Of a stretch of DNA of 52,632 nucleotides, positions 1 to 52,632 are shown piece after piece. The position numbers were made by a program, and so were the translations under genes. Below the pieces are notes generated by a model. That model saw only the letters and a program-made list of their open reading frames with translations, was not told the DNA's origin and made no database searches. The stretch is taken from IMG/VR virus record IMGVR_UViG_3300021091_004136, positions 1 through 52,632 of that record. One strand, 5' to 3'. How positions within the stretch are numbered: the stretch's first letter is position 1; the number at the start of each line of letters is the position of its first letter. Origin of the DNA: a virus. Its lineage: Duplodnaviria > Caudoviricetes.

Positions 1-1
1 A

Positions 2-3000
2 GATGCAAATCCTAGTTATTATATAAGTGGCTACTTAGCTGACTTTCAATTAATAGATGGTCAACAATTAACACCTAGCAGCTTTGGCGAAACTGATCTA
101 ACTACTGGTATATGGAAACCCAAAGCTTATACCGGCAGCTATGGCACAAATGGATTTTACCTGCCGTTTACTGATAACAGCACTACCGCTAATCTAGGCG
201 TCAATACCGCGCAAACTGTAGACGAGTTGCGCAACTATACTACACTGCACCTAAGTGGTAATCCTAGCGCCACCAGCGGCTACAATTGCTTTAGTGATCG
301 TAGTAGTAATGCACATTTACTTAGTGCTAGCGGAGAGGTAGTTACCAGCGGTCGCACACCTTTTAGCAGTGATACTACTAGTGGTAGCGCCTATTTTAAT
401 AATAGTTCATATTTAACAATACCACATAATTCTGTACTTAATTTTGATACTGGTCAATTTACTATAGAAACATGGGTTTATCCAACAGTAGCAAATACTT
501 ATCATACAGTTATTGGTAAATGGGCAAGTCTTAATCAAGATAATTGGCTAGTAACTATAAATAATAATGCATTATTATTTTACTATAATGGAGGTTCATT
601 AACTGGAGGCACTGTTAGCGTAAATGTTTGGACACATATAGCGGTTTCTAGAAATAGTTCAAATGTTATTACATTATACGTTAATGGAACAGCTGTAGCA
701 ACTACAACAAGTGCGTTTAATTCTGGCTATACTTATCAAACAGAAATAGGTTCATACGCTGGCGGAATAAATAAATTCACAGGGTATATAAGCAACATAC
801 GTGTAGTTAAAGGCCAAGCCCTATTTACCGGAGCCTTTACCCCAAGCACTAGTCCACTAACAACTACCACAGTAGGACATACTGGTGCCGGAGCTGCTAG
901 CAGTATAACTGGTACAGTTAGTTTGCTTACCTTAGTTGATAAGGTTGGTGCTAATAACAGTGGGTTTATTGATGACAGCGCTAATAGCGCAGTAATTACA
1001 CGCAGTGGAAATGTCACACAAGGTAGTTTTAGTCCGTTTGGTACTAGTGGTTGGGCAATGTACCAATCAGATATTAGTGGAAATTATCCAAGTTTTACAA
1101 CTTCTGCAAGTACTACATTTCAATTTACCGGTAATTTTACAGTAGAAGGCTGGGTGTATCCTATTATATATAGTGGTACCGGAGACACATCACTTTGGGT
1201 TACAGGCGGCGGTTCAACTTATCTTGCCTTAAACTATGATGGGTCAGGTAACTATAATATATATTTAAATAGTGGTGTCCCAACATCAACTTTTGCTTCT
1301 GGTATCACAGCAAATACATGGAATCATGTTGCAATGGTTAGAAGCGGCTCTACAATAACTCTATATACAAATGGTATTTCTAGAGGAACTATACAAAATA
1401 GCTCAACACTTGGCCATGCTAATCCAACTCTTGCCAGAATTGGAGGTGGTGTTGCTTCTTGTAGTAGATACGTTAGTAATTTAAGAATTGTAAAAGGAGC
1501 TGCAGTATATAGCTCTAATTTTATTCCTTCAACAGATCCATTAACCGCTATTAGTGGTACAGTACTACTAACTTGCCAAGATAATCGTTTTGTAGATAAC
1601 AGTAGCAATAATTTCACTGTTACTTTTACTGGTACACCACAAACGCAACCACTATCACCATTTTTATCGCACGCTAGCACAACAAAAACTTATAGTAACT
1701 TTTTTGATGGCAGCAATGATTCTGCTTTAATAGCTTATAATGCTGCATTTGATTTAGCAGCATCGGATTTTACTATAGAAGGATGGATATATACCGGAGA
1801 TAGTTCTTCAAATTATCCGTCTATAGTTGGAAGATGGCAAGGTTCAGGAACTGCTTGTTGGGATTTAAGACCTCGTAGTACTGATAGAGGCAATTTTTTA
1901 ATTTTTGTTTATACTACTAATGGTTCAACCGCACTATTTGTTGATAGTAATGGTCCTGCTTTGAGCGATAACGCATGGCATCACGTAGTTGCTGTTAGAA
2001 GTAGTTCAAATTTTGCCCTATTTGTAGACGGCACAAGACGTAATACTGCCAATTTTAGCGGAATAACAATTTTTAATAGTGCATCGGCACCTCTTAATAT
2101 TGGATATGATCCTTGGGGTACTACATATTTTAGCGGTTATATTAGCAATCTGCGTATTGTTAAAGGCACAGCAGTATATGATCCAACATTACCAACGCTA
2201 AGTGTTCCAACCGCACCATTAACAGCTGTAACAGGCACTTCACTTCTCACCTGTCAATCAAATACGTTTATAGATAATTCAACTAATAACTTTACTATTA
2301 CTGTTAATGACACACCACGCTGCACAGAGTTTAATCCACTAGGCCGCACGTTTACTACTGGTGTTAACTATTTGGCTAGCACACATGGCAGTAGTGCTTA
2401 TTTTGATGGTACAACAGATTATTTAGATGTTCCTAGTAATGCTTATTGGAATTTTGGCGATGGGTCAAATTTTACAATTGAGTGCTGGGCCTATACGCCT
2501 ACAGCTGCATCATCTAGCTATAACATATTTTCAAACTCAGGTACAAATAGTAGCGGATATACAACAGGCTATATATATCCAGATGGAAGAGTAGCAATTG
2601 GTAAAGCTGGTATAAATGAAATTTCATCAGCAGCAGGAAAATGGCCGGTATCTCAGTGGAATCATATTGCTTTTGTTAGATCTGGTAGTAATTTAACCAT
2701 ATATGTAAATGGTATTTCTATAGCAACTACTGCATCAGCATCTACGTATTTAAATAATGCTACAGCAGCATTAAGTATAGGTAGAAACTATCAGACATCA
2801 ATAAGTTATCTTACAGGTTATGTTTCTAGTTTTCGTATACTAAAAGGCACCGCACTATACACCAGCAACTTTGTTCCACCAATGCAACCACCCCAAGCCG
2901 TAGCAAACACACAACTCCTACTAAACTTCAACAATGCCGGCGTTGTGGACTATAGTGGTAAAAATGTGTTAGAAACAGTTGGTGATAGCCGTAGTGTAAC

Positions 3001-5275
3001 TAGCACTAAAAAATCTATTACTGATGCTACGGGTAGTATGTATTTTGATGGGACCGGGGATTATTTAACGTCTCCATTAAATCAAGCATTTTTATTTAGC
3101 ACCAATGACTTTACAGTTGAACTATGGTATTACCCATTGGCATTGACAGGAACTCCTGGAAATAATCAGTCTCTTGTAGGTATGTGGGGTCCAAGTTCTA
3201 GCAATATTAGTTGGCTTTTTTATCTTACTTCTGGAAATTTATACTGGTACACGTCTACAAATGGGTCAACCCAAACTGCAACAATGAGTGCTGCTTCTGG
3301 AATGTCTGTAAATACTTGGTATCATCTTGCTCTTTGCCGCAGTAATGGTACAACAAGAATATTTGTTAATGGCACGTCAATAGTAAGTACGACTACTTCA
3401 GTAAATTTGTTTAATGCAACGTGCCCGCTAACAATTGGCTACAACCCTGCTGGTGGTACACCAGATTATGCTTATGGACATATGCAAGACCTACGCATTA
3501 CTAAGTTCGCCCGCTACACAGGTACTTTTACTCCACCAACTCGCACATTTAGTGCAACTGTACGAGACATTGGCCACAAGCAGTGGGTGGCAAATAACTT
3601 TAGTGTAGCTAGTGGTGTTGGCAATGATAGCCTTGTAGATACGCCAACCAGTTATGGTACTGATACTGGTTTAGGTGGTGAGGTGCGGGGGAATTATTGT
3701 ACACTAAATCCACTTTGGTTAAGCAGTTCGGCTCCTACGCTCACAAACGGCAATCTCGATACGACTGCTACTAATTCAACGTGGAATAACGTACAAGCAA
3801 CATTTGGTATCTCTTCAGGCAAGTGGTACTGGGAGTCTACAATGTCGGGAGATATGTTCTTCCAACTCGGGGTCGGACTTCGAGACGCAATTAACAATGC
3901 GTATGGTGGGAGTGACACAAATTCCTGGACCTACGACGGCCGTGCGTTCAAGGTTGGCAACGGATCCCAGCCAGCATACGGGGCTACGTTTGCAGGCGGG
4001 GACGTAATGGGCGTTGCTCTTGATATGGATGCCGGAACGCTCACGTTCTACAAGAACGGTGCCTCTCAAGGAGTGGCATTCTCGTCGGGGTTGGCTGGCA
4101 AGACTGTCTTTCCGCAGTTTGGCTGCTATCAAGCCGGAAGATCGCAGTCGGTCAATTTCGGCCAACGCCCATTTGCCTATAGTGCACCTACTGGCTATAA
4201 GGCACTGTGCACACAAAACTTGCCTACACCTAGCATAGTTAAATCTAATACAGCTTTTGATGCCGTAACCTATATAGGTAATGGCAGTACGCAAACAATT
4301 AGTACCTTAAATTTCAATCCAGATTTAGTATGGATTAAGCGTCGAGATGCTTCTGGTCAAGACCATGTTTTACAAGATGTTGTTCGCGGATTTACATCCG
4401 ACACTAAATTATCGTCTAGTAGTACTGCTGCTGAAAATAATACTGGAGGTGGCGTAACTGATCCACAATGGGGGTATGTATCCGCAGCTACTAATACAGG
4501 TTTCACAACTACTGTAGGATCAGGAACAGGAGATCAAACTAATCGTAGTACTTGGTCTTATGTTGCCTGGAACTGGGATGCTGGAACTAGTACAGTAACT
4601 AATACTGCCGGATCTATTCAAAGTAATGTTAGAGCCAATACCACAGCTGGATTTAGTATTGTAACATGGACATATAATGGTGCAGCTACAATTGGTCATG
4701 GATTAAATGCAGTTCCAAAATTTATGATTATACGTGGTAGAAATGCTGTATATAATTGGGACGTATATCACGCATCAATTGGAGCCACTGTTAGGCTAAT
4801 GTTAAATAGTACAGCTGCCACACAGACTCAAACTGGACCATTTAACAACACAACACCTACATCTACTGTATTCTCTCAAGGTCCCTCCTGGTATAATAAC
4901 GGTGAACTTTTGGTAGGTTATATTTTTGCAGAAGTTGCCGGATACAGTTCTATTGGTAGTTATACTGGTAATGGTAGTGCAGATGGTCCATTTGTTTATT
5001 GCGGATTCAAACCCAAATTTATAATATTAAAAGCATCTAGTGTAGCTGCTACTAATTGGCAAATCAATGATACTGCAAGAGATACTTTTAACGTAGCAAA
5101 TAAGCGGTTATCCCCTAGTGCCGTTGATGCTGAAGCTACAAACTATAATTTTGGTGATATTCTTAGCAATGGTTTTAAAATACGACAAACCGATCAAACT
5201 TGGAACAGCAGTGGTCAAACTTATGTTTACGCAGCTTTTGCCGAAAACCCATTTAAATATAGCCTAGCGAGGTAA
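2..5275 (+). CDS. Giant tail fibre/receptor-binding protein, 5'-truncated: tandem LamG/ConA-like domains, a SPRY domain and a C-terminal domain
   Basis: The frame is open from base 2 (DANPSYYISGYLADFQLIDG...), so the gene starts before the window. Five LamG-type units (FT[IV]ExWxY...W[TNHY]HxAxxR...[LI][YF][VT][ND]G...[NSD][ILF]R[IV]xK) are followed by a SPRY-like segment (SSGKWYWE...GVALDMDAGTLTFYKNG). Confidence 0.85.
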   Translation, partial: DANPSYYISGYLADFQLIDGQQLTPSSFGETDLTTGIWKPKAYTGSYGTNGFYLPFTDNSTTANLGVNTAQTVDELRNYTTLHLSGNPSATSGYNCFSDRSSNAHLLSASGEVVTSGRTPFSSDTTSGSAYFNNSSYLTIPHNSVLNFDTGQFTIETWVYPTVANTYHTVIGKWASLNQDNWLVTINNNALLFYYNGGSLTGGTVSVNVWTHIAVSRNSSNVITLYVNGTAVATTTSAFNSGYTYQTEIGSYAGGINKFTGYISNIRVVKGQALFTGAFTPSTSPLTTTTVGHTGAGAASSITGTVSLLTLVDKVGANNSGFIDDSANSAVITRSGNVTQGSFSPFGTSGWAMYQSDISGNYPSFTTSASTTFQFTGNFTVEGWVYPIIYSGTGDTSLWVTGGGSTYLALNYDGSGNYNIYLNSGVPTSTFASGITANTWNHVAMVRSGSTITLYTNGISRGTIQNSSTLGHANPTLARIGGGVASCSRYVSNLRIVKGAAVYSSNFIPSTDPLTAISGTVLLTCQDNRFVDNSSNNFTVTFTGTPQTQPLSPFLSHASTTKTYSNFFDGSNDSALIAYNAAFDLAASDFTIEGWIYTGDSSSNYPSIVGRWQGSGTACWDLRPRSTDRGNFLIFVYTTNGSTALFVDSNGPALSDNAWHHVVAVRSSSNFALFVDGTRRNTANFSGITIFNSASAPLNIGYDPWGTTYFSGYISNLRIVKGTAVYDPTLPTLSVPTAPLTAVTGTSLLTCQSNTFIDNSTNNFTITVNDTPRCTEFNPLGRTFTTGVNYLASTHGSSAYFDGTTDYLDVPSNAYWNFGDGSNFTIECWAYTPTAASSSYNIFSNSGTNSSGYTTGYIYPDGRVAIGKAGINEISSAAGKWPVSQWNHIAFVRSGSNLTIYVNGISIATTASASTYLNNATAALSIGRNYQTSISYLTGYVSSFRILKGTALYTSNFVPPMQPPQAVANTQLLLNFNNAGVVDYSGKNVLETVGDSRSVTSTKKSITDATGSMYFDGTGDYLTSPLNQAFLFSTNDFTVELWYYPLALTGTPGNNQSLVGMWGPSSSNISWLFYLTSGNLYWYTSTNGSTQTATMSAASGMSVNTWYHLALCRSNGTTRIFVNGTSIVSTTTSVNLFNATCPLTIGYNPAGGTPDYAYGHMQDLRITKFARYTGTFTPPTRTFSATVRDIGHKQWVANNFSVASGVGNDSLVDTPTSYGTDTGLGGEVRGNYCTLNPLWLSSSAPTLTNGNLDTTATNSTWNNVQATFGISSGKWYWESTMSGDMFFQLGVGLRDAINNAYGGSDTNSWTYDGRAFKVGNGSQPAYGATFAGGDVMGVALDMDAGTLTFYKNGASQGVAFSSGLAGKTVFPQFGCYQAGRSQSVNFGQRPFAYSAPTGYKALCTQNLPTPSIVKSNTAFDAVTYIGNGSTQTISTLNFNPDLVWIKRRDASGQDHVLQDVVRGFTSDTKLSSSSTAAENNTGGGVTDPQWGYVSAATNTGFTTTVGSGTGDQTNRSTWSYVAWNWDAGTSTVTNTAGSIQSNVRANTTAGFSIVTWTYNGAATIGHGLNAVPKFMIIRGRNAVYNWDVYHASIGATVRLMLNSTAATQTQTGPFNNTTPTSTVFSQGPSWYNNGELLVGYIFAEVAGYSSIGSYTGNGSADGPFVYCGFKPKFIILKASSVAATNWQINDTARDTFNVANKRLSPSAVDAEATNYNFGDILSNGFKIRQTDQTWNSSGQTYVYAAFAENPFKYSLAR

Positions 5276-5278
5276 AAA

Positions 5279-5746
5279 ATGTTTGCAGTTGTAAAAAATA
5301 ATCAAGTAGTTTATACACTACAACCTGGCCAGCAATTATTTGTTGATGGCGTAGACTATGGGTTTAATTGGTTAATAGCACTTGACAGCACACGTCTAGC
5401 ACAGCTAGGCGTGCAAGAAGTTGTTAATACGCCCATGCCAGATCAGCGTTATTACTGGGTTAGCAGCACTGTTGAAGTTGTAGACGATGTGGCAACCTGG
5501 GTGCACGCTACAACACCTAAAGATCTGGCCGAATTAAAACAACAAGCTATAACTAGTGTTAAGGCTAGTGCAAATCAGCAATTACAGCAAACTGACTGGA
5601 CTGTTATTAGAAAAGCTGAACGTAATGTAGATATACCCAGTGATATAGCTAGCAATCGTCAAGCAATAGTTGCTAGCTGTAATGCTAAAGAACTGGCAAT
5701 TACAGCTAGCACAACTGTAGAGGAATTAATTCAGGCCGTACAATAA
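5279..5746 (+). CDS. Putative tail fibre assembly/chaperone protein
   Basis: Directly follows the fibre gene. C-terminus LQQTDWTVIRKAE...R resembles phage tail-fibre chaperones. Confidence 0.6.
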   Translation: MFAVVKNNQVVYTLQPGQQLFVDGVDYGFNWLIALDSTRLAQLGVQEVVNTPMPDQRYYWVSSTVEVVDDVATWVHATTPKDLAELKQQAITSVKASANQQLQQTDWTVIRKAERNVDIPSDIASNRQAIVASCNAKELAITASTTVEELIQAVQ

Positions 5747-6300
5747 TGTTTTTATTAAACTTTATACCAAACTGGTTTTTTCCACTGTTAGCCGTAGCTT
5801 GTATAATCCTATTCTTTGTGACAAGATTCTTTGCACAACTAATACCACAGGCTAAGATTGTACACTACAGCACAATTCCAGTATTTGCACTCACAGTATT
5901 TTTTATGGGTGCAAACTGGAATAACAACTACTGGCAACAGAAGCTGGCTGAGGAGACTGCTAGGGCAGAAGCCGCAGCCAAGCAGCAAGAATTGGCTAAC
6001 GAACAACTTAAACAAGAACGTGATTCTAAACTGCAACAACTTAAAGATTCCGCAGAGCGCGAACGCCAACAAAATAAACGGTTTATTGAGGTGTTAAAAT
6101 CCAAGGACGCCACAGTGCAAAATGTGTTAGCTACACTCACCAAGGCTGAACAGGATAAATATGCTGCATTAGGTGAAAAGGATAAACAACTGGCTAATAA
6201 AAAGCTGGAGGATGTGTTGGCCAATGCTAAAAATTGTCCAACTGTGCCTGAATTATACATAGAAAAACTCAATAATACTGCTAGGGGTGCAAAACAATGA
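5746..6300 (+). CDS. Putative i-spanin (Rz-like)
   Basis: N-terminal hydrophobic helices, long coiled coil and C-terminal Cys; adjacent to a lipoprotein and the endolysin. Confidence 0.6.
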   Translation: MFLLNFIPNWFFPLLAVACIILFFVTRFFAQLIPQAKIVHYSTIPVFALTVFFMGANWNNNYWQQKLAEETARAEAAAKQQELANEQLKQERDSKLQQLKDSAERERQQNKRFIEVLKSKDATVQNVLATLTKAEQDKYAALGEKDKQLANKKLEDVLANAKNCPTVPELYIEKLNNTARGAKQ

Positions 6301-6560
6301 GATTATTACTATTAGCACTAGCTAGCACACTATTATCTGGTTGTCTTCAAAGTTTTAAGATTAACCCACCTTGGCCACAAGTAGCTGATCCAGCAATGCT
6401 TAAGCCTTGTGATCAACTAAAGCTGGCTAATACGCAGGATGTTAGCATGGCAGAGCTTGTAGACCTAATACAACAAAACTACAACTTATATCATTTATGC
6501 AAGTTAAATAATGATAGTTGGATAAGGTGGTATAACACCCACTGGAAAAAGGAGAAGTAG
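6297..6560 (+). CDS. Putative o-spanin (Rz1-like lipoprotein)
   Basis: Lipobox LLSG-C, Pro-rich segment (PPWP...MLKPC) and a second Cys, as in Rz1 proteins. Confidence 0.7.
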   Translation: MRLLLLALASTLLSGCLQSFKINPPWPQVADPAMLKPCDQLKLANTQDVSMAELVDLIQQNYNLYHLCKLNNDSWIRWYNTHWKKEK

Positions 6561-7174
6561 TGGAACTTACACAAGATCAACTAAAAAAGATAATTCCAAA
6601 AAACCAGTATGTTAGTTACTGGTATACTGCCCTACAACAATTATTACCACAATATGAAATAAATACAGCAGATCGTATAGCTGCCTTTTTAGCACAGTGT
6701 GCACATGAATCGGGTAATTTTGTTTTTATAAAAGAAAACTTAAACTACAAGTGGGCAAGTTTGCGTAAAGTTTTTCCCAAGTATTTTCCTACAGATGCAT
6801 TGGCGCAGCAATATGAAAAACAACCAGAAAAAATTGCTAATCGTGTATATGCCAATCGCATGGGTAATGGACCGGAAGAAAGTGGAGATGGCTGGCGTTT
6901 TTGTGGTCGTGGATTGATACAAGTAACTGGCCGTGAAAACTACAGCTGGTTTGCTGCTAGCCTACAGATTAGTCCTGAAGAAGCGTCGGAGTACATGGAA
7001 ACTTTTGAAGGTGCTGCACAAAGTGCCTGCTGGTTTTGGGAGTCAAACAATCTCAATCAGTGGGCTGATAAACAGGATATACTTACCCTTACAAAACGCA
7101 TAAACGGCGGAACAATTGGCTTAGAGGATCGCAAAAAACACTATGAACATTGTTTACATGTGCTAGCACATTAA
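6560..7174 (+). CDS. Endolysin, glycoside hydrolase family 19
   Basis: AAFLAQCAHES, ENLNY, IANRVYANRMGNG, GRGLIQVTGRENY and TKRINGG motifs. Confidence 0.93.
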   Translation: MELTQDQLKKIIPKNQYVSYWYTALQQLLPQYEINTADRIAAFLAQCAHESGNFVFIKENLNYKWASLRKVFPKYFPTDALAQQYEKQPEKIANRVYANRMGNGPEESGDGWRFCGRGLIQVTGRENYSWFAASLQISPEEASEYMETFEGAAQSACWFWESNNLNQWADKQDILTLTKRINGGTIGLEDRKKHYEHCLHVLAH

Positions 7175-7199
7175 TACGCTTTTTGTCAAGGAGACTAAT

Positions 7200-8738
7200 A
7201 TGCGTAGAATATTAGCCTTTTTAGTGGTACTCACAACCTCAAGTGTGTGGGCACAAAATACTAGTACACAGTCTACTACTGGTGGTACAACTACAAGTGT
7301 AACTAATCCAATAAACCAGGGTGGCTATGATTCTAAAAGTTTAGTAGACACTAATTCTACATCTAACAGTACTAGTTCAGTACAAACTAATAATACTAGT
7401 ATAAGTACTAGCAATAATATTAATAATAGTACAGTAAATAGTACAAGTACTAATACTAATAACAATGTAAATACTAGCACAAGCACAAGCACTAATATCA
7501 ATACAAATAATAATGTTCAAAGTGGTACAGTAACTAACAACAATAATACAAACATGAGTGGGTCAGTTACATATAATAATAACAATGTAAATACTGGTAC
7601 AATGACTTATAATAATAATAATGCATCAACTAGTATAAGTACTAGCACTAATGTTAATACTAACAATAATGTTCAAAGTGGTACATTAACTAATATAAAT
7701 CAAACTACAAACACCTCTGATAGTACTAATCGTAATATTATGTCAGGTACGGTTACTTATAACAATAACAATACTTCAACTAATGTTAATACTAACAATA
7801 ATATTCAAAGTGGTACACTAACTAATATAAATCGAACTACAAACACCTCTGATAGTATTAATCGTAATATTATGTCAGGTACTGTGAATTATAACAATAA
7901 TAATAATTCAACCAGTATTAACACAAATAATAATATTAATACTGGAGATATGACTAATCGCAATATTAATACTAGCACAAGTACTAGCACAAGTACTAGC
8001 ACAAGTACTAGCAATAATATTAATACAAATAATAATGTTAATACTGGCACTATGACTTATAATAACAACAATAATAGTACAAGTGTTAGTAATACTACTA
8101 ATAACAATATACAAACTGGCGACATGACTAATCGTAACATAAATCAATCTACTGCAACAACTACTAACACAAATAATAATATACAAACTGGCGACATGAC
8201 TAATCGTAATATTAATGTTAGTAGCAGTTCTGCTAGTAACATTAATAAAAATACTAATAATACTATAAGTGATAATCGTAATGTTAATATACAAACTGGT
8301 GATATGACTAATCGTAATATTAATGAAACTACAATTACTCAACGAGTTGTACAACCTCCACCAACTGCTATAGCACCTGCTATGATGTCAGGAGGTGGTA
8401 CTGATTTATGTACTACTGGTGTTAGTGGTGCAGCACAAACTCAATTTTTAGGATTTGCCTTGGGTGGCACTCAACGAGATTTAAATTGTGAAAGATTAAA
8501 ACTTAGTAAAACACTATACGACATGGGTATGAAGGTTGCAGCAGTTGCTACTATGTGCCAAGACCGTCGTGTATGGGAAGCCATGATGGCAGCAGGTACT
8601 CCTTGCCCATATGAAGGACAAATTGGTGACAAGGCTCGTGATTTGTGGGATAAAAACCCAGAAAAGGTTCCAGCCTATGACTATAAAACCGAACCTGAGA
8701 CAGTAAAAGAGCGCAAACATGTAGGTTGGCATAGATGA
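7200..8738 (+). CDS. Exported Asn/Thr-rich repeat protein with a Cys-containing C-terminal domain
   Basis: Signal peptide (MRRILAFLVVLTTSSVWA-Q), ~11 repeats of NxN[IV]x[ST]G[TD][MVL]TxxNxN, and a C-terminal domain with 4 Cys; GGAG RBS. Confidence 0.8.
   Translation: MRRILAFLVVLTTSSVWAQNTSTQSTTGGTTTSVTNPINQGGYDSKSLVDTNSTSNSTSSVQTNNTSISTSNNINNSTVNSTSTNTNNNVNTSTSTSTNINTNNNVQSGTVTNNNNTNMSGSVTYNNNNVNTGTMTYNNNNASTSISTSTNVNTNNNVQSGTLTNINQTTNTSDSTNRNIMSGTVTYNNNNTSTNVNTNNNIQSGTLTNINRTTNTSDSINRNIMSGTVNYNNNNNSTSINTNNNINTGDMTNRNINTSTSTSTSTSTSTSNNINTNNNVNTGTMTYNNNNNSTSVSNTTNNNIQTGDMTNRNINQSTATTTNTNNNIQTGDMTNRNINVSSSSASNINKNTNNTISDNRNVNIQTGDMTNRNINETTITQRVVQPPPTAIAPAMMSGGGTDLCTTGVSGAAQTQFLGFALGGTQRDLNCERLKLSKTLYDMGMKVAAVATMCQDRRVWEAMMAAGTPCPYEGQIGDKARDLWDKNPEKVPAYDYKTEPETVKERKHVGWHR
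7647..7911 (+). repeat. Intragenic tandem duplication, 2 x 132 bp (44 aa)
   Basis: Near-identical units beginning actaatgttaatactaacaataat at 7647 and 7779. Confidence 0.85.
7971..8013 (+). repeat. 12-bp tandem repeat ACTAGCACAAGT x3.5 (poly-TS)
   Basis: Three exact copies plus a partial copy. Confidence 0.9.
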
Positions 8739-11233
8739 AAAATAAATTAGTAAATTATTTACTACTGTTTATAGCAATATTACCAGGTTTTGTTTTAGCA
8801 CAAGTAGTTAATAATAGCCCAAACACACCCAGTGGCTACAGCATTGATGCAGTCACTGGTAATCTTGTACAAAATCCTACATTGACTTCTGGTAGTAATT
8901 GGACCGTGTCTGGTATGACAGGATCATATGGTGCTGATGGATATACTTTTGGTTATGTGTCCGGCACCATAGATCAAACAGTGAATTTGAATTCTGTGAA
9001 TTTTGGTTATCAGAATACCAGTGCTGTATTTGCCACAGGTATTGCATATGGATTCAAATACAGATTTCCATGTGCCAATCAAATAGGTTTAACCTGTGAA
9101 ACCGGCACACTACAAGACAACTTAAACACTACTTTTACCTATACCTTACCCAATGGCACGGTGGTCACATCCATTTATCATGATCTTGGAGCTAAAAATG
9201 TCAGTGACGGTAATCCTCCATACAACCCCAATTGGCAACAGCTGGCTGAAACCTATAACTTTGCTGCCAAACCGATCAGCCAATTAGGATCTGCCAAACT
9301 CAGTATTACTGGTATGGACGCAGGATTTTGGGCTTGCAATCCTGACTGTTATGGTCCACAGGTCAAAGATGCTTATGTCAAAGTCAATTACAGTGTAGAT
9401 CCTTGTATACTGAATCCTGCATATAGTGTTAATTGTCCTGGTTTTAGCACTGTAATAGAAAATGCTAAAAGTCCTTTGCAATGGAATAATTTTTCTATTC
9501 CTAATTCACTGCCTCACATAGGCGGTGGAATTCAACTACATGGATATAGTTATGGATTTGGATACTTTGCAGGAGAATATTGCACTGCTCAATTTATTAT
9601 ATGTTGGTCAACCAGTACTGCTAATGCAAGAAATGTAACTTTTAATGTAACAAACAGCGCAGGAACTAGCTTATTTTCTGATAATTGGTATGTATCCGGT
9701 GATAACACTGGAGGTTCAAGAAAGGGACGATTTTTATTTACAGAATCTAGAAATAGCTTAACAATGGGCAACGTTTCTTGGAGCGTATACGGAGGATATG
9801 GCGATAACATGGGGTTTTCAGGTTATGTAAGACCTATTTGGTCTCCAGATCCTTGCCATAAAAATCCACTGTATAATAAAAATTGTAGTAATTATAATGC
9901 TGAAATTAAACGATTAGCTGATTTAGAAAATGATAAGCAAGAAAAAATTAGGGCGTCTATAATATCTTCAATAACTACAATCACAACTACACCAAATTCA
10001 ACTATAGAAACTACTATTGAAAATCCACATACAAAAGATACTAAAATTTCCGTTGCTACAGAGCAAACAGCAGATAAACTGTTACTTTATGATCAACACC
10101 CTTCTAAAGATAAGTTAGATGAAAAATCAAATATATCTAATATAACTGAACTAGCACTTGGCTTAATTAGTCAAAATCAACAACGAGAAAATATTATAGC
10201 AACTCAGGCAAGTGAAATTGCACAACAAACAGCAGTAGCTGCTGCTAGTGCAAGTATATTGCAAGCAGAAAATATAGCTATAGAAGCTGTTACCAACAGT
10301 CAAAGCATTACGCAACAACAAGAACAACAATTAATTTTAGAAAATGTTGGAACTAGTATTAAATCAGATACGAATTTAAATATTGTACCGGTTCCAGGCA
10401 GTACTAGTGTAGTTAATCAAACAATTCAACAGAAAAATATACAAAGTCAAATAGCGGCCGATACTGTATCTCAAATAACTAATACTAGTAGTACTAGTAC
10501 TATAGTACAATTTAATGCTATGTCAGAAACCGTTATGCAACGTCAAATAATACCTGATATTGTACCTCAAACAACTAATACTAGTAGTACTAGTACTATA
10601 GTACAATTTAATGCTATGTCAGAAGCTGTTATACAAGCTGTACAACAGTTTAATATTTTGCAGCCTCCAATGTTTTCTCAAGTAACACCAGTTGTTGTAG
10701 CACCTTATCAATCACCAGTTATACAGGGTGCATCTGAAACCAAACAATTTGAAGTTTTTCAACCAAATCAACAAGCTAGTGCAGTTAGTATATCAAGAGA
10801 TATATTACAAGTACCTCAGCAACATGTAAACATAGATCAAAAATCAACTATACAATCTATTATTATTGCACCACTAATTACAGTAGATATTCCTATACAA
10901 CAAGCTAATATTACTACAGATAGAACAAATCCTATAAATGACATTATAGAAAATAAACAGCTAATCATTGAACAAGAAAATAAAGATAATAATATACAAC
11001 AAGTAAAATCTAATGTTCAAGATAATGATGCAGCTGCAGGAGTTTCTATTACTAATATAGCTAGAACTCCGGTAGGTTTTAATACTTATATGATAGCTTT
11101 AAGTGATGCAAATTTTTATGCATCTAAAGAAATTTATCGTAATCAAAAAACAGTAGATAATGTTAGAGCATTAAGGCAGTTAGCAAGTGATAAGCTTCAT
11201 CAGGAAATGGTAGATCAGCAATATAGGAAATAA
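8735..11233 (+). CDS. Large exported protein: beta-rich N-terminal domains with DPC..NP.Y...C motifs and a Gln/Thr-rich C-terminal stalk
   Basis: Signal peptide; DPCILNPAYSVNCP and DPCHKNPLYNKNC motifs; low-complexity C-terminal half. Confidence 0.75.
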   Translation: MKNKLVNYLLLFIAILPGFVLAQVVNNSPNTPSGYSIDAVTGNLVQNPTLTSGSNWTVSGMTGSYGADGYTFGYVSGTIDQTVNLNSVNFGYQNTSAVFATGIAYGFKYRFPCANQIGLTCETGTLQDNLNTTFTYTLPNGTVVTSIYHDLGAKNVSDGNPPYNPNWQQLAETYNFAAKPISQLGSAKLSITGMDAGFWACNPDCYGPQVKDAYVKVNYSVDPCILNPAYSVNCPGFSTVIENAKSPLQWNNFSIPNSLPHIGGGIQLHGYSYGFGYFAGEYCTAQFIICWSTSTANARNVTFNVTNSAGTSLFSDNWYVSGDNTGGSRKGRFLFTESRNSLTMGNVSWSVYGGYGDNMGFSGYVRPIWSPDPCHKNPLYNKNCSNYNAEIKRLADLENDKQEKIRASIISSITTITTTPNSTIETTIENPHTKDTKISVATEQTADKLLLYDQHPSKDKLDEKSNISNITELALGLISQNQQRENIIATQASEIAQQTAVAAASASILQAENIAIEAVTNSQSITQQQEQQLILENVGTSIKSDTNLNIVPVPGSTSVVNQTIQQKNIQSQIAADTVSQITNTSSTSTIVQFNAMSETVMQRQIIPDIVPQTTNTSSTSTIVQFNAMSEAVIQAVQQFNILQPPMFSQVTPVVVAPYQSPVIQGASETKQFEVFQPNQQASAVSISRDILQVPQQHVNIDQKSTIQSIIIAPLITVDIPIQQANITTDRTNPINDIIENKQLIIEQENKDNNIQQVKSNVQDNDAAAGVSITNIARTPVGFNTYMIALSDANFYASKEIYRNQKTVDNVRALRQLASDKLHQEMVDQQYRK
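10470..10636 (+). repeat. Intragenic direct repeat, ~70-bp core at 96-bp period
   Basis: actaatactagtagtactagtactatagtacaatttaatgctatgtcagaa occurs twice (TNTSSTSTIVQFNAMSE). Confidence 0.85.
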
Positions 11234-11329
11234 TTTATATTAATAATACAAATTATTTAGCGTTACTACATATTGTATTATTTATATTAAGCTTGTTTGT
11301 AATAGCAATGTCCATCTAGGATTAAAAAC

Positions 11330-11569
11330 ATGAAACTACACTATAATCATATTTCTGAACTAATTTCTGATGCTATGATGCGAGTTATAGAATTATGTTA
11401 TAATCAAAATGTAACTACAACTTGGAAAGATATTTATTTATTCTTAAATGTTCCTGAATCAATTTGGAAAGATGAAATTGATTTAGATGAAAAAATAATA
11501 ATTCAAAATGAAGAAGAACTAAAATTAATGCGTGATTTATTATCCAGTAGATTTGCTACTAAACATTAA
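11330..11569 (+). CDS. Hypothetical protein (very AT-rich)
   Basis: 79-aa ORF with AGGA RBS. Confidence 0.55.
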   Translation: MKLHYNHISELISDAMMRVIELCYNQNVTTTWKDIYLFLNVPESIWKDEIDLDEKIIIQNEEELKLMRDLLSSRFATKH

Positions 11570-11579
11570 AGGAAGCAAA

Positions 11580-12233
11580 ATGACTGAAGAAATTAAAGAT
11601 GTTAATAAGAAGATAGATGAAGCTGAGGCCGCAGTTAAAAAATATGCTAGCAAAGATACTGTTATTAGTATTGGAGGCTATGAATTTACTCCGGCAAAAT
11701 TAATGGTAGCAGCTACATTAATCAGTAGTACGTTGGGTGGATTATATGGTGTCTTTGAAGTATATAAAGACTACATAGGCATGAAGAAAAAGATTGCTGA
11801 ATATATTAGTCCAGATTTTAGCGAGTTTGATAAACGATTAGCAGTAATAGAAGAAAATATTACTAAAACAAGCAAGGCTGTACAAGAAGGCAGTGATAAA
11901 ACTGCAGAATACACTCGTGATATTAAAAATGATTTGAAGAGTGATATACGCAGATTAGAAAAAGTTGTTGAAAGTGTTGAAACTAGTAACAAAATACAAC
12001 AACGTGAGATAGATAAAACTGTGCAAGAAATTAAAATTGAAGTGCGTAGTATACAAAAGTCAGCTGATCAGTCACTTAATGCTGCTACTAAAGAAATGAA
12101 TAAAATGAGTGCTGATAATGCTAAGGCTATTGCTGCCAATAATCGTGAAGTGGATGCTAAACTTAAAGCTCTTGATCGTAAGATAGCCGAGGACTTAAAG
12201 AAAGCTCTAGATAACCCATTGGCTAATAAATAA
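11580..12233 (+). CDS. Membrane-anchored coiled-coil protein
   Basis: Start moved to ATG 11580 (AAGGA RBS); one TM segment followed by a long heptad region. Confidence 0.75.
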   Translation: MTEEIKDVNKKIDEAEAAVKKYASKDTVISIGGYEFTPAKLMVAATLISSTLGGLYGVFEVYKDYIGMKKKIAEYISPDFSEFDKRLAVIEENITKTSKAVQEGSDKTAEYTRDIKNDLKSDIRRLEKVVESVETSNKIQQREIDKTVQEIKIEVRSIQKSADQSLNAATKEMNKMSADNAKAIAANNREVDAKLKALDRKIAEDLKKALDNPLANK

Positions 12234-12242
12234 GGATGCAGC

Positions 12243-12770
12243 ATGAGTGATACACTAGAACCTAAACCGCTAACTCGTAGTGAAAAAGAAGCTAAAATCA
12301 AAGACAAAGCAGGATTTGTTATTGTATTTTTAGCTGCACTACTAGCTATAAACACAATGATTGGTGGGTCGAATAGTAGCAAAATACAAAATAATACTAT
12401 TCAAGCTAACAATATGTGGGCGTGGTATCAAGCTAAAAATGTACGTGGAGTACTATACGAGATTAGTGCTGCAGAGGCTAATAAACCAGAAAATAAGGAA
12501 AAGTTTTTAGCTGAAGCTAAGCGTATGAGCGATGACAAAAAAGACATTATGGAAAAAGCTAAAGCACTAGAGTTGGAGCGTGATGAAGCTAAAAAGCGCA
12601 GTCCTTGGTTTACCTGGGGCGGAAGTATACTACAAATTAGCATTGTTTTACTAACAGCAAGTATATTAGCAGCTAGTATGTCTATGTTTTATGTAAGTAC
12701 TGTGGTTGGTGTAGCTGGTGCATTAATAGTTACGCAGGCACTATGGATGTGGTTGCCATGGTTAGGATAG
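12243..12770 (+). CDS. DUF4337-like membrane protein
   Basis: TM helix, ANNMWAWYQAKNVR motif, coiled coil, then LQISIVL..AS with two TM helices. Confidence 0.75.
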   Translation: MSDTLEPKPLTRSEKEAKIKDKAGFVIVFLAALLAINTMIGGSNSSKIQNNTIQANNMWAWYQAKNVRGVLYEISAAEANKPENKEKFLAEAKRMSDDKKDIMEKAKALELERDEAKKRSPWFTWGGSILQISIVLLTASILAASMSMFYVSTVVGVAGALIVTQALWMWLPWLG

Positions 12771-12976
12771 CACTGCTAACCTTACTCTTAGCTAGTTGCA
12801 GTGACATTTACAGGTATCCATGTCAAAATCCAGATAATTGGGAGCACAAGGTTTGTAAAAAACCTTATTGTAGTGCAAACGGTACCTGTCCAGAAGATTT
12901 AACACCCTATGAACGAACACAATTAGTAGCTGGTAGTAAATATCCTGCTCAAGCATCAGCAAAGGATTGCAAATGA
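12758..12976 (+). CDS. Small Cys-rich lipoprotein
   Basis: Lipobox LLLAS-C; YRYPCQNPDNW...C..PYC...GTCP. Confidence 0.7.
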   Translation: MVRIALLTLLLASCSDIYRYPCQNPDNWEHKVCKKPYCSANGTCPEDLTPYERTQLVAGSKYPAQASAKDCK

Positions 12977-13419
12977 TTAAAGACTTATGGTCAGGTCCAC
13001 GTTATACCGAAGACGAATTAATGGCTAGGCTGAAATTTTTTATAGGTATGGTACTAGCATTAACACTATTCGGTATCGTATTTGTAGTTCTTTACAGCTT
13101 AATATTCGTAACACAGCCAATGAACGGTATTAGTCCTGTAGATAACAAGTTTTTTGAATTGATTATTCCTATTGCTACTTTCTTAACAGGTACTCTTAGC
13201 GGTATTATGTTAGCCAGTGGTGATAAGGAGGCTCAAAAAGTAGCACTACAAGCTGCAAACAAAGGTTGGGATAAGCCACCAAGCCCACCACCTATGCCAA
13301 CTGTTACTCTAGGTAATAATGGTAGTATAAGCATAGCACCATCAACTGGTGGCAATCAAGTAACTGTTGGGTTTGGCGGTAAAGCCGCACCACCACAACA
13401 ACCATTTCCAGAACTATAA
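12973..13419 (+). CDS. Two-TM membrane protein with Pro-rich tail (holin-like topology)
   Basis: Two hydrophobic helices; function not determinable from sequence. Confidence 0.6.
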   Translation: MIKDLWSGPRYTEDELMARLKFFIGMVLALTLFGIVFVVLYSLIFVTQPMNGISPVDNKFFELIIPIATFLTGTLSGIMLASGDKEAQKVALQAANKGWDKPPSPPPMPTVTLGNNGSISIAPSTGGNQVTVGFGGKAAPPQQPFPEL

Positions 13420-13430
13420 TAGGAAATTTT

Positions 13431-13730
13431 ATGACTAAAATTTTATTAGCCCTTGTAGCTTCACTATTAATACAACCAGCACTAGCGTCGGATTCATCAA
13501 AAAAGGAAGAAAAAGCACCAGCTAAAACTGAAGCTAAAAAAGACGATCCAACAAAGAAAGAACAAAAAGCTCCGGCTAAAAAGGAAGATATTAAAAAAGA
13601 ACGTGCTTGTATTGATAAAGTTAAAGATGGCAAACCTGTTATTGGCAAAGATGGCAAGCCGGAACAGATTTGTAAAGACGTTAAAGTACATGAAAAATTA
13701 GAAGGACATAAAGTACCTGATAAGAAATAA
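13431..13730 (+). CDS. Small exported Lys-rich protein with a Cys pair
   Basis: Signal peptide ending ALA; C...KDGKP...KDGKP...C. Confidence 0.65.
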   Translation: MTKILLALVASLLIQPALASDSSKKEEKAPAKTEAKKDDPTKKEQKAPAKKEDIKKERACIDKVKDGKPVIGKDGKPEQICKDVKVHEKLEGHKVPDKK

Positions 13731-13751
13731 CTTTAACTACTAGGAATATAC

Positions 13752-14435
13752 ATGGCTAAAAGCAGTGCTAAGAAGTTACGTAGTGTTCAACTTAATAATG
13801 TTGTTCCATTAAATATAAGTTTTAAAAATATAAAACCACTTAATTATATTCAAGAAAATTATTTAACAGCTATACATAAAAATAGTGTAATTTTTGGCAT
13901 AGGTAGTGCAGGTACTGGCAAAACATATATTGCAGCAACATATGCTGCCAGTGAATTATTTTATCGTCGCATCAAAAAGATTATACTAACTAGACCAAAT
14001 ATAGAAACTGGACGAGGATTAGGATTTTTGCCTGGTACACTAGACGAAAAATATGCTCCCTACCTAGAACCATTTGATTATATTTTTTCTGATAGTCTAG
14101 GACGAGGATTCTATGAGTATGCGCTTAGTAAAAAACAAATAGAACCTAAACCGTTAGGATTTATGCGTGGATTAACTTTTGATGACTGTATAGTCTTATT
14201 AGACGAGGCACAAAATGCGACTAGAGATGAGATAAAAATGATCTTGTCACGCGTTGGTAAAAACTGTAAAATAATAATTAGCGGAGATCACGAACAAAGT
14301 GATATTAACAACAGCGGACTACTAGATGCCAGCATTAGATTAAGTAATATCGAAGGTATTGAAACGATTAAATTCAGAGATGAAGATATTGTACGTAGCA
14401 ACTTATGTAAACAAATAATTTTAGCATATAAATAA
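13752..14435 (+). CDS. phoH: PhoH family ATPase
   Basis: GSAGTGKT Walker A; LGFLPGTLDEK, FMRGLTF, LDEAQN and GDHEQSD motifs. Confidence 0.95.
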   Translation: MAKSSAKKLRSVQLNNVVPLNISFKNIKPLNYIQENYLTAIHKNSVIFGIGSAGTGKTYIAATYAASELFYRRIKKIILTRPNIETGRGLGFLPGTLDEKYAPYLEPFDYIFSDSLGRGFYEYALSKKQIEPKPLGFMRGLTFDDCIVLLDEAQNATRDEIKMILSRVGKNCKIIISGDHEQSDINNSGLLDASIRLSNIEGIETIKFRDEDIVRSNLCKQIILAYK

Positions 14436-14520
14436 TAATACTAGCTATAAAAACTGTTATGTATGCTGTAAATAAACTCTGGTTTTTAAATGACAATTGT
14501 ATAAAATAATAGGAATTATC

Positions 14521-15159
14521 ATGGCCAAAACGTATAAACCAACAAGTGGTATGGCTAGTGCTGCCAAAAGAGCACTAAAATGGAAAAGCGAAGGAAAAGC
14601 TGGCGGCACACTTGTTGGTTTAGCTAGAGCCAATCAACTAAAAGATCGCGATCCACTATCGGCAAGTGTAGTACTACGCATGTACAGCTTCTTTAGTCGT
14701 CATGAAGTAGATAAGAAAGCTAGTGGTTTTTATAGTGGACAAGAAGGATTTCCTAGTAAAGGTCGTGTAGCTTGGGATTTATGGGGTGGTGATGGTGGAT
14801 ATAGTTGGAGTACTGCTAAACGTAATCAGATTATGCGTGAGCGTGAAGGCAAAGCACTTCAATTAGTTCGTATAGCTCAAAAAGGCATGATTAGTAAACC
14901 ACTACGTATTATGGCAGCACAATTAATAGAAAATTATGCCAACCAAAACATTAGTGAAGACCTAGAAGCTTTTGGTCAATTTATGTATCATGCAGAATTA
15001 TTACGAAATGACCATTTAGACATATACTTACTAGATCTGTGTAAAGTAGACCAACCTTATCGTGATATACTTGTAGAAGTATTTAGTCAGCTAGATGATA
15101 TGCACGATGGTGATAATACAGTAGATGATGAAGATAGTTATAGTGATACGCCACTATAA
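14521..15159 (+). CDS. Conserved phage hypothetical protein
   Basis: ATG 14521 with AGGA RBS; RMYSFFSRHE...GRVAWDLWGGDGG domain of a type seen in aquatic phages. Confidence 0.7.
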   Translation: MAKTYKPTSGMASAAKRALKWKSEGKAGGTLVGLARANQLKDRDPLSASVVLRMYSFFSRHEVDKKASGFYSGQEGFPSKGRVAWDLWGGDGGYSWSTAKRNQIMREREGKALQLVRIAQKGMISKPLRIMAAQLIENYANQNISEDLEAFGQFMYHAELLRNDHLDIYLLDLCKVDQPYRDILVEVFSQLDDMHDGDNTVDDEDSYSDTPL

Positions 15160-15163
15160 AAAT

Positions 15164-15192
15164 AAAAAAGCCCGCTAATGCGGGCTTTTTTT
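15164..15192. terminator. Bidirectional intrinsic terminator at the convergence of the two gene blocks
   Basis: AAAAAAGCCCGC-TAAT-GCGGGCTTTTTTT. Confidence 0.9.
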
Positions 15193-15370
15193 ACTTAACA
15201 ACTTCTAAAGTAGGAGTTTCGTTTTCTGATTTTGGCAATTGGGGTTGAGCCTGTTGCTGAATCTTAGCTGTAAGTGGATTAGCTACTTTAGCTGGCATTT
15301 CTTGTAATGCCATAAGTATAGTATTTGCTTCTTGTACTGTAAATGTAAATGTAAGTTCTGTGTTTTCCAT
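15191..15370 (-). CDS. Hypothetical protein, 59 aa (not in ORF track)
   Basis: MENTELTFTFTVQEANTILMALQEMPAKVANPLTAKIQQQAQPQ...VVK*; fills the gap between the RNR gene and the terminator. Confidence 0.75.
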   Translation of the reverse strand: MENTELTFTFTVQEANTILMALQEMPAKVANPLTAKIQQQAQPQLPKSENETPTLEVVK

Positions 15371-15371
15371 A

Positions 15372-17336
15372 TTATTTTATTGGGCAAGCTCCTGTTGTAC
15401 AATCCTCACTAACAATTTCATTGAAGCTGTTAGCACTTTCTAAATTTACTGATTTTAGGTTAAAAACATAATCTTTGTAGGTTTGCTCATCAACAACTTC
15501 TTGTGGAAGATATAAGTAGCCTAAATCTTTAGCTGTTTTAGTAGGGTCTGTTCTATAAATAAAACTTACGCCTACATAGCAATCCCAATTATTAAATAAC
15601 CAATCAACAATCTCATTAACTTCAGTAACATCGTAACTGATTGTTACTGATGTATTTTGCTGTGTCCAACTAGTTTGTAATAATTTATATCTGTCTAGCT
15701 GATGTACCGCGCTTTCTAGATTAACTTCTTTGCCAGCTTCTTTGTGAAATGGTACATCTTTCCATTCTACTGGAAAGGTTATTAATACTCCCGTAGGATC
15801 TGTTGGATGATTTATTACTTTATAGCCTGCTTCACGCATTAGTGGAATAACAGGATCATAGGTACTAAACTGCACATTGTTGAAAATATACTTGCCTAGT
15901 GGTTTATGTACGCCCTCGGTACAATCCATAATCTTTGATAGGGTTCCACTAGGCTTAACACAAGTAACATTTTTAGGACGAGGTAATCCTAGTTCATCTG
16001 CCATGCTAATAGCGGCACTGGTTGCTGTACGCTTAAGATATTCATAGTCATAGGTATTCATATCAGGACGCATTGCAATACCTGTTAAACCAACCCCGCA
16101 GAGACGTAGGAAATAGTTGTTAAGGTGCCAAGCTTCTTGTAAGATCCCGTCTTTAAGATTAACACAGGTTTGACGATAATTTGCCCTGGCAGCCAATCTG
16201 ATCGCATCGTGTAGTCCAGCGGTGTCACCTTTAAACTTGGAGATATCCGTTTCTGTAAGGTTGCAGAAGGACTTGTTGCCCAATAGGATTTCGACACATG
16301 GATTTGCTCCTTTATACCACGGAGCACGTCTAAGAGCTTCTTGTTCATTAATAAATCCTGGTTCACTACCACCGGCCTCTTGCATAAGATTAAATATATG
16401 CTTTAGTTCAGCTCGTGTAGGTTTTTCTTTAAATACTAAGCTATTATTACTTTGTTGACGGTGTTCACGGCCATACAACCAAAAGTCTTTTTTAGCTATT
16501 GCAAACTCTTCCCACTCTGGTTGACCATAATCAAAAAGAGCAATTTCAGCGCTTCTACGACTGGATAAAATTGTTCCAAGATGATTAACAATATCAAGAA
16601 TATCCATTCTAGTAAGGAGACTATCTGCTCGACCACTAAGTATATTAGCGATTGCAACATAGGCTTTTGAAATAGCATTGTCACCACTACTAATCCAGCC
16701 ATATCCTTTTAATCTTTCTCCTGCAGGTCTTAGTTGACTATAATCAAGTACAAGTGTATTTGCTGGGTATTTACCAGCAAGTAGTTTACCAATAGATTTA
16801 GCCCAAGCCTCAGCACTGTCTCCTACTTGTATTGTCCAAGTTTTTGTGTTAGCATCCCAAGTTTCAACATTGTGTTCTATACCGCCCTTAGCTGTTCGTT
16901 GACTTTTAATAACTCGAATGTCTTTTATTGGTTTTGAAAATCCATTTAGTGTACCTACAATTGGCTTAAATCCTACACCACAACCTTGTAATAATAACCA
17001 TAAGACATCTACTACATCATACACAGTTTCTACTTGTGTAAAGCTACAATTAAATTGACTGGCTTCACGAGTTTGTGCTACATTTGTACCACCTAACCAC
17101 AATGTACGGCCACTCATCAATACTTTTCTAGACAACATAAGTTGTTCTAGTTCTTCTAGTTCAGCTACTTCATTAAAATATAACTGACGCTCTACACTAC
17201 GTTCCCATAGCCAGTGTTGATGATCACGTACTCGTTTGATTGTTTGTGTCCATGTTTCAAACTCTTTGCCATCATCACTAATAGGCCTATTGTAGGTGCG
17301 TCTAGTAATAACTTGTGCGCGTGTGCTTATTTGCAT
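15372..17336 (-). CDS. nrdJ: Class II (adenosylcobalamin-dependent) ribonucleotide reductase, monomeric RTPR type
   Basis: RTYNRP, GRTLWLGG, FNCSF, ANPCVE, FCNLTE and TCVKPSGTLS motifs; C-terminal CTTGACPIK; no adjacent small-subunit gene. Confidence 0.9.
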   Translation of the reverse strand: MQISTRAQVITRRTYNRPISDDGKEFETWTQTIKRVRDHQHWLWERSVERQLYFNEVAELEELEQLMLSRKVLMSGRTLWLGGTNVAQTREASQFNCSFTQVETVYDVVDVLWLLLQGCGVGFKPIVGTLNGFSKPIKDIRVIKSQRTAKGGIEHNVETWDANTKTWTIQVGDSAEAWAKSIGKLLAGKYPANTLVLDYSQLRPAGERLKGYGWISSGDNAISKAYVAIANILSGRADSLLTRMDILDIVNHLGTILSSRRSAEIALFDYGQPEWEEFAIAKKDFWLYGREHRQQSNNSLVFKEKPTRAELKHIFNLMQEAGGSEPGFINEQEALRRAPWYKGANPCVEILLGNKSFCNLTETDISKFKGDTAGLHDAIRLAARANYRQTCVNLKDGILQEAWHLNNYFLRLCGVGLTGIAMRPDMNTYDYEYLKRTATSAAISMADELGLPRPKNVTCVKPSGTLSKIMDCTEGVHKPLGKYIFNNVQFSTYDPVIPLMREAGYKVINHPTDPTGVLITFPVEWKDVPFHKEAGKEVNLESAVHQLDRYKLLQTSWTQQNTSVTISYDVTEVNEIVDWLFNNWDCYVGVSFIYRTDPTKTAKDLGYLYLPQEVVDEQTYKDYVFNLKSVNLESANSFNEIVSEDCTTGACPIK

Positions 17337-17344
17337 AATTGCTC

Positions 17345-17830
17345 CTATTTTCCTGTGCTACCAAATCCTCCAGTACCACGTTTTGTATCATTCCAGCTGT
17401 CAATAAAATCGCATAATATAACTGGTAAAATAACCAGTTGAGCAATTCTAGCTCCAACCTCTATTGTATATGTATTTTCGCTAATATTTTTTAGTGCAAT
17501 TTTTATGTTTCCGCGATAATCACTGTCAATAACGCCTACACTATTAAGCACAATAATTCCCTTTAGGCCTTGTCCTGATCTGTTAAATACAAACCCTCCG
17601 TAACCCTGTGGAATTTTAATGGCTACACCAGTATCTAAAAGTTTTGTTTCGCCAGGGCAGAGTTCACAACTTTCAGTGCTGCGTAAATCTGCTCCTGCAT
17701 CACTAGGATTAGCGCGTTTTGGTAAATAGGCTATATTATCTACACGACATTCTACTAGTTGTTTAACTACTATATCACGATCGTAATCATAGCTATTGTT
17801 AATATTAAAAAATTCTGTAGTTTCTTTCAT
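17345..17830 (-). CDS. dut: dUTPase (trimeric type)
   Basis: DAGADL, RSG, GVIDSDYRG, RIAQL and RGTGGFGSTG motifs. Confidence 0.96.
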   Translation of the reverse strand: MKETTEFFNINNSYDYDRDIVVKQLVECRVDNIAYLPKRANPSDAGADLRSTESCELCPGETKLLDTGVAIKIPQGYGGFVFNRSGQGLKGIIVLNSVGVIDSDYRGNIKIALKNISENTYTIEVGARIAQLVILPVILCDFIDSWNDTKRGTGGFGSTGK

Positions 17831-18663
17831 TTAATTTTTAGCTCTAGTATTTTATCAATTTTTTCACAGTTTTTACTGCCGATTGCGTCTTTGCAATAGG
17901 TAACAAGATCCATAAGTTGATAGTTAAGTTCTAATTGTTCTCGGTTTTCGTTAAGCGCTTCGATGTATTTGTAGCGACCGTGTAAAGGAATACTATTAAT
18001 AATATCCCAGGTAGTGCCATATTCTTCAACAAGTTGCTGAGCGCGTTTAGGTCCCACACCAGGAATACCAGGGACATTATCACCACTATCACCCATAAGA
18101 CACTTAACTGATATATATTGTTCGGGTTCAAATGCGTAGTAATCGTTCCAGTTATCCCACGTAACTTCTTTTCTAGTAACATAGCTAAATCTTCCTACTC
18201 CTGGTTTGATTAGTAAATCCCAATCTTTATCACTGCTTATTAACCAAATATCATCAAGGAGTAGTTTACGTTTTTTACTTACTACATAAGCAGCAATATC
18301 ATCTGCTTCAACTCCTTGGAACTGTAATACTGGATAATATTGACCAACTAATTCTAGTGCATGGCTAAAATCTTCAAAGAATAGTTCGAACTCTAGTTGT
18401 TCAGCTTCAGTTTGCTGATCATATTTATCTTTACGATTTTGCTTATAAAGCGGATAAATATTCTTACGATAGCTACTTGACCCTTGATCTGCGGCAACAA
18501 TAATCCACTTAGCTTTATAACTCTTTTTTAAGCTTTCAATGGTGCGTAAATAGTCTTCTGCAAAATCTTTAGCTCCACTATGTTTATAGCGAAAAGCAAG
18601 ATTAAGCGCATCAACTATCATCAATGTCTTTTCAGTTGTTTCAAATTGTATAAAAGGTTTCAT
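17827..18663 (-). CDS. D15: 5'-3' exonuclease/flap endonuclease (T5 D15-like)
   Basis: IVDALNLAFR, YKQNR, EADD, SSDKD and GDSGDNVPGIPGVGPK motifs. Confidence 0.93.
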   Translation of the reverse strand: MKPFIQFETTEKTLMIVDALNLAFRYKHSGAKDFAEDYLRTIESLKKSYKAKWIIVAADQGSSSYRKNIYPLYKQNRKDKYDQQTEAEQLEFELFFEDFSHALELVGQYYPVLQFQGVEADDIAAYVVSKKRKLLLDDIWLISSDKDWDLLIKPGVGRFSYVTRKEVTWDNWNDYYAFEPEQYISVKCLMGDSGDNVPGIPGVGPKRAQQLVEEYGTTWDIINSIPLHGRYKYIEALNENREQLELNYQLMDLVTYCKDAIGSKNCEKIDKILELKIK

Positions 18664-18687
18664 ATGATTTTTATAGTGTAATTTATT

Positions 18688-18716
18688 ATTATATCACACA
18701 TGAGTTATTATGTCAA
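18688..18716 (-). promoter_or_regulatory. sigma70-type promoter for D15
   Basis: TTGACA-17 bp-TATAAT (perfect consensus). Confidence 0.85.
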
Positions 18717-19174
18717 GATACAAATTTAATCGTGCTTATGCTAAGCCAGTCTTCGAGTAAGAAAATATAAAACTCATAATTATCTGAGTTATACATTAGC
18801 CAACGTTTTTCTAATAATTTGTCATCATCAAATACTACAGTAGCCACAAACAATTTACTACGATCATGTTTGAATATAAGTAAAGGTAGTTTATCAACTT
18901 GACGAGCTTGACGATTAGTTTGTTGCCACCACTCTATAAGTTGTGGCGTCTTATGTGTTAATAAACCACTGTTAATATGATCATCTGCATAGCCTTTTAC
19001 CTCAACACAAAATCTATTAACTAATCCAGGTATATACAAATCACCTTTTAGTTGATGTTTAGGGTCAAGTGCTCCGCTTCCAGGCACTCTTTCCCAGTTT
19101 AAACCTGTATGTTTACGTAACATATCCCGTGCTATAGTTTCAGTACGTGCGCCTTTTTGACGGCTATCTACCAC
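18713..19174 (-). CDS. D14: PD-(D/E)xK endonuclease/resolvase (T5 D14-like)
   Basis: VDSRQKG..E, RVPGSGA, GD...EVK motifs; position between D13 and D15. Start chosen at GTG 19174. Confidence 0.8.
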   Translation of the reverse strand: MVDSRQKGARTETIARDMLRKHTGLNWERVPGSGALDPKHQLKGDLYIPGLVNRFCVEVKGYADDHINSGLLTHKTPQLIEWWQQTNRQARQVDKLPLLIFKHDRSKLFVATVVFDDDKLLEKRWLMYNSDNYEFYIFLLEDWLSISTIKFVS

Positions 19175-19349
19175 TAACTGCCTCACTAACATGCTTAGCT
19201 AATCTTGCCCAATCAATATTGCCTAGATCGTCTGTATATAAGTCTGTAGGTTTTTGATCATTTAATGCTTGTTGTTCTAAAATTTTAGTGGCTTTTTCTA
19301 TACGCTTAGCACGTTTACTCATAATTTTTTCGTAATGCTTGTTGACCAT
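19164..19349 (-). CDS. Hypothetical protein
   Basis: 61-aa ORF tightly packed between D13 and D14. Confidence 0.6.
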   Translation of the reverse strand: MVNKHYEKIMSKRAKRIEKATKILEQQALNDQKPTDLYTDDLGNIDWARLAKHVSEAVSGR

Positions 19350-19351
19350 AT

Positions 19352-21151
19352 CTATCCTTCAATACAAGATATATTATTACGTTTAACAACATTTATTTTC
19401 TCTAAAAGTGGATGGCTAAACCCATGACTTACTAAAAAAGTATTTAGGTGTTCTTCGCGTAATAATACTTCTACTAATTTTTCTTTACCATCTACGTCTA
19501 ATGCTTCTACTGTTTCGTCAAGTATTAGTAAATTAATACGACTACTACTTAGTGTTTGCATTAATTTTCTAATTGCTAGCAGTGTGGCTACATTTACACG
19601 GGCTTTTTCACCGCCGCTAAGAGCATTTATATCAATGTCGCGACCATTATCAGTAATTACAACATTAAGTTTATCACTACTATTTACTTTAAAACTAATT
19701 TGAAATCTTCCGTCACTTAAATCTACTAAGTACTTATTAGTAATATCTTCTAAATCTTTAACTAAACATTCTATTTTATAAGCAACTAGTCCTGTAGTTG
19801 AAAATGTTTTTGTGAGTACTTGTAATATACTCATACGTTCATTCATAATATTAAGCTGAAAACTATGTTCTTCAAGTTCAATATTCATTTCTTGTAGCTG
19901 TTGTTTAATAGCATCTATTCTACTATTATGCTGCTGCGCTTTGTTATTATATTCTTCGGCTAGTTTAATACGTTGCTGAGTATTTTGTAAATTTTTAGAT
20001 AGTTCGTTGTATTGTACTTGAAGCTCGTTCTTATCTAGTATATTTGTAGTTAGTGACTTATCTATTAGTAATATTAACTTTTCAAATTCTTGCTCAATTT
20101 GTTTAGCTTGTTTATATTTAGTATCCTGTGACTCTAAATCGTTAGCAACAATTAAATTTGCAACCGCTTCTGCTCTAGCACTTTCTATTTCATGCATTTT
20201 TATATGTACAAGCTCACTTACTTTATTTTCATCAATCTTGCTAAAACAAGTAGGACATATACCATGCAAGTTATTTAAGCGTTTAATAAATGCTTCACCA
20301 TCACGTACAGTTTTCATGCATTCGGTTTGTTGCTGTTGCGCGTCTTTAAGCTTACTATAGTTTATAGGACGTATTTCTATAATAGGGTTTAAATTGTCTA
20401 ATTGTTTAATATAAGTATTATTTTGATTAATTTTACGATTAGTTTTATCTACATTAAGTATTTCTAGTTCAAGTTGTGCTACTTGTGTAGGTAAAGTACT
20501 ATCTAATACTTCTACCTTTTGTAATTGTCTTGGTGTTAGATCACTCTTTTCGTATTTATCTAGCCAGCTATTTATAGCTGTAATTTTTCCTTGACATTCA
20601 CTAATTTGTTTACCAAGTTCAATAGTATACTCTTTAAATATTTCTCCGGCTCGAGTATACTTAGTTAAGTTTAGTATTTCTATTAAAAACTTTTTTCTAG
20701 CAGTGTCGGCACTAGTTAAGAATTCTAAACTGCTAGCATTACTTTGATAAACAATTTGTGCAAAGCTTTTATGATCTATGCCTATAATTTCTTCAATAAT
20801 TTTATAGGTTTGTGTAGCAGTGTGAGCACTAATATCTACACCATTTTTTAATAATTTAACTGTTTGTTGAGTACCACGCGTGCATTTAATTGTATACTCA
20901 TTGTTATCTCGTTCTAGATCTAGTTCAATAATATAGCTTTTTTCTTTAACATACCTGTTTAGTATGTCAGCTTTTTTAATATTTTTACTATTTTTATTAA
21001 ACAATACTTCTTCTAGTATTAGTGCTACACTGCTTTTACCGTGTCCATTCTTACCAACTAGTTGTGTCAATGGTGCCTTAACAAAGTTGATAACATTATT
21101 TGCACCATAGCTAAAACAATTAGTCCAGCGTAGTTCTTTGATTGTTATCAT
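19352..21151 (-). CDS. D13: SbcC/Rad50-like recombination ATPase (T5 D13-like)
   Basis: GKNGHGKS Walker A, CPTC zinc hook, LSGGE signature and LILDE. Confidence 0.92.
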   Translation of the reverse strand: MITIKELRWTNCFSYGANNVINFVKAPLTQLVGKNGHGKSSVALILEEVLFNKNSKNIKKADILNRYVKEKSYIIELDLERDNNEYTIKCTRGTQQTVKLLKNGVDISAHTATQTYKIIEEIIGIDHKSFAQIVYQSNASSLEFLTSADTARKKFLIEILNLTKYTRAGEIFKEYTIELGKQISECQGKITAINSWLDKYEKSDLTPRQLQKVEVLDSTLPTQVAQLELEILNVDKTNRKINQNNTYIKQLDNLNPIIEIRPINYSKLKDAQQQQTECMKTVRDGEAFIKRLNNLHGICPTCFSKIDENKVSELVHIKMHEIESARAEAVANLIVANDLESQDTKYKQAKQIEQEFEKLILLIDKSLTTNILDKNELQVQYNELSKNLQNTQQRIKLAEEYNNKAQQHNSRIDAIKQQLQEMNIELEEHSFQLNIMNERMSILQVLTKTFSTTGLVAYKIECLVKDLEDITNKYLVDLSDGRFQISFKVNSSDKLNVVITDNGRDIDINALSGGEKARVNVATLLAIRKLMQTLSSSRINLLILDETVEALDVDGKEKLVEVLLREEHLNTFLVSHGFSHPLLEKINVVKRNNISCIEG

Positions 21152-21311
21152 TTTTCCAAAACCGTTTTTTATTTAAAAATCCTAGTTGCTCTACTAGTAA
21201 TATTGTATTTTTAGCTTGTTCATAGTAGTCAAGCCAGTGTTCTTGCATACCACACTCTCTTTCTGCTATTATTTTAGCTACATAAATCATGTTAGGATGA
21301 TACTCATTCAT
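21120..21311 (-). CDS. Hypothetical protein
   Basis: 63-aa ORF overlapping the ends of D12 and D13. Confidence 0.6.
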   Translation of the reverse strand: MNEYHPNMIYVAKIIAERECGMQEHWLDYYEQAKNTILLVEQLGFLNKKRFWKNDNNQRTTLD

Positions 21312-22263
21312 GTTCTATTTTATCTAAATTATTTTGCACTTCAAGTATGGCACGCTCTATAGTTGCTTCTGGCAAGTTTAGTATATATTGTAAATACTCA
21401 CGTACCTCTTCTACCAAACTCATATCCCTATCTAGCATAAGCTGTACATCGCTTATGCGCTTGATTACCTTGCGGTCAATTAAGTCACTATCTTCTAGTT
21501 CACCCAACTCTTGCAAATCACCCTCAACTTGGTAAATTGTATGATGATAAGGTGTTGACGGTTTAGGGTCATTTACACCTACTGTTTTACGAATAAGTTG
21601 TGGTAAATCTAATTTTATCCAACTATGTTGTAATGTATCTGTATCTAATAAAATTACACCTGTATCAACTATTTGACGATGAAAACTTGTAGTAATTGGA
21701 CTACCAGGATATAAAATATTAAGTTGACAATTTTCATAGCTATGTAAATCACCAGCTAATACTACATTCCAAGCATTAAAAATATTTAAATTTACTTCTG
21801 GTGTTACATGTGGTGGAATAGCCCCTCGAACATGTGTGCATAATATTTCTCCGCCTTCTGGCCAAGGATTATTTTTTTCAAAGTCTTTTAATTTGTTATA
21901 TGGAACAAATTCAATGCCATAATCGCTGTAGTAATCATCTACAATAATAACTTTACGATTCATTTTATTAGTAGCCTTAGCTAAATTAGTCATAAAAGTT
22001 GTAGATTTTTTTACTGCTTCATGATTGCCGCTATATATAATCGTGTTTATTTTACAGTGATTAATTAAATCAAAATAAATCTCTAGCTCTTCCATGCTAG
22101 GTAATTTATCAAAAACATCGCCACCTATAATAAATAGATCTGCATTATCTTGATGTAAAGTTAATTGTTGCCACAATAAATTATACCTATTTTTAGCCCA
22201 ATCTTGTGGTACATTCTTTTGCCCTAGTTTTATATGTATATCTGCTGTAAATAGTACTTTCAT
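21304..22263 (-). CDS. D12: SbcD/Mre11-like metallophosphoesterase nuclease (T5 D12-like)
   Basis: ADIH, GGDVFD, GNHE, GDLH and YPGSP motifs. Confidence 0.92.
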   Translation of the reverse strand: MKVLFTADIHIKLGQKNVPQDWAKNRYNLLWQQLTLHQDNADLFIIGGDVFDKLPSMEELEIYFDLINHCKINTIIYSGNHEAVKKSTTFMTNLAKATNKMNRKVIIVDDYYSDYGIEFVPYNKLKDFEKNNPWPEGGEILCTHVRGAIPPHVTPEVNLNIFNAWNVVLAGDLHSYENCQLNILYPGSPITTSFHRQIVDTGVILLDTDTLQHSWIKLDLPQLIRKTVGVNDPKPSTPYHHTIYQVEGDLQELGELEDSDLIDRKVIKRISDVQLMLDRDMSLVEEVREYLQYILNLPEATIERAILEVQNNLDKIEHE

Positions 22264-22272
22264 TATAGTCTC

Positions 22273-22306
22273 AAAAAGAATAGCCCAGTAACGTAAATTA
22301 CTGGGC
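22273..22306 (-). terminator. Intrinsic terminator after D11
   Basis: GCCCAGTAA/TTACTGGGC stem followed by a U-rich tract on the - strand. Confidence 0.7.
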
Positions 22307-22312
22307 CTATTA

Positions 22313-22948
22313 TTAACCTAATTCTTTGATAGCTTCTTGCTCGCTAGCATCACCCTCATCATCTTCAGCTGTGGTAACTTTTTCTAGTAGAGCTTTAACT
22401 TCATCTGGAGTAGGTCTTGGAAACTTGTCGTCAATGTTTTGTGCACTATTTGCAGCTGTTTTTTCTGCCTCTGTAAGGGCACGAGGCTTGCAACGTAATA
22501 CTTGTAGTGTATATTCGACATTAAATGCAAGTGGACCAGTTTTTTGACGTTTAAATACTACATCCCAACCTGTATCGTAGTCTGTAGGATCACCTAAATC
22601 TTCTGCAGCTGTAAGAATCTGTTCAAACAGCTTCTTTTTAAGATTAAGCGCCTTAACTCTACCATCTTTAGGATCGATACAATTGATGGAGTAACTCCAA
22701 CTGCATTTTAAATCAGGAAAATAATCTGGCATATGATCTTTTTCGAGATTATCGAATTTTTCTTTTTCACGACTAAAGGCTAAGCACTCAATAGGAATAT
22801 CCTTATTGTTAGTGCCTTTAATCCAATAAATATAGCGTGGCAAAACTCCACCAACTAATCTAACCGTATTTTCACCGTCTTTGTATTCGTAAGTTTCTAC
22901 TTTGTTTGTAGCTGCTTTCCCTTTAGTTTGTTTAAAGCTAATTGCCAT
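22313..22948 (-). CDS. D11: Putative ssDNA-binding protein (T5 D11-like)
   Basis: VRLVGGVLPRYIYW, LKKKLF, LGDPTDYDTGWDVVFKR and acidic tail; syntenic with T5. Confidence 0.85.
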   Translation of the reverse strand: MAISFKQTKGKAATNKVETYEYKDGENTVRLVGGVLPRYIYWIKGTNNKDIPIECLAFSREKEKFDNLEKDHMPDYFPDLKCSWSYSINCIDPKDGRVKALNLKKKLFEQILTAAEDLGDPTDYDTGWDVVFKRQKTGPLAFNVEYTLQVLRCKPRALTEAEKTAANSAQNIDDKFPRPTPDEVKALLEKVTTAEDDEGDASEQEAIKELG

Positions 22949-23311
22949 TTATTCCTCGTATTTAAAATATAGTTTATTATTGTTAAGTGTTAATAGCGGA
23001 TTGTATTTTATTGCGTTAATTTTTAGGTCTGGATAGTAACTTAAATCTAAATATGTGTAACCTAAATCTATATACTGTTGATAACTTCTACGTGCCGCTA
23101 GCGTTATATACTGCGATTTGAATAGTATATCTGTGTTATCATCAAAAAATAATTCAGCTGGCGATAGTAGATAACTACTTCCGCCTTCTAATCCAAGTTT
23201 AAATCTTTTATAGTATTCTTCAAGAATTTCTACTAATTTAATTGGATTATTGTTTGCTAGCCGTTCTAATTTACTAAGACTAAATCGAAAACTTTTTCTT
23301 TGATTTATCAT
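22949..23311 (-). CDS. Conserved hypothetical protein between D10 and D11
   Basis: 120-aa ORF abutting D11. Confidence 0.65.
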   Translation of the reverse strand: MINQRKSFRFSLSKLERLANNNPIKLVEILEEYYKRFKLGLEGGSSYLLSPAELFFDDNTDILFKSQYITLAARRSYQQYIDLGYTYLDLSYYPDLKINAIKYNPLLTLNNNKLYFKYEE

Positions 23312-23313
23312 AT

Positions 23314-23342
23314 ATTATAACACAATAGAAGTACTACTACAA
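23314..23342 (-). promoter_or_regulatory. sigma70-type promoter
   Basis: TTGTAG-17 bp-TATAAT with an AT-rich upstream segment. Confidence 0.7.
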
Positions 23343-23352
23343 GTTAAAATTT

Positions 23353-24657
23353 CTACACCAATATCGTTTCCCAGCCTTTTTTCATATATAGTCCTAGTCT
23401 ATCAGTATTTTGTTTTTTATCGGTCCAACCGCTAAATTGAATATCAACTACAATTGGTGATAATTTGCCTGGATATGGTCGCATTATTCGGCCAACAATT
23501 TGTTCTAGTAAACTGTCATTACTCATTGGTACTGCTAGGATGACGCAGCTGAGTATGTTGATTGAGATTCCTTCACTAAAGATTTGGCGGCTACCAGCAA
23601 TGCACATTTTTGTTTTGTTAAGGATTTGCTCTTTAGCATATTGCCGTTCTTCAAAGCTGGTGTCGCCAGTAACCAACAAACACGTTTCTCCAACATATTC
23701 TTTTACTTTCTCCAAAAATTCTACACGGTCTGCTACAACAAGCACACTATGCCCATGTTGTATATGATAAGTTGCAAGTGCACTGATATATTTTCTATAG
23801 TATTCGCTTTGTGTTAGTTCATTAATTTTTTCTACCCAAGGAACGTTATGTTTTAATGAAATATTGCTTTTTATTAGGTGTACTACTGGATTAATAGTAT
23901 TAGCCTGTTCAGGTTTAAATACTGTGGTACCAAAGTAATCTTGAAATAATACGTGCTTACCATCTTTGCGTTGCATAGTACCACTAAGTGCTAGTCTATA
24001 TCTACTGTGAAAGCTATCTATAGTTTGACTAAAAGTTGTGGCAGGACAGTGATGTGCTTCGTCTAATATAATTGTGCCAAATTCACGATTAATTTTTTCT
24101 AAATTTTTTACTATGCTTTGTACATTGCCAACTACAATAAAGTGATCTTCTACATCAAAATTACCACTGCCTATAATACCAGGACTAATACCAAATAATG
24201 TTTCGATTTCTTCATGCCATTGATCACGTAGCGCAGTAGTATGAGTTACAATTAGCGTTTTTTGGCCCCACTTACGTGCTATATGTAAAGCAGTAAATGT
24301 CTTACCCCAACCTACTAGTGCATTGATAAAGCAAGTATCTGTAACTTGATCATAAATTTCTTGTTGATCTGGACGCAGCGGATATCTAGCTGTAGGAAAC
24401 GGCACAGGATTTGTAACACGTTTGTCTACTATATTATATCCATCTGGTATTAGATCGATACGGCCTTGTGGCACACTAAGCATACCGCCACTAAAGCTTT
24501 TATAGTTTTTAATAGTTTCTACACTAACAAACTTCTTTGATCCAGTGTTTTTATGGATTTTATAAGTAAGTGTGTTCATGATAAACTTACTAGCAGCACT
24601 ACCTGGATTGTCCATGTAGATTCTATTGCTAATAATAGCTTTCACACTTTTCTCCAA
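23353..24657 (-). CDS. D10: SF2 DEAH-box helicase (T5 D10-like)
   Basis: GWGKT, DEAHH, LSGT and EQIVGRIMR motifs. Confidence 0.92.
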   Translation of the reverse strand: MEKSVKAIISNRIYMDNPGSAASKFIMNTLTYKIHKNTGSKKFVSVETIKNYKSFSGGMLSVPQGRIDLIPDGYNIVDKRVTNPVPFPTARYPLRPDQQEIYDQVTDTCFINALVGWGKTFTALHIARKWGQKTLIVTHTTALRDQWHEEIETLFGISPGIIGSGNFDVEDHFIVVGNVQSIVKNLEKINREFGTIILDEAHHCPATTFSQTIDSFHSRYRLALSGTMQRKDGKHVLFQDYFGTTVFKPEQANTINPVVHLIKSNISLKHNVPWVEKINELTQSEYYRKYISALATYHIQHGHSVLVVADRVEFLEKVKEYVGETCLLVTGDTSFEERQYAKEQILNKTKMCIAGSRQIFSEGISINILSCVILAVPMSNDSLLEQIVGRIMRPYPGKLSPIVVDIQFSGWTDKKQNTDRLGLYMKKGWETILV

Positions 24658-25205
24658 GTTGGTTTAATTGGTTCACTGTAAAATCCATATAATAAGTTTC
24701 TGCCACCATAACTAAGTATGCCAGCGTATATTTCGTTGTCTTGTGGTACTTGTAAGCTTTTAAATCTTTCAGCTAGGTCTTCAACCTCTAAAACACACCC
24801 AATGCCTTGTGCAGGGAAAACTTGTTTAAGTCTGTGTGTAGCCAGTTTGGCGCGCCTAGTTTTTTTATGTTGAAATAATTGTCCGTGGTTGTCTATAAAC
24901 CAGGTAGTACTTTTTGCCAGTTTTATTACGTCTTGTAAGAAATAGATAGCCGTACCTATAGGATACAAGCTATCACTTATTTGTAGCCTACGCAGTCCTA
25001 GTGTAGGTTTATCAATATTCTTATCATCTACTACACGGTATTTATCACTATAGATAACAGTATCTTGATCTACATACTCCTTACGATAGAATACTAAGCC
25101 ACCTAACTGCTGTGGCTCACGTTCACCTAGTCTAAATACGGGCCAAACTATTGCCGTCAGTTCTATAGGTTTCCTCAAAGTGTCCAAAACTATAATCATC
25201 TCCAA
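24642..25205 (-). CDS. Conserved hypothetical protein between polymerase and D10 (start uncertain)
   Basis: WPVFRL...VVDDKNIDKPTLGLRRL; occupies the same slot as in T5-like phages. Confidence 0.65.
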   Translation of the reverse strand: MEMIIVLDTLRKPIELTAIVWPVFRLGEREPQQLGGLVFYRKEYVDQDTVIYSDKYRVVDDKNIDKPTLGLRRLQISDSLYPIGTAIYFLQDVIKLAKSTTWFIDNHGQLFQHKKTRRAKLATHRLKQVFPAQGIGCVLEVEDLAERFKSLQVPQDNEIYAGILSYGGRNLLYGFYSEPIKPTWRKV

Positions 25206-27411
25206 TGTCTTGATCTACACCAATAGGAAAATTAGGAATATTACAACCCCAATCATATTGAGTATTATCTTTTAAAATATTGCAATATTGTTCTACATGC
25301 TCGGTCTTAACAAGTGCCACGATTGAGTCGTGTACAAGCATGAAGATTCTTGCGTCAAGTCCACACTTGCTAATTTCTCTAGCAGTTCCAATAGCTCCGA
25401 GTAGGTTAACGTCACTTGCCAGCGATTGGATTTCTGAATTAATTCCACTTCGTACTTCGTGGGCTGCAATTCCTTTGTCACTGCTGAATACGTTAGGAAG
25501 CCTTCTTTTTCGGCCAAAAAACGAGTAAGTATATCCATTTTGTTGAATAAAATCCTTGCGAGTGTCTAACCACTGTTTTAATTTTTTAAAAGTTGTAAAG
25601 TACTGTTTAATATCTTCACGAGCACGATCAACAGGATAATATTTACCTGTTGCTTTGCTAACAGTAAGACTTACCTTATCTGCACCGCTACCATACAATA
25701 TACCAAATGAAATAGCTTTAGCACTTTGACGCATATCTGAAAAAAGCTTTTTTACTTGTTGTACTTCACATGGTAAATCAAATACCATTTTAGCAATACT
25801 ACTATGAAAATCTTCGCCATCTGTAAATACTTTTTGTAAATTTTTGTCGCCTGATAACACAGCGGCATAGTACATTTCAGCAGTTCTTAGGTCTTGCGAA
25901 ACGATCTTATAGCCCGACGGAGCTTTGATGCAGCCTTTGATGATTGGGTCGTCTCGTGGGATTTGTTGCGCATTAAATTTCCCACTGCTAGAAAGACGGC
26001 CACTAGTGGTAAAGATAAGATTAAAATTAGTACGAATCCTATCATCCCTATCAAGCTCAGGAAGTATCTTGTGTATATATGTGTTTTGGATCTTGGATAA
26101 TTTACGTACTTGTAATATCGCTTTAGGAAGCTCATGTTCTTCACTTAATTGTTCCAGGACTTCAGCATCTGTGCTTATAGCACCTGTGCCTGTTTTTTTA
26201 CCTGTTGGTGTTAAACCTACATAGTCAAATAATATACTACGTAGTTGCATAACGCTATTAGGGTTAAATACTTTTGATTCATTTTTTTCAAATAGTTTAA
26301 CTTCGTCGAACGTATAAATATGCTGTTTAGCCTCTTCAATTGTTTCAGTTAAATATTTATCAGCAAATTCCATACGTTCACGACTAATAGGAATACCTAC
26401 TTCTTCCATATCCATTAAGAATAGTGTACCTGGAATTAAAATTTCACTATAAACTTTACGCAAATTATCATTCTTTTGTACAATAGGCCAAAATTTGTTA
26501 AATAGTTCTAGTGTAACTGCTGTGTCTATACTGGCATATTCGCTGATAATATCAAAAGGTATTAAGTCATAAGTAAAATTCTCATTAAGAACACCGTGTT
26601 GACGACAATACTCTTTTTTAAATTCATCCAGTTTAGCGTCGTAGTCACCATAGTCTGTGTATTTTAGTGCTAAATCTTTTAAACCGTGACTGTCCGTTTC
26701 GTCAAGTACATAGTGCATAACCATAGTATCATGTACTCTGGTACGATCAAAGTCTAAGTTAAGGTGATATTTGAGCATTTTATAGTCAAATTTCATATTA
26801 TGAAATACGATAGTAAAACGTGTACAAATTTCTTGTAGCAATCTAAGAGAATTGTAGTCTATACAATCGCAGCTAACATATCTGCCGTGATTAGGTTTAT
26901 AACTAATACTAATTCCTAGAACATAGCCATCACGAGGATATAGTCCAGTCGTTTCCGTATCTATAGCTACTACACCTTGCGCATTTTCTAATACTTCTTG
27001 AAAAAAACTATAAGCATCATGTTCGTTGTTAATACCGTCAAAATTTCCAGTTTTAACGCCAGTAATTTCACCACGAATATGTTTATGTATTTTGTCTACT
27101 GCACGTTCAAAATCAGGTTTTCCTTCTGGCTTAAATGCTAACATTGCAGGGTTACTAATTGGTATAAATTTTTTATTTATTAGTTGACCAGAATAATTAG
27201 TTACGCTAGTAACCTTGGCATATTCTTTAGACGCTTCAGCCCCTACCAAGATCACTAAATCATAGAGATCGGTATCAACATTAAGATCAACATCTTTTTT
27301 AAGTAATTTAGTAATTGGTTTCGAACTCATATGAAAGTGATCATAGTCAAATTCGAAATAATCACTATATCGTGTACGATTAGGTGCTTTATCAATTACA
27401 GCAATTTTCAT
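25132..27411 (-). CDS. pol: DNA polymerase, family A (T5-type)
   Basis: Exo I DTETTGL, Exo II HNMKFD, TTSGRLSS, motif A SQDLRTAE, motif B RQSAKAISFGILYG and motif C VHDS. Confidence 0.96.
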   Translation of the reverse strand: MKIAVIDKAPNRTRYSDYFEFDYDHFHMSSKPITKLLKKDVDLNVDTDLYDLVILVGAEASKEYAKVTSVTNYSGQLINKKFIPISNPAMLAFKPEGKPDFERAVDKIHKHIRGEITGVKTGNFDGINNEHDAYSFFQEVLENAQGVVAIDTETTGLYPRDGYVLGISISYKPNHGRYVSCDCIDYNSLRLLQEICTRFTIVFHNMKFDYKMLKYHLNLDFDRTRVHDTMVMHYVLDETDSHGLKDLALKYTDYGDYDAKLDEFKKEYCRQHGVLNENFTYDLIPFDIISEYASIDTAVTLELFNKFWPIVQKNDNLRKVYSEILIPGTLFLMDMEEVGIPISRERMEFADKYLTETIEEAKQHIYTFDEVKLFEKNESKVFNPNSVMQLRSILFDYVGLTPTGKKTGTGAISTDAEVLEQLSEEHELPKAILQVRKLSKIQNTYIHKILPELDRDDRIRTNFNLIFTTSGRLSSSGKFNAQQIPRDDPIIKGCIKAPSGYKIVSQDLRTAEMYYAAVLSGDKNLQKVFTDGEDFHSSIAKMVFDLPCEVQQVKKLFSDMRQSAKAISFGILYGSGADKVSLTVSKATGKYYPVDRAREDIKQYFTTFKKLKQWLDTRKDFIQQNGYTYSFFGRKRRLPNVFSSDKGIAAHEVRSGINSEIQSLASDVNLLGAIGTAREISKCGLDARIFMLVHDSIVALVKTEHVEQYCNILKDNTQYDWGCNIPNFPIGVDQDIGDDYSFGHFEETYRTDGNSLARI

Positions 27412-28253
27412 TGAATATACTCTTTTATACTTTGTACATTTATTGTGTCTAATTCACCAGGATCAACACCGTCTGGTAATTTAATAATTTCTACAATAAA
27501 ATCATCTTCTAAGATTGGTTTAATTTGTTTTGCTGCTTTTTCTCCTGCTTCATCACCATCAAATAAGATGTATATATTTGTAACACCTTGTGCTTTAAAT
27601 GGCAATAATTTTTGTTTTGTTGTATTTTGTAATGTATTTGTTCCAAAACAGCAGATTGCATTTCTTACTCCTTTATCGTATAAATTAAGCATGTCAAATA
27701 TACCTTCTACTAATATAATGCTGCGACTAGGCTGCTCTAAATAGCTAGGAAATAAAGGTAGTTGTGTTCCGGCAGGGTAATTAATATATCTAGGATTTAC
27801 GTTGCTTAGTGTATGTCTGCCAACAAAGACTTTAGTCTGATTAGTAACGTCTTTTATTGGAAATACAATACGATCTTGTAATTTTTCTACTTGATTGGTA
27901 TAAAATGCATTAAAATGTTTAAGTGTTTGTGCACTAATTCCACGAAATGATTTAGTCCAAGGTGTATGTCCTATAGGTATATCAACTTCTTGTTTTACAC
28001 TAAGCTCATATAATTTCTTTTTAAGATTAGCAATTTTAAGCGGCACGGGATTAGTAAAAACACCAAAATATTTAAAAATATTAGTTTTAAATCCGCAACT
28101 AAAGCAGTGGGCTGCACCGCTAACACGATCAATTCTAAAACTAGGATTATTATCCTCATGTTCTGGATTTAAACATTTAATTACGTAATCTCTTCCACTT
28201 ATACTATAACTTAAACTATTTTTTTGTAATAATTCTAATATTGGATCATTCAT
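27408..28253 (-). CDS. DNA primase (zinc finger + TOPRIM)
   Basis: CLNPEHED..PS...HCFSCG; LVEGIFD, FDGDEAG and DPG motifs. Confidence 0.93.
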   Translation of the reverse strand: MNDPILELLQKNSLSYSISGRDYVIKCLNPEHEDNNPSFRIDRVSGAAHCFSCGFKTNIFKYFGVFTNPVPLKIANLKKKLYELSVKQEVDIPIGHTPWTKSFRGISAQTLKHFNAFYTNQVEKLQDRIVFPIKDVTNQTKVFVGRHTLSNVNPRYINYPAGTQLPLFPSYLEQPSRSIILVEGIFDMLNLYDKGVRNAICCFGTNTLQNTTKQKLLPFKAQGVTNIYILFDGDEAGEKAAKQIKPILEDDFIVEIIKLPDGVDPGELDTINVQSIKEYIQ

Positions 28254-29633
28254 CTATGCATTCCATGGTAAGTCTGCACTAGTATCATCTTGTTTTAGAT
28301 TCTTTTTACCTGCTTTTTTAATAATTTCTTTTTCTTGTGGTTTATCTATGCTTTGTGGACTAATTTTAAGAGTTTCCCAGTCTATAGGACTAGTGAATCT
28401 CATTTCTTTACCGCCACGAATTTTAGTAGTTTCAAAACTAATAGCATTACTACTTTTGTCATGCGCTTCCATTACCAGTGCAATATCAGCAGCATCTAAA
28501 ATACCTTTAGCAAATCGTGCCTCACCAGTTGCATCAATTTGATAAGGACTTACCATTACAATTTCGTATTTTCTAGCTAAATTTTTTAGTTTCTTCGATA
28601 CTTCGATTTGTGGTTTCCAATCATACATATCGGAACCTTCAATAACAATTTGATTTAAGTAGTCTACTACTATAACTTGTAATTTGTCACCAAATTTAGC
28701 TTTTGCTTTGCCAATGTGCAGATCGATACCACTAATGGTAAGGTCTCTATCATCAACAATAATCATTTGATTATCTGGTTTTAGTTGATAATTTCGTACT
28801 AAATTTTCTTCAAATTTAAATCTATCACGATGCCGCATAAAATCTAGTACGGATTGATCGGCTTCTTCAAACATGTTTGCTCTAGTTTTTACTATACTTA
28901 ATATTTCAGTATCTGTTAATTTATTTTGTTTTAATCGTTGCAAATCGACGCCTGATAGTATTGAAAGATTACGCTCCATAACCTCATATGCAGTCATTTC
29001 TATAGAGAAATATATTGAACTATTTCCATTTTCATACTGATTAACAAAAATATTACTGCTAGTAATACTTTTGCCACTACCTCGTTTGCCGCCGATGAGT
29101 ACGAGCTCTTGTCTAGCCACACCACCAAGAACAGCATCAAAAGTATTATTAAGACCCAAATAAACACGTTCTTTCTCCAAGTCATCTGGATGGCGAAATA
29201 ACATCATATCAGCCATAGTAAATACTTTTTCACTAGTATGTGTTTTTTCCTCTATAGTCATGGCTATAGTAGATAAGTTTTCTTTTATCTCATTGCTATC
29301 ATAAAGTGGTAATTTATCTACAAATTTATCTAGTAGCTTTACAGTTTCATTTTGTGTATATTGATCTATCAATGCATCTAGCGCAATTTCTGCACTAACA
29401 TCAGGTACTTCCGTTAAGCGGAGAGTAGCTAACGTTTTAGACGCTGGACCCTCCCTTATAGTTAATGCTAAATCGTCAAAACTTGGTACACTGTGGTACT
29501 TTTCATAGTGTTTATTGATTGCACCGTAAAGAGAGCTGTACGCAGGGTCTAAAAATACTAGCTTGAGTCTGGCCCATAATTCAAGGTTTTGTTCAGCTAG
29601 TAGTTTATTTAAGACTACTGCACTCGTATCCAA
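28254..29633 (-). CDS. Replicative DnaB-like helicase (T5 D6-like)
   Basis: GKRGSGKS, FSIEM, VVDYLNQ and SPYQID motifs. Confidence 0.92.
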   Translation of the reverse strand: MDTSAVVLNKLLAEQNLELWARLKLVFLDPAYSSLYGAINKHYEKYHSVPSFDDLALTIREGPASKTLATLRLTEVPDVSAEIALDALIDQYTQNETVKLLDKFVDKLPLYDSNEIKENLSTIAMTIEEKTHTSEKVFTMADMMLFRHPDDLEKERVYLGLNNTFDAVLGGVARQELVLIGGKRGSGKSITSSNIFVNQYENGNSSIYFSIEMTAYEVMERNLSILSGVDLQRLKQNKLTDTEILSIVKTRANMFEEADQSVLDFMRHRDRFKFEENLVRNYQLKPDNQMIIVDDRDLTISGIDLHIGKAKAKFGDKLQVIVVDYLNQIVIEGSDMYDWKPQIEVSKKLKNLARKYEIVMVSPYQIDATGEARFAKGILDAADIALVMEAHDKSSNAISFETTKIRGGKEMRFTSPIDWETLKISPQSIDKPQEKEIIKKAGKKNLKQDDTSADLPWNA

Positions 29634-29635
29634 GG

Positions 29636-29935
29636 CTAGCCTACCTTAGATTCGTTGTCTATAATTACTTGATCTATAATTTCCGTTACTTTGTAGAGTA
29701 CTTGTTCTCTTAATTTTTTTATATCTTTTTGATAACTTGCATCTCGTTCAAATAACAGACTAAGTTGTTCGTGGGTTAATAATTGTTGTAAGCCGAAGTA
29801 TATATGATCGTAAGCCATAGTAGATTCTGGCATTACCTCAACTTGAGCTGTTCGGCCATAGTTATCTGTAGCTAATTTTACTACTTCTTCTATTGTAAAA
29901 CTTTGATTGTCATGATAGGTAATAGTTACTTTCAT
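29636..29935 (-). CDS. Hypothetical protein
   Basis: 99-aa ORF between the helicase and D5. Confidence 0.7.
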   Translation of the reverse strand: MKVTITYHDNQSFTIEEVVKLATDNYGRTAQVEVMPESTMAYDHIYFGLQQLLTHEQLSLLFERDASYQKDIKKLREQVLYKVTEIIDQVIIDNESKVG

Positions 29936-29951
29936 AAAGGCCTAAAAGTAG

Positions 29952-29984
29952 AAAAGGCCGGGAGCATTTTACGTCTCCCGGCCT
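29952..29984 (-). terminator. Intrinsic terminator after D5
   Basis: AGGCCGGGAG/CTCCCGGCCT stem followed by U residues on the - strand. Confidence 0.75.
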
Positions 29985-30003
29985 GGGTTTTTGTTACTGT
30001 TTA

Positions 30004-30753
30004 TTAAGCAGCTTTAGCTTCTGCTTTTGCGCGTTTTGCAGCGCCATCATAATCAGCAACTTTAATTCCGCGACGTGTTAATAGGGTTTTAAGACCTCGT
30101 TCTGTTTTATCAACAGCCGCAGCGATTTCTGCAACTGTCATGCTATGAATTTTAGCTCCAAGCTGATTAACAGGATCGACATTTTCTTTGGCATAACTAT
30201 TCTTTTGCGCAGGAATTTTTGCAATTTGACCTTTACGAGTAAGGCTAAGAGCCTTACCGCGAACACTAGCAACAGTTTTGCCTAGTGCTGTTGCGATGTC
30301 TTCGATAAATGCGCCTTGTTCTGCCATAGTAACAAATTCATGTTCTTCGGCATCAGTATAAGTACGAGCAACTTCTACTTTTTCAGCGGGTTTAACACTA
30401 CCAGTTAGTTCAAGAGCTAATAATTTGCCTTGAATTTGTTTAGCAGTAAATTTTCCATCCATAAACTGTTCAGCAATTTGTTTATAGGTAAGTTCGTTTG
30501 AATTATTAATTACGAACTCAGCAAGTTCAGCACCCTCATCCTCAGTAAATGCACTAGTTTTTTCTTTAGCCATACTAGCAACTTCTACTTCAAGTTGACG
30601 AAGTTTACTAGCTACGCTACGTGCTGTAAAATCTGGGCCAAGTGTCTCCGCAGTATGTGCAACAGTACTGGCACTAACCGGACGGTGATCACCAACAAGT
30701 TTCATAAGTTGATCAACAGTAGCGTCAGACCATTTTTTAGCTTTTTCAGTCAT
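30004..30753 (-). CDS. D5: T5 D5-like DNA-binding/transcription regulator
   Basis: Repeated HTH-like units (RSVASKLR, KQIQGKLLALEL, SVRGKALSL, RGLKTLLTRRG); located downstream of the split ligase. Confidence 0.88.
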   Translation of the reverse strand: MTEKAKKWSDATVDQLMKLVGDHRPVSASTVAHTAETLGPDFTARSVASKLRQLEVEVASMAKEKTSAFTEDEGAELAEFVINNSNELTYKQIAEQFMDGKFTAKQIQGKLLALELTGSVKPAEKVEVARTYTDAEEHEFVTMAEQGAFIEDIATALGKTVASVRGKALSLTRKGQIAKIPAQKNSYAKENVDPVNQLGAKIHSMTVAEIAAAVDKTERGLKTLLTRRGIKVADYDGAAKRAKAEAKAA

Positions 30754-31504
30754 TTATATTTTCTCTTAGAAAGATATTTAAGTTTTTGATAATTTTAATG
30801 CCGAGTGTATCGGCTTTTTTACGTTTTGTACTACCTTTATCTTCTTCGTCAACTAAATAATCCGTAGTTTTACTTACACTTTCGCTGATACGAAATCCGT
30901 ATTTTTGTAGTTGTGTATAGGCTTCGGTTTTGGTTTTATAAGAAGATAATTTACCAGTAATACACACTACTGGACCAGAAGCATGTGTTATAGGTATTTT
31001 GCTAAGAAATGAAAAAGGTAAGAACTCTCTTATTTCTTTAAAATCTATCTCAAGCCAATTTAAGAGATTTTGTGTTACTTTATCTCCTAATCCAGCTTGC
31101 TTGCAGGTTTTTTGATTAATTTCATCTATATTATTAACAGTATTTGCAATTTTTGTACTAGCAGTATTACCTACTAGTGGAATACTAAAACTGGCTAATA
31201 CCTGATTGAGTGGGGCACTACGACTTTTATCAATTTCTACAAGGAGTTTTTCTGCTGTTTTTATACTTCCTAATAGGTTACTAACTTCATTAAGTTCTAA
31301 ATAATATAATTCGGTTATGTCGCCTAATCCTAGTTTTTCAATAGTTTTTGCACCCATACCCTTTATGTTCATTGTTTTACAAAAGTGTTCTACACGCTTG
31401 CTTAACTGAGCATCACAAGCTTGATTGCGACAAAACAACTGATCATTAACCAGTTCTAGTTTGTAGTTGCAACAAGGACAATGTGTGGGTATTTCAATTT
31501 TCAT
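30746..31504 (-). CDS. ligB: NAD-dependent DNA ligase subunit B (Zn finger, HhH, BRCT)
   Basis: PTHCPCC...LFCRN..C, IKGMGAKTI, and VCITGKL...VSKTTDYLV BRCT. Confidence 0.9.
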   Translation of the reverse strand: MKIEIPTHCPCCNYKLELVNDQLFCRNQACDAQLSKRVEHFCKTMNIKGMGAKTIEKLGLGDITELYYLELNEVSNLLGSIKTAEKLLVEIDKSRSAPLNQVLASFSIPLVGNTASTKIANTVNNIDEINQKTCKQAGLGDKVTQNLLNWLEIDFKEIREFLPFSFLSKIPITHASGPVVCITGKLSSYKTKTEAYTQLQKYGFRISESVSKTTDYLVDEEDKGSTKRKKADTLGIKIIKNLNIFLRENIND

Positions 31505-31528
31505 ATATATTAATTAACCTAAGATATT

Positions 31529-31557
31529 ATTATACAGTATTAACTAGTGTATTACAA
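31529..31557 (-). promoter_or_regulatory. sigma70-type promoter between the two ligase genes
   Basis: TTGTAA-17 bp-TATAAT. Confidence 0.7.
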
Positions 31558-31589
31558 GCTAAAATTTTTATTGCTGTGGCAAATAAAAT

Positions 31590-32546
31590 TTAAGCATCAA
31601 CCTTGTGTAGTATACATGGAATGATTTCTCCAGCTCTAGCAACTGCTACTATGTCGCCAATCTGTAGGTCTAGTGCTTCTATAAAGCCGGGGTTGTTGAG
31701 TGTAGCGCGGCTAATTGTAGCGTCTCCTATTTTAACTGGTTCTAGAATAGCTGTCGGTGTTACTTTACCAGTTTTACCAACATTCCACTCTACATCTAGT
31801 AATTTAGTTTCTACATATTGTGCACGTTCTTTACGAGCATATGCACCACGAGGATGTTTACTAGTATAACCTAGTTGTTCAAATTGATAATTATTTTCTA
31901 GTCTAATTACTATGCCATCACTAGGATATATTTTATAAAGTTCTGGTTCTAGTACAGTATTGAAACCAAGTTGTTTTAACACATTCATATCACCTGACCA
32001 AGTCGGATCTAGATTTGGTGTTATTTGATAGGCAAAGAACTCGATTGCGCGGGTTTTGAATTCCGATAGGTCTTTTAGATTAAGCGATCCTGCTGCATAG
32101 TTTCGACTATTTTCTATATGCAGTGGGGCTACAATCTCACCAGTAATTTGTACAGTTACATTTTTAAGATCAACAGTAAGTGGTACTAATTTACCGTGTT
32201 CATACATTTTATCTGTAATAATCTGACCTTCTATACCATCACCGCGAGTAAGTGCTTGCACTAGGATGCCGTCTACGTATAGTAGGCTAATTGCTGCGCC
32301 GTCTAACTTTATACTAGTAGTAATGTCTAAACCCGCTAACGGATCTAATTTGCCGTCATCTTCATAGTATTTTTGCAAGCTATACATTTGATATAAATGC
32401 TTACCTTTTTTACCATGTACGGGTGCGCCTAGTTTGTTATAGCCGCAACCCATTGCTAATTCATCAAACACATAGTCTGGAATAGTAGGCGTACCGGCAT
32501 AATAGTCGTGACTGGCTTTATCTAAAAATTTATGTAATTTATTCAT
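31590..32546 (-). CDS. ligA: NAD-dependent DNA ligase subunit A (adenylation + OB domains)
   Basis: YY.G.P.I.D..FD, MYSLQK, KLDG, TRGDG, DGIV, VGKTGKVTP, RATLNN and AGEIIP motifs. Confidence 0.93.
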   Translation of the reverse strand: MNKLHKFLDKASHDYYAGTPTIPDYVFDELAMGCGYNKLGAPVHGKKGKHLYQMYSLQKYYEDDGKLDPLAGLDITTSIKLDGAAISLLYVDGILVQALTRGDGIEGQIITDKMYEHGKLVPLTVDLKNVTVQITGEIVAPLHIENSRNYAAGSLNLKDLSEFKTRAIEFFAYQITPNLDPTWSGDMNVLKQLGFNTVLEPELYKIYPSDGIVIRLENNYQFEQLGYTSKHPRGAYARKERAQYVETKLLDVEWNVGKTGKVTPTAILEPVKIGDATISRATLNNPGFIEALDLQIGDIVAVARAGEIIPCILHKVDA

Positions 32547-32552
32547 AATAAT

Positions 32553-32581
32553 ATTATAGCAATTTAAAGTCGATTTGTCAA
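32553..32581 (-). promoter_or_regulatory. sigma70-type promoter for ligase A
   Basis: TTGACA-17 bp-TATAAT (perfect consensus). Confidence 0.85.
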
Positions 32582-32582
32582 G

Positions 32583-32864
32583 TCATTTTTTAAGTATTTG
32601 GTCATAGAAATGCTTAATTACTTGTTCCCCTTCAGCTTTGCTGCAAATATCTAGTAGTCCATATAGTAGGCTATATATATTCTCTATACTAGCTGGAATG
32701 CTAATACCTTCTTTGGAAGGCTGCCAGTCACCTTCATAAGTAAGAAAATACTTGCGTAGTTGTATATAAGTAACATTTTTAAAATTATTTATTACTAGCT
32801 TAATTTGAAAACCTTTTTCTATATTTTCTTCAATTAAGCGTTCGTATAAGATATCGCTGTCCAC
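32583..32864 (-). CDS. PC4/YdbC-like ssDNA-binding protein
   Basis: FKNVTYIQLRKYF...WQPSKEGISI PC4 signature. Confidence 0.8.
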   Translation of the reverse strand: MDSDILYERLIEENIEKGFQIKLVINNFKNVTYIQLRKYFLTYEGDWQPSKEGISIPASIENIYSLLYGLLDICSKAEGEQVIKHFYDQILKK

Positions 32865-33488
32865 TTATACTTGTACTCCAAGTTCTAGAATTTGCTGCAA
32901 ACTTGCTAATTCGTAAGCAGGTTGCCAGCAGTATTGTTTTTGTTTTTCATCCATTAGCCACATATGGTAGATATACCCATGTTTAGGGTCGAATTTTTCG
33001 TTATAAATTTTAGCCAGTGACAGATATCTAGCACTCCAGACTACTTCTCCTACTTCAAACTTATCGCGAGCTGCTCGATCAGGAATAAGTTGTGGGTTAA
33101 AATAAGTTTGACCTGGAACACGAAGTGGCACACTATATTCATCTAACACTTGTTTAATAATAGTTGCACCACGATAGGTACTTTTAGTAATTGCATCAAT
33201 AGTACTACCATTTAAATATTCTTGTATAATAAAAATCTTTTCGTCTTTAGTAACAGGCTTTCCACGCAACTTTGCTCGTTGTTCAGCAGTTCTACGCTGA
33301 CGCTCCTTAAATTGCTCTAGAATTGTTCCAAGTCTGGTTGTATTATATGCCATGCCTAGTAGTTGACATGCGTCTTTTTTAGTAATAGGTTTGATGCCTT
33401 CTTTTGGCTCAAGCAATCTAATAACTCGGCTAAGATTACTATCGGTCATCCGTTCTTCTTCAAGCTCTGTTTTGCGCTTTCTTGCCAC
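32865..33488 (-). CDS. Putative DNA-binding protein
   Basis: ITKKDACQLLGMAYNTTRL HTH-like segment; GGAG RBS. Confidence 0.6.
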   Translation of the reverse strand: MARKRKTELEEERMTDSNLSRVIRLLEPKEGIKPITKKDACQLLGMAYNTTRLGTILEQFKERQRRTAEQRAKLRGKPVTKDEKIFIIQEYLNGSTIDAITKSTYRGATIIKQVLDEYSVPLRVPGQTYFNPQLIPDRAARDKFEVGEVVWSARYLSLAKIYNEKFDPKHGYIYHMWLMDEKQKQYCWQPAYELASLQQILELGVQV

Positions 33489-33500
33489 TAGATTCTCCAG

Positions 33501-33525
33501 AAATAAAAGGCGGCACTAGGCCGCC
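33501..33525 (-). terminator. Intrinsic terminator after D3
   Basis: GGCGGC/GCCGCC stem, then TTTTATTT on the - strand. Confidence 0.7.
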
Positions 33526-33529
33526 AAAA

Positions 33530-33904
33530 TTAAGCTGCTTTTAAGACAGTAGTGAAGTACACTGCAGCTTTGCCGGTAAGTTTGCTAAGTATGTCATCGT
33601 CGATAGGACCTCCCTTAGCTTCAATGGCCGATTTAAGTGCAGCGATCGAGTCTTCTTTTGAAACTCGTTTACTGCCTTCGCCTGATGCAGTTTTAGTTGT
33701 TTTAGTTGAACTAGTGCTAGAGTCTTTCTTAATATATACTCCGGCTTGAACTAGTACCATACGTACACCGTTTGGTGACATTTCAATTTCTTCGGCTATA
33801 TCCTTGATAATTTCAGTTGAACTTTCAGGAGTTGGACCTGCCTGCTCATACATTTCAATAACTTTGGTTTTGAGTTCGTCGGTCCACTGTGATTGAGTTG
33901 CCAT
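33530..33904 (-). CDS. D3: T5 D3-like protein
   Basis: WTDEL..., SPNGVRMVLVQAGVYIKK, R.SK and I..KLTGKAA match the D3 pattern as I recall it. Confidence 0.82.
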   Translation of the reverse strand: MATQSQWTDELKTKVIEMYEQAGPTPESSTEIIKDIAEEIEMSPNGVRMVLVQAGVYIKKDSSTSSTKTTKTASGEGSKRVSKEDSIAALKSAIEAKGGPIDDDILSKLTGKAAVYFTTVLKAA

Positions 33905-33920
33905 AATAATAAAAGTATCC

Positions 33921-34175
33921 TTAGTGTATATTTAAATTTTGTTTAGGGTTAAGTGTTTCTATTAAATCGCGTTCTAATAATTTATTGTACATTGCTTCAT
34001 TACTGACAACTAACATATATAGCAGGTTACTAGGAATTAAACTATCTGGTAATTCTTCCAAAGTTTTATTACTTTCTGCACACAATTGTTCTAGTTTAGT
34101 ACGAAGTTGTATTCCGTGATTTACTGTGTCATGAATATGGAGGCTATCCCATATTCTGAATTTAGACGTATTCAA
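33921..34175 (-). CDS. Hypothetical protein
   Basis: 84-aa ORF within the operon. Confidence 0.65.
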   Translation of the reverse strand: MNTSKFRIWDSLHIHDTVNHGIQLRTKLEQLCAESNKTLEELPDSLIPSNLLYMLVVSNEAMYNKLLERDLIETLNPKQNLNIH

Positions 34176-34434
34176 TTTGAATATCAGTCATACTATCGGG
34201 CTTAAAACGTCTGTAATTATGTTTGAGATCAAAATCCTGTAATAGTTGCATAGTCTCCTCATGCTGTCGACGACGAAGAGATCCCATAGTTTCAGTAAAT
34301 CTAGCAAATTCATTATTATCTAGATTAGTAACATCCCACCCTTCAACAAAAGTAGTTGGTGTAACTAATTCTATAACTGCACGTTTGCTAACGTCACCTG
34401 TTTGTTTAGTGTATGTGAATTCAAGTAATTTCAT
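34162..34434 (-). CDS. Hypothetical protein
   Basis: Start moved to ATG 34434 (MKLLEFTYTKQTGDVSKR), downstream of the promoter. Confidence 0.7.
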   Translation of the reverse strand: MKLLEFTYTKQTGDVSKRAVIELVTPTTFVEGWDVTNLDNNEFARFTETMGSLRRRQHEETMQLLQDFDLKHNYRRFKPDSMTDIQIEYV

Positions 34435-34464
34435 GGTTAGCCTTTTATAATCAATAGAAATAAT

Positions 34465-34493
34465 ATTATACACGATTTAGCATGATAAGTCAA
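34465..34493 (-). promoter_or_regulatory. sigma70-type promoter
   Basis: TTGACT-17 bp-TATAAT with TG extension. Confidence 0.8.
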
Positions 34494-34503
34494 ATATAAA
34501 ATT

Positions 34504-34764
34504 TTATTCTTGTTTTAAGATTTCCGACCGTAGTGCCTTTTTAAAAAGATTGCCCTTTTCTTGGTTAAATATTGGTATAAATACGCTAGGTGCTACTAGC
34601 ATAGATAAAAGTATGTAAGTTACACTGCTAATAATAGGACTACGGGTAAAGGTATTATTAATACCTAATCGCCTAGCCTCATGTACTATGGGTACATAAA
34701 AGAATAACCAACAACATATACCTGTACTTAATGCAAATATAGTATATAGTATTAGCCAATCCAT
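34504..34764 (-). CDS. Two-TM membrane protein
   Basis: Two hydrophobic helices. Confidence 0.65.
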   Translation of the reverse strand: MDWLILYTIFALSTGICCWLFFYVPIVHEARRLGINNTFTRSPIISSVTYILLSMLVAPSVFIPIFNQEKGNLFKKALRSEILKQE

Positions 34765-35159
34765 GCAGGGCGACCATATTTATCATGCACTCGTGCACCA
34801 ATTGAAAAATCTACACGACTAAGCTGATTAATTTTAGTGCCCGGTTTTGGTTTATTATATTGCGTTAACGTTTCCAGTTGAATTTTATGATTGCTATTAA
34901 ACATATCGCGGTTAACAAAACCTGCAAAATATTTGAATAGCTTAGCAATATAAATTTTTCCAGAAGTCCACTGTGGATCTTTTGGAGTTTTACGTCTATA
35001 TTTGATATTATGTACCGCTTGTTCAGCTATTTTATCTTGAGGATGATTTTTAATATGTTTAGCTAATTTACGTTTGCGATTTAATTCCCATATTTTATTT
35101 GATTTATATCGTGACCAATAATTTTGATCACTTTTACTACTAGTTTTACCTTTAGCCAT
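34752..35159 (-). CDS. Basic hypothetical protein
   Basis: 135-aa Lys/Arg-rich ORF with GAGG RBS. Confidence 0.65.
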   Translation of the reverse strand: MAKGKTSSKSDQNYWSRYKSNKIWELNRKRKLAKHIKNHPQDKIAEQAVHNIKYRRKTPKDPQWTSGKIYIAKLFKYFAGFVNRDMFNSNHKIQLETLTQYNKPKPGTKINQLSRVDFSIGARVHDKYGRPAWIG

Positions 35160-35381
35160 TTATACCTCAATACAATTGATTAATGATTCCTCAGTATTCC
35201 ACAACCAGTCTTGCAATTCAGCAATACTACAAATATTTCTTGGAATATGGTCGTACTCTAGAAAAGCTAGCATTGCATCCAATTTACTACTACCATATAT
35301 TATTTCTAAATCAATTCCAGCGTTTTGAGGATGTTGAAAAGCTACTGTATATTGTTTATCTTGTTTCATAGTTTTTTCCAC
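35160..35381 (-). CDS. Hypothetical protein
   Basis: ORF directly after a promoter. Confidence 0.6.
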   Translation of the reverse strand: MEKTMKQDKQYTVAFQHPQNAGIDLEIIYGSSKLDAMLAFLEYDHIPRNICSIAELQDWLWNTEESLINCIEV

Positions 35382-35393
35382 TATTAAATATAT

Positions 35394-35422
35394 ATTTTAT
35401 CAAAATATAAATAATATGTCAA
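35394..35422 (-). promoter_or_regulatory. sigma70-type promoter
   Basis: TTGACA-17 bp-TAAAAT. Confidence 0.75.
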
Positions 35423-35431
35423 TACAATTTT

Positions 35432-35782
35432 TTAAGCGTTTCTAGTTATGTAATTAACTTTAATTTTTTTAGGTTTAAAATATTCCTGAATTACACCCTG
35501 TGCTACAGCAATATCAAAAGGTTTACAGCTAAAAATATCAATATATGCACTAGAATCAGTTTCTACAAAATGAGCACATATATTACTAGTTGTAATTAAC
35601 TGCATTAGGCTGAATCCCTGTTTTGGATCACCTGGTAGCAAATACTCTATGATTGGTTCACCATGTGCCTGCATGTCTATGCGTACTACTAGGTCTTTTA
35701 CAAATTTATAAATGCTGTCGTAACTGCTAATTGCATCATTACAACCGCTTATATCTAGCATAAGATGATAACCCCAATACAT
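35432..35782 (-). CDS. speD: S-adenosylmethionine decarboxylase family proenzyme (pyruvoyl-dependent)
   Basis: G.HLMLD..GC, GFS...ITT|SNICAHF and YIDIFSCKPF motifs. Confidence 0.85.
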   Translation of the reverse strand: MYWGYHLMLDISGCNDAISSYDSIYKFVKDLVVRIDMQAHGEPIIEYLLPGDPKQGFSLMQLITTSNICAHFVETDSSAYIDIFSCKPFDIAVAQGVIQEYFKPKKIKVNYITRNA

Positions 35783-36072
35783 TATTTTTCCCCTTCTTGT
35801 TGCTGACTATATTTTTCAAAATAATCATGGGTTATATAAGTAGCAGTTATAAAACCTGCTAAAAATAAAGATATATAAATTACTGTGTTCTTAAGATTAG
35901 TTTTAAGTCCGCCTTGACCTTGATTTTTAGAATATGCTAAGTACATCCATGAAATACCTGCTACTGACACTAATATACTTAAACTAATAATCCAAGGATT
36001 ACTAGCAACTGCTACTCCTGAAGCTCCAAATATTAAAAATAGTAATCCATTAATATAACAAGCTGGACACAT
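35782..36072 (-). CDS. Small three-TM membrane protein with N-terminal CxxC
   Basis: MCPACY followed by three hydrophobic helices. Confidence 0.65.
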   Translation of the reverse strand: MCPACYINGLLFLIFGASGVAVASNPWIISLSILVSVAGISWMYLAYSKNQGQGGLKTNLKNTVIYISLFLAGFITATYITHDYFEKYSQQQEGEK

Positions 36073-36606
36073 TTAAATTTTCCTTGCCAGTACAACAGCA
36101 TTTTTAGATCCAAATTCAACTAGTCTACACCATAATCTTACTGCAAAGTTAGACTTTTCATAAGACAATTCTAGTGCTTCCTGTTTATGCCTAATTTCGT
36201 CTAGACGTAAACGGCTTAGAATATCAATTAATTGCTGTTTGCTGCCAACATTAATTCGATTAAGATTGGGAGTATTGCTGTTAAGATATTCAATTTGATT
36301 AAGATAGTGCTGATCTACAAAATTTTCAACTGCATCTATGGTTCGCAGCATCCAATTTGGTCCCATAATGCTAGGAATGAAGCCGGTAATAAATCCTGCC
36401 ACAGCCCAAAGTGGCAATAGCTTACTGTGATATTTTTTATCTAGTAGTTGGTTTACTTCTCTTAAATGTTCGCTTTCTTGTTTAAGGTGTTCGTCAATAA
36501 TAATTTGCATAGCTATGTCTTTTGTAAACAGATTCATAGCTTTATATATCCAAACTGCACCAGTTTCTCCGGCTTGATTTGATCTAATTTCTTGTATAAT
36601 GTTCAT
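36073..36606 (-). CDS. coq7: Demethoxyubiquinone hydroxylase family (Coq7, di-iron ferritin-like)
   Basis: IRSNQAGETGAVWIY, QESEH, S.LLPLW..AGF..G, AVE.FV.QHY..QI and DEIRH motifs. Confidence 0.85.
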   Translation of the reverse strand: MNIIQEIRSNQAGETGAVWIYKAMNLFTKDIAMQIIIDEHLKQESEHLREVNQLLDKKYHSKLLPLWAVAGFITGFIPSIMGPNWMLRTIDAVENFVDQHYLNQIEYLNSNTPNLNRINVGSKQQLIDILSRLRLDEIRHKQEALELSYEKSNFAVRLWCRLVEFGSKNAVVLARKI

Positions 36607-36821
36607 GGTTTTATATTATATCTTTTAATTAGTTCTTGTCGTACAGATTGTATAGCCTTATTCCAACTTTCATCCTCACCAACCCATTTAATTTTTCCCA
36701 ACTCATCATGCAAATCTTTTAATACTTCTTGTGTTAAAGCTATAGGGAACGCGTCACCAGGATAATTTAAATTAATTTTTTTGCAAGCACGCTCTGCAAG
36801 GTTGTGAAGTAAAATATTCAT
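36603..36821 (-). CDS. Hypothetical protein
   Basis: 72-aa ORF translationally coupled on both sides. Confidence 0.65.
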   Translation of the reverse strand: MNILLHNLAERACKKINLNYPGDAFPIALTQEVLKDLHDELGKIKWVGEDESWNKAIQSVRQELIKRYNIKP

Positions 36822-37279
36822 TATAATTCAATTTTTTTCTGTGATGCAACCACCCAGTTACCTCGTAGTGCAAAATATAAGCCACCTACCCACAAGAATA
36901 GATGAAATGCATCATTTAGCACTGTAATCAAGTCAGCTGGTTTTAATACTACCCAAATTACACCTGTTACAATACAACACATAGTGATGCCACAAAATCT
37001 TGTAATAACATCTCCTAGTACGGCTACATAAGGCAAATCTCTAATTTTATGCAAAGCCATGACGCCTCCGGCTAATAGCCCTACACCTGCTAAAAACTCT
37101 CCATAGACCACAAACCACCATGTTAGTTCTCCAAGACCAAAACCTGAGCCACCTTTAGGGTCAAATGGCATTTTAGCTAAACCTTGCTGAATAAATACTA
37201 TAGCTAGTGGGATTCTTAAAAGAATGTGGCTCCAATCAAAATCGGGGAGATTGCGCCAGTAATTATTAAAAAATTTCAT
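36821..37279 (-). CDS. DoxX family membrane protein
   Basis: LLRIPLAIVFIQQGLAK, GEFLAGVGLLAG and TR motifs; four TM helices. Start MKFFNNYW has an AAGGA RBS. Confidence 0.8.
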   Translation of the reverse strand: MKFFNNYWRNLPDFDWSHILLRIPLAIVFIQQGLAKMPFDPKGGSGFGLGELTWWFVVYGEFLAGVGLLAGGVMALHKIRDLPYVAVLGDVITRFCGITMCCIVTGVIWVVLKPADLITVLNDAFHLFLWVGGLYFALRGNWVVASQKKIEL

Positions 37280-37304
37280 GTTTGTCCTTGTTGAATTATA
37301 TAAG

Positions 37305-37619
37305 TCATTTCTTAGTACTATATTCTGTAGATAATTGACTTTCCTCTCCAGCACCTAAAATACAACCTATTCTGCCTATAAATTCAACAACCGTCCATCT
37401 AGTATTTTCTTTATTGTAGTACACAGAAATAATAGCATTATTTTCCGTTATACCCATCCAAATAGGTTTTTCCTGAAATTCTCGGTTGGTTAAAGTTCTT
37501 TGTATGCTTACTCCATCAGTGCATAATGTAGTTTTATTCATAGAAACTTGAGATACTACATTTAAAGGAAATAATATTAGTAATAAAATAATAATATACT
37601 TTGTCATATTATGATACAC
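37305..37619 (-). CDS. Small exported hypothetical protein
   Basis: Signal peptide; C...E.P.W.G...N.....WTVVE.....CILG.G. Confidence 0.65.
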   Translation of the reverse strand: MYHNMTKYIIILLLILFPLNVVSQVSMNKTTLCTDGVSIQRTLTNREFQEKPIWMGITENNAIISVYYNKENTRWTVVEFIGRIGCILGAGEESQLSTEYSTKK

Positions 37620-38265
37620 CGCTGGCTAGTACAATTTGGCAAATATGTTCTAGTCTTTCTATGTGCTCAAAAGCACGCCACGGTGTGGTATCTATGCTGA
37701 CCACACCGTGTCCTTTAATGCCAACAATGTCATAGGCTATGTTACCAAATTCATCAAGTTCAAGTGCCTTGTGACATTGGTCAGCTAGTTCTTGGCTGAT
37801 TGGTGGTACATCGCCCACATTAGGTGCTACCTTGGTATATCGACTTAGTTCAGGAAAGTCTTTGACCAAATCTTTGAGCACAATGCCTCTATGCATAGCG
37901 GCTATGGTATAAGTAGGATGCAGATGCATTACTACTCTAATATCTTCCGAGTGTTGTCCTAGCTCTTTTTGTAGCCCGGCATGTAGTGGTAATTCGCCAC
38001 TAGGTTTAAGATTACCACTAAGATCTGTTTGTTGTATTACGTTAAACTGATAAATATTTTTTAAAGGAACAACCCCACTAAGTATTGTACGCTCAATTTC
38101 GATTTTTTTAAACATGTCATACTGCATTTTCTGCTTGCGCACACCACTAGGTGTAATATAAAAATGATCGCGATCATGATATCGAATACTAACATTTCCA
38201 TCGCGACTAGTAATCCAATTTCTTTTATATGCTTCTACTAACGTATCACATATTGTTTCTAACAC
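37609..38265 (-). CDS. Class II aldolase/adducin family protein
   Basis: DGNVSIR, ITPSG, KPSGELPLH, VMHLHP and GHGVV (Zn-binding His triad). Confidence 0.9.
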   Translation of the reverse strand: MLETICDTLVEAYKRNWITSRDGNVSIRYHDRDHFYITPSGVRKQKMQYDMFKKIEIERTILSGVVPLKNIYQFNVIQQTDLSGNLKPSGELPLHAGLQKELGQHSEDIRVVMHLHPTYTIAAMHRGIVLKDLVKDFPELSRYTKVAPNVGDVPPISQELADQCHKALELDEFGNIAYDIVGIKGHGVVSIDTTPWRAFEHIERLEHICQIVLASGVS

Positions 38266-38294
38266 TGCTTTACTCCAAAAAATTTTGTTGTTTA

Positions 38295-39521
38295 TTATTG
38301 ATTTATAATATTAGTTAGTTTTTTGGCAGTGGCAGCACTTAGAGTCCAACCTAAGTGTCCGTGTCCAGTGTGATAAAAAACTTTTTTATTAAACTTGCTC
38401 TGACTAATGATAGGTAACATATTAGGTGTCATAGGTCTAAGGCAAGCCCAGCTGTCATAGCGTTCTGTGTTGACCTTAGGTAAATTAGTATTGACCCAAT
38501 CAACCAATGGTTTAATTCTGTCTTCTCTTATTTCATAATCGTCGCCAGTAATTTCTGCTGTGCCTGCTATTCTCAACCTATCACCTAACTTAGTACAGAC
38601 TATTTTTTTATCCTGATCAAGAACACTAATATTTGGACTGTTAGCCATACCTACACTATCTAATGGTATAGTAATGCTGTATCCTTTAACAGGATAAACT
38701 GGGTGACAGTCTCCAACTTGTTTGCTTAGATGCCTAACTCCAGCGCCGTTGGCCAATACAATACAATCATAATCGTAAAGATCATCAACATCTTTAATTA
38801 GTTTGTTGAATTCATACTTTACACCATACTTACTCACTAACTTATTGAACAACTGATTACAAAATTTATGAATATCACCAGTCCAATCTGTATAACAAAC
38901 AGCAGCACCTGTTACACCTTGTATTTCAGCTACAGCAGGATTAGTCTCTTTTAAATCTTCAAATTTTCCTATATTTCTATTAAAGAACTTATACTCTTTA
39001 GAGTTGGCTAAAATAGTAAAATCGCAGCCATTCCATTCGTATAATTCTTGAGTTTTAAGGGCTGATTTAAACCAATCTTGATCTCTATATAGATGTAAAA
39101 TACCTGCACGTAATTGATCAAATTCTATTTGTTCTTCTAAAACTATTTCGTCATATAATTGCCTAGACTCCAACCCTAATCTTATTGTATAAGTAGTATT
39201 ACGTTCGTAACTGTTTGCGGCTGTATGGTAAAGAAATTTAAGCAGCCATTTAGCCTTATCTAGATCAAGACTAGGCCTGATCAATAAAGGGGCGTCCTTC
39301 TTGGCTAACCATTGCAGTCCTTTGAATACATTACGCCAGGTTGTCCAAACTTCGCTATTACTTACACTGATCTGTCCTGCATTGGCATAACTACACTGTT
39401 CAGCAGGACCTGATTCAGAATCAAATATGGTTACAGCATGACCAGATTTTGTCAGATAATAGGCACTAGTAATGCCAGCTATACCGGCTCCTACGACACA
39501 AATATTCATATTTAGTTCCAC
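38295..39521 (-). CDS. dadA: D-amino acid dehydrogenase-like FAD oxidoreductase
   Basis: VVGAGIAGITSAYYL, SYANAGQIS, YPVKGYSIT, RLRIAGTAE, WACLRPMTP and TGHGHLGWTLS motifs. Confidence 0.9.
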   Translation of the reverse strand: MELNMNICVVGAGIAGITSAYYLTKSGHAVTIFDSESGPAEQCSYANAGQISVSNSEVWTTWRNVFKGLQWLAKKDAPLLIRPSLDLDKAKWLLKFLYHTAANSYERNTTYTIRLGLESRQLYDEIVLEEQIEFDQLRAGILHLYRDQDWFKSALKTQELYEWNGCDFTILANSKEYKFFNRNIGKFEDLKETNPAVAEIQGVTGAAVCYTDWTGDIHKFCNQLFNKLVSKYGVKYEFNKLIKDVDDLYDYDCIVLANGAGVRHLSKQVGDCHPVYPVKGYSITIPLDSVGMANSPNISVLDQDKKIVCTKLGDRLRIAGTAEITGDDYEIREDRIKPLVDWVNTNLPKVNTERYDSWACLRPMTPNMLPIISQSKFNKKVFYHTGHGHLGWTLSAATAKKLTNIINQ

Positions 39522-39686
39522 CTAGGCAACAATATTATACTCTTCTCTAAGAATTTTTTTATAAGGTTTTCCTTCCGATATTAGACGTATAACTAGTTTT
39601 AGCCGATTTGCAATTTCTATGTTGTTGGATTTTTCTAATGCTGTTATAATGATCTGTAATTCATCCGTATTAATTGGTAAATCCAC
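39522..39686 (-). CDS. Hypothetical protein, 54 aa (not in ORF track)
   Basis: GTG start with AAGGA RBS: MDLPINTDELQIIITALEK...EEYNIVA*; abuts dadA. Confidence 0.65.
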   Translation of the reverse strand: MDLPINTDELQIIITALEKSNNIEIANRLKLVIRLISEGKPYKKILREEYNIVA

Positions 39687-39707
39687 TTTAAATCCTTACT
39701 CTATTTT

Positions 39708-39783
<76 letters not shown>

Positions 39784-39876
39784 TCTGTTATAATATTTAC
39801 CTTGATAAAGTCATATTTGTCTATTGACCATTTTAGCAGTACTTTAGGGTTAGTTAGCTGTATATACTCTAAACTA

Positions 39877-40071
39877 TTAGTCTTCTTCTTCTTCGGTTTC
39901 TTCACTTTTGTCTGCATATTCGCTCAATACCACAAGACTAACGCCAGTGTGATTAGATAATTCTTCAACTAAAGATCCAATTTTTTGCAAAAGATCAACG
40001 TGATCATAGTAGTCTTCGTCATCGCACTCAAAACTAACACTTAATCCAGCATGTTTAAAATTTAGTTCCAT
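39877..40071 (-). CDS. Acidic hypothetical protein
   Basis: 64-aa ORF with AAGGA RBS. Confidence 0.65.
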   Translation of the reverse strand: MELNFKHAGLSVSFECDDEDYYDHVDLLQKIGSLVEELSNHTGVSLVVLSEYADKSEETEEEED

Positions 40072-40154
40072 TATGTTCCTTTGTTAATTAGTAAATTAGA
40101 TAAATTTAAGTCTACATGCTTAAATACATATTTTTTATACAGCTATTGTTTGTT

Positions 40155-40495
40155 GTAATGACGGTTGTTGGCTAATAAGGTCAACCGTCAAAACCCCAGC
40201 CTAGCTTATGCAGCTAAGGCAAATACCTCATCGTTGGCATTTATTTGATTTGCTTCTTTTACGGAGATCGCCTACCGAGTTGTCCACTGCAATACTATTT
40301 ACTCCGTCGAATCTAAATCGAGCCCATCAAAAGTACACTAACGTATAAGTTTGCAACCTTATACTAACCCGCGGAAGCTGTACCGGTATAAGTCCGCATA
40401 TATGTATTAAGTGGCAGTGTACTTTTGGTGGACCCGGCGAGGAACTGCCCCCCGCGTCCGCAGTACGTTTCTATTAGTTTCATACAACTATAACT
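40155..40495 (-). ncRNA. ssrA: Circularly permuted (two-piece) tmRNA: acceptor piece ~40495-40426, intervening segment 40425-40326, coding piece 40325-~40155; tag ANDEVFALAA
   Basis: The 3' end ...GGAC-T arm-CGGGUCC-A-CCA lies upstream of the 5' end GGGCUCG-AUUUAGAUUCGAC. The acceptor stem has G3:U70 and A73. Resume context AAAUAAAU|GCC precedes the tag ORF at 40238-40206. Confidence 0.92.
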
Positions 40496-40570
40496 TGGTG
40501 CTGAATATCAGATTCGAACGGATGACCTACCGCTTACAAGGCGGTTGCTCTACCACTGAGCTAATTCAGC
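40496..40570 (-). tRNA. tRNA-Thr (TGT)
   Basis: Cloverleaf with anticodon loop CTTGTAA and encoded CCA. Confidence 0.95.
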
Positions 40571-40577
40571 CATGATA

Positions 40578-40796
40578 TTAACTACTGATCTTTTGATGTT
40601 GGCAAAGTTCTTCAAAACAATCCCACAATTTATTAAATTTTACCTCATAAATGGTTTCTAAGCCAAGTAGATAATTTGCAATCTGGTCTTTGGTTGGATT
40701 ACCCTCTAAGACTAACTCTTGTAAGTGTTTAATCTCGGTAGTAATTTCCCAGTTTTTAAGAATTAGTTGTTCTAAGTCAAATCTAGTATATTTCAT
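40578..40796 (-). CDS. Conserved phage hypothetical protein
   Basis: RFDLEQ.I...W.....I...ANYLLGL..IYEVKF.KLW..FE. Confidence 0.7.
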   Translation of the reverse strand: MKYTRFDLEQLILKNWEITTEIKHLQELVLEGNPTKDQIANYLLGLETIYEVKFNKLWDCFEELCQHQKISS

Positions 40797-40812
40797 TTTA
40801 TATAAATTAATT

Positions 40813-41004
40813 TTAGTGTGGGGCTTCCATTTGGTCTAGTAAGTAGCTATAAACACGGTTACGACCACTACTACTATGCCAAAGATCATCTGGTGTCTCC
40901 ATATCAAATGCACGGTTAGGGCTGTTCCACCATCTAACAATAGCATCATCACTGCCTAATAGTGCTTTTAATATATTATTTGCTTTTTCTTCTACTGTTG
41001 TCAT
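40813..41004 (-). CDS. Xre/MbcA/ParS antitoxin C-terminal domain-like protein (DUF2384)
   Basis: LG....VRWW.SPN.AF...TP..L.....G...V..YL pattern; AAGGA RBS. Confidence 0.65.
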   Translation of the reverse strand: MTTVEEKANNILKALLGSDDAIVRWWNSPNRAFDMETPDDLWHSSSGRNRVYSYLLDQMEAPH

Positions 41005-41013
41005 ATATTTCCT

Positions 41014-41098
41014 TGGTAGGGAAGACCGGAGTCGAACCGGTACGCTTTTCAGCGACAGATTTTAAGTCTGTTGTGTCTACCTGTTTCACCACATCCCC
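41014..41098 (-). tRNA. tRNA-Leu (TAA)
   Basis: Long variable arm, anticodon loop CTTAAAA and encoded CCA. Confidence 0.94.
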
Positions 41099-41101
41099 AA
41101 A

Positions 41102-41317
41102 TTAAACTTCAATAGTTCCACGATTGTGTATAATGTATATCCGATTATAGCTGCTGCGTAAATATTCAATATCACGAATACTGCAATATGGTCCAAATTC
41201 AATACGAAAGTCTTTACCCGCCTGCCAATCTTGAATAATTTCTTCACGGGTTTGCATCCACTTTCGCCAGGGGGCTGGTTTTAAGTATAGGTTATCAAGT
41301 AGTTGTTCTACAGCCAT
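41102..41317 (-). CDS. Hypothetical protein
   Basis: Start moved to MAVEQ (AAGGA RBS), downstream of the promoter; DWQAGKDF....GPYCSIRD. Confidence 0.7.
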   Translation of the reverse strand: MAVEQLLDNLYLKPAPWRKWMQTREEIIQDWQAGKDFRIEFGPYCSIRDIEYLRSSYNRIYIIHNRGTIEV

Positions 41318-41344
41318 TTGCTTTCCTTTACCAAGTAAACTAAT

Positions 41345-41373
41345 ATTATACACTATAAAGGAAAATAAATCAA
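41345..41373 (-). promoter_or_regulatory. sigma70-type promoter likely driving the tRNA-Leu/Thr/tmRNA transcript
   Basis: TTGATT-17 bp-TATAAT. Confidence 0.7.
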
Positions 41374-41424
41374 CTGTAAAAAAATAGATGCAAAATTTAT
41401 ATAAATTTTGCATCTATGATGAAA

Positions 41425-41649
41425 TTATTTGCTGTTTACAAAACCGTATAATTTTTTAGCTTGTTCAATAACATCTTCAAATGTGTACATCTTTGGAACA
41501 TACTCTTGATACTTTTGCATTACATCTTGACCATTTTTAGCCATTTCTTCAAATGCTCGTCTGGTAAATTCAGTGTTAACTTCAAATTGTTTATCTAAGT
41601 AGTCTTTGCTCATTTTAAGTAGTTGAGCACGAATTTCAAAGGGATTCAT
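41425..41649 (-). CDS. Conserved hypothetical protein
   Basis: NPFEIR..LLKM.KDYL...P.M.....VIE.AKKLY.FV. Confidence 0.7.
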   Translation of the reverse strand: MNPFEIRAQLLKMSKDYLDKQFEVNTEFTRRAFEEMAKNGQDVMQKYQEYVPKMYTFEDVIEQAKKLYGFVNSK

Positions 41650-41661
41650 TTATTTTCCGTG

Positions 41662-41763
41662 TTATGTGTTTATTATTTTAAGTGCTTTTTGCCAATTACC
41701 GATACGACTTAAATAAGATGCTGATAATATTTGACAAATAGTTTTATAAAACTCTTTTATCAT
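41662..41763 (-). CDS. Small hypothetical protein, 33 aa (not in ORF track)
   Basis: MIKEFYKTICQILSASYLSRIGNWQKALKIINT*; fills the gap between two genes. Confidence 0.5.
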   Translation of the reverse strand: MIKEFYKTICQILSASYLSRIGNWQKALKIINT

Positions 41764-41764
41764 A

Positions 41765-42058
41765 TTACCATTCCTTTTGTAGTCGATTACTATTTTTTAC
41801 TTGAGCGTCCCATACAGCCTTGAACCAATTAACATCAAATGGATTTAAAAATTTTTCTAGTTTATAGTCTAATATTTCTCTGGCAAATTTTAATACCACA
41901 TTTGACGTGGTATCTACGGCACTATGTAAAAATTTAGTTTGAGCTTCAATATAAATAAGCATATTGTTTTTAGTATCAGTATCTGTAACGTATTTAGTTA
42001 CAAACTGTTTTTTGGCATTTTGAATACTGTCAATTATAACTGTTGACTCTTTAATCAT
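41765..42058 (-). CDS. Hypothetical helical protein
   Basis: AGGAG RBS; IDSIQNAKKQFV...YIEAQTKF. Confidence 0.7.
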   Translation of the reverse strand: MIKESTVIIDSIQNAKKQFVTKYVTDTDTKNNMLIYIEAQTKFLHSAVDTTSNVVLKFAREILDYKLEKFLNPFDVNWFKAVWDAQVKNSNRLQKEW

Positions 42059-42101
42059 AATTTATACTCCTGTGTGTGTTGTACGCCAATTGGCTGTTAG
42101 T

Positions 42102-42290
42102 TTATACTACATCTTTCCTGGCTTTTTCTTGCCTGGTTTTTTCATTGGCTTGTATCCCATTCCCATTTTTCATATCCTCCTTAGCATAAATAGCTCGTTC
42201 AGCGGCTTCACAAGCACCTAGTGTGTCAAACTGGCAATTACCGCGTTTGCCGTATTTATATTTACCATTGCTACATTTATAACATGGCAT
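42102..42290 (-). CDS. Small Cys-containing hypothetical protein
   Basis: MPCYKCSNGKYKYG...C......C; coupled to the upstream gene. Confidence 0.6.
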   Translation of the reverse strand: MPCYKCSNGKYKYGKRGNCQFDTLGACEAAERAIYAKEDMKNGNGIQANEKTRQEKARKDVV

Positions 42291-42604
42291 TATAATGCTT
42301 CTATTTTTGTTAACGTACTTACCTTATGCCCTACAATTGTGTCTGTAGGTTTATACTTGCCACTATCATCTGGTCTATAAACACGAATTAGTGCACCTGG
42401 ATCTTCCTTAGTACCAGTAATCTTAAAGCTACTTCCTGGTACGTCAGCACTACCACTAGTAATTATTCTTGTGACTTTACCGCGTGCTGTACCACCACTT
42501 GAATTCCAGCTAACACTATCACCTCGTTTTACACTACCGGCCTTAGCTTTACTTAGTGCGCCTAGTATGCCATTATAAAACTCTAGCTCATATAATTTAT
42601 CCAT
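42290..42604 (-). CDS. DUF2945/HVA1-like (Tudor/SH3-like) domain protein
   Basis: GD.VSWNSSGG.ARGKV...GT.EDP...VGHK.STL.K. Confidence 0.6.
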   Translation of the reverse strand: MDKLYELEFYNGILGALSKAKAGSVKRGDSVSWNSSGGTARGKVTRIITSGSADVPGSSFKITGTKEDPGALIRVYRPDDSGKYKPTDTIVGHKVSTLTKIEAL

Positions 42605-42614
42605 ATTGATTCCT

Positions 42615-42805
42615 TTATATTGTGGTGTTTTTTGTTTACTGCCTGGGCCGCTAAGCCCGTGCCCTAAACTTACACAACTTCATGACGGTTTGCTATACTT
42701 TAGGGTCAGACACGACTGTTAATTACTATTCCGGTCTTCACCAACAGTGGACTCTGCAAGGAGCCGATATTGTTTCGACTACGAGCAAAAAACACCACAA
42801 TATAA
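42615..42805 (-). ncRNA. Candidate structured non-coding RNA, family unassigned
   Basis: A perfect 20-bp terminal inverted repeat encloses at least four internal stems; no ORF in the track. Confidence 0.65.
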
Positions 42806-42826
42806 TTTATTTCTAAATTATATTTA

Positions 42827-43840
42827 CTACTGTATATAATCTTTTACAAATTTACTACTAGCAAGATTCTTTTGCTTGCTTTCACACATAATATCGGCCC
42901 ACTCATTATGACTAGCTGCCCACTCATTTACTCTGCGGTTCCAGTAGTAATCACTATGTGCTCGCAGTTTAGCTGATGTAAAACCCATGCCTGTAAGTAG
43001 TTTATAGTCGGGCAGTTCATCTGTGGCGTGTTCAACAAGCACATCTTCTCGGGATACTGAATAGTGTATAACAGGTCTAATACCTCGCCACGAATCTGTA
43101 ACCATTCTGATTCGTTCATCGTTTGGCTCAATATATTCTCCCTTACTATGTATCCAGTGATGATGTATGTCTAAGACAAGCGCACAGTGTTCTACCAACT
43201 CTAAGCTATGCTCTAGTCCCCACGTATATTCGGCATTTTCTATTGTTAATATATTACGCGCTTCAGGACTTAATTTTCTAATTGCTGCAATAATCCCTTG
43301 TGGACCGCGTTTGCCTCCAATATGAACATTGCATTTAAAATCTTGAAATTTCCTACCATAGCCCATATAGCGGGCGACGTCAGTATGATACTCGAACTCA
43401 GTAATACTATTATCAACAATTCCATCATTTTCACTCGCTAGTACACAAAATTGTCCTGGGTGGAATGATAGGCGTATGTCTTTACCACGAGCAATATCGC
43501 CTACTTTGCTAAGGTGTTTTTCTAAGTAGTTTACTACATCATTTTGAAAGTAGAACCACATCCAATCTTCGTGTGTATACGCTGGAAATAAATCACTACT
43601 AATTCTGAACTGACGCTGATCTCTAGGCAGGTTACCCACCCACTCTACCTGTCGCTTTAGTACATCACAGTTATGTTGTATAATAGTCCAAATCTTTTCT
43701 ACTGCTCTATCACGAGTTTGATTATTAAGCCATGTTAATGTTGTTGTAGTTGTATTTAATTTTTTGTCGGCTTTATCATGATCAGTTTGTATTTTGCAAG
43801 CAAAACCTACTCTATGTTGTGTTATATCAAAAGTATGCAT
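42827..43840 (-). CDS. uvsE: UV damage endonuclease (UVDE)
   Basis: GFAC, FRISSDLFP, RLSFHPGQF.VL.S, NVHIGG, LTIEN, VLDIHHH, HYS, RAHSDY and DIMCESK.K motifs. Confidence 0.93.
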   Translation of the reverse strand: MHTFDITQHRVGFACKIQTDHDKADKKLNTTTTTLTWLNNQTRDRAVEKIWTIIQHNCDVLKRQVEWVGNLPRDQRQFRISSDLFPAYTHEDWMWFYFQNDVVNYLEKHLSKVGDIARGKDIRLSFHPGQFCVLASENDGIVDNSITEFEYHTDVARYMGYGRKFQDFKCNVHIGGKRGPQGIIAAIRKLSPEARNILTIENAEYTWGLEHSLELVEHCALVLDIHHHWIHSKGEYIEPNDERIRMVTDSWRGIRPVIHYSVSREDVLVEHATDELPDYKLLTGMGFTSAKLRAHSDYYWNRRVNEWAASHNEWADIMCESKQKNLASSKFVKDYIQ

Positions 43841-44026
43841 TTATTCTTCTGCTAACCATTTATTAATTGGACAGTGTACATTTTTAATTCTTGTTTTAAT
43901 AGGCATTACACAGTAGCACTGAGTACAAATAAACATTTTATAGTGCTCACAACTTCTACAAATTTTTATTCTACTAAGTGCATAGTGCTCTAATTCTTCA
44001 TCTTTGACAAAGTCTTTTTCTTCCAT
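43841..44026 (-). CDS. Small Cys-rich (DUF6171-like) protein
   Basis: Start MEEKDF (AAGGAG RBS); R..IC..C.....C..C.C....K.......CP..KW. Confidence 0.7.
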   Translation of the reverse strand: MEEKDFVKDEELEHYALSRIKICRSCEHYKMFICTQCYCVMPIKTRIKNVHCPINKWLAEE

Positions 44027-44035
44027 ACTGCTCCT

Positions 44036-44119
44036 TGGTGCCCTAGGAGAGACTCGAACTCCCACACCTTACGGTACTTGCTCCTAAAGCAAGCGTGGCT
44101 ACCATTTCACCACCAGGGC
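44036..44119 (-). tRNA. tRNA-Leu (TAG)
   Basis: Anticodon arm CTTGC-TTTAGGA-GCAAG, long variable arm and encoded CCA. Confidence 0.92.
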
Positions 44120-44124
44120 CATAA

Positions 44125-44316
44125 CTAGTTTGAGTTTATATTCACAATTGTTTCTTGTTCGATCATTTTTATTATATCTTTAGTTAGCTTATACTCACGC
44201 TCTATCCATATTAACTTCTCAGTGATAATTTCAAGTTGTTCGCGATAGTAGGCTAACTCTTTTTCTTTTTGTTCTTTTATAGCATATACATCTTGTAACA
44301 ATACTATTTTAGTCAT
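44125..44316 (-). CDS. Hypothetical coiled-coil protein
   Basis: 63-aa ORF coupled to the upstream gene. Confidence 0.65.
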   Translation of the reverse strand: MTKIVLLQDVYAIKEQKEKELAYYREQLEIITEKLIWIEREYKLTKDIIKMIEQETIVNINSN

Positions 44317-44516
44317 TATTTAATGTCTGCTTTATAATTACGAATATATTCTGCATCTAAGCTTGAATAATCGCGAAATTTATCTTTGCCATATGTGTCA
44401 TATGTTTTATTAGCAATACGTTCAAGATCTAGTAATTGTTCAATACTAATACTAGGTATTTTAGTAAATCTCCACAAGTACGCATCAATTAAAAATTCTC
44501 TTGTATAACCTGCCAT
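44316..44516 (-). CDS. Hypothetical protein
   Basis: AGGAG RBS downstream of the promoter. Confidence 0.7.
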   Translation of the reverse strand: MAGYTREFLIDAYLWRFTKIPSISIEQLLDLERIANKTYDTYGKDKFRDYSSLDAEYIRNYKADIK

Positions 44517-44541
44517 GTTAAACTCCTAGAAATGATTTTTT

Positions 44542-44570
44542 ATTATATCATAACTAGTATATTTAATCAA
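44542..44570 (-). promoter_or_regulatory. sigma70-type promoter
   Basis: TTGATT-17 bp-TATAAT. Confidence 0.7.
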
Positions 44571-44578
44571 GTATATAA

Positions 44579-44794
44579 TTATAAGCCAATTAACTTAGCA
44601 CAATAATTGCATATAGGATTATCATCTAAGTCAGGTATTAACTTAGTTGTCCAAATGTCACAATGTGTACACTGATTTATATGCTTAGTTAATTCAACAA
44701 TATCTAAACTGCTCATATCTATGTCCAGTTCTTTACATACCATATAGAGTGATTTATGTGTATTGTTTAGATTGTTCTTTAATTTCGTGTACAT
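44579..44794 (-). CDS. Small zinc-finger protein
   Basis: CTHC...W...CNYC. Confidence 0.6.
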   Translation of the reverse strand: MYTKLKNNLNNTHKSLYMVCKELDIDMSSLDIVELTKHINQCTHCDIWTTKLIPDLDDNPICNYCAKLIGL

Positions 44795-45425
44795 CTACTT
44801 TATAACGATCATCCAAGTTTGGATGTGTTTTCTCAAATTCTAGTAAGAACATAATGCAACAGGCTGCATGTGCCAGATGTGATAAGCCAGATTCTGGATC
44901 TTTATCTTCACCATCGTTATAGGCCATAATATGTCGCATTGCCGCAGCTAGTGGTCGTGACCAGGCAAAACCATTTCGCCAATTGTGCGCATGATATTTA
45001 TTAGCACCAAATTTTAGCACTGCTGCTATTTGCAACATTGCTTCTGTACTCAATAAATTAACAGGTAGCTTGTCCGTATCAAATTTCATTCCATTACCAC
45101 CCGTACTACCGCCAGCGGTAGTCACCGTATTAGTAACGGTAATTTTATTCCAGTCAAAAGGAATATTTTGTGGACTAGGATCAGTATTTAAATTAATAGT
45201 AGGCCGCGCACCCCAGCCATCTAATTTAATTACATCATCTAAAAATAGTGGTTTGATGCTATCAAATGTATTACTACTAAATACCGCACCTTCATAGCCT
45301 GGATGGTATGGCGCCTCTTCAACTAATTTTTTAGCTTCTGGGGTGTTTGCAGGGACTATGGTGGTATTTGTATTAAAAAATAAATCTAACTCTTTTTGTT
45401 CAATAAATTCTTCGTGTTTGGGCAT
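44754..45425 (-). CDS. DUF5664 (dATP/dGTP diphosphohydrolase N-terminal-like) domain protein with N-terminal extension
   Basis: G.KFD..K....LL, VL.FGA.KY..HNW..G, AAMRH and D.ESGL.HLAHA.C motifs. Confidence 0.85.
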   Translation of the reverse strand: MPKHEEFIEQKELDLFFNTNTTIVPANTPEAKKLVEEAPYHPGYEGAVFSSNTFDSIKPLFLDDVIKLDGWGARPTINLNTDPSPQNIPFDWNKITVTNTVTTAGGSTGGNGMKFDTDKLPVNLLSTEAMLQIAAVLKFGANKYHAHNWRNGFAWSRPLAAAMRHIMAYNDGEDKDPESGLSHLAHAACCIMFLLEFEKTHPNLDDRYKVDVHEIKEQSKQYT

Positions 45426-45431
45426 AATAGT

Positions 45432-45453
45432 AAAAAGGGGGCACTAGCCCCCT
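45432..45453 (-). terminator. Intrinsic terminator after hsp20
   Basis: AGGGGGC-TAGT-GCCCCCT-TTTT on the - strand. Confidence 0.8.
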
Positions 45454-45456
45454 AGA

Positions 45457-45858
45457 TTAGTTGATTGTAATAAACTTAGATTTTTTATTTTCAGGTATAA
45501 CTTGTTCTAGATAAACATTTAGCATACCGTCTTTATATTCTGCATTTTTAATTTTAATATTATCTTGTATATATAAGCTCTTCTCAAAATTACGCATTGC
45601 TAATCCTCTATAAAGGTATTGTCTACCTTCTTGCTCCACTTTACGACCGCGGATTGTCAATGTGTTCTCATGAAGTTCTATAGTTAGCTCTTCCTTACTA
45701 AATCCAGCAACTGCTAACTCTACAAGCCAATTATCATCATTAATTTTTATTACGTTATGTGGTGGATAAGTTTTTGTATTAGTGCGTACATTATCTAGTT
45801 GATTAAAGATTCTATCGAATCCAATAAGTGCATGATTAACTAAATCTAATTGCGTCAT
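45457..45858 (-). CDS. Small heat-shock protein (Hsp20, IbpA-like)
   Basis: IGFDRIF, YPPHNV, VELAVAGF, YLYRGLA.R.F and A.Y.DGML motifs. Confidence 0.93.
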   Translation of the reverse strand: MTQLDLVNHALIGFDRIFNQLDNVRTNTKTYPPHNVIKINDDNWLVELAVAGFSKEELTIELHENTLTIRGRKVEQEGRQYLYRGLAMRNFEKSLYIQDNIKIKNAEYKDGMLNVYLEQVIPENKKSKFITIN

Positions 45859-45861
45859 ATT

Positions 45862-45922
45862 ATCTCCTTAAATTCAAGCAAGATTTAGAATCCGAGAAAT
45901 ATTTTACTAGCCTTACCTCGGA
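45862..45922 (-). promoter_or_regulatory. ROSE-type RNA thermometer in the hsp20 leader
   Basis: AUCUUGCUU pairs with AAGGAGAU (the SD) with a bulged G; upstream UCCGAG/CUCGGA stem. Confidence 0.75.
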
Positions 45923-46321
45923 CTGCTAGCCTCTGAATTACTTTTTTTGAGAAACCCTCAGTAAAGGGATTTTTAATCTCAGCATCTAGTTATATAAATA
46001 CTATTACTGTAGCTATTTTTTTAAACTAGATTTTGACAGGTTGAGTTGTTTTATTATACGTAGTCAACGGCCTAACACTACGTTAATTTGTTAAAAATAA
46101 ATATACAACTAATAATATAAATAAAATTGTTGGTACAGTCCAACTTATTAACCAACCTAGATAAATAGATAAAAGTACCCAACTAAAATGATAAACATTA
46201 AAGAACACCGAATTTGAGATTAAATTAAACAATTTAGAACGTAATTCTGATATTGGCCCCAACTGCTATTTCCTCAAAATTGAAAATCGAAATATTAGTA
46301 TAACCGATTTAATAATTTTTT

Positions 46322-46516
46322 TCAAGCAAGATTTTTTCGTGGTTTAAGCAAAGCGCCACAATCTTTTACGTATTTGATTTCGCGAATTACATCATAACTA
46401 ATTTCTTTAGCTAGTGGGCTAAATGGGTAACGCCTGCAGTAATCTTCATATACAGGTAATAGTGTATTAGCTATGAGATTTTCTAGTTCTGCTGTGTAAT
46501 TCACAATTTTAGACAT
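46322..46516 (-). CDS. Hypothetical protein
   Basis: GGAGGA RBS downstream of the promoter. Confidence 0.7.
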   Translation of the reverse strand: MSKIVNYTAELENLIANTLLPVYEDYCRRYPFSPLAKEISYDVIREIKYVKDCGALLKPRKNLA

Positions 46517-46536
46517 AGTGTTCCTCCATCTACTAT

Positions 46537-46565
46537 ATTATAGCAGCTTGGCAAACATTTGTCTA
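46537..46565 (-). promoter_or_regulatory. sigma70-type promoter (leftward of the divergent pair)
   Basis: TAGACA-17 bp-TATAAT with TG extension. Confidence 0.75.
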
Positions 46566-46609
46566 GCACAATTTTTTGTGTGTTGTTGTTAACCATGAAA
46601 TATTTCTAC

Positions 46610-46638
46610 TTGAAGTTTTTTAGTTAAACGGTTATAAT
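46610..46638 (+). promoter_or_regulatory. sigma70-type promoter (rightward of the divergent pair)
   Basis: TTGAAG-17 bp-TATAAT. Confidence 0.7.
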
Positions 46639-46675
46639 ATAAGTATTATAAACTTTATTATATAAATAAACTAAA

Positions 46676-47158
46676 ATGAACATTGCTCAGCTAATAATAA
46701 CTGCAGCTATTGTTCCTATTTTGTTTTTTCCTAATCCATCAATAACAAGTCAAAAATTACAAATAAATTATAAATATGTTATACCATACACTAACCAAGA
46801 CTTACAATGTTTAGCTAAAAATATATACTTTGAAGCCCGTGGAGAAAACACGCAAGGAAAATTAGCCGTAGCTCAAGTTACCTTAAACCGTGTAATTTAC
46901 TCAGGAGATTCTCGCTCGACTATTTGTGGTATAGTCTACCAAAAAAATCAATTTAGCTGGACTAAGTTGCCTAGATTAAAAATTAAAAATTTACAACAGT
47001 GGGAGGAGTCACTACATATAGCTAACGGTATTCTTGCAGGTAAGCTATTTTTAGCAAACTTCGATGCGCTTTACTTTCACTCAAGTTATGTTAAACCACA
47101 ATGGAGAGTAACTAAACAGTACATACGTACAATAGGCAAACACATATTTTATTTATAG
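46676..47158 (+). CDS. SleB/Hydrolase_2 family cell wall hydrolase
   Basis: CLAKNIYFEARGE...AVAQVTLNRV, IC.IVYQKNQFSW, ALYFH and IGKHIFY motifs. Confidence 0.92.
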   Translation: MNIAQLIITAAIVPILFFPNPSITSQKLQINYKYVIPYTNQDLQCLAKNIYFEARGENTQGKLAVAQVTLNRVIYSGDSRSTICGIVYQKNQFSWTKLPRLKIKNLQQWEESLHIANGILAGKLFLANFDALYFHSSYVKPQWRVTKQYIRTIGKHIFYL

Positions 47159-47188
47159 TTTTGTGGGGTAGCTAGCTAAAATACAGGC

Positions 47189-47217
47189 TTGCTACCCCTT
47201 TGCATTTCTGATATAAT
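47189..47217 (+). promoter_or_regulatory. sigma70-type promoter for the thyX operon
   Basis: TTGCTA-17 bp-TATAAT. Confidence 0.7.
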
Positions 47218-47246
47218 ATAAACACCATAATAAAATTAGAGTAAAA

Positions 47247-47924
47247 ATGAATACAGCACACATTTGGTGGTCAACACCAGACATAGATAAAAACATTGCA
47301 CAAATTGCACGCGTAAGTAATCCAGAAAACCAAATGAGCGATAACTATACAGGATTACTTCGTTATATGATTAGAGAGGGTCATGTTAGTCCATTTGAAA
47401 TGGTTAATGTTTGTATGGAAATTAATACAACACGTGATATTGCTCGTCAAATACTACGCCATAGGTCGTTTAGTTTTCAGGAGTTTTCGCAGCGCTATCA
47501 AACGGTTGAAAAATTGGGTCAGCTAAACACAATGCGCGAGCCGCGTCGTCAAGATAAGCAAAACCGTCAAAATAGTATAGCCCTAGATTATCTCAAAGAA
47601 GAGGATCGAATACTAGGCTCGCAGTGGGAATATAGATTAAATACTATAGCTGAAGATGCACAGCGGCATTATGAGTGGGCTTTGAATGTAGGTATTGCTA
47701 AAGAACAAGCTAGAGCAATACTACCAGAAGGTTTAACTCCTAGTCGTATGTATATGAATGGTACGCTAAGAAGTTGGGTATTTTACTTAAAGCAGCGACT
47801 ACATGTAAGCACACAAAAGGAACATAGAACAGTAGCTAAATGTGCTTATAATGAACTGTGCCATGTTGCGCCAATTACTATGAATGCATTTTTTGGAGTA
47901 GAAAATGTTACAGATAACAGATAA
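47247..47924 (+). CDS. thyX: FAD-dependent thymidylate synthase
   Basis: [33 protein letters not shown] and TQKEH motifs. Confidence 0.95.
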
Positions 47925-48225
47925 AGCTTACAAGCAAATAGAATCAGTCATGGTAGAAGAAAATACTACCGATGCTTTAAGAGTATTTGTACAGGGTGGA
48001 GGTTGTTCGGGTTTCAATTATGGCTTTACATTTGATGAGAAACAAGAAGAAGATGATTTTGTCATGGAAAAAAACGGCATTCGAGTACTGGTAGATGCCA
48101 TGAGTATGACCTATCTAGAAGGTGCAGAGATTGATTTTAAAAAGGATTTTACATCATCTCAATTCGTAATTAAAAATCCAAATGCAAAAAGTACATGTGG
48201 GTGCGGTTCATCATTTTCAGCATAG
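47905..48225 (+). CDS. erpA: A-type Fe-S carrier (ErpA/IscA family)
   Basis: [29 protein letters not shown] and [14 protein letters not shown] motifs. Confidence 0.92.
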
Positions 48226-48234
48226 AGATAATAT

Positions 48235-48930
48235 ATGGAATTTACAAATACATTTTCATTACCAAATTATAATAAATCAGCAACTGAAATCAATACTGCT
48301 ATGGCGGGCGTCTATAAACATATGGGCTTAGCAGTATTAGTTAGTATGTTAGTATCATTTAGTATTAGTAGTGTGCCAGCATTAATGATGTTTTTATTTA
48401 CAGGTTGGTTAAAATGGGTTGTAATATTTTTACCTATAATTGCTGTTATAGGTATATCAGTTGCACTAAATAAAAATCCACCAAAAGAATTAGCACAATT
48501 AATGTTACTAGGATTTGCTGTTATTATGGGCATGAGTTTTGCTACTATATTTGCAGTATATAATTTTAGTAGCATATTTACTGCTTTTTTTGGAGCAAGT
48601 ATATTATTTGGAACAATGAGTTTTTATGGTTACTTTACTAAAAGAAGTCTGGATAGTATTGGTAAGTTTATGTTTGTTGGGGTTATTGCTATTATTATTG
48701 CTTCCATTGCTAATTTATTTATTGGTAGTAGCCCTCTTGGTATGGTTATTAGTACACTTGCTATCATCATTTTTACGGTTTTAACTGCATATGACACACA
48801 AAAAATTCGTGAAATGATAATGTATGGTGATGAAAAAAATGTAGAAGTTGTAGGTGCTTTAACGTTGTACCTTGATTTCATAAATATTTTCTTAAGCTTG
48901 CTACAATTAACTGGAGATAAAAAGGAATAA
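48235..48930 (+). CDS. Bax inhibitor-1/YccA family membrane protein
   Basis: Seven TM helices; VY..M.L, YGY.TK..L, AYDTQKI and GAL.LYLDFINIFL.LL motifs. Confidence 0.92.
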   Translation: MEFTNTFSLPNYNKSATEINTAMAGVYKHMGLAVLVSMLVSFSISSVPALMMFLFTGWLKWVVIFLPIIAVIGISVALNKNPPKELAQLMLLGFAVIMGMSFATIFAVYNFSSIFTAFFGASILFGTMSFYGYFTKRSLDSIGKFMFVGVIAIIIASIANLFIGSSPLGMVISTLAIIIFTVLTAYDTQKIREMIMYGDEKNVEVVGALTLYLDFINIFLSLLQLTGDKKE

Positions 48931-48933
48931 TAT

Positions 48934-49242
48934 ATGAAAACAATCATAGCTGCTCTTGCTATCAGTTTTAGCACTCTGGCTATAGCAGGTCCGTATCATA
49001 GACATCATCACAGACATTGGGCCCCTCCTGTACATCATTGGCATTATAATCATGGTTGGATTGTTCCTGCCTTAATAGGTGGCACTATAGTTTATGCTGC
49101 TACTCGTCCTGACCCTGTTATCGTTCAACAACCACAATCAGTAGTAGTTACAAATCAATATATGGTAATTGATGGCATAACTTATCGAAGAGAACTGATG
49201 ATTATCAATGGTATTTCTCAAGAAGTTTGGGTGAAGCAATAA
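48934..49242 (+). CDS. Exported His-rich hypothetical protein
   Basis: Signal peptide, His-rich stretch and WIVPALIGG.IVY. Confidence 0.65.
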   Translation: MKTIIAALAISFSTLAIAGPYHRHHHRHWAPPVHHWHYNHGWIVPALIGGTIVYAATRPDPVIVQQPQSVVVTNQYMVIDGITYRRELMIINGISQEVWVKQ

Positions 49243-49625
49243 TGAGTTATTCAGCAAAAGTAATTGATCACTACGAAAATCCTCGCAATGTAGGTAGTTT
49301 CGCCAAAGAAATAAAAAGAATAGGCACTGGCATGGTTGGAGCTCCTGCATGTGGTGATGTTATGAAGTTGCAAATACAAGTTGATGAAAATAATATTATT
49401 ACAGACGCAAAGTTTAAAACATATGGCTGTGGTAGTGCAATTGCTAGTAGTAGTTTGATTACTGAATGGGTTAAAGGGAAAACACTAGATCAAGCGTCTA
49501 CAATTAAAAATACACATATCGCAGAAGAACTTGCACTTCCACCAGTTAAAATTCATTGTAGTATATTAGCTGAGGATGCAATAAAAGCTGCTATTGCCGA
49601 TTTTAAAACAAAACATTATGTATGA
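49242..49625 (+). CDS. iscU: Fe-S cluster scaffold IscU
   Basis: MSYSAKVIDHYENPRNVG, GAPACGDVMKLQ, FKTYGCGSAIASSS and LPPVKIHCS motifs. Confidence 0.96.
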   Translation: MSYSAKVIDHYENPRNVGSFAKEIKRIGTGMVGAPACGDVMKLQIQVDENNIITDAKFKTYGCGSAIASSSLITEWVKGKTLDQASTIKNTHIAEELALPPVKIHCSILAEDAIKAAIADFKTKHYV

Positions 49626-49902
49626 ACTGTTTTCTAAAATACGAAACATAATTAGTCCAAAAATTCAAACTAATTATGTTTCTGAAATTACTAAGTTTAT
49701 TAATGAGCTTAAACAACAAGATCCTAATTTAGAAGCAAAGCAATTGTATGGACGAAATCTACTGTGGAATAAACCTCAAGAGTTAGATATTAATAATGAG
49801 TTCAATCAAGGACAAATAAAACAATCTTCTTATGTGTACTATTCGCTTCCAGATACAACAAAACCTGTTTATAACGTAGAAATTGATAAAGTATGGAAAT
49901 AA
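49618..49902 (+). CDS. DUF3460-like protein
   Basis: Y.SE.T.FI.ELK...P.LE..Q..GR.LLW.KP...Q..YVY. Confidence 0.7.
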   Translation: MYELFSKIRNIISPKIQTNYVSEITKFINELKQQDPNLEAKQLYGRNLLWNKPQELDINNEFNQGQIKQSSYVYYSLPDTTKPVYNVEIDKVWK

Positions 49903-50099
49903 GTGGATTTTTAGGTGTGTTTGAGCAACGAGTCCATATGTTACGTAAAAGGCTTAAAGCTGAGTTAGACAAAGACAAACCCAAACGCTGTAGAAAGACT
50001 CTTAAACAAATAATTAAAGACATAAAAGATTACGAGGATGTGTTAAAACAGCATCGTAAAAGTTCACAGCGTTGTCCTCATTGTGGAGAAAAGTTGTGA
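49893..50099 (+). CDS. Hypothetical protein with C-terminal CPHCG
   Basis: Coiled coil plus half a zinc ribbon. Confidence 0.65.
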   Translation: MEISGFLGVFEQRVHMLRKRLKAELDKDKPKRCRKTLKQIIKDIKDYEDVLKQHRKSSQRCPHCGEKL

Positions 50100-50806
50100 T
50101 AGAAATTATATATTTATTAGTAACTACTCATATAACAATTATTTGTGTAACTCTTTTTTTACATCGAGGATTAGCACATAGAGGTATAGTATTTCATCCA
50201 TACTTAAGCCACTTTATGAGATTTTGGTTATGGCTTACTACAAGTATGAATACTAAAGAATGGGTAGCTGTACATAGACGCCATCATAGATATGTTGATG
50301 AATCCTTAGATCCTCACTCTCCACGTATTTATGGTTTATGGCGTGTTGTATTTGCTGGAGCGTTTTTATATGATGCAGCTACACTAGATAAAAAAAGTAT
50401 AGTTCAATATGGGTCTGGAACTCCAGATGATTGGATAGAACATAACCTTTATAATAGGTATTCAATTCATGGAATATTATTACTATTGGTTTTTAATGTT
50501 TTGTTGTTTAATGGTTGGGGTATTGTTATATGGCTGGCTCAAATGGTATGGATTCCTTTTTGGGCAGCAGGAATTATTAATGGTGTTGGTCATTATTATG
50601 GTTATCGCAACTATAAAACTAGCGATACTAGCAAAAATATTGTTCCCTGGGGTATACTTATAGGTGGGGAAGAATTACATAACAATCATCATAATCAACC
50701 GGCTAGTCCTAAATTAAGTAACAAATGGTGGGAATTTGATCTAGGCTGGATATGGTTAAAATTATTAATAAGTTGTAAATTGGCTAGTGTTAGCTTTAAA
50801 GGATAA
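50096..50806 (+). CDS. Membrane fatty acid desaturase (delta-9/DesA-like)
   Basis: His boxes HRGLAH, HRRHH and HNNHH; DPHSP, INGVGH and WWEFDLGW motifs. Confidence 0.93.
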   Translation: MIEIIYLLVTTHITIICVTLFLHRGLAHRGIVFHPYLSHFMRFWLWLTTSMNTKEWVAVHRRHHRYVDESLDPHSPRIYGLWRVVFAGAFLYDAATLDKKSIVQYGSGTPDDWIEHNLYNRYSIHGILLLLVFNVLLFNGWGIVIWLAQMVWIPFWAAGIINGVGHYYGYRNYKTSDTSKNIVPWGILIGGEELHNNHHNQPASPKLSNKWWEFDLGWIWLKLLISCKLASVSFKG

Positions 50807-50809
50807 AAA

Positions 50810-50959
50810 ATGTATAAATATCAACTCTGGGTTCGTATTAACGAATATCAAACAGCAAATACTTATGTATGGGCAGACAACGATTATAATGCTAAAATGT
50901 TAGGTGAAGCACAGTACGGAGTTGGTAATGTACTAAGCTATACAAGGATATCTGAATGA
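50810..50959 (+). CDS. Hypothetical protein, 49 aa (not in ORF track)
   Basis: MYKYQLWVRINEYQTANTYVWADNDYNAKMLGEAQYGVGNVLSYTRISE*; AAGGA RBS; coupled to the next gene. Confidence 0.7.
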   Translation: MYKYQLWVRINEYQTANTYVWADNDYNAKMLGEAQYGVGNVLSYTRISE

Positions 50960-51339
50960 ACATAATATTATATACTACTGATTTTGAACCAATTACTGTT
51001 ATAGATCTTCCGCTTTGGTTATTAGAAACATTAGAACGCGAAGGCCAATTTAAAGTAGCTATAAAACGTCCAGTTACAGCAGATTTTATAGCTAAAGTAG
51101 CGGTTGGTTCTGTTACAGGCCCTGAAACAGTTACTATTGAGGCTAGACGCTTAACTTGGGATGATGGAACAACTAAACCTATTTATGTTACTAAGGATGA
51201 GGAGTTGGCTTTAATACTAAAACCTGAATGGTTGCCAGGTCAAAGACTACAAGTACAAAATCTTCAAACTGCTGTTACTTGGCTTGGTAATCAATTAAAA
51301 CATCAATTGCGTAAAAATAATCTTGACGGAAATGGTTAA
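50956..51339 (+). CDS. Hypothetical protein
   Basis: 127-aa ORF within the operon. Confidence 0.7.
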   Translation: MNIILYTTDFEPITVIDLPLWLLETLEREGQFKVAIKRPVTADFIAKVAVGSVTGPETVTIEARRLTWDDGTTKPIYVTKDEELALILKPEWLPGQRLQVQNLQTAVTWLGNQLKHQLRKNNLDGNG

Positions 51340-51351
51340 ACAATATATAAT
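51323..51351 (+). promoter_or_regulatory. sigma70-type promoter
   Basis: TTGACG-17 bp-TATAAT. Confidence 0.75.
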
Positions 51352-51377
51352 ATACTTTTATTCAGTCAAAGTACAAC

Positions 51378-51602
51378 ATGAAAAAATATCGCACCAATAA
51401 AATTCCCAAACTGCAGCCACCCCCAGGCCGTGAAACTCCACATATTCCAAGTCGTGACAGCGGCGTGGGTGTAGGAGCTAAACGTGCTAGTCCAATTTAT
51501 ACCGGCGGCAATATCATTGGCATTGGTACCTTACACAAATCAAATGCTGTGCCTATATTTAGCCAGCAAGAAGCCAAAGATATTAGTGCAATGCGGAGAT
51601 AA
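51378..51602 (+). CDS. Conserved phage hypothetical protein
   Basis: YTG..IIGIGTLHKSNAVPIF....A.DIS.MRR. Confidence 0.7.
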   Translation: MKKYRTNKIPKLQPPPGRETPHIPSRDSGVGVGAKRASPIYTGGNIIGIGTLHKSNAVPIFSQQEAKDISAMRR

Positions 51603-51603
51603 T

Positions 51604-51786
51604 ATGAAGCTAACAAGGAAACAGATTAACCAACTGGCTGAGATTGCAGACCACTTTCAAGAAGTTGAGTTATATGAGCTGTACGAAGAACATACAGGCA
51701 TTGGCCCCGTTGTAAAAGTAAAATTTTCACTTTTTGGTAAAACTAGTGATACTAGTGTGGATATAACTGACGTGGAGAGCTGGTAG
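51604..51786 (+). CDS. Hypothetical protein
   Basis: Start MKLTRKQ (GGAG RBS); ends DITDVESW. Confidence 0.65.
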   Translation: MKLTRKQINQLAEIADHFQEVELYELYEEHTGIGPVVKVKFSLFGKTSDTSVDITDVESW

Positions 51787-51989
51787 TGAATATACCTGTG
51801 CAAAAAAAATTTATTGAGTGGTTTTACCACAAACCGTTTCCTAGTTATGATAGCAAGCGCAACCGTAATGGATTTTTAGGCGAAATGTTGGACATGGATA
51901 AGGTTGACCGCAGCACCCTACAATACTGGGTGCAGGAAGCATTTCATAAAGGTGCAGAAGCACAGCGAGAGCTAGACAGTGAAAAGTAA
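51786..51989 (+). CDS. Hypothetical protein
   Basis: Coupled ORF. Confidence 0.6.
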   Translation: MNIPVQKKFIEWFYHKPFPSYDSKRNRNGFLGEMLDMDKVDRSTLQYWVQEAFHKGAEAQRELDSEK

Positions 51990-52293
51990 TCTTGAACAAA
52001 TGTGGGCAGGTATGCCTCCACCAGAGATAAACGCTAAACAAGATTTAGAAACCAAACTCTACAAGCTGGAGCAGGAGATCATGGAATTAAGACAACTTGT
52101 ATACAAACTAATACCACCAGTACAGCCAGTAAATCCTAGCACTTGGCGAAAAGGCTGTCAAGTATGTGGCATGATCGCTGAAAGCGCTATGGGCTATGTA
52201 TGCTCAAATTCTAATTGTCCTATTCGGATTACCAGTACAAAGATTGTAACGCACCCAGCCGCATATATCGACTTAGACAGAGAACAAGCATAA
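51979..52293 (+). CDS. Hypothetical protein with CxxC...CxxxxCP motif
   Basis: Coiled coil plus GCQVCG...MGYVCSNSNCP. Confidence 0.6.
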   Translation: MKSNLEQMWAGMPPPEINAKQDLETKLYKLEQEIMELRQLVYKLIPPVQPVNPSTWRKGCQVCGMIAESAMGYVCSNSNCPIRITSTKIVTHPAAYIDLDREQA

Positions 52294-52302
52294 GGAACTA
52301 AC

Positions 52303-52632
52303 GTGAAAGTAATTATTGGCCCTTACAACAACTGGTTTGGCCCCTATCAGCTAGCTGAACTGCTTTGCTTTTGGGCTAAGAAAGTACCTGATGAAGATGG
52401 TATCCTAGACAAGCCGCGTTGGGTACATAACTTTGGCGAGTGGCTTAGTGAACGCAAGGACGGCAGCAATACCTTGCTGCACAAATTCTTGTCGTGGATA
52501 GATAGTAAAAAGACTCGGCAGACTTATGTTAGGGTTGATAGCTGGGACACTTGGTCAATGGATCATACTCTTGCACACATTGTTGTGCCCATGCTCAAGC
52601 AGCTTAAAGCTACTAAGCATGGTGCTCCCACG
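52303..52632 (+). CDS. Conserved phage hypothetical protein, 3'-truncated
   Basis: GTG start with AAGGA RBS: MKVIIGPYNNWFGPYQLAELL...DSWDTWSMDHTLAHIVVPMLKQLKATKHGAP; open to the window end. Confidence 0.75.
   Translation, partial: MKVIIGPYNNWFGPYQLAELLCFWAKKVPDEDGILDKPRWVHNFGEWLSERKDGSNTLLHKFLSWIDSKKTRQTYVRVDSWDTWSMDHTLAHIVVPMLKQLKATKHGAPT

Follow-up and report, generated by a model that had tools for sequence, protein, structure and literature searches.

A conserved structured RNA from the tRNA region of T5-related freshwater phages with two self-complementary apical loops suggestive of homo-oligomerisation

We analysed a stretch of phage DNA of 52,632 nucleotides (Duplodnaviria, Caudoviricetes; IMG/VR record IMGVR_UViG_3300021091_004136, positions 1 to 52,632), referred to as the window, in which an element at positions 42615–42805 lies between an upstream gene encoding a UvdE endonuclease and a downstream gene encoding a 104-aa Hva1_TUDOR protein, inside a long leftward gene series (Table 1). 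The gene set is T5-like, comprising a split NAD-dependent ligase, a D5-like regulator, SbcCD, PolA, a DnaB-like helicase and PhoH, and the closest GenBank relatives are Demerecviridae with 48–50% DNA polymerase identity. ARAGORN finds four tRNA genes in the window, one being part of a permuted tmRNA, and the nearest tRNAs are located 1231 and 1517 nt from the element. A preliminary description made from the sequence had placed the element within a tRNA region, closed by a perfect 20-bp stem and GC-richer than other intergenic DNA, and all three statements hold: three tRNA genes and the tmRNA are nearby, the arms of the inverted repeat are 20 nt long, 100% complementary and 151 nt apart, and the GC content is 0.429 for the element and 0.477 for its interior, compared with 0.351 for the window and mostly 0.18–0.35 for its intergenic stretches devoid of RNA genes.

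Folded as RNA, the − strand adopts a multi-branched minimum free energy structure closed by the 20-nt inverted repeat (−62.7 kcal/mol, z −4.90, 0/200 shuffles equally stable), the + strand reaching −58.4 kcal/mol (z −4.13, 0/200 shuffles equally stable). Four of the internal stems given in the preliminary description, AGUCGA/UCGGCU, ACUGUUGGU/AUUAACAGU, CCCUAAA/UUUAGGG and GGGCU-UAGC-GGCCC, are contained in the − strand structure and show covariation in the family described below. A CGUG/CACG extension proposed alongside them did not stand, being absent from the minimum free energy structure and weak, since only 64.7% of 150 cells are paired across the family compared to about 94% in the consensus helices.

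Using the flanking UvdE and Hva1_TUDOR proteins as baits, we collected 125 related IMG/VR loci, and blastn detects the element at 80–85% identity in the close relatives. The covariance model R1, built from nine close relatives, gave full-length matches of 57–100 bits in divergent contigs. Scanning IMG/VR for the 5′ junction motif together with the 3′ domain returned 22 stretches and scanning for the 3′ domain alone returned 39, with 16/16 new loci being confirmed by the covariance model, while the 3′-domain pattern in metagenomes returned 98 stretches; 80 of them were retained as loci, 77 of which were confirmed by a second model, R2. In total, the family comprises 89 distinct full-length members in related phage contigs of ~100 kb; 44 of the 89 share 80.5% identity or more with the sequence in the window, while the other 45 have diverged so far that blastn alignments cover them only in part. 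The same 3′-domain pattern matched once in 185,579 prokaryotic genomes, in a candidate-phylum MAG (L169), which we regard as a chance match because neither covariance model confirmed it. Among GenBank phages, sensitive blastn searches with the element returned chance matches of 24–32 nt only (E about 8), and searches with the 1.7-kb neighbourhood returned as sole match the uvdE gene of Erwinia phage Y3. The RNA family occurs only in one clade of T5-related (Demerecviridae) freshwater phages of ~100 kb.

The alignments of the family describe the element as a five-way junction formed by the closing helix P1 and the hairpins P2, P3, P4/P4a and P5, the connecting strands at the junction being strongly conserved (Table 1). 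For two alignments of 32 (A4) and 80 (A6) distinct rows, 93.7% of 1784 and 94.1% of 4324 cells, respectively, are paired, with 46/57 pairs being compensatory in both and 34–43% of cells being paired in controls in which the partners were slid by 1–3 columns; as both alignments were fitted to the covariance model, these pair percentages are inflated. For this reason we added an alignment made independently of the structure (MAFFT and RNAalifold, 23 diverse members), resulting in 44 predicted pairs, 34 of these compensatory, and recovering P1, P2, the base of P3, P4, P4a and P5. The P1 helix is bulge-free, contains some invariant positions, has an arm of 19 nt in 72/75 distinct members and shows 95.7–96.5% of cells paired with 14/19 pairs compensatory. 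Arm and junction lengths are almost constant across the 75 distinct members despite the divergence in sequence: the lengths of J2/3, J3/4 and J5/1 are each identical in 75/75, and the loop centre lies 23–24 nt from the junction in P3 (75/75) and 20–22 nt in P4. The P5 stem covaries below the invariant CUUAGCGG. From the invariance of the junction strands and of the CUUAGCGG hairpin we suspect an additional tertiary core or binding site. GCU in J1/2 and AGC in the P5 loop could in principle form a pseudoknot, but we do not propose it, because both sides are invariant and the single variable position of J1/2 changes without a change of its partner.

Table 1. Parts of the RNA and neighbouring genes, ordered by position in the window.
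Feature	Position	Strand	Remarks
tRNA gene	39708..39783		
tmRNA gene, permuted	40134..40552		
tRNA gene	41014..41098		
Hva1_TUDOR protein gene	42290..42604		104 aa; downstream neighbour
P1 3′ arm	42615..42634	−	inverted repeat; Shine-Dalgarno-like AAGGA and ATG (42604) of the Tudor-domain gene at most 10 nt downstream
J5/1 strand, part of conserved AGUAAAC	42635..42641	−	conserved columns; 6 nt in 75/75
P5 hairpin	42642..42663	−	CUUAGCGG at 42648–42655, invariant in 80/80 rows
P4 and P4a hairpin with internal loop and conserved 3′ UAA bulge	42664..42704	−	6/7 and 5/6 pairs compensatory
Self-complementary UCAUGA in the 9-nt P4a apical loop	42680..42685	−	238/240 cells complementary in fixed columns
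P3 long irregular hairpin	42707..42756	−	14/14 pairs compensatory
Self-complementary core CCGG of the P3 apical loop	42731..42734	−	palindromes of 6–10 nt in other clades
J2/3 strand, conserved UUG at its end	42757..42763	−	conserved columns; 7 nt in 75/75
P2 short hairpin with variable loop	42764..42778	−	3/4 pairs compensatory
J1/2 strand, conserved (U)GCU(C/A)G	42779..42785	−	conserved columns in alignments A3 and A4; 7 nt in 68/75
P1 5′ arm, closing helix	42786..42805	−	20 bp in the window, 19 bp in the family model
UvdE endonuclease gene	42827..43840		upstream neighbour
tRNA gene	44036..44119		

In the family alignment, G-U and U-G cells outnumber A-C and C-A cells by 124 to 13 (of 1063 cells), and the opposite strand scores far lower with the covariance model, e.g. 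37.3 compared to 213.6 bits for locus L011. Both show that the RNA is read from the − strand of the window, as are the neighbouring genes; the argument from G-U pairs put forward in the preliminary description for the single sequence thereby extends to the whole family. One full-length copy is present in the window record and exactly one in 5/5 near-complete relatives of ~100 kb, always in the same syntenic slot. The scattered copies expected for a MITE were looked for and not found in these genomes, and the single copy in a constant slot led us to reject this candidate. More generally, the perfect 20-bp inverted repeat would fit an element acting at the level of DNA, be it a MITE, a cruciform, an origin or a recombination site, yet the element is single-copy and syntenic, tolerates G-U on one strand only and covaries in a way that keeps helices rather than sequence, rendering the probability of such an element negligible.

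Comparison with known families did not place the RNA in any of them. None of the 4227 models of Rfam 15 matches the element at the gathering score, neither in the window nor at the loci of five relatives. At E ≤ 10, the region 42500–42900 gives no match on the element and one chance-level match outside it, and the divergent member L132 gives matches to eukaryotic snoRNA and UTR models only (E 0.9–5). A tRNA or tRNA-like RNA was rejected, as ARAGORN finds none at 42615–42805 and no model of the Rfam tRNA clan matches. We also rejected a retron msr-msd, RVT_1 being found in 0/5 of the window record and four near-complete relatives and the neighbours being UvdE and a Tudor-domain protein, and a bacterial Y RNA (YrlA-like), TROVE and RtcB each being found in 0/5 near-complete phage relatives and no Rfam match being obtained. 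Full-text keyword searches of the literature, beyond which an alignment in a supplement remains possible, found no description of the family. The family is uncatalogued and new to Rfam 15. The proposal of the preliminary description, a novel phage ncRNA on the − strand matching no known family, is supported by a collection of 89 homologs, by the compensatory changes in their covariance-model alignments and by the outcome of the Rfam searches.

Many relatives carry arrays of at least 20 tRNA genes, with the RNA being located inside the array on the tRNA strand. Across 37 IMG/VR loci, a tRNA-Pro(UGG) is found −3 to +7 nt away from where the RNA begins in 17 and a tRNA-Leu(UAG) or tRNA-Ala(UGC) within the same distance of its 3′ end in 12; among 64 distinct metagenome members tRNA-Pro abuts in 16 and the 3′ tRNA in 15. 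At loci L141 and L139 the encoded CCA of tRNA-Pro is directly followed by P1, and P1 directly by position +1 of the next tRNA; the first two positions of the covariance model are in fact the CA of the tRNA-Pro CCA. A third clade has a 76-aa ORF whose end lies a single base upstream of P1. The location on the tRNA strand with ends abutting tRNAs, as is characteristic of phage tRNA-array RNAs, is thus found in relatives and not in the window, where the RNA is located between uvdE and the Tudor-domain gene, the tRNA array of this clade having decayed and shrunk. Neither this array context nor the self-complementary loops treated below are part of the preliminary description.

This arrangement suggests how the RNA might be released. 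In tRNA operons, individual tRNAs are set free by processing enzymes, and as the ends of the RNA abut the CCA of tRNA-Pro and the +1 position of the following tRNA, tRNA processing should release the RNA as well: in array-bearing relatives, the RNase P cut at +1 of the downstream tRNA would generate exactly the 3′ end of the RNA and the cut maturing the 3′ end of tRNA-Pro would generate its 5′ end. Since no tRNA flanks the RNA in the window, this route may not apply there; RNase III acting on P1 would be possible in the window clade, the 19-bp P1 helix being compatible with it, while the ancestral array context points to release by tRNA-processing enzymes.

A structure serving merely for RNase III cleavage, processing and stabilisation of a polycistronic early transcript, modelled on the intergenic RNase III sites of phage T7 and lacking any function as a free RNA, would account for the bulge-free P1 of 19–20 bp and for the position inside the leftward gene series. 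It would also agree with the lack of a sigma-70-like promoter within the 21 nt that separate P1 from the uvdE stop codon. In the region, sigma-70-like sites are as numerous as expected from shuffles (35 compared to 32.6). However, a processing hairpin needs neither a five-way junction with invariant junction strands and CUUAGCGG nor fixed arm lengths and covarying palindromes, and in the 17/37 loci in which RNA ends coincide with tRNA ends tRNA processing would already suffice. We consider this explanation improbable.

The abutting ribosome binding site had led the preliminary description to suggest a cis-element as an alternative. A leader or riboswitch controlling translation of the Tudor-domain gene would be in accordance with a Shine-Dalgarno sequence and an ATG within about 10 nt of P1, an arrangement present in the window and nine close relatives, that is in the close clade of the window only. 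At loci outside this clade, P1 is followed by a tRNA (12/37), by a spacer of 88–170 nt or by small unrelated ORFs, with the Tudor-domain gene 350–900 nt farther downstream, and no Rfam riboswitch model matches. Moreover, four close relatives (L054, L057/L058 and L059) lack the RNA although both flanking genes or the Tudor-domain gene are retained, with L059 preserving a remnant of the P1 3′ arm, and the RNA is internally deleted in L012, showing that it is dispensable in those phages. The loss of the RNA beside a kept Tudor-domain gene and the varying context, including the 17/37 tRNA-flanked loci, argue against an obligatory role as cis-element of the ribosome binding site, which we judge very improbable, and for a free-standing accessory RNA gene.

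The slot in the tRNA array could also be explained by the RNA mimicking a tRNA or serving as a decoy and thereby engaging a host enzyme directed at tRNAs or a defence nuclease, which would be compatible with oligomerisation. The tRNA-like zero spacing fits this view, as does a five-way junction resembling a class II tRNA. On the other hand, the RNA is recognised neither by ARAGORN nor by the Rfam tRNA clan, P1 has 19 bp and not 7, the alignments contain no conserved motif resembling a T-loop or D-loop and no 3′ CCA follows P1, leaving such a decoy with little probability.

The apical loops of P3 and P4a are self-complementary in 32/32 distinct members of a smaller set and in 75/75 of a larger one. 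In P3, the palindromes are CCGG in 37 members, UCUAGA in 12, UCCUAGGA in 8, CCCGGG, CCUAGG and CACGUG in 4 each, UUACUAGUAA in 3, and UGUACA, UCCGGA and CUCGAG in 1 each, i.e. at least nine different types (ten in this tally of 75 members). The 9-nt loop of P4a contains UCAUGA in 54 members, UAAUUA in 14, UCGCGA in 5 and the imperfect UCGAGA in 2. In fixed columns, the inner two loop pairs of P3 are complementary in 152/152 cells (CG 70, AU 4 and UA 2 for one pair; CG 48, UA 27 and GU 1 for the other), and the third loop pair is complementary in 38/76 cells, all 38 failures being the A-A of the window's own clade, in which the palindrome is just 4 nt long. Five of the six loop pairs of P3 and P4a show compensatory change, with slid controls reaching 11–53%. 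When state changes were counted on a tree from which the loop columns had been left out, the minimum was 12 for the P3 hexamer and 6 for the P4a hexamer, and the two loops change independently of each other, giving 16 combinations. The P2 loop, serving as negative control, contains a 4-nt palindrome in 6/75 members and a longer one in none. A palindrome of the observed length in one loop alone is not rare by chance, its frequency in shuffles being 0.01–0.29 for the 6–10-mers and 0.40–0.55 for the CCGG of the window clade; the case is made by the recurrence at a fixed position across lineages.

Non-complementary bases separate the palindromes from their stems, and bases within a palindrome that are adjacent or two apart cannot pair with each other within one chain, which points to pairing between two copies of the RNA as the sole interpretation accounting for self-complementarity being all that is kept. 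Switching from palindrome to palindrome is probably the signature of intermolecular kissing loops in a homodimer or higher oligomer. Kretsch et al. apply the same argument to loop L9.3 of OLE and loop L21a of GOLLD, for both of which the covariation from palindrome to palindrome agrees with kissing loops seen by cryo-EM (PMC12286853). An apical-loop palindrome covarying to another palindrome, the feature by which homo-oligomers with symmetric kissing loops are recognised, is present here in two loops.

The same loops could alternatively be sites for a dimeric protein or a symmetric nucleic-acid partner on an RNA acting in trans as a monomer. In favour of this, the strong conservation of the junction core and the invariance of the CUUAGCGG hairpin suggest a specific binding or active site, and P1 contains invariant positions as well. 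A fixed partner, however, would be expected to keep the loop sequence constant, yet at least nine P3 and three P4a palindromes occur with self-complementarity alone being kept. Nor does a conserved candidate for a protein partner adjoin the RNA, the neighbours being tRNAs or varying small ORFs that are uninformative in Pfam: a search of 20 flanking ORFs of divergent loci returned UvdE, weak sub-threshold matches to DUF3551 and one match to GlutR_dimer, none of these suggesting an RNA partner. We regard the monomeric RNA as unlikely.

We favour, as the reasonably probable explanation, a model according to which the element is the gene of a stable ncRNA of ~185 nt, encoded on the − strand and, in relatives with full arrays, as a unit of the tRNA array, that forms a homodimer or larger homo-oligomer via two symmetric kissing loops. 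Once released, the RNA would accumulate and associate through P3 and P4a. With the arms side by side, this would result in a head-to-head dimer with both loops kissing, and with the arms diverging in a ring, cage or filament. As each of the two length-invariant arms would present its own two-fold interface, it is conceivable, although we put this forward tentatively, that copies of the RNA self-assemble beyond a simple dimer, closing into a ring or cage or extending as a filament. By analogy with GOLLD, ROOL and manA, such an assembly could be a scaffold, a container or a decoy in infection.

The RNA is a kind of phage tRNA-island RNA, such as GOLLD, ROOL and manA. These three come closest to it in presumed mode of action, whereas the stable RNAs of T5 treated below come closest in kind. 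GOLLD and ROOL, for which no function is known, are likewise encoded by phages or prophages, often near tRNA islands (PMC12286853). Both form homo-oligomers, seen by cryo-EM as nanocages and held together partly by symmetric kissing loops, with L21a of GOLLD covarying between palindromes; members of GOLLD are often >800 nt, several times the length of the RNA described here (PMC12286853). The present RNA matches neither of them in Rfam at E ≤ 10, and its oligomerisation is deduced from sequence alone. Closer in size is manA RNA, with <200 nt, which is also present in phages and forms closed particles of 8, 10 and 60 copies by kissing loops (bioRxiv 10.64898/2026.07.01.735769). According to that preprint, manA pairs different loops with each other (L5-L7′, L8-L9′) and is described as a putative 5′-UTR element, whereas in the present RNA, which has no Rfam match to manA, each loop is self-complementary.

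A symmetric kissing loop made from an apical-loop palindrome, as we propose it here, is also found in the OLE RNA dimer and in the retroviral dimerisation initiation site (DIS). The HIV-1 DIS loop has nine bases with a six-base palindrome, and the P4a loop has the same layout. Loop L9.3 of OLE switches between palindromic tetranucleotides (PMC12286853). The present RNA shows no kinship in sequence or structure to OLE or DIS and differs in carrying two palindromic loops on two arms.

Within phages, small RNAs from tRNA gene clusters have long been known. The species 1 and species 2 RNAs of phage T4 are small and stable, are encoded in the tRNA gene cluster and are co-transcribed and processed with the tRNAs, their function not being known. 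T5, the best-known member of the Demerecviridae as closest GenBank family, carries eight RNAs annotated in its record among the tRNA genes as 'stable RNA with unknown functions' or as tRNA-like; the stable RNAs of the T5 tRNA region are named RNA I–IV, 1, 2, 2H, 3 and X. RNA2H (NC_005859, 31808–31979) is 172 nt long and lies just 5′ of tRNA-Ala(UGC) and tRNA-Leu(UAG), which are also the 3′ neighbours of the present RNA in relatives, and its minimum free energy structure is likewise multi-branched with a long closing helix. Run without filters across the tRNA region of T5, R1 and R2 matched no T5 RNA significantly, the best matches being plain hairpins of at most 21 bits, and R2 gave no match in five whole Demerecviridae genomes. 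We therefore regard RNA2H as a positional analogue, homology being without support.

As a summary, natural RNA-only assemblies such as OLE, ROOL, GOLLD and manA have been seen only recently. The family reported here is a short and well-defined addition, with 89 natural variants, a clean secondary structure and two loops conserving self-complementarity alone, and its precise slot in the tRNA arrays of relatives predicts both ends of the RNA. It therefore lends itself readily to in-vitro transcription, native gels and cryo-EM, and to loop swaps probing specificity. The RNAs long annotated in the tRNA region of T5 as stable and without known function have structured and conserved positional counterparts in environmental relatives. 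If the RNA does assemble beyond a dimer, phage tRNA arrays would encode a compact RNA-only quaternary structure representing a second, much smaller solution beside GOLLD and ROOL.

Phage T5 carries RNA2H, a stable RNA positioned 5' of tRNA-Ala(UGC) and tRNA-Leu(UAG), i.e. in a slot equivalent to that of the RNA described here. RNA2H folds into a multi-branched structure with a closing helix of roughly 16 bp (-64.7 kcal/mol, z -3.0), and no homology was detected between it and our covariance models of the RNA.

Coordinates of features in the window and in related loci
Feature	Location	Strand	Remarks
T5 RNA2H	L174 (T5 tRNA region) 6809-6980 = NC_005859 31808-31979	-	annotated 'stable RNA with unknown functions'
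Permuted (two-piece) tmRNA	window 40134-40552	-	Rfam tmRNA_permuted 115 bits, beta_tmRNA 87.6 bits
ARAGORN 'tRNA-Thr' call	window 40496-40570		within the permuted tmRNA
FAD-dependent oxidoreductase, 408 aa	window 38295-39521	-	DAO family, E 4.7e-52
NAD-dependent DNA ligase	window 30746-31504 + 31590-32546	-	split, two adjacent genes
dATP/dGTP diphosphohydrolase N-terminal domain protein, 223 aa	window 44754-45425	-	PF18909, E 8.5e-36; PHROG dATP/dGTP pyrophosphohydrolase
11-nt inverted repeat	window 42799-42824		overlaps 5' end of P1, the RNA's closing helix
RNA with an internal deletion	L012 1639-1779		about 47 nt
P1 3' arm remnant only	L059 about 3880-4000		adjoins terminator-like hairpin
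Locus with an ORF instead of the RNA	L054 140-335
Locus with an ORF instead of the RNA	L057 (L057/L058) 2100-2745

The window also encodes a permuted tmRNA, and an ARAGORN scan revealed such a gene in 11 of 20 relatives' loci, with the tags encoded in relatives including ANDEVFALAA, ANDSQFALAA and ANDQVYALAA. At the border of the RNA-gene region, the gene of the FAD-dependent oxidoreductase directly adjoins tRNA-Gly; this enzyme could conceivably take part in tRNA modification. The NAD-dependent DNA ligase is split, as it likewise is in T5-like phages, and the window encodes a protein of the dATP/dGTP pyrophosphohydrolase type, enzymes associated with phage genomes bearing modified bases.

The RNA has been lost from several close relatives (L012, L054, L057/L058 and L059), either by internal deletion, by reduction to a remnant of P1 or by replacement with an ORF. 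In one divergent clade (L150, L132, L142, L148, L065 and L071), a conserved ORF of 76 amino acids, for which no Pfam match was found, ends exactly one base 5' of P1, and a spacer of 136-237 nt follows 3' of the RNA.

Structured elements are also found at the 5' boundary of P1, i.e. the inverted repeat overlapping its 5' end in the window and, in close relatives (L056, L060, L053 and others), a GC-rich hairpin (GGCCUAC...GUAGGCC) located directly 5' of the helix. Where a tRNA flank is absent, such an element may serve at this boundary of the RNA as an alternative or a protective structure.
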